A stretch of DNA of 34,213 nucleotides from Chiloscyllium plagiosum (lineage: Eukaryota), in the NCBI RefSeq assembly GCF_004010195.1, contig NW_025214443.1:1-34213 (forward strand). The letters are read 5' to 3'. Below are positions 1 through 34,213 of this stretch, one piece after another (positions within the stretch are counted from its first letter, which is position 1; every line of letters begins with the position of its first letter). The translations under genes and the position numbers were made by a program. The notes under the pieces are model-generated. The model saw nothing but the letters and a program-made list of their open reading frames with translations. It did not search any database and was not told the origin of the DNA.

Positions 1-929
1 CTTAACTATTAATGCTTCATCCCTCCTTTGTGTTGAATAGCCTTTGCAAATCTCAAAGAATTTTGTAAACAATATTGCTATTCAAAGATATTATAGCTTC
101 TTACATTCTCTCTTTCCATGTTCTGTTCCTTTTAAAATGCTATTCATCTATGATTTCCTCTTGATCCATATAGATGACAACAACTTCTGTTTCTGAAGAG
201 ATGCTACTTAAACTGCTCACTAATTTTAGCTTTTTGTATTTTTTCAGCATTTTGGCATCTGCAGTATTTTTTAAATTACTTTTCTCCCCCAGGGATGAGG
301 GATAAATTTTCAATGAAGAGTCATTATCAATTCTCCCCTCTGCCTTTTCAGCTGTAGTGTAAGGATTTTTTTTTTAAGTTGTGTTCAAGCACGCTTCGAA
401 ATGTAATTAACTTCCAATAATATGTTTGGAACACAAGGTTGGGTTGCATTTTCATGCCGCCTTTCATGCTTAAGGAGGTGGTAGGCTTTAAAGTTGGTAG
501 TGAAGACTAATCCCTGAATTTCTGTCCCATTTCCATCACTGGATGGAAACATTTAACCATGTGGGCAAAGATGTATCTCAATGCAGTAGGTTTCATTTTA
601 GAGTCCCCCTACTCCACTTCCCAACAATTTTCATTGAGTCAAACTATTTTGACAGTTGTTGATTATGCTATCTGATTACCATTATCATAATAACCAAAAG
701 GAAAATCTTTCTAATTGGGAACCTAGGGATAGATAAATTCAAACCCAATTCATATATTAATAATATAATGGTGAAGAATCAATCTAATATATTCTTGATA
801 CAATGATTTTTGATAGGACTTTGTTTAGAAAAGGTTTTGTCCATCATATTTACCAACATTGTGAAAGTGGAAGAGTTACAGTATGAAAATGTTGTTCATT
901 TGCATTGGGAATTGGTAACATTGGTAACA

Positions 930-1098
930 TTCCCGCTTCAGGTGACTGACTGTGTGGAGTTTGCACGTTCTCCCCGTGTCTGCGTGGGTTTCCTCCGGTT
1001 TCCTCCCACAGTTCAAAGATGTGCAGGTCAGGTGAATTGGCCATGCTAAATTGCCCGTAGTGTTAGGTAAGGGGTAAATGTAGGGGTATGGGTGGGTT
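930..1098 (+). mobile_element. HE1-type V-SINE, 5'-truncated, runs into assembly gap
   Basis: Contains the V-domain core tgtgtggagtttgcacgttctccccgtgtctgcgtgggtttcctccgg and is nearly identical to the full copy at 7647-7972. Confidence 0.9.
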
Positions 1099-2002
1099 NN
1101 NNNNNNNNNNNNNNNNNNNNNNNNNNNNNNNNNNNNNNNNNNNNNNNNNNNNNNNNNNNNNNNNNNNNNNNNNNNNNNNNNNNNNNNNNNNNNNNNNNNN
1201 NNNNNNNNNNNNNNNNNNNNNNNNNNNNNNNNNNNNNNNNNNNNNNNNNNNNNNNNNNNNNNNNNNNNNNNNNNNNNNNNNNNNNNNNNNNNNNNNNNNN
1301 NNNNNNNNNNNNNNNNNNNNNNNNNNNNNNNNNNNNNNNNNNNNNNNNNNNNNNNNNNNNNNNNNNNNNNNNNNNNNNNNNNNNNNNNNNNNNNNNNNNN
1401 NNNNNNNNNNNNNNNNNNNNNNNNNNNNNNNNNNNNNNNNNNNNNNNNNNNNNNNNNNNNNNNNNNNNNNNNNNNNNNNNNNNNNNNNNNNNNNNNNNNN
1501 NNNNNNNNNNNNNNNNNNNNNNNNNNNNNNNNNNNNNNNNNNNNNNNNNNNNNNNNNNNNNNNNNNNNNNNNNNNNNNNNNNNNNNNNNNNNNNNNNNNN
1601 NNNNNNNNNNNNNNNNNNNNNNNNNNNNNNNNNNNNNNNNNNNNNNNNNNNNNNNNNNNNNNNNNNNNNNNNNNNNNNNNNNNNNNNNNNNNNNNNNNNN
1701 NNNNNNNNNNNNNNNNNNNNNNNNNNNNNNNNNNNNNNNNNNNNNNNNNNNNNNNNNNNNNNNNNNNNNNNNNNNNNNNNNNNNNNNNNNNNNNNNNNNN
1801 NNNNNNNNNNNNNNNNNNNNNNNNNNNNNNNNNNNNNNNNNNNNNNNNNNNNNNNNNNNNNNNNNNNNNNNNNNNNNNNNNNNNNNNNNNNNNNNNNNNN
1901 NNNNNNNNNNNNNNNNNNNNNNNNNNNNNNNNNNNNNNNNNNNNNNNNNNNNNNNNNNNNNNNNNNNNNNNNNNNNNNNNNNNNNNNNNNNNNNNNNNNN
2001 NN
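1099..2002. other. Assembly gap (other N-runs at 3344-3555, 12453-12962, 25041-25154, 29870-30279)
   Basis: N runs seen directly; the long X-containing ORFs in the track are artefacts of these. Confidence 1.
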
Positions 2003-3968
2003 ACCTGGAGAATTGTGTACAGGGTTGGCGAGACTCTACCTGGAATATTTTGTACAGGGTTGGTGAGACTGCACCTGGAGAATTGTGTACAGGGTTGGTG
2101 AGACGGCCCGTGGAGTATTGTGTACAGGGTTGGTGAGATTGCAACTGGAGTATTGTGTACAGGGTTGGTAAGACTGTACCTGGAGTATTGTGTACAGGGT
2201 TGGTGAGACTGTACCTGGAGTATTGTGTACATGGTTGGTGAGACTGCACCTGGAATATTGTGTGCAGGGTTGATGAGACTGCACCTGGAATATTGTGTAC
2301 AGTTTTGGTGAGGCTTTACCTGGAGTATTACGTACAGGGGTTGGTGAGACTGTATCTGGAGTATTATGTACAGGTTTGGTGAGACCGTACCTGGAATATT
2401 GTGTACAGGGTTGGTGAGACGGCACCTGGAGAATTGTGTACAGTGTTGGTGAGTCTTTTCCTGGAGTATTATGTACAGAGTTGGTGAGACTGTTCCGCCA
2501 ATATTGTGTACAGGGTTGGTGATACTGTACCTGGAGTATTGTGTACAGGGTTGGTGAGGCTGTACCTGGAGTATTGTGTACAGGGTTGGTCAGACTGCAC
2601 CTGGAGTATTGTCTACAGGGTTGGCGAGACTGTACCTGGATTATTGTGTACAAGGTTGCCGAGACAGTACCTGGTGTATTGTGTACAGGGTTAGTGAGAC
2701 TGTACCTGGAGTGTTGTGTGCAGGGTTGGCGAGACTGTACCTGGAGTATTGTGTACAGGATTCGTGAGACTGTACCTGGAATATTGTGTACAGTTTTGGT
2801 GAGGCTGTACCTGGAGTATTATGTACAGGGGTTGGTGAGACTGTATCTGGAGTATTGTGTACAGGTTTGGTGAGACCGTACCTGGAGTATTGTGTACAGT
2901 GTTGGTGCGTCTGTTCCTGGAGTATTATGTACAGGGTTGGTGAGACTGTTCCGCCAATATTGTGTACAGGGTTGGTGATACTGTACCTGGAGTGTTGTGT
3001 ACAGGGTTGCTGAGACTGTACCTGGAGTATTGTGTACAGGGTTGGTGAGGCTGTACCTGGAGTATTGTGTCCAGGGTTGGTCAGACTGCACCTGGAGTAT
3101 TGTCTACAGGGTTGGCGAGACTGTACCTGGAGTATTGTGTGTAGGGTTGGCGAGACTGTACCTGGAGTATTGTGTACAGGATTGGTGAGACTGCACCTGG
3201 AGTATTTTGTACAGGGTTGGTGAGACTGTACCTGGAGTATGTGTACAGGGTTGGTGAGACTGTCCCTGGAGTATTTGTACTGCATGGGTGAGACTCTACC
3301 TGGATTCTTGTGTACAGGGTTGGTGAGACTGTACCTGGAGTATNNNNNNNNNNNNNNNNNNNNNNNNNNNNNNNNNNNNNNNNNNNNNNNNNNNNNNNNN
3401 NNNNNNNNNNNNNNNNNNNNNNNNNNNNNNNNNNNNNNNNNNNNNNNNNNNNNNNNNNNNNNNNNNNNNNNNNNNNNNNNNNNNNNNNNNNNNNNNNNNN
3501 NNNNNNNNNNNNNNNNNNNNNNNNNNNNNNNNNNNNNNNNNNNNNNNNNNNNNNNGGCGAGACTGTACCTGGAGTATTGTGTGCAGGGTTGGTGAGACTG
3601 TACCTGGAGTATTGTGTACAGGGTTGGTGAGACTGTACCTGGAGTATGTGTACAGGGTTGGTGAGACTGTCCCTGGAGTATTTGTACTGCATGGGTGAGA
3701 CTCTACCTGGATTCTTGTGTACAGGGTTGGTGAGACTGTACCTGGAGTATTGTGTAGAGGGTTAGTCAGACTGTACCTGGATTATTGTGTACAGGGTTGG
3801 TGAGACTGTATCTGGAGTATTGTGTGCAGGTTTGGTGAGACTGTACCTGGATTATTGTGTACAGGGTTGGTGAGAATGTACCTGGAGCATGTGTACAGGG
3901 TTGGGGAGACTGTTCCTGGAGTATTTTGTACTGGTTTGGTGAGACTGTACCTGGAGTATTGTATACAG
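2003..3968 (+). repeat. 35-bp minisatellite (gggttggtgagactgtacctggagtattgtgtaca)n derived from CR1 ORF2, interrupted by a gap
   Basis: 35-bp period (e.g. 2022, 2057). The unit translates as LVRLYLEYCVQ, matching the CR1 motif LVRPHLEYCVQFW. Confidence 0.95.
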
Positions 3969-4280
3969 TTTTGGTGACCTAATCTGAGAAAGAATATGCT
4001 GACCATCGAGGAAGTGCAATGGACATTCTCCAGATTCGTCCCTCAGATAGTGAGATTGATTGATGCAGCAACTTGGCCCGTGTACTCTAAGGTTTCAAAG
4101 AATGAGAGGTGATCACAGTGAAATTTTGAAAGTTTACGAAACAAAGGACAACTTGGAAATAAACAGGATGTTTCTCTGGCTGCCTACTCTACATTTAAGG
4201 CAATAAAAATGGCAGGATATGGGACAGGCCATTTAAGACTGCAATAAGGAGGAAATTCTTCACTCAGAGAGGACTGACTA
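3935..4280 (+). mobile_element. CR1 LINE ORF2 C-terminal fragment contiguous with the last minisatellite unit
   Basis: Reads LEYCIQFW*PNLRKNMLTIEEVQWTFSR, then the agaatgagaggtgatc and aggaaattcttcactcagag CR1 motifs. Confidence 0.85.
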
Positions 4281-4528
4281 ATTCAGGGGCATGGCAATCT
4301 CTTGGCAAGCAAGTTTAGGGAGAATCCCCAGGTATTCAACAAGTGTGTCAAGTGGAACAGAATACCCAGGGAATAGGTAGGAGTCATTAGTGACTCGCCA
4401 AGTTGTTTCTTAATCAACTTTAGTGGTAGGAGACAGAGGGGGGTGGTAGAAGCCTGTTGGTGTGACTGGAGGCCGGTGTCTAATGTTGCACCATAGGGAT
4501 CAATGTTGTGTCCCTTATTATTTGTGAT

Positions 4529-4704
4529 TTGGAGATGCCAGTATTGGACTGGGGTGGACAAAGTTAAAAATCACACAACACCAGATGTATTCCGAGGCAC
4601 AAGCTTTCAATCCTCACAACTACCTGATGAAGAAGCAGCGCTTCGAAAGCTCGTGCCGCGGAATAAACCCGTTGGGCTATAACCCAGTGTTGTGTGATCC
4701 ATAA
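4529..4704 (+). mobile_element. Short non-autonomous element with inverted ends and hammerhead core (family B), 16-bp TSD
   Basis: ccttattatttgtgat is duplicated at 4513-4528 and 4705-4720. The element has inverted ends atcacacaacac...gtgttgtgtgat. Confidence 0.85.
4620..4656 (+). ncRNA. Minimal type I hammerhead ribozyme motif
   Basis: tac-CTGATGA-a-GAAGC-agc-GCTTC-GAAA-gCTC-gtg: conserved core boxes, 5-bp stem II, palindromic AGCU stem III, NUH triplet CUC and a short stem I. Confidence 0.65.
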
Positions 4705-5599
4705 CCTTATTATTTGTGATATTCATAAATGGTGATCTGTGAAAATAGGCGAGGGGTGGGGAGAGTGTGATAACCAAGTTTGTGTTTGATACAACGATTG
4801 ACCAGGTGGTTTGCAGTGAGGAGGAAGGTCTTATGTTACAGGAAGATACAGATGGACAGATCAGTAGCAGATGGAATGCAACCCTGATAAATATGAGGTG
4901 ATGCACTTTGGAAGAAGGAAGCACACAGCGGAGTACTCAGTGAATGGCAGCACACGAGGGAGCTCAGAAGGAGCCTGAATGTGACGGGACAGGTTAATCC
5001 ACAAGTTCAAAAAACAAAAGTAGTATAAGCATAGCCTTTATTCATCGATGCACAGATTATAAGTGCTATGCGGAACTTTGGTTAGGCCAAGATAGAATAC
5101 TGTGTGTAATTCTGGGAACCACATTACAGGAAGGATGTGATTGCACTGGACGGGGTGCAGATGAGATTCACCAGGATGTTCCCTGGGATGGAGCATATCA
5201 GCTATGGAGGGAGGCTGGATAAGTTCGGGTTGTTTAGTTTGGAGCAGAGAAGGCTGAGGGGGATGTGATTCAGAAGGAAACGATTATGAGTGACATGGAC
5301 AGGGTGGATAGACAGCAGCTGTTCATTTTAGTCAGAGGGAGAACAAGGGGGAGCACATTCTTAAAGTGAAGTGTTTGAGATTTAGAGGGGACTTGAGGAT
5401 CGTTTTTTACCGAGAGGGTTTTGAGGTCTGGTATGTACGATCGGAGAGGGAGTTGTCACGGGTAACCTCAGAGCTGTTACAAAGTACTTGGACGACCTCT
5501 TGAAGTGTCATCACATTCCTTGCCCGTGGGACTAATGTAGACCGTGCTGTTTTTCTGACGGTGCAGAGTCTATGCTTCTATGAGTACATGGTTGTGCAA

Positions 5600-7060
5600 G
5601 GTCAATCATTGAAAAGCTTAAGACAGAAATCGATGAGTTTCAGAACACTCTATATGCACAAGGGTAATAAATGTGAACTTGTAATAGCTTCATAAAGTAC
5701 GTCAATGGCAAAATTAAGGGAAAAATACATGCAGGTTATTTGCAGTCTATATCCAGAGAATGGAGAATGGAGAAGAGGGAAATGGCAGAACTATGCAGCA
5801 AATATTTCAGTAATATCCTTACAGAAGAAAACAAAACATTAAAACAATCTTCCTTGTAATATGAGGAAAGTTGAATCTGGTGAGAGAGAAAAAGGGAATA
5901 GAATACAATAACCAAATGAACGTTATGGAGATAGTACTTTAACTGAAAGCAGTGGGCTGAGAAAAAAACAACAGAGATTTATCAAATGGGAATCATATTT
6001 GAGAAACTGACTTTCAGCAAAATATGGAGAAGCAATCAATGCAATACGATTGGATTTTCAGAAAGAGTTTTGATCAAGCCCCAAGCCTACTATGAAAATT
6101 TGAATCGTATGGGACTGGGGCTAACAGAAGGGCATGGTTTTACAATGGGAGAGCTAACAGGAAACAGTGAGTAGGAATAAATCAATGTTTTTTTGAGAGC
6201 AGAGGACTCGGGGGTATAGCAGGATGCAGTGCCCTAGCTATTTCAAATACACACCAAACTTTTGTCAGAGGGAATCAAATGCAATATTTCCAATCCTGCT
6301 TGCTGATGGCATTAATTGATGTCAGATTGTGAGTGGGTGAGGAGGATGTAAAAAAAAGCTCCAAGGTGACTGAGGCAAGTGGAGTGTCTGTGCAAATGAA
6401 GAACAATGTGGGTAGATGTGACGTTGTGCTCTTTGATGGGAAAAAGAGAAGGGCAGCCTACCATTTGAAAAGGTTGAAAAATGTTACTCTATAAAGGGAC
6501 TTAAGCTTCTTTTCGTTTCATTCTTCACCGACCTCCGCCGTCCATACAGGGCAGTGAGTTCTGAAACCAGAAAATACTGGGAATGACATTGGGACACTTA
6601 CCAGTGTACATAGACTCATAGTTGAGTACCTTTAATATTGTAAAGGATCTGGATCTCCCTGTATACTAGTCACTGAAAGTAATTTTTGCAGGAACAGAAA
6701 GCAGTTAGAAAGGTAAATGATGTGTTGACCTTCATTTCAGGGGGATCTGAGTCCAGGTAAGGGTGTCTTACTGCAGCTGGACAGGGCCTTGGTGAGACCC
6801 CCATCTCGAACATGTTGCAGTATTGTGTGCAGTTTTGGTCTCCTTACCTGATAAAGGACAAACCTGACATTGAGGGAATGCAGCAAAGGATGACCAGACT
6901 GATCTCTGGGATGACAGGCTTGTTGTGGGAGCAGGGTTTGAGGCGACTGGGCCTTTATTCCATGGACTTTAGGAAAATGAGTGGAGATCTCAATGAAATA
7001 TATAAACTCTGACAGGGCGAGACAGACTAGAAGCAGGGATGATAATTTTGGAGCCATTAC
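5600..7060 (+). mobile_element. Old, deleted CR1 LINE ORF2 fragments
   Basis: EMAELCSKYF..I.TEE (~5780), DFQK.F-like (~6053) and LQYCVQFWSPYLIKD..IEGMQQRMTRLI.GM (ORF 6812-7012). Confidence 0.85.
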
Positions 7061-7112
7061 AGAGACCATTGAAGAGTTTATCACATGTCTGTGCGTCTGG
7101 AGTCACTTTTAG

Positions 7113-7317
7113 AGCTGAAAATGTGTTGCTGGAAAAGCGCAGCAGGTCAGGCAGCATCCAAGGAACAGGAGAATCGACGTTTCGGGCATAAGCCCTTCTT
7201 CAGGAATGATTCCGAAACGTCGATTCTCCTGTTCCTTGGATGTTGCCTGACCTGCTGCGCTTTTCCAGCAACACATTTTCAGCTCTGATCTCCAGCATCT
7301 GCAGTCCTCACTTTCTC
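7113..7317. mobile_element. Fold-back (hairpin) element with hammerhead core (family A), 16-bp TSD
   Basis: 75-bp inverted arms at 7111-7185 and 7212-7286 with one mismatch. ctggagtcacttttag is duplicated at 7097-7112 and 7318-7333. Confidence 0.9.
7172..7207 (-). ncRNA. Minimal type I hammerhead ribozyme motif
   Basis: Minus strand reads attc-CTGAAGA-a-GGGC-ttat-GCCC-GAAA-c-GTC-gatt: canonical core, stem II, palindromic ACGU stem III and GUC cleavage triplet. Confidence 0.7.
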
Positions 7318-7646
7318 CTGGAGTCACTTTTAGGCCAGATCAGGAAACCACAGGAGATTCACTTCCTGAAAGTACATTAGGGAAGCAAACTGCTGTTTTC
7401 AATCAACATTGGCTTTAGGGTAACTATTACTAGTACCAGATTTTAAATCTCGATATTTTATTAATGTTTTCAACCTACACCAGCTGCCAGAGCTTTAACC
7501 TGGTCTGGATTAGTAATCTCCATATTTCCACAACAGCACCATCTCTACAAGGGGACCTATCTGAAACCACACTGCACAGGTTATTTCTGTGCTGCTTGAC
7601 AGTTCTGTCAAAAATAACTCCCACCAATTTGACTATCGTGATTTGT

Positions 7647-7972
7647 GGGCGGCACGGTGGCACAGTGGTTAGCACTGCTGCCTCGCAGCGCCAGAGACCC
7701 GGGTTCAATTCCCGACTCAGGCGACTGACTGTGTGGAGTTTGCACGTTCTCCCCGTGTCTGCGTGGGTTTCCTCCGGGTGCTCCGGTTTCCTCCCACAGT
7801 CCAAAGATGTGCAGGTTAGGTGAATTGGCCATACTAAATTGCCCATAGTGTTAGGTAAGGGGTAAATGTAGGGGTATGGGTGGGTTTCGCTTCGGCGGGT
7901 CGGTGTGGACTTGTTGGGCCGAAGGGCCTGTTTCCACACTGTAATCTAATCTAATCTAATCTAATCTAATCT
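7647..7972 (+). mobile_element. HE1-type V-SINE, full length, (ATCTA)n tail
   Basis: tRNA-like head with A box tggcacagtgg and B box ggttcaattcc, V-domain, CR1-like 3' end gggccgaagggcctgtttccacactgt, and (taatc)n tail. Confidence 0.95.
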
Positions 7973-8740
7973 ACTGAGAGCACGGTAATTGGTCAGATTG
8001 TACTTATTCCGCTCTTCGGGGACTGGACATAGCTGAGTAATTTTCCACATTGCCAGGGAGATGTCAGAGTTGGAGCTGGAATGAAACAGCTTTCCCAGGG
8101 ACACGGCTTGTTGTGCCGCACAAATCTTCAGTCCTATTGCAGGAATGGAGTCAGGGCCCATTGCCTTTGTCATATCTACTGTGTTCAGCTGTTTCTTCAT
8201 GTCACATGCAGTGAATCAAATTGGTTGAAGACTGGCATCTGTGATGCTGTGGGCATCATGACGAAAGTGAGATGGATCAATGACTCAACACTACTGGCTG
8301 ACGGTGGTGTAGGTATTACATGTTTGTCTTTTACACTAATATGCAGGATTGTTTCATTATTTAGGATGGGGATGTTTGTGCAGCCCTTTCCTCTGTCATT
8401 TGCTTCATCATCCATCACCATTTATGACTGAATGTGGCAGGACTTCAGAGCTTCAATCAGATCTGTTGGTCAAATACGGTAGCTTTAATGTGTTAGCATG
8501 AGGTTTAGGTTCATGTGGTTCTTACCCTCACACGTTCACCCACACTCGTCACTGAACCATAGATCGTGTTGATGGTAATGGCAGACTGAGGAGATTATCC
8601 AGGGCAAAATATTTCAGGTTGTGTATGAACGCAGGTCTGCTTCTCCTGCTGCTGTGGTCCGCAGCACTACATGAATACACAATTTTGAGCTGCAATATCT
8701 GCAATGCAATTCTGCTGTCTGTTCCCCAGTTCACATCGAG
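7973..8740 (-). mobile_element. Non-LTR retrotransposon (CR1/L2 group) ORF2 fragment, pre-RT region
   Basis: ORF 7961-8200 reads KAMGPDSIPA..LKICA...L.KLF..S......WK....PV......NYR, the typical region preceding LINE RT. Confidence 0.85.
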
Positions 8741-8741
8741 A

Positions 8742-8830
8742 CCCATTCACCCATCAGCCCTGTACTCAGTGACCTCCTCTGGTTTCTGATGTGCTAATAC
8801 TTTCATTTTCAAATCGTAATTCTGCTGAGG
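8742..8830 (+). mobile_element. L2-like ORF2 C-terminal fragment
   Basis: ccc atc agc cct gta ctc agt gac ctc ctc tgg ... ttc aaa atc resembles the L2 motif HITPVL..LHWLP...I.FKI. Confidence 0.5.
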
Positions 8831-9039
8831 GTCTCTCCTCGGGTCATGCGTTCAATCTGACACATTCCGCAAAAGCATTTAACTGATTTTAATTCAATTA
8901 TTTAATTCATCTGTAGTTTTCCTTCAGTTATGCCATCTTCTGTGTTTGAGGTGAATGTGTTTCCCTGTTTCTCTCTCTGACCATGATTAAGAGCTCTGTA
9001 GTGTCAGTGATGCCAGCCTTATGTAGTTTCAGAACCAAT

Positions 9040-9300
9040 TAATTCTCTGGATTCCCAACCATCTTCACCACATTGTATGTTTTCTCTTTTGGTTTTACAC
9101 CTTATCGCTCATGGCTGCCTTGTCCTCCCATGGGCATGTTGCATCTCCTTTAGGATGAATTTCTGATATCCTCCGAATTATCCACAGAAACTCCTGCCAT
9201 TGCTGTTCCATGGTCTTCCCTGTTCGGCTTCCCTTCCAATTAACTCTGGCCAACTCCTCCCACATGTCTTTGTACTTACGTTACTCACTTATAATCACAT
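9040..9300 (-). mobile_element. Decayed CR1-like ORF2 fragment
   Basis: Sequence style (tcctgccattgctgttcca..gtcttccctg...cccttccaattaactctggcca.ctcctc) matches reverse-strand CR1 endonuclease-linker region. Confidence 0.4.
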
Positions 9301-9969
9301 TACATCAAGATGAGAGCAATAGATATAAACCGAAAGAAGGAGTTTTGAGAGATGGGACACGAAGAATAATTGGGGGATTTCTTAACTAGATAAAAAGAGA
9401 GAATGAGAGACAGAATGTAGATGTGGAGATATGAAAAATGAGAAAACGATATTATCGAAAGAAGTAGATGTACATCCTTCAATGTTTTGGCAATTCCTGT
9501 GTGTTGTGGTCCTTTGTACAGTGCATGTACAACTGAGTAATATGTTCAAATGCTGGGTCTGATGCCAGAATTTTTCTCTCCATTAATATGACAGACACTA
9601 GCGTTGGAAAGAACCCAACAGGCCAATATATTTAATTCCTGGTAGAAAGGGGATTAACTGAAATAAGTTGGGACACCATAACCAAGATTTATTACACACA
9701 TTCTGAAAAGAATGGGAGACAAGAGTAGGGAATCCCAGAAAAGGGGAACATTGAGAGAAGGGGAACATATCACTTAAATGAGGATAAAATAATGTTTTAA
9801 TGCTTTATAAATGTTATATATCATGTGCATCATTTTTGTTAACTGTGTCTCCGTTGTTCATTCAAAATGTGTTGTACACATATGAACAATCTTCCTTATC
9901 TGAACACACACTGATTAAACAGTGTGTATAAAATCATTTTTCCTCCATTTCAAACTGTCCTGTTGTCGT

Positions 9970-10362
9970 GCTACCAGGATACATGAACAACAACTGGCCA
10001 CCAAAAGATATAACCCACTATCACTAGTTTCCATACATACAGACAAGGAAGAACACCACTTTGACTAGGACTATACACACATCCTAGGAAAGGCGAAACA
10101 AAGACACGCACGAAAGTTCTGAGAGGCATGGTCTTCTAACCAGAAGTACATTAATAAACACATCAATTTAGATCCTACCTACCTTCCCTTGAAAAAAAGA
10201 ACTGGAAATGACAATACCCAGCTTAAGAAACCAAAACCTATAAATAGAGAGCCGGGACATACCACCATTGTATCACCGGAGACTCTTACTGATTATGTTA
10301 CCTTGTTATGGTAACGAAACATCTGAAAACAAACATTCCAGCTCAGCGAGTTAACTTACATA
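9970..10362 (+). mobile_element. Penelope-like element 3' fragment: GIY-YIG endonuclease C-terminus plus pseudo-LTR
   Basis: Manual translation from 9973: TRIHEQQLATKRYNPLSLVSIHTDKEEHHFD*DYTHILGKAKQRHARKF*EAWSSNQKYINKHINLDPTYLPL (two stops), followed by tataaat and a hammerhead-like motif. Confidence 0.85.
10286..10326 (+). ncRNA. Degenerate hammerhead motif in the Penelope pseudo-LTR
   Basis: CTGATtA-t-GTTACC-ttgttat-GGTAAC-GAAA-c-aTC: intact 6-bp stem II, but core G8 is mutated. Confidence 0.65.
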
Positions 10363-10364
10363 CT

Positions 10365-10501
10365 TATAAATTGTTATTTTTCTTTTAATAGTGGAATTTG
10401 GGACGATTTTGTCACTCATGTTTCAACAGAGTATGAGGCGAGGTGAGCTTTTCTGGGTGTGTGGTTTTAATTAACAGAGGAGTTCGACATTGACATCATA
10501 A
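10365..10501 (+). repeat. 5' LTR remnant (3' ~135 bp only)
   Basis: aatagtggaattt...gagcttttctgggtgt.tgg.tttaattaaca matches 15695-15830. Confidence 0.85.
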
Positions 10502-10506
10502 TGGTT

Positions 10507-10527
10507 TGAGGGCTCGTTGTATGGGAT
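10507..10527 (+). promoter_or_regulatory. Primer-binding site, degenerate tRNA-Pro type
   Basis: tgagggctcgt(tgtat)gggat versus the canonical TGGGGGCTCGTCCGGGAT, located right after the LTR end. Confidence 0.65.
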
Positions 10528-10649
10528 TTGGACAGATTTGAACAGATTTGGGGTACAAAAGGACCCAGCAGATTCCATCACCTAGACCTTCAAATAAAAC
10601 AGGTGAGAAAATTCATTTAATTTTGTTTCCTTGTGGCTGGTTAAATTAA

Positions 10650-11810
10650 AATAAATTGTTTTTAATGTTACTAAAGAGGTTCTGGAGTTTGAAGGTGATT
10701 CCAAAATTTGCCAAGAAGGCATGGAAAGACATAGGAAGGGCAGACTTTTAGAATTAACAAGTAGATTAGAATTGGGTTTCACCAGGGACAAAAGGAATGC
10801 TGAAATTGTAATGGAGTTGGTCAAGCACTTTGGTGTATCAGAGAAACAGACAACTGCAGGTGAGTTAGAAAAAATTAAATTGCACATGTGGCAACATGAG
10901 TTAGAAGATAAAGAAAGAGACAGAAAGAGAGAGAGAAAAAAGAGAAAGAGAGGAAAAAGAGAGGGGGAATTTGAAACTCAGAAGTTTGGAATTAGGTAAG
11001 AAAGTCAAATTAGCAGGATGAAGATGAAGGGAGAACATAGAGATGTATACTACTATGTTAATATGTTGCCATATTTCGGTGAGGAGTACCTTTTTTGTTA
11101 TATTTGCAAAATTTGCTTGGCAGATGGTGTGTCCAGTGAACTTGTGGGTAATTGTAGTTCAGACTAAGCTGATGTGCACAGCTTGAAAGATATGTGTAGT
11201 GCTGTCACATGAGGGAGCAAGAGATTATGCAGATGACAGACAGGCTATTTTGAGTGCTTATGAATTGGTACTAGAAGCATATGGACAGCTGTTCAGAAAT
11301 ATAGAGACGGAACCTGGTCAGGCTGATGTTGAGTTTGAAAGAAGTAACCACAGACATTTTGAGAAATGCGTGCAGGCCTTAAAAATGGACAAGATCTGTG
11401 AGGCCTGAAGGGAGATTATTCTGCTGGAAGAGTTTAAAATCTCACTTCCAGAAATGGTAAGAATTCAGGTGAATGAACAGAAAGTTCAAAAAATGAGAAG
11501 CGCAGCAGAAATGGCAGGTAAATATGCATTGGTGCATGAGAAGAAATTTAGCTTCTGGGAGGATTTTCATCCTGTGAGGGATAGAAATTGGGAGAAGGGG
11601 AGATCCTACACTACAAAACGAGTAAACACACGAGCAATAGTTTACCACAGGTGAAAGAAAAAGTCCAAGGGGTTTGAAAGGTGGTGAAAGGCCTCAGGTG
11701 TTCTCACTATAAGGGAGTGGAACACAAAAACTTCCAGTGCCATTGGTTTATGGAGGGCCCTGGGAATATGTGTTTCCACTGCAGTAAGCTGGGACACACA
11801 GTGCTGGGGG
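10650..11810 (+). pseudogene. gag: gag (SCAN-like capsid region, zinc knuckle), disrupted
   Basis: AILSAYELVLEAYGQLFRN...*REIILLEEFKISLPE....EQK.....AAEMA..Y, and CFHCSKLGH at ~11770. Confidence 0.85.
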
Positions 11811-11959
11811 TTGAAGGAAGGCACTTTGGGAAAAGGTGTGTGGAAGAGGTTAAACCAGTGACATGAGTGAAACTGGAAAAGGAGACCCCAAGTGGAGCTG
11901 CAGGAGCTGCAGGAGCTGCAGGAGAGTGCACAACCTAGGCAGGGGCTGTGTATGGAGGC

Positions 11960-12073
11960 ATTGCCTGATCTCTATAAAGAATTCGCCTCTGTGGTTGAAG
12001 TTTACTCAGAAAGAACAGGGGGAGAAGGACAAGAAGATATAATTTGTAAGATATGGGATCTGCTCAGTCTCTA
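11960..12073 (+). pseudogene. Aspartic protease N-terminal half
   Basis: gat atg gga tct gct cag tct cta = DMGSAQSL, a degenerate DTG(S/A)xQS active site. Confidence 0.7.
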
Positions 12074-12087
12074 AAAATTGAGAAGTT

Positions 12088-12145
12088 GGGGCACTGGAAA
12101 AGCAAAACAGATCAGGCAGCATTCGAAGAGCAGGACAATCGACAT
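12088..12145. mobile_element. Fragment of family A hammerhead/fold-back element at the PR/INT deletion junction
   Basis: ctggaaaagca.aacagatcaggcagcattcgaagagcaggacaatcgaca aligns to 7129-7180. Confidence 0.75.
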
Positions 12146-13716
12146 ATCAGGCAGGTGTACCTAGGTGTACGGAAAACTCAGGTTAAGGTACATAAGCATT
12201 TCTATTGGTCTGGAATGCACAAGGACGTGGTTATTTTTTGTTGTACATGTCATACATGCCAAATGGTAGGTACGTCACAGGCAGTAATAAAACCAGCACC
12301 TTTGTTGGCAATTCCTATATTCAAAGAACCTTTCATGTGGGTTATGATTAATTGTGTAGCTTCCCTTTCTAAAATAAAAGTGGAAACCAATATTTGCTGA
12401 TGATAATGGATGTGTCTCCCAGATTTCCGGAGGCAATTCCATTATGGAGTGCNNNNNNNNNNNNNNNNNNNNNNNNNNNNNNNNNNNNNNNNNNNNNNNN
12501 NNNNNNNNNNNNNNNNNNNNNNNNNNNNNNNNNNNNNNNNNNNNNNNNNNNNNNNNNNNNNNNNNNNNNNNNNNNNNNNNNNNNNNNNNNNNNNNNNNNN
12601 NNNNNNNNNNNNNNNNNNNNNNNNNNNNNNNNNNNNNNNNNNNNNNNNNNNNNNNNNNNNNNNNNNNNNNNNNNNNNNNNNNNNNNNNNNNNNNNNNNNN
12701 NNNNNNNNNNNNNNNNNNNNNNNNNNNNNNNNNNNNNNNNNNNNNNNNNNNNNNNNNNNNNNNNNNNNNNNNNNNNNNNNNNNNNNNNNNNNNNNNNNNN
12801 NNNNNNNNNNNNNNNNNNNNNNNNNNNNNNNNNNNNNNNNNNNNNNNNNNNNNNNNNNNNNNNNNNNNNNNNNNNNNNNNNNNNNNNNNNNNNNNNNNNN
12901 NNNNNNNNNNNNNNNNNNNNNNNNNNNNNNNNNNNNNNNNNNNNNNNNNNNNNNNNNNNNNNTAAATTGCTTGCCATCGGAGATGCCCCAAATAAATCTA
13001 CTCAGTTTACTTCCTTTGAGATAATATTCGTACATGAAGTGAGAGGTCCTTGAAATAAATTAAATATAAATTGACAGGACCGAAGTCAGAGATCTCACAC
13101 TTGGATTATGTATGTGAGTTGAAGGAGAGATTATATGGAGTAGGTGAGTTATGTAAACAGCACCTGAAAAGGACACAACATAGAGTGAAGCAGGTGGCAG
13201 ATAAAAACTCTGAAACTTTGACGATTTCCCACTTCTGCCTGACCCTCTGCCTGTTCAGGTTTTTTTCTGCACCGTTACATCAAACAGGGTGTCAGTTAAC
13301 TGAACATCCACTCCTTGGTCTTTTTCTTTAACTTTTCCTTCCTGCTGTAACTTATGGGATCATGTTACTACACAATCTGGAAAATTTCCTGGGTATTTTT
13401 CTTTTAATTCCCCAGTTCCCTAGTCTTCCTTTGACTTCTCCACCACAGGGGATACCTCTCCCACTTTGTATCCTGTTAAATGGTTCCCAAGAACAAACTG
13501 CATTCCTGGAACTGACACTCTGTCACGCATTCTCACCGTTACTTCCCCAATCTTGATACGGGAATGACGTATTAATATTGCTACCAGTAGTAGGAAATCT
13601 GGTCAAAGCCAGTTTTAGTAGTCTCTTTCAAATTAAAAAAACATGTTGAGTCAGTTAAACTATCTCGTAAAGATGCTGGATATAACAAAAACGTTACCGA
13701 GTATTTCATATGAATG
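12146..13716 (+). pseudogene. Integrase (H2C2 finger, core partly in gap, GPY/F-like C-terminus)
   Basis: LGVRKT...KHFYW.GM.KDV..FC.TCHTCQ.VG; PFMWV.I.CV; MD...RFPEAIPL; STQFTSFEIIF.HEVRGP; from 13560 GNDVLILLP...KASFS. Confidence 0.9.
13225..13560 (-). pseudogene. Inverted, displaced protease C-terminal half and linker of the same element type
   Basis: Minus strand reads IGEVTVRMRDRVSVPGMQFVLGNHLTG...KYPGNFPDCVVT*S, matching the ILGNDL and F..C.VTR motifs. Confidence 0.75.
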
Positions 13717-13724
13717 AATAATGC

Positions 13725-14890
13725 ATTTAAGATTCAGGAACAGAGTTGTGGCCAGATGAACAAATTGTGCAGATTATCTGTATGATGCAGTGATCTTTAG
13801 CAAGGGATTGAAAGCTCACATGTTACAGTTGCCAGAGCATGTTGAACGATTACAAGAAGCAAACTTGGTAATAAAGTTAAAGAAAACAGAATTCGCGAAG
13901 GCAGAGGGGACGTTCTTGGAACATTACATTGGACATGGAAGGTTGACCCCATGGAACACAAAGACGAAGGGCTTTGAGGAATTTCCACAACCATCCTCGA
14001 AGAAAGAGGTGCTTCGATTTTGGGGACTGAGTGGATTCTATCGGAAGTTTGTTGCAAACTTCAGCAGCGTATTGGCACCACTGATGGGTTTATTAAAGAA
14101 GGAAACAGAATTTACGGGCGGCATGGTGGCACAGCAGTTAGCACTGTTGCCTCACAGCGCCAGAGACCTGGGTTCAATTCCCGCCTCAGGCGATTGTGTG
14201 GAGTTTGCACGTTCTCCCCGTGTCTGCGTGGGTGTGCTCCGGTTTCCTCCCACAGTCCAAAAATGTGCAGGTTAGGTGAATTGGCCATGCAAAATTGCCC
14301 GTAGTGTTAGGTAAGGGGTAAATGTATGGGTTTGGGTGGGTTGCGCTTCGGCGGGTCGGTGTGGACTTGTTGGGCCGAAGGGCCTGTTTCCACATTGTAA
14401 TGTAATCTAATTGTGTTGGACAGAACAATGCCAGGAGGCATTTGAGAATTTTAAAGCAGGATTAATCACCGCACCAGTTTTATCTGCACCAAATATTTTG
14501 AAACCCTTTGAACCCTTTGAAAATTGTGTTTGATGCTAGGGGTATAGGTGTCGGCGATGTATTGATACAGTATGATGATGGTGGAATTGAATAGCCAATT
14601 GGCTACTTGTCGAAAAAACTCAATATTCACCAGAAAAAAAATGCAAAATCTCCATTATTGAAAAAGAATGATTCGTACTGGCCTGGCAATATTTTAATGT
14701 TTATATGACAAACAAATTGTCGGAGATGGTTGTGGACAACAACAATCCTCTCGCATTTTCTGGAATATTTAAAGACCAGAATATGAGACTATTTCATTGG
14801 AGTCTTATCTTACCGACTTTAAACTTACAAAATGTATATATGCTGTGGATCCTGAATATGTGATAACAGATGTGTTATCGAGGATTTAAA
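13725..14890 (+). pseudogene. Reverse transcriptase (C-terminal half) and RNase H, split by a SINE
   Basis: NCADYLYDAVIFS (degenerate YLDD), ANLVIKLKKTEFA, KKEVLRFWGLSGFYRKFVANFS..APL; after the SINE WTEQCQEAF, DA..IGVG.VL.Q and PIGYLSKKL. Confidence 0.9.
14116..14410 (+). mobile_element. HE1-type V-SINE inserted in the Gypsy RT/RH connection
   Basis: Near-identical to 7647-7972; the host reading (KKETEF | WTEQC) resumes after it. Confidence 0.95.
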
Positions 14891-15058
14891 GGACTAAGCT
14901 TAGATAAGATTTGACTTATTCCAGTGTTATATATCTGTGCAGAATTAGTATGAATAGCATAACAGAAATTAATACTTTTGTATTTCATAATAATGGGATT
15001 AAGAATTAGAGGAAAATAAATGAAGTTATCTTTTCATTCTGATGGTTCATCTTTTTCT

Positions 15059-15070
15059 GAAGAGGGGAGG
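15059..15070 (+). promoter_or_regulatory. Polypurine tract
   Basis: gaagaggggagg lies immediately before the TG start of the 3' LTR. Confidence 0.8.
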
Positions 15071-15830
15071 TGTTGTGAAGCTGAAAGCATGTCTGGTCAC
15101 TTTAAAACAGAACGGGTTTTGCTGAATAGAAAGTACAGCCATAGATGCCAGCTTAAGGTCAGGCTGTTCCACATGTAACAATTAGGTAAGAAATGGCTGT
15201 TTTGACACCAATTCAAATATAACCAAAGATTTTAAATAACGCTCAGAATACCAGAAGCCAACGGAATTCGAATATTATTGTTTGGACACCTGGAAAGCAA
15301 TCAAATTATGAGAATTATTGTATCATGGGAAGTATATAATCCCAGCATTTTGAACACTAGAGGGAGAGCCGCTGCCATCCAACAGCAGTCCAACAACTGC
15401 TGTAGAGCAGAAGTGCTAACTGACCATCTCAAACACTCTCTATCAAAGACACATGTTCATGTAAAACCTACTTGCAGTTAATAAAAAAGCATGACCCAGG
15501 GAGATCAGCAGCTGAAAGAGTGAACACAGCGGGGAAGATAGAGACTGTGTGGTCTTGAGATTGTAATACTTAATATGTGGGTTGTTGGAACAGCATATTT
15601 TTACAGAGTTGGAGTCAGATAGTAAGTAGCTAAGAAAAGAGGGGCTTGTGTTTGTGAATAGTTGTTGTTTAGTGTTCACTATTGAAGTTAAGAAACTAAC
15701 TTGTTCTTTTTTTAAAATAGTGGAATTTCGGAGATCTGTGTCGCTCATATGTTAACAGATTATGAGGTGAGGCGAGCTTTTCTGGGTGTTTGGGTTTAAT
15801 TAACAAAGGGGTTTGACTCCACCTTGTAAA
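15071..15830 (+). repeat. 3' LTR (~760 bp)
   Basis: Starts tgttgtg after the PPT, has a TATA-like tatataa (~15333) and aataaa (~15480), and its 3' end matches the 5' LTR remnant. Confidence 0.8.
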
Positions 15831-15849
15831 TGCAGTTTCCATGCATTTC

Positions 15850-16925
15850 CATGCAGTTGGTCCATATCCTTCTAGTCCTTTCCAATCCACATATTTATCC
15901 AAATGCTTTTGAAATGTTGTTAATGCACACATCCCCTCAACCACATCTGCTGTCAGCTCATCCACGTATCAACCCTCTGTGTAAAGAAGTGACCCCTCAG
16001 GTTCCCTTTTATCCCTTCCCCTCTAACCTTGAACTGATCCCCTCTCGTCCTCGATTCTCTAAACCTTGGAAAAAGACTGAGAGCATTTACCCTATCTATA
16101 AACCCTCACGATCGTATACAGCTCTATAAGGTCCCCCCCTCAAACTCCTACACTCTAAAGAAAAGGTCCTAGCTTGTCCAACCTCTCCCTATAACTCAGA
16201 CCATTGAGTCCTGGCAACGTCTTTGTAAATATCGTCTGCACTCTTTCTCATTTCATAACATCCTCCTTAAAACAACGTGACAAAAACTGAACACAATACT
16301 CCAAGTGCGGCCTTACCAAAGTCCTGTGTAACTGCAACATAAATTTCCAACATCTATACTCAATGTCCTGCCTGATGAAGGCCAGTGTGCCAAAAGCCTT
16401 CTTCACTGCCCTGTCCACATGTGACTCAACTCTCAGACAACCATGCACCTGAACGCCAAGATCTCTCTGCCCATTACATCCCTTAAGGCTCTCCCATTCA
16501 CTATGAAACTCCTACCTTAATTTGAGTTTCCAAAACTTCCTCACTGATCACGCTACCACTTATTTTAGTGTCACCTGCAAACTTACTAATCATGCCTTGT
16601 AAATTCTCAACCCAATCATGGATAACAAACAGCTATGGACCCAGCCTCCAGTCTGACAAGCATCCGCCCACTAAACCCTCTGCTTCCCAGCATCAAGCCA
16701 ACTGTGTATCCAATGGGCCAGTTCCCCCAGCATTCCACGTGATGGAACCTTCCAGAGCAGCCTGCCGTGTGGAACCTTATCAAAGGCCTTACTGAAATCC
16801 ATTGAGACTGCGTCTACCGCTCTGCCCTCGTCAACCTTCTTGGTCACTACATCAAAGAACTCTAACAAATTTGGGAAACATGATCTCCCACTCACAAGTC
16901 TATGCTGACCGGTCTGAATCAAACC
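15850..16925 (-). mobile_element. CR1 LINE RT-to-3' fragment
   Basis: ORFs give GRSCFPNLLEFF..VTKKVDEGRAVDAV.MDFSKAFDKVPHGRL and RTLVRPHLEYCVQF. Confidence 0.95.
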
Positions 16926-17804
16926 CTGTGTACGTAATGGGTGCAGTCAATGGTATGCTGTCCTTCATTGTAAGATGATTCGAGTACATAAGTAAAGCCA
17001 TTTTCCTGCTGTTGTAGACTTGCTGAGAGAGTATTTGGGGCACTCTCTACCGATTTGATCTCCCTTGTAAGGAATGATCTCCTTACCCCAGACATAGGTG
17101 ATGGTAACATGAGGATAGAGTGAAGACATTGTGGTTTAGTCTGTGGAGCTGTGTGAGACGAAGAAATGGCAATGCTAAAGCATGAGGTGTGGCAGCGATC
17201 ACTTATTTCCAAAAGAGACATTGATACGGTGAGAAATTCCATACCTTACCCAGGATTAATTGATCTGATTTATTGTCACATGTACCTCAGTACAGGGAAA
17301 CACTTTATTTATGAGCAGTTAAGGCAGATCAATATCAACATGGCCAGGCAGATCATAGGGTGGAAATAGACTTGGACAGAGTAAGGCACACAGTTACACT
17401 GCACAGGACGTGCACTAGACATGATCAACGTGAAAAAGATCAGCATGATTTGAACTTAGAGAGTCCATTCATCAGTCTAATGTGGCTTTGCTAATTGTTT
17501 ATGTGCCTTAATTAACTTTCCCGTACTGAACGCCATGTTCAGTAGCCACAATACCTTCCTTCTGAAACACGTAGCCATTCCCACCAGCTTCTGCTCTCCA
17601 TAGAGAATACCAGGCTGGCTTCTTGGAGATGGAAGATGCCTTATTGAGACTTCACACAAGACATATGGCTTCAATCCTCACAGTGAGAAAACCACGTTAA
17701 AGTCCCACATGTGTATCATAAGCAATGGAGCCAGGAGGAACAACGCGGAACTGTCTGTCTGTGCAGCCTCTGCTCCACTTATTCATCATGTTAGAGCATC
17801 AATT

Positions 17805-17935
17805 AGGAGACAGTGAGGACTGCCCATGCTGGAGATCAGAGTAGAGAGTGGATTGCTGGAAAAACACAGCAGGTCAGGCAGCATCCGAGGAGCAGGAGAA
17901 TCGACGTTATAGGCATTAGCCATTCATCAGGAATT
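17805..17935 (-). mobile_element. Family A element, single-arm copy with decayed hammerhead
   Basis: Reverse complement of 7212-7319 plus core CTGATGA-a-tggc-taat-gcct-ataa-cGTC. Confidence 0.85.
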
Positions 17936-17969
17936 AGCATCAATTACCTCATTCTGTCCCTGTGTAAGT

Positions 17970-18985
17970 GCGTTGAGGCGGGAATGGCCTCCTCCTGTTC
18001 CTGTATAAGTAGCTTGAGGGGCTGAATGGCGTCCCCTTGTTGCTGTCGAAGTGACTCAAGGGGCTGAATGGCCTCATCTTATTGCTGTTTAAGTGACTCA
18101 AGGGATTGACTGGCTTCTTCCTCGTCCGATAGGACAGGGCCAAGGGCCTGTTTGGATTACCCCTGGTTCCTGTTGACAGCTCGATGTGCTGAAAGTGTGA
18201 CGGTGCTGTAGCTTCAAGAGGTTATTTTGTCCTGGTTTCTTTTCGGAGAGAGATTGGATGATCGTTACCAAGCTGGCTAGTTCAGACCACTTGAGGAAAC
18301 AGCGAGAGAGTCCTTAGGTTAATTTTAATGCAGCCTGAATGGGTGTGGCCAGCTCTCACAGATTAGGATCACTGGATTTTGGTTTCTCAGTAACATCAGA
18401 AACTATTGGGGTCTCCACAGAATTGGAAGCCTCAGTGACTATCTCCTGGCTGCTACTCTTTCTGAATTTTCTCTTGATGCTGTTTTTAATTCCTGGATTG
18501 GAGAAATGTTTGTGACAATCTGTGTCTGAATATTATTTTTTGCCAAGGGCTGTGCTTAAGGGATTTTCGTATATAGGAACAGTTCATTAGTAATAGTTCG
18601 AAGATCCATTATTCTGTTAACTTGTCCAATAGATTTAAGTTATTCTAAATTCCTCTTTCTTTGGTTTCATCGTATCTTTCATGTTTAAGTAGATGGTGTT
18701 TTGCTTCACACCGAGTAGTTTGACCAGTCACATTGCATCTGGACCAGACACTTTACATTTCCTTTAAAATATGAAAACATTAGAGTCTAGGTTACCGCCT
18801 TCAAATATTTTCGAGGGGCTTCAAATATTTTCGATGTGGCCCATCACACTAGATTCCTTCTCTTGCTGAGTAATAGCTGGAGGCACTGAATGGGCTATCC
18901 CTGTTCATCTCGAATAGTGTCAATGGGCTGAATGACTTCCTTATATTCCTGTGAAACTAGTGTGAGGTGCAGAATGAACTCTTAT
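17970..18985 (+). repeat. Degenerate ~42-bp tandem array of CR1 3'-terminal motif (gggctgaatggcct.ctcctgtt), split by an LTR
   Basis: gaatggc/gactggc recurs at ~42-bp spacing across ~17980-18110, and the array resumes at 18868-18985. Confidence 0.7.
18196..18848. mobile_element. Probable solo LTR (653 bp)
   Basis: TGTGA...TCACA inverted termini, non-coding, and interrupts the tandem array. The TSD is not clean. Confidence 0.6.
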
Positions 18986-19059
18986 TTTACTGTGGCAATG
19001 TGCAATGTCAGGCAGTGCTGTTACATGTATGTTACAGACACTTTAACAGCACAAGCCTC

Positions 19060-19450
19060 AATGGAGTCTGGGTCTTGCTGCACATGGACACAGACCAATT
19101 CAGGAGCTGATGGGGTCAAAACATTCTGAACATTGTGGAATCTTCAGTGACCATCACCACATTCTGATCTTATGGTGGGGACGGTGGGAGCGGGGAGAAA
19201 TTGATAAAGCAGCTGAAGATGTTTGTGAAGAGGAAGCTACCCTGAGGATCTCCCACAGATGTGACCCAGGACGGAGATTATGAACATCTTCCTTTGTGCC
19301 ATGTTTGACTCCAAACACTGGACTGTTTAGTCTGATTCCCATTAAGTCCAGTTTTGTTCAGCTCCTTGATGCCAGCAGAAGTTAACCACTGCCTTGATAT
19401 CAGGGCCAGTCATTTTTACCTGAACCCTTGTGTCAACTTCTTTTGTTCAT
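19060..19450 (-). mobile_element. Non-LTR RT fragment (CR1/L2 group)
   Basis: Minus strand resembles ALDIKAAFD.VWHQG...KL..MGI. Confidence 0.6.
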
Positions 19451-19499
19451 ATCAATAGGCCATGATATAGGAGCAGCGAGTGCTTTCTTCAAACAGGTG

Positions 19500-19720
19500 C
19501 TATTGAATGTCAGGATTTCTCTTCTCAAGAGTGTTCGGGGAGCTAGATGACTGAAAGTATTTGAAGAGGAGGTCGATGGATATTGACCTGTCACAGAGTT
19601 GAGGGCTATGAAGAATTGGGTATAAAAGAGGATTTGAGACCAAGAACAGATCAGTCATGATCTTAAGGAAGGGCAAGGCAGGCTTGGGGAGTGAATGACC
19701 TGCCCCTGTTATTGGAAAGT
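19500..19720 (+). mobile_element. CR1 3' fragment
   Basis: gatcagtcatgatctt...gaatgacctgcccctgtt 3' UTR motif. Confidence 0.65.
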
Positions 19721-20069
19721 TAGTGGGTGTTATTTTCATGAATGTTCTGTTATTGAATGTTGCAGTCATGGAGACCAGAGGATTTTGTGAACCATTGATT
19801 GGTGAGGTATGGGGGCTGTAATTACAGTGAATTTGGGTCTACAACATGACCAACAAATGAAGCACAAGTTGCAGACAGAAGCTCTGTAAAGAGAGATGAG
19901 GGGCCTTTTTTATACCCAGCCTGGGTTTTCCAATTACATTTCCCAAATCACCTCAAAGCGTGTGGGACAGCCTTGAAGGGCTGAATGATCTCCTTTATTT
20001 CTGTGCACAAGTTTATAGCAGTAAGTACCCTCCCACTGCTCCTGTCTCACAAGTTTGGTGTGCAGAATG

Positions 20070-21605
20070 GAACACAGGAACATGGGACTGAGGAGCAGGA
20101 GTGGGTCATTAGATACTTTGAGCCTTCTCCACCAGGCACTAAGATTGTGGCTGATCAGGTTGTGGACTCAGCCCCACTTTCCTGTCTGTATCCCATTATC
20201 TGTGACTCACTTCCCTGTCAAATATTTAACAAAAGCAGCTTTCAATCAATGTGAACATAGAGGCACGATAAACTTTCAGTGAAAAGAATTCTGACTTGAA
20301 AGGTTCTTTTAGAATTTTTTGTCATGCCTCTTATAGAATCAGAGAGTCATGCAGAACGGAAACAGACCCAGTAGTCCAATCTGTTCACTCCGATCAGATA
20401 TCAAATCTGATCCAGTCCCATTTGCCAGCATTTGGCCAATATCCCTCCTGTCAGATACTTTTTAAATGTGCGATTGTAACCAACTTCACCTCTAATAGCC
20501 CTTTCTGTACACACACCACTCTCTGTGCTAAACATTTACCCTAAGGTCCCTTCTAAATCATTCACCCTCTCGCCTTCAACTTATGCCCTCTTGTTCTGGG
20601 CTCTCCTATCCTGGGAAACAGAAAGTGCCTGTTCGGAATGTACATGCCCCTGATAGTTTTATATACCACTATAATGTCACCTTCTGCCTCTGACACTCCA
20701 GGGAGAAACACCTCAACCTAATCAACTTCTCCCGAAAGCTCAAACCCTCCAGTCCTGGAACATCCGTGTCAATCTTTCCTGCAGACCAACAAGTTGTATG
20801 CAGTATTCTTAAAGTGGCCGAACCAACATCCTGTACAGATGCAACCCCTATACTCAATGCTCTGACTGATTAAGGCAGAAGTGTCAAATGTGTTCTGCAC
20901 CACCACTGTCTACCTGCAACTCCACTTTCAAGGAACAATGTACCTGCCGCCCTCGGTCCCTTTGTTCTACAACACTCCCCAGGACCATTAAGTGTATAAT
21001 TTCTGCCCTGATTTGTCTTCCCAAAATGCAAAACCTCGTGTTTATCTAAATTAAATGTCATCTGTCACTCCTTGCACCATTGTCCCATCTAATTGTGGTC
21101 TCGTACTCTGAAATAATCTACTACATCACCTTTCTGATGTCATCTGTAACCTTACGAACTATGGCCCCGATATTCACATCCAGATCCCTGACATAAATGA
21201 TGAAATGCAGTGAACTCAGTACTGATTCTTACAGCACAGTGCTGCTCACAAGCCTCCAGTCTGAAAAATACGCCTCTTCCTTCAAGCCAATTATGACGAG
21301 CTTCCTCTGTATCCCATGTGACCGAACCTTATTCATCTGCCTACCAATCGGAATGTTATGAACACCTTGCTGAGGTCCATGTGGACAATGTCTACCAAAC
21401 TGTCTTCATCAATCTTCTTTGTCACCTCTTCATAAAACTCAATCAAATTAATGAGACATGATTTCCCATGCAGAAAGACACGTTGCCTACCCCGATCAGC
21501 CCTTACCTTCCCAAATGTATGTAAATCCTATCCCTCAGAATCACTTCTAACAACTTACCCAACACTGACATCAGGCTCACGGGTCTATAGTTTCCCAGTT
21601 TTTTG
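20070..21605 (-). mobile_element. Two CR1 3'-anchored fragments (~20070-20290 and ~20335-21605), deleted
   Basis: MTFNLDKHEVLHFGKTNQGR.YT, GLEGLSFREKL.RL..FSLE.QR and a degenerate V.K.IDE..VD.V.MD.SK. Confidence 0.85.
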
Positions 21606-22113
21606 TGTCACTGTTTCCTTTTCTAGTCCCACTCCTCCACTGCTCACAACAAATGTTAAATATAACCAGGTTGGTGATGTGGCCGATGATATCGGTCTCA
21701 GACTGGGTCAGGGTCAGTTTTAGGAACAAGTCAGGCTAGTTTCTTTAATCTGCTCAAATAGCACGTTTATGATCCAGAGCAATGCTACTCAAACAATGAT
21801 GGAAAGATGAATGGCAAAGTGTTTGGGTATTGCAAATATATAATCAATATTTCTCTGTTTAAAACACTGACACACACAACGATAAACAAAATCTCTGCAA
21901 TTTTAACTTGAAAGAACTTTGTCTAAATCTTAGTGTAACTCACGACAAAATAAAAACTGAGAGATTGCCAAAAATGTTATTCTGCTTCTGAAGATATTCT
22001 ACACACAGCTGCTAGCAATGGGATTTCATCCTGGAACAGTTGGATTTGGCTGAATTCCCTGAGCATTAGGCAGTGAGGAGATTCCAATGGATTCTGATCA
22101 GTGATCGCCCAAA

Positions 22114-22449
22114 GAGTAGCACGGTGGCTCAATGGTTAGCACCGCTGTCTCATAGCATCAGGGGCCCGGGTTTGATTCTAAACTTGGGCGACTGTCTGTG
22201 TGGAGTTTGTACATTCTCCCCTTGTCTGTGTGAGCTTCTAATGGGTGTTCCAATTTCCTCCCACAGTCCAAATCTGTGCAGGTTAGGTGGATTGGCCATG
22301 CTAAATGGTCCATAGTGTTCAGGGATTTCTAGGTTAGGTGCATTCGTCAGGGGTAAATATAGGGGAACGGGTTGGGAAGGTTACTCTTTGGAAGGTTGGT
22401 ATGGAGTTATTGGGTTGAAGGGCCTGTTTCCACACTGCAGGGATTCTAT
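22114..22449 (+). mobile_element. Older HE1-type V-SINE subfamily copy
   Basis: Diverged tRNA head (tggctcaatgg), V-domain and CR1-type tail gggcctgtttccacactg.agggattctat. Confidence 0.9.
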
Positions 22450-22989
22450 AAAAATAAGAATGGTAACGATGACTGTAGGGTTTTTCTTTAGCTCGCTCTC
22501 ATTGCTGTGATGAGGAACAATGAAGGAGAGAGAGTGCAATAGGCCATTCCTTCTCAGGAAGATTATATTTTCTGCCTCTCTGAGTTGAATCATACAGTAA
22601 TGTCATCCTTTCCCAAACTGGACCATGTGAGGTCCCTTGTACATTGTCCAAACTATGTTTCCATCACATTCCCTGTTCCATGTTGCTGCATCATTGCTGC
22701 TGTCATACACAGGGATGCCTTGATTCCGGCCTTGATTTTCACAAAGACCCTGAGCTTTGGTTGCCTTGTGTTGTTAGGGGGATGAGGGACTGATTGTAGA
22801 CACAGTCAATGGGAGGAGAGGCTGGACAGTAATCAGCAGAAAATGGTCTCGGTCGCTTTGAAGATATGTTTATACGTTGCTGCGGCATTAAAAACTAAAA
22901 TGTTTAATGTATTCAGTATACCTGTGTTAAAATGAATGCATTTTGTAACAAATACAGAAATTGCTGGAAAAGCTCGGCAGGTCTGTCAG

Positions 22990-23215
22990 CATCCAGATGC
23001 CTTTTACATGCTGTAGTTCTACCAGCCTCCATCACTTCCTCTGGCAGGTCATTCCAGACGTACACCACCCTCTGCGTGAAAAGGTGCTCCTTAGGCCTCT
23101 TCAAAACCTTGCCCCTCTCACTTTTAACCAATGCCCTCTAGGTTTGGACACCCCTAACCTGAGGAAAAACCCTGACGACTCACCCTATCCATGACCATTC
23201 TGATTTTATAAACCG
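22990..23215 (-). mobile_element. CR1 ORF2 C-terminal fragment
   Basis: FTQRVVYVWNDLPEEVMEAG....KRHLD. Confidence 0.9.
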
Positions 23216-23349
23216 CTACTGCTGCGAAATGTGACTCCAATCAACACGAATGGCTGTACTTTCAGTCATCCTGGGCCTAAATTCTGAAATGCAATACTGA
23301 CACCTCTTCCTTCTCCATCAGGTCACAATTCTAAATCCATTTTAATCAG

Positions 23350-23640
23350 TTTGTTCAGATATATCCTGAGACACTTCTGTGGGATTTACACCTAGACCTT
23401 TGTGCCTGGAGGTAGGGACACTAGCATCACTCGGCAATACCCATAAAGCTGTAACAGTATTCTTCTGTGTCTTTGCTCATCAGCCTGTTCTGACATGCTG
23501 TGACATACCTCTGCAACAGGCAGGACTTGAATCCAGACCTTCTAGTTCAGAGCGAGGAACACTACCATACAAGTTCAGGTACTGGAATAAAATGCAGAGC
23601 TCTGGCTCAGAGGCAGGGACACTACCCACTACACTACCAT
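23350..23640 (-). repeat. Three degenerate tandem tRNA-like SINE heads
   Basis: Recurring agaggcagggacactac-type motif at ~23410, 23550 and 23610. The minus strand shows A-box-like tagtgtagtgg and B-box-like gattcaagtcc. Confidence 0.55.
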
Positions 23641-23941
23641 ACCCAAATTTTCGGTCATATTTTATGTAACAGCTTTGTGTAGATTTATTATAATCAGGTT
23701 ACCATTATTGAACTACACAAAACACTTTGTGTTGTTAAACAAATACAAGGTATTTGTCTTAACTGTAGGATGTTGAGTACACGTGCTGTACCATCGAAAT
23801 TAACTATGACCATCTTTAATCGCTGTTATCTGTAGTCTGCAATATTAGGGAAAGAAATCCTGCAGACACACTCTGCACGGTCTTGAATAGACAGAGACAG
23901 AGAAAGACCATAATTTCTGTCCCCAAAATACGGATCAGTAT

Positions 23942-24190
23942 TAGAACATAGAACATAGAACATAGAAGAATACAGCGCAGTACAGGCCCTTGGGCCCTCG
24001 ATGTTGCGCCGATCCAAGCCCACCTAAACTACACTAACCCACTATCCTCCATATACCTATCCAATGCCCTCTTAAATGCCCATAAAGAGGGAGAGTCCAC
24101 CACTGTTACTGGCAGGGCATTCCATGAACTAACGACTCACTGAGTGAAGAACCTACCCCTAACACCAGTCCTATATCTACCCCCCCTTAA
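23942..24190 (-). mobile_element. Young CR1 3' end with (TTCTATG)n tail
   Basis: (agaacat)3 tail and FFTQ*VVSSWNALP on the minus strand. Confidence 0.9.
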
Positions 24191-24279
24191 TGGTGGCCCA
24201 GGGACAAGCACCAACGCAGACTCACCTCAGATCCCACGAGACTCTACCTTTTGTAGCAGCCTGCCGTAAGATGTGAAGC

Positions 24280-24540
24280 GATCCAGAAGAGATTACTGAC
24301 GCAAAGGTGACTACACTTAAATGAAAGTGCTGGGAATGGCAACCGTGATGGAACTCGCAGCCAAGGAAGGTCAACACCTCACAAAATGGTGGCTGAGAGT
24401 TCACAAAATGGTGGCCCAGGGACAAGCACCAACGCAGACACAAAACTGCCACTGCTGTGGAAACACATGTCAGGCAGCAGCAAATTGCTGCTGGAAAGAA
24501 GCTGTGTGCAGAAACTGCAGCATTAAAAAAGAATATATTA
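24280..24540 (+). pseudogene. Gypsy-type gag fragment (double zinc-knuckle remnant)
   Basis: MATVMELAAKE...CHCCG......NC..KEAVCRNC. Confidence 0.55.
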
Positions 24541-24549
24541 AGCGAGAAG

Positions 24550-24916
24550 AAGTTTGAGAGGCAACTTAATTGAGATATATAAGATAATCAAAGGGTTAGA
24601 CAGGGTGGACAGTGATAGCCTTTTTCCTTGGACGGTGATGGCTGGCCTGAGGGGACTTAGCTTTATATTGAGGGGTGATAGGTATAGGACAGATGTCAGA
24701 GGTAGTTTCTTCACTCAGAATAGTAGGCGCATGGAACGCACTGCCTGCAACAGTAGTTGAGTCGCCAACTTTAAGGGCATTTAAACGGTCATTGGATAGT
24801 CATATGGGCGAAAATAGAATAGTGTCGTTTAGAAGGGCTTCAGATTGGTTCGACAGGTTGGCGCAACATCAAGGGCTGAAGGGCCTCAACTGCGCTGTAA
24901 TCTTCTATGTTCTATG
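24550..24916 (+). mobile_element. CR1 3' fragment with tail
   Basis: LRGNLIEIYKIIKGLDRVD..LFP, WNALPATVVE and ttctatgttctatg tail. Confidence 0.95.
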
Positions 24917-24917
24917 T

Positions 24918-24995
24918 CGTAAAAGCACAGCAGGTCAGGCAGCATCCAAGGAGCAGGGGAATCGATGCTCCGAGCATGAGCTCTTCATCAGGAAC
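24918..24995 (-). mobile_element. Family A element, partial single-arm copy
   Basis: Minus strand reads CTGATGA-a-GAGC-tcat-GCTC-ggag-cATC, and the arm matches 7133-7207. Confidence 0.8.
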
Positions 24996-25224
24996 TAGTA
25001 ACTACACAAGTCACGTTCAAAAGTGAAATCTACAACTGAGNNNNNNNNNNNNNNNNNNNNNNNNNNNNNNNNNNNNNNNNNNNNNNNNNNNNNNNNNNNN
25101 NNNNNNNNNNNNNNNNNNNNNNNNNNNNNNNNNNNNNNNNNNNNNNNNNNNNNNTGCAGAGGGGAAGGAATTTTAAAATTAAACGGGGAAGGTGAGTAGG
25201 TGGTAATATCACTCACTGGGTTGA

Positions 25225-26060
25225 AGAGTGGCAAGTGGAGTTCAGTTTGGATTAATGCGAGCTATTGGATTTGGTAAATCAAACAAGAGCAGGACCTATA
25301 CAATTAAAAATAGGGCCTTTGGTAGTGTTGTAGGACAGAGACCTAGGCCGTCAGGTCCATTAAAATTTGCATCTCATATAGATAGTGTGGTTAAGAAGGT
25401 GTTTAGCATACTTGTCTTCATTGGTCAGACTTTCGAGTATCGGAATTGGGACGTCATGTTGTGGTTGTACAGGATATTGGCGAGACTTCTGCTGGAATAC
25501 TGTGTCCAGTCTGGTCTCCATGCCCGCTCATTACATAGGCACACCACCCTCTGTGTGAAAAAGCTGCCCCTTAGGTCACTTTTAAATGTTTCCCTCTCAC
25601 CTTAAAACTATGCCCTCTAGTTTTGGTCTCCCCTACAGTTATAAAATACCTTGACTATTCACTTTAATATTATTGACCTTGATATTATTAAGCTGGAGAG
25701 GGTTCAGAAGAGATTAATCTGGATGTTGCTGGGAATGGAGAGAGTGATCAATAAGGAGAGGCTGGATAGGCTGGGACTTTTTTCACCGGAGAGGATGAGA
25801 TTAAGGGGTAACTTCAGAGAAGTTTACAAAATAATGAGGGGTACAGATAAGCTGAAAGGCTGATGTCTTTTCCCTAGAGTTGGGGATTCAAAACTGAGGG
25901 ATATTTTAAGGTGCGAGGAAAAAGATTTACAAAAGTCATGAGATGTAATTATTTTAGACAGAAGCTGGCTTGGGTGTGGAATGAATTTCCAGAGGAAATG
26001 GTGAAAGCAGGGACAGCTACAACATTTAAAGGACATTTAGATCAGTACATGGATGAGACA
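25225..26060 (+). mobile_element. CR1 ORF2 3' part with an internal antisense CR1 piece (~25520-25670)
   Basis: LYRILARLLLEYCVQ, then an inverted piece, then DIIKLERVQKR..MLLGME...ERLDRLGLFS. Confidence 0.9.
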
Positions 26061-26339
26061 TCAGTTTGGATGGTGCTGTGAGCAGCTGCCCTCTCCCTTC
26101 CCCTCTCTGAATGAATCACTGTTGGTTTTCACCCTCTGCCAATGCCTGTGCAGTGGCGTGTGGAGGCCAGCAGAGGGTGGCATCGCATCACTTTAAGCAC
26201 CACAGAGACTGCCAGACCTGCCCCACACAGAGATACACAGATACACACACACGGGAATGGTGAGGACACGGCGTGAAACTCATCTGGTAATTTAAATTAA
26301 ACATAGCAGTATTGGAAATATATTAGTATTTCACTTGCT

Positions 26340-26685
26340 CACACTCGTTAGTGGGGCAGGATTTCAGTTGTTTCATGGGGACTGTGATGCTATGACAATC
26401 TCAATGTTTGTAGATAAGACCAAACCTGGAAGAATTGCAAAGTCTATGGAGGACAGTGCGGAACTCTAACAGGGCAATCACACGTTGGTGTAGTGTTCAC
26501 GTTTATGGCGGATGGGGATCAATGCAGAGCAGTGTGAGGTGATACACTTTGGTAGGAAAGACAATGAAAGACAGTTTAAAACAGGCTATACCATTATAAA
26601 GCGGCTGCAGGAGCAGAGGGCGCGGCGTGTATATGAGCACAGATTGTTGAAGATGTCAGGACAAGTGGGGAGGGCAGTTACTATC
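26340..26685 (+). mobile_element. CR1 RT fragment
   Basis: INAEQCEVIHFGRKD.... Confidence 0.8.
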
Positions 26686-26946
26686 ACAGACTAGTTTCAG
26701 TATCTGAGCTGTTTACAGGAGGAGGTGTGGGAGGGAGCCTCCGTGCTCCCTTCCTGGGAGGTGGTGGTGACGATGTGTTATGAGCCCACCCTCCTGCCCA
26801 CCGAGACCGTGGGGATTCCATTTGTACCAGCTCGACACAAAAGGGAGATGGCATCAGGGCCACGGCTTCTAAGTTGTACCGGGGGGAAACGGAGCTGCCA
26901 GTGGGTTTAAAGTGAGAATTGCCCTTCACTGAACATTGCTCCTTAC

Positions 26947-27117
26947 TCGGTCGCTGGGACGTGAATGTTTCAGAATCTCCACACGAGGCGTCCCGGTCCT
27001 CTCCGGCTCGTACCAGGGTCCTCCCCACATGGCAGGGGGAAGGGGGGGTGAGGGAACGGATATCGGGCACTCCTCCACCCGAATAGGCCCTTCTTGTCCT
27101 ATTCCAGGCTGTTTCTC
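26947..27117 (-). pseudogene. Harbinger Myb/SANT-like gene remnant, exon 2
   Basis: Acceptor ttccag|GAGAAA. With one frameshift it reads EK.AWNRTRRAYSGGGVPDIRSLTP. Donor cga|gtaagg. Confidence 0.65.
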
Positions 27118-27288
27118 CTGGAATGGGAGAAGGGGAGGGAGGGAGTGAGGGTGGGAGTGGGTGGCCCTGCTGTTAGTGCTGGTGTAGGTGGGGGACATGG
27201 TCATGGTGAAGTATCCGGAGGGAGTCAGTCCACAGTGTTGTATCCATGCAGTGTTATTAATGTGGGGGAGGTAAAGTGGAGGGAGGGA

Positions 27289-27324
<36 letters not shown>

Positions 27325-27448
27325 CGGAAAGGGGGAAGGTGCTGCATGCAGCAGTGAGAATGGTGGAGCCTGAGCCTTGTTCGGGGGTGGGTGCTATCAC
27401 AGATGTACAGTGAGTGTGAGGAAGCAGAGAGAAAACGGTGACCCTTAT

Positions 27449-27672
27449 CCTGACAGAGCGGGGAAGGTTATTGATGCTTGTGCTGTATTACTGGACACTC
27501 CTTCAGACCAGAGATACTGCACTGAGCTGGGTGGGGAGCTAAGACCATGCTCGGTGGGTCTGGTGGTGTGGCCCCTTTGGGAAGAGAATGGTCCCATTCT
27601 GTACTAGCCCATCCACCAGGACCTCCGTGCCCCTGTCGACAAATTGTGGTGTAATTGCCCCTTATCTGCCAT
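27449..27672 (-). pseudogene. Harbinger Myb/SANT-like gene remnant, exon 1
   Basis: MADKG/ITPQFVDRGTEVLVDGLVQNGTILFP......RAWS*LPTQLSAVSLV*RSVQ*YSTSINNL, a NAIF1/Myb_DNA-bind_5-like pattern with stops. Confidence 0.7.
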
Positions 27673-28389
27673 GCTCGGGGTAAACTGTGCAGGGCAGCTC
27701 CTAACAGAGAAAGCTCAACCGTGTGCCCATTGACCTTTTAAAGATGGCACCAGTGCCTGGGATCACGGAATATCCAGGGGCACCCGGGCGATGGTGAGCA
27801 CCTCCAGTCATGATGGATGGGAGAATTGGGCTGGTATTGAATGAAAGGGACACCATGGGGTGGGGTGGGTGGTTAATGAGGTGAGTTCGATACGATAGCA
27901 CTAGGAAACTAGCTCAGCCTCGTGTGGACAATCGCTCTGTCACACTCAAGGAAAGTCAAACAAAAATAAAGTATTGTTAGAATCTGCCCAATGAGTCATA
28001 GATTCTATTGAAACTAATTCCAGTTACAAAGATGTAGAACAAATGCTCATCTGATCTCACACCAATATCCCTTTTTCCCATCTTTCCTGGGAAGACTGGC
28101 TCATGTTACAGGATGTTATCGAAGTGTCTACATTTCAGCATTCTGAAACCTGGGAACACATCCTTCCATGACACTGTCTCTCAGTCTCCCCATCTCTGTC
28201 TATTTCCCAAACCCCTCCCATGTGGTGGTATTTAAACTGATTTCCCCTGCCATCTCTCTCTGGCAGTGATGTTCACACCCACAGCACCCCCTTGTCAGGG
28301 CAACAATGGAGATAGGAGCTGTAAATGGGTGGGAGCTACACAACCTGTCACTCCCAGCATGGGCTGCAAGTTTCCCCACGCTGGGCAGG

Positions 28390-29869
28390 GATCTAACACA
28401 GTGTTACTGAACAATGCACTGGGCTGGGGTACACAGCTCTACATGCTGGGAGGGTAACAGCTCCTGGTTTACAGATCAATGCACTGGGTCGTGTACACAG
28501 TCCTACATGCTGGGAGGGTAACTGCTCCTGGTTTACAGATCAATGCACTGGGGTGGGCGATACATCCCGATGTGTTGGGAGGGTAACTGCTCCTGGTTTA
28601 CAGATCAATGCACTGGGGTGGGGTACACAGTCCTACATGCTGGGAGGGTAACTGCTCCTAGGTTACAGATCAATGCACTGGGGTAGTGTACACAGTCCTA
28701 TATACTGGGAGGGTAACTGCTCCTGGTTTACAGATCAATGCACTGGGTTGGGCTATACAGCCCTACGTGGTGGGAGGGTGACTGCTCCTGGTTTACAGAT
28801 CAATGCACTGGGTTGGGCGATACAGCCCTACGTGTTGGGAGGGTAACTGCTCCTGGTTTACAGATCAATGCACTGGGGTGGTGTACACAGTCCTACATGC
28901 TCGGAGGATAACTGCTCCTAGGTTACAGATCAATGCACTGGGGTGGGGTACATAGTCCAACATGTTGGGAGGGTAACTGCTCCTGGTTTGCAAATGAATT
29001 CATGGGTGATCACTGCACAGGTCGCTGTGCTGGTCAGACTATCTGGTTGAGGTTTGTAGATAATGCAATGATGTGGTTTGTGTAGCCCCTTATGCTGGAT
29101 GGATATTTGTTTCAGGTTCACACATTAGTGCCCTGCTGTGGTCTGCACAGCTCCCCGTGCTGGACAGATATCGAGTCGGTGTTTATAGATCAATGCACTG
29201 GGGTGGTGTACACAGTCCTACATGCTGGAAGGATAACTGCTCCTAGGTTACAGATCAATGCACTGGGGTAGTGTACACAGTCCTACATACTGGGAGGGTA
29301 ACTGTTCCTGGTTTACAGATCAATGCATTGGGTTGGGCTATACAGCCCTACGTGTTGGGAGGGTAACTGCTCCTGGTTTACAGATCAATGCACTGGGGTG
29401 GGGTACACAGTCCAACATGCTAGGAGCGTAACTGCTCCTGGTTTACAGATCAATGCACTGGGGTGGTGTACACAGTCCTACATGCTCGGAGGGTAACTGC
29501 TCCTAGGTTGCAGATCAATGCACTGGGGTGGGGTACATAGTCCAACATGTTGGGAGGGTAACTGCTCCTGGTTTACAAATGAATTCATGGGTGATCACTG
29601 CACAGGTCGCTGTGCTGGTCAGACTATCTGGTTGAGGTTTATAGATAATGCAATGATGTGGTTTGTGTAGCCCCTTATGCTGGATGGATATTTGTTTCAG
29701 GTTCACATATTAGTGCCCTCCTGTGGTCTCCACAGCTCCTCTTGCTGGACAGATATCGAGTCGGTGTTTATAGATCAATACACTGCTGTGGTCTGCACAG
29801 CTCCCCATGCTGCACAGATATCTAGTCCGGGGTTATAGATCAATGCACTGCTGTGGTCTGCACAGCTCT
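28390..29869. repeat. 65-bp satellite with two monomer types and a 585-bp higher-order repeat
   Basis: gggtaactgctcc at 28516, 28581, 28646 and onward; identical ORFs at 28930 and 29515 (offset 585 = 9x65). Confidence 0.95.
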
Positions 29870-30279
29870 NNNNNNNNNNNNNNNNNNNNNNNNNNNNNNN
29901 NNNNNNNNNNNNNNNNNNNNNNNNNNNNNNNNNNNNNNNNNNNNNNNNNNNNNNNNNNNNNNNNNNNNNNNNNNNNNNNNNNNNNNNNNNNNNNNNNNNN
30001 NNNNNNNNNNNNNNNNNNNNNNNNNNNNNNNNNNNNNNNNNNNNNNNNNNNNNNNNNNNNNNNNNNNNNNNNNNNNNNNNNNNNNNNNNNNNNNNNNNNN
30101 NNNNNNNNNNNNNNNNNNNNNNNNNNNNNNNNNNNNNNNNNNNNNNNNNNNNNNNNNNNNNNNNNNNNNNNNNNNNNNNNNNNNNNNNNNNNNNNNNNNN
30201 NNNNNNNNNNNNNNNNNNNNNNNNNNNNNNNNNNNNNNNNNNNNNNNNNNNNNNNNNNNNNNNNNNNNNNNNNNNNNNN

Positions 30280-30420
30280 ATGCCATATGCCTTCCTCACT
30301 GCACTATTTACCTGGGTGGCAACTTTCAGAGATCTGTGTACATGGACACCAAGATCCCTCTGCTCATCCACACTACCAAGTATCCGACCATTAGCCCAGT
30401 ACCCCATCTTTTTGTTATTC
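30280..30420 (-). mobile_element. CR1 fragment
   Basis: EQRDLGVHVHRSLKVATQV..AV.KAYG. Confidence 0.9.
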
Positions 30421-30614
30421 TTAAGGTGGTTCTGTGAGGTGGATTGAGAATGTGGTATATCTCACCCTTTGAGCTGATCTGGCAATGCCTTTAGTTCCCA
30501 TTCCTGTGATTGGACCCTCCGTCTCTCACCCCATTAATGTTACAGTGTGCCCAGGCACAGTACATCATGTTGGTGGGGTGGGTAGGGGGGAAAGGTGATG
30601 GACAGGTCAAGGAG

Positions 30615-30909
30615 TTCCCCGGAATGTTCTGTCCCCAACATTCTATAACCGACATTCCCTGGAACGTTCTGTCCCCAACATTCTATAACTGTCATTCCCC
30701 AGAACGTTCTGTCCCTGACTTTCTATAACTGACATTCCCCGGAACATTCCATCCCCAACATTCTATAACTGTCATTCCCCGGAACGTTCTGTCCCTGACA
30801 TTCTATAACTGCCATTCCCCGGAACGTTCTGTCCCCAACTTTCTATAACTGTTATTCCCCGGAACATTCCATCCCCAACATTCTATAACTGTCATTCCCC
30901 GGAACATTC
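30615..30909. repeat. 40-bp minisatellite (~7 copies)
   Basis: ggaacgttctgtccccaacattctataactgtcattcccc repeats at 30621, 30661 ... 30901. Confidence 0.95.
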
Positions 30910-33305
30910 AAAGAAACAGAGTGCGCGTTGTAATTCAATGAGTTGAGCCTCTCTCATTCAGTCAATGTGTCGATATTAACGCTTTCAATCAATCAAACAA
31001 ACTGCATTCATTCAATCATTGAATCAAACTTCAATCATTAATTCAATGAATCAGATGTTAATCGCTGATTCTTTGTAACAAACATGCATTCATTGAATGA
31101 AACCGAGTGTACGTAGTATTTCATTGATTTGACCTTGTGTCATTCAGTCAATGACAGAAGCTTAACGCTTTCAATCAATGAAACAAACTGCATTCATTCA
31201 ATCATTGAATCAAACTTCAAGCATTGATTAGATGTTAATCATTGAATCTCTGAATCAAACGTAACCCGTTTCTTAGTGCGTCCAACTGCATTAATGTGTA
31301 GAGCTTTTATCATTCAGTCAATGTCTCGAGCTTTCATTCAATGAAACAAACTGCATTCACACATTGGGTCAAACTTCCATCATTGATTCAGTGAATCAGA
31401 CGTTAATCGCTGAATCTTTGATACAAGCTTAACTCAATTGTTTAGCGAATCCAACTGCATTCATTCATACAATCAAACAAACAAACAACTTTGTAACGTG
31501 GTATTTCAATGATTTGACCTTCTCTCATAAAGTCAATGTCTCGAGCTTAACGCTTTCAATCAATGAAACAAACTGCATTCATTCAATCATTGAATCAAAC
31601 TTCAATCATTATTTCAATTACTCAAACGTTATTCATTGATTCAATGAAACAAACTTAACTCATTTCTTTAGTGAATCCAACTGCAATCATTCATACTGCA
31701 TTCGTTCATTCAAAGAAACAGAGTGCGCGTTGTAATTCAATGAGTTGAGCCTCTCTCATTCAGTCAATGTGTCGATATTAACGCTTTCAATCAAACAAAC
31801 TGCATTCATTCAATCATTGAATCAAACTTCAAGCATTGATTAGATGTTAATCATTGAATCTCTGAATCAAACGTAACCCATTTCTTAGTGCGTCCACCTG
31901 CATTAATGTGTAGAGCTTTTATCATTCAGTCAATGTCTCGAGCTTTCATTCAATGAAACAAACTGCATTCACACATTGGGTCAAACTTCAATCATTGATT
32001 CAGTGAAACAGACGTTAATCGCTGAATCTTTGATACAAACTTAACTCAATTGTTTAGCGAATGCAACTGCATTCATTCATACAGTCAAACAAACTGCATG
32101 CATTCATTCAATGATTTGACCTTCTCTCATAAAGTCAATGTCTCGAGCTTAACGCTTTCAATCAATGAAACAAACTGCATTCATTCAATCATTGAATCAA
32201 ACTTCAATCATTATTTCAATTAATCAAACGTTATTCATTGATTCAATGAAACAAACTTAACTCATTTCTTTAGTGAATCCAACTGCATTCATTCGTACTG
32301 TCAAACAAGCTGCATTCGTTCATTCAATGAAACAGAGTGCACGTGGTAAATCAATGAGTTGAGCCTCTCTCATTCAGTCAATGTCTCGGTCTTAACGCTT
32401 TCTTTCAATGAAACAAACGGCATTCATTCAATCATTGAATTAAACTTCAATCATTAATTCAATGAATCAGATGTTAATTGTTGATTCTCTGAATCAAACG
32501 TAACCCATTTCTTAGTGCGTCCAACTGCATTAATTCACACAATGAAACAAACTGCATGCCTTCGTTCAATGAAACAGAGTGCAAGTGCTAATCCAATGCT
32601 GAGAGCATTTCCCATTCATTCTGTGAAACAAACTGCAAAGATTAATTCAACGAAACAGACTGCACGTGTTAATTCAATGACAAGAGCTTCTCTCACTTAT
32701 TCAAATTTAAGCTTCACGCTTTCCTTCATTGAAACAAACTGCATGCACACAGTAATTGAATCAAAATTCTATCATTCATGCAATGAAACAAACTGCACAC
32801 ATTCATTCAATGAAACCTTACTGCACGTGTTTATTCAATGAGTGGAGCTCCTCTCATTCAGTCAATGTCTCGAGTTTTAATTCAGTGAAACAAACTGCAT
32901 TCATTCAAACATTGTGTCAAACTTCAATCATTGAATTAACTTCAATCATTGAATTAAACTTCAATCATTAATTCAATGAAGCAAATGTTGATCGTTGATT
33001 CTCTGAAACAATGCAGTTTTCCTGCATCCAACTGCATTGATTCATGCAATGTAACAAACGGAATGCGTTCGTTCAATGAAACAGAGTCCCATGCGTAGAG
33101 CTTTTCCCATTCATTCTGTGAAACAAACTTCAAAGATTAATTCAATGAAACAGACTGCACATGTTAATTCAAAATCTGGAGCTTTACGCTCACATTCATT
33201 GAAACAAACTGCATGTATTCAGTCATTGACTTAAAATTAAATCATTCATTCAATGAAAACTTACTGCAACTGTTTATTCAATGAGTAGACCTTCTCTCAT
33301 TCATT
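30910..33305. repeat. Complex AT-rich satellite (~170-240 bp monomers, ~600-bp higher-order duplication)
   Basis: Recurrent tcaatgaaacaaactgcattcattcaatcattgaatcaaac; block ~31190-31700 is repeated at ~31800-32300. Confidence 0.9.
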
Positions 33306-34213
33306 CGGGTGTGAGGGGGTTAGGATGACGGTGATGGAATCAGCGTGAGGGGGTCAGGGTGAAGGTGATGGAATGAGTGTGAGGGGGTCAGTATTACAGT
33401 GATAGAGTGAGTGTGAGGGGGTCAATGTGAACGTGATGGAGTGAGTGTGAGGGGGTGAGTGTGACCAAGATGGAGTGAATATGTGTCGATTAGTGTGAGG
33501 GTGATTGAGTGAGTGTGAGTGGGTCAGTGTGAGGATGATGGAGTAGTGTGAGGGGGAAAGGATGACATTGATTGGAGTGAGTGTGAGGGGCTAAGTGTGA
33601 CGGTGATGGAGTGAGTGTGAGGGGTTCAGGTAGACGGTGATGGAGGAGTGTGAGAGGGTCAGTGTGATAGTGATGGAGTGAGTGTGACGGGGTCAGTGTG
33701 ATCATGATGTGTGAGTGTGAGGGGGTCAGTGTGACTGTGATGGAGTGAGTGTGAGTGGCTCAATGTGAGGATGATGGAATAGTGTGAGGGGGAAAGGATG
33801 ACGGTGATAGAGTGAGTGTGAGTGGTCAGGGTGACAGTGATGGAGTGAGTGTGAGGGGGTCATTGTGTGGTGATGGTTTCAATGTGATGGGGTCAGTGTG
33901 ACGGTGATGGAGGGAATGTGTGTCGGCCAGTGTGAGGGTGATGGAGTGAGTGTGAGTGGGTCAGTGTGAGGTTGATGGTTTGAGTGCGAGGGGGTCAGGA
34001 TGACAGTGATGAAGTGAGTGTGAGAGGTCAGATTGACAGTGATGGAGTGAGTGTGAGAGCATCAGGTTGAAGGTGATGGAGTGAGTGTGAGGGGTTCAGG
34101 GTGACGGTGATGGAGTGAGTGTGAGGGGGTCAGTGTGACGGTGATGGAGTGAGTGTGAGTGGGTCAGTGTGAGGGAACGGAGTGAGTGTGAGGTGGTTCA
34201 GGATGATGGTGAT
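33306..34213. repeat. 34-bp G/T-skewed minisatellite, runs off the window end
   Basis: (tggagtgagtgtgagggggtcagtgtgacggtga)n with period 34 (34111, 34145). Confidence 0.95.

Follow-up and report, generated by a model that had tools for sequence, protein, structure and literature searches.

A fold-back insertion with a minimal hammerhead motif in Chiloscyllium plagiosum as a probable end stub of a Penelope-like element

The fold-back element at 7097-7333 is very probably one insertion of the end stub of an endonuclease-bearing Penelope-like element (PLE), the last ~100 nt of which were copied twice. It lies in a 34,213-nucleotide stretch of Chiloscyllium plagiosum DNA, here referred to as the window. 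Its arms are two copies of one end module in head-to-head orientation and are not terminal repeats. Four of five features of an EN+ PLE insertion were found: inverted copies, a one-sided tail, a hammerhead motif, and a fixed 3' end lacking poly(A) combined with a variable 5' extent and a target-site duplication (TSD) of variable length. The preliminary description had proposed a self-cleaving, RNA-mobilised mini-element of retrozyme or Penelope type. Its PLE-type minimal hammerhead and Penelope-like, RNA-based origin are upheld by the fit to the published consensus and by the published insertion layout. The self-cleaving mobile unit or retrozyme is not: in reads and contigs of relatives the family is mostly not folded back at this junction and continues upstream of the hammerhead, head-to-tail tandem hammerheads are absent, and in the folding model one half of the core is paired.

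An exact 16-bp TSD, CTGGAGTCACTTTTAG, occupies 7097-7112 and again 7318-7333, and sequence comparison placed an insert of 205 bp (7113-7317) between the two. The inverted arms measure 75 bp (7111-7185 and 7212-7286) and are identical at 74 of 75 positions, with the single mismatch at 7154/7243 and a hairpin loop of 26 nt; TSD, insert length, and arms all agree with what had first been described. The hairpin had a z-score of -19.6, and 0 of 200 shuffles were equally stable. As a control for the TSD, we compared 929 pairs of 40-nt zones spaced 220 nt apart, 927 of which shared at most 10 nt; the remaining two shared 17 and 31 nt, both corresponding to a 33-bp direct repeat at 24189/24407. At its edges the TSD overlaps the element by 2 nt per side (AG at 7111-7112, CT at 7318-7319), and since these bases can be assigned either to the TSD or to the element, the duplication amounts to 12-16 bp. 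The insert is asymmetric, with 31 nt (7287-7317) that lie only 3' of the right arm, without a counterpart beyond the left one. In related runs, three contig joints pass directly from one flank to the other (7092 to 7318, 7103 to 7326, and 7112 to 7353), indicating that the target is present once, as an empty site, in other copies of the host repeat. The target flanks (7061-7110 and 7334-7382) are part of a multi-copy repeat, with a summed contig depth of 1.5-2.7e5.

Because the sibling at 17805-17935 consists of a single unit of hammerhead, arm, and 31 nt, the locus amounts to two copies of such a unit joined together (Table 1). The forward copy retains GAAACGUC at 7214-7221 and has no CUGANGA. 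The T at 7243 is a change private to this copy, the family having C in 287 of 314 RNA reads. Junction bases 7210-7211 are foreign to both native copies, and native sequence departs from the window behind 7209.

Table 1. Coordinates of the fold-back insertion, its parts, and related copies in the window
Feature	Position	Strand	Remarks
Left TSD, 16 nt	7097..7112	+	final AG equally compatible with the inner end of the element
Right TSD	7318..7333	+	initial CT equally compatible with the outer end of the element
Reversed end-module copy	7111..7209	-	complete minimal hammerhead plus 65 nt downstream, without tail
Forward end-module copy (right hairpin arm)	7212..7286	+	5'-truncated inside hammerhead stem II
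Tail, 31-33 nt, on one copy only	7287..7319	+	terminates at the fixed 3' end of the family
Head-to-head junction	7203..7213	.	small palindrome GGAAT-G-ATTCC
Minimal type I hammerhead core	7176..7203	-	from sequence, descriptor scan, and published minimal-hammerhead consensus; motif only
Older sibling	17805..17935	-	single unfolded unit: decayed hammerhead, arm, and tail; ~87% identical
Sibling	24921..24994	-	decayed hammerhead and partial arm, truncated by another repeat
Sibling fragment	12094..12153	-	arm only, 80% identical
Sibling fragment, short	22961..22995	-	35 nt, 89%
Fold-back of a different sequence family, same layout	4513..4720	+	TSD 16 bp: 4513-4528 / 4705-4720

The four siblings were found by blastn of the 7097 element against the window. 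The copy at 17805-17935 carries the same 31-nt tail and its own 11-bp TSD (17795-17805 / 17936-17946). Both older core-bearing siblings in the window have broken cores, and all three core-bearing copies, including the one at 7097, start 3-6 nt before C3 of the hammerhead. This common start counts against the PLE-stub reading; it is not explained by random truncation and fits either a short template RNA or a stop of the reverse transcriptase (RT) at the hammerhead. The fold-back at 4513-4720 showed no blastn similarity to the 7097 element and nevertheless has a one-sided tail of ~31 nt (4529-4559), inverted arms, and a minimal hammerhead at 4624 (+). It is older, with arms that are ~80% complementary, and its hammerhead looks intact. 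TSD lengths in the window were thus 16 and 11 bp for the 7097 family (two measured) and 16 bp for the 4513 family.

The minus strand from 7203 to 7176 reads CUGAAGA-A-GGGC-UUAU-GCCC-GAAA-CGUC, exactly as the preliminary description had it. C3 falls at 7203, N7 at 7199, an extra A at 7196, GAAA at 7183-7180, and C17 at 7176, with a palindromic ACGU; the cut site is predicted from the sequence to lie between 7176 and 7175. Stem II has 4 bp (7195-7192/7187-7184), and stem I has only 2 bp, followed by U-U. A short, mismatched stem I had been ascribed to this copy in particular; shortness and mismatch are indeed seen, but the U-U mismatch is not private to it, recurring at 17805-17935 and 24921-24994. 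A custom descriptor matched 4 shuffled versions of the element out of 5000 and gave 0.01 matches per shuffled window (200 shuffles), compared with two real matches in the window. None of the Rfam hammerhead models matched the element at E <= 5, and none of six other matches reached the gathering score; weak mir-3127 and mir-680 matches to the element were far below the Rfam cut-offs. The motif fits the consensus of PLE minimal hammerheads, which in the accessible part of PMC4209133 includes an extra base before stem II and a palindromic stem III, both present here, the former as an unpaired base. Position N7 (7199, 18-30%) was the sole core variant among the 40 variants listed from the family, at an 88% cut-off that drops decayed copies.

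According to folding models, the fold-back would bury the catalytic core. In minus-strand read-through transcripts, the 75-bp duplex paired the whole GAAACGUC half of the core with a probability of at least 0.997. A hammerhead-compatible fold had a modelled probability of 3.7e-7 in transcripts that start at 7225 or further up and include 14 nt of upstream arm, and of 0.15-0.22 in those starting at 7215 or below. These models make self-cleavage by this copy appear unlikely, and the plus strand carries no CUGANGA. When dimers were modelled, pairing via the overlapping GUCGAU (-6.1) was favoured over ACGU (-1.7) and stem I was not formed; folding models of dimers do not decide hammerhead activity. 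Dimer cleavage of such minimal variants has reportedly been observed by Lunse et al. (2017). Since both copies run past the predicted cut site, the template was uncut there. No pile-up of RNA ends was seen among the ends listed, which came from one poly(A) single-cell run and constitute a weak test. In vitro, monomers of minimal hammerheads remained uncleaved and dimers were weakly cleaved (PMC4209133, accessible part), and in the part of PMC11167929 available, the hammerhead of an Anolis PLE depended on the protein, insertion in vitro did not require it, and its cut site showed no RNA ends.

To place this copy within its family, we compared 4 of 24 listed sequencing runs with 6900-7560 at 88% likeness. 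These runs may be from other species; they appear to derive from relatives or from other copies, and among the listed pieces none spans the locus. Joints, loose ends, and variants are reported from the part listed, beyond which there were a further 607, 1280, and 82 of them, respectively; fold-backs with other centres lie outside the counts, and differences in runs X1 and X11 were partly uncounted, so that the numbers of differences there are lower bounds. In two DNA-type runs, 100,998 and 109,191 contigs matched, 15,478 and 13,731 of them at >=99%, which points to a family with a very large number of copies, some of them young; summed depth on the arm was ~1.7e7. Loose ends clustered at 7317-7321, most of them at 7319, and continued into mixed, AT-rich flanks without poly(A), with low agreement (~0.35) at 7318-7321 in four runs. 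This clustering before mixed AT-rich sequence defines a fixed 3' end. Behind 7209, a common 30-nt sequence was found in 216 RNA reads (agreement 0.71) and 196 X1 contigs (0.42), so some family members, at a minimum, extend beyond the unit of hammerhead, arm, and tail.

Depth fell from 5.6 million at 7199 to 29,212 at 7208 in X1, a ratio of ~0.5% in both DNA-type runs, and from 749 to 31 reads in RNA run X21; we read this ratio as the share of the family that crosses this centre. Reads that do cross it often differ (9 of 31 at 7208, 6 of 46 behind 7210), and one 89-nt contig across the centre had 2 gaps in addition to 7 differences. In other copies the arm is followed directly by the tail, as seen from the opposite-strand joints 7128/7289 and 7130/7283. 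RNA reads ran ~2:1 in the hammerhead sense, if the usual strand rule holds, with 0-6 reads on the flanks and the locus itself unspanned, and 98% of matching RNA reads continued into unlike sequence. Variants at 7161, 7236, and 7279 were common in organism A (~22-24% of depth at the first and last of these positions) and below 1% in organism B; they mark a lineage-specific subfamily. Three viral matches and one metagenome match from collection scans were dismissed as chance, as none extends beyond 19-21 nt.

A coding link to a PLE was also sought. The 36-40-aa open frame over arm and tail had 0 matches among 11 candidates (longer proteins only), and its weak match to a repetitive 505-aa protein was rejected as a relative. 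Pfam, run on 11 of the 47 listed open reading frames (ORFs) of the window, returned GIY-YIG for 0 of the 11, an integrase zinc-binding match, and a sub-threshold RVT_1, with nothing PLE-specific among them. In the window, matches to a short motif taken from the continuation upstream did not exceed chance. Because these searches found no link to an RT or GIY-YIG frame and only 30 nt of the continuation were seen, the PLE identity rests on layout and motif.

The window also contains other repeats. Integrase_H2C2 (E 1.8e-10) and the sub-threshold RVT_1 fall in remnants of LTR retrotransposons at 12050-12400 and 13760-14275, the first of which contains the sibling fragment 12094-12153. A SINE-like repeat with a tRNA-like head, in which ARAGORN detected no tRNA, occurs at 7641-7955, 948-1098, 14110-14411, and 22108-22319; its copies presumably resemble the shark V-SINE/HE1. 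Minisatellites with periods of 35, 65, 40/27, and 34 bp fill 1942-3836, 28377-29846, 30575-33268, and 33284-34206, respectively, and the 35-bp unit resembles, in reverse, a dispersed repeat at 16272-16320. A large nested inverted structure at 23953-24917 has the arm pairs 23953-24010/24860-24917, 24016-24126/24730-24840, and 24140-24191/24667-24718; it ends in short TTCTATG-type repeats, adjoins the truncated sibling at 24921, and houses the 33-bp direct repeat at 24189/24407.

The layout of the locus closely follows published EN+ PLE insertions (all statements on publications refer to the parts of them that were available). In rotifer examples, the pLTR is inverted, one of the two opposed copies may bear a 31-bp tail, TSDs measure 8-10 bp, and palindromes mark the head-to-head junctions (Arkhipova et al. 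2013, PMC3846280); PLE insertions more generally often have a 5'-truncated copy in inverted orientation, and one of their ends has a tail of 30-40 bp (Craig et al. 2021, PMC8557442). Head-to-head end copies, a 31-nt tail on one copy, a variable TSD, and a junction palindrome are shared with these; unlike them, the locus has no body between the ends, and its TSD is 12-16 bp compared to 8-10 bp in the rotifer examples. The hammerhead resembles the minimal hammerheads of metazoan PLEs in CUGANGA-H, a G-C-closed stem II, GAAA-C-G-U-C, and a palindromic stem III (Cervera and De la Pena 2014, PMC4209133), its 4-bp stem II and 2-bp stem I lying at the short end of these. Motifs in that source are mostly solo, with opposite-strand pairs 100-700 bp apart also reported; unlike in those pairs, the opposite-strand partner here keeps only one half of the core and buries the other copy. 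The 56-motif alignment, in the part of PMC4209133 available, includes no cartilaginous fish. As in Poseidon of Anolis carolinensis (Frangieh et al. 2024, PMC11167929), two end points that delimit a tail lie ~100 nt beyond the hammerhead, and targets are AT-rich; in Poseidon, however, the ORF starts in stem II, whereas the arm/tail frame here has no convincing protein relative. Metazoan non-LTR retrozymes are likewise short, non-coding, PLE-derived, and endowed with a type I hammerhead (PMC7229834; 10.64898/2026.07.22.740005), but they form head-to-tail tandems with a canonical type I hammerhead per unit and circular RNAs (Cervera and De la Pena 2020, PMC7229834; Li et al. 2026), in contrast to the locus described here, where two units stand head to head and the single complete motif is minimal and buried. 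One cartilaginous fish was sampled in 10.64898/2026.07.22.740005, and what was available of PMC8969392 and PMC6155905 is in general agreement only. In the literature searched, which left most subscription journals outside, no publication on shark PLE hammerheads or such fold-back stubs was found.

As to how the fold-back arose, on balance we lean towards a two-ended priming route. A PLE protein would make a staggered cut, and each target strand would then prime its own cDNA. At the outer start site the primer would be the bottom strand, whose cDNA, stopping at 7212, would become the forward copy with the tail; at the inner start site it would be the top strand, whose cDNA, stopping at 7209, would become the reversed copy without the tail. 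Both primers would end in AG and meet CU in the template, although these 2-nt matches could be due to chance. Both cDNAs would have halted at the hammerhead, and fold-back and microhomology over a few bases would have allowed their ends to be joined. The hammerhead would then be a passenger of the terminal repeat, buried and probably inactive in this copy. L1 twin priming resembles such a route, except that here both cDNAs copy the same 75 nt. An in vitro precedent comes from a PLE protein that cuts and extends both target strands, with RT starting at two sites that bound the tail (PMC11167929, accessible part).

Alternatively, one cDNA might have folded back and primed itself, or switched template, to produce the inversion. 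We regard this as possible but rather unlikely: a palindrome sits at the junction, and self-priming, on an antisense template, has been proposed for rotifer PLEs (Arkhipova et al., PMC3846280), but the reversed copy holds hammerhead sequence (7186-7209) that is absent from the forward copy, so that plain copy-back does not produce it, and it ends exactly without the tail, as expected from two RT start sites. A related question is what served as the template. It is unlikely, though worth considering, that this was a short non-autonomous RNA of ~130 nt, reaching from the front edge of the hammerhead to the tail, a SINE-like parasite of PLEs for which the fold-back was made at insertion. The shared start of the three core-bearing copies, the very high copy number, and the copy at 17805, which matches this unit exactly and is flanked by a TSD of its own, all speak for it. 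The common upstream sequence in DNA contigs and RNA reads argues against it, as do the RNA reads that run on into unlike sequence and, among the ends listed, the lack of an RNA-end pile-up; moreover, an RT stop at the structured hammerhead yields an identical boundary.

The two remaining explanations treat the fold-back as a mobile unit in its own right. That the 205-bp element is itself an RNA-mobilised, self-cleaving mini-element or retrozyme is very doubtful. Core and stem II are intact, the copy is young, its TSD is long, and some reads and contigs of relatives cross a similar centre; set against this are the sequestered core, with the model probability given above, the rarity and variability of this centre across the family, and the cleavage behaviour of minimal hammerheads in vitro. 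The tandem arrangement of retrozymes was not found, as the locus has one complete motif and the two in the window belong to different families. The least probable origin, to which we give almost no weight, is a MITE derived from a DNA transposon, with the 75-bp arms as its terminal inverted repeats and a hammerhead-like loop arisen by chance. Such a transposon would be short and non-coding and have long inverted arms and many copies, as is the case here, but the 31-nt one-sided tail means that the arms are not terminal, TSDs span 11-16 bp, most copies are one-armed, and the motif is rare in shuffles. The preliminary description had likewise decided against a DNA-type MITE.

The probable PLE end stub has a layout already described for this class, and a single locus adds little to published knowledge. 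Its value for annotation is that such stubs resemble MITEs or miRNA hairpins but are retroelement ends. As a class, the stubs are suited to the study of PLE inversion and tail formation and of copy stops at the hammerhead. We consider it unlikely, yet of some consequence, that most stubs derive from a discrete ~130-nt non-coding RNA and that the fold-backs record two-strand cDNA priming of one cut by PLEs. If that were true, thousands of loci would provide an in vivo read-out of PLE integration, which was left open in vitro.
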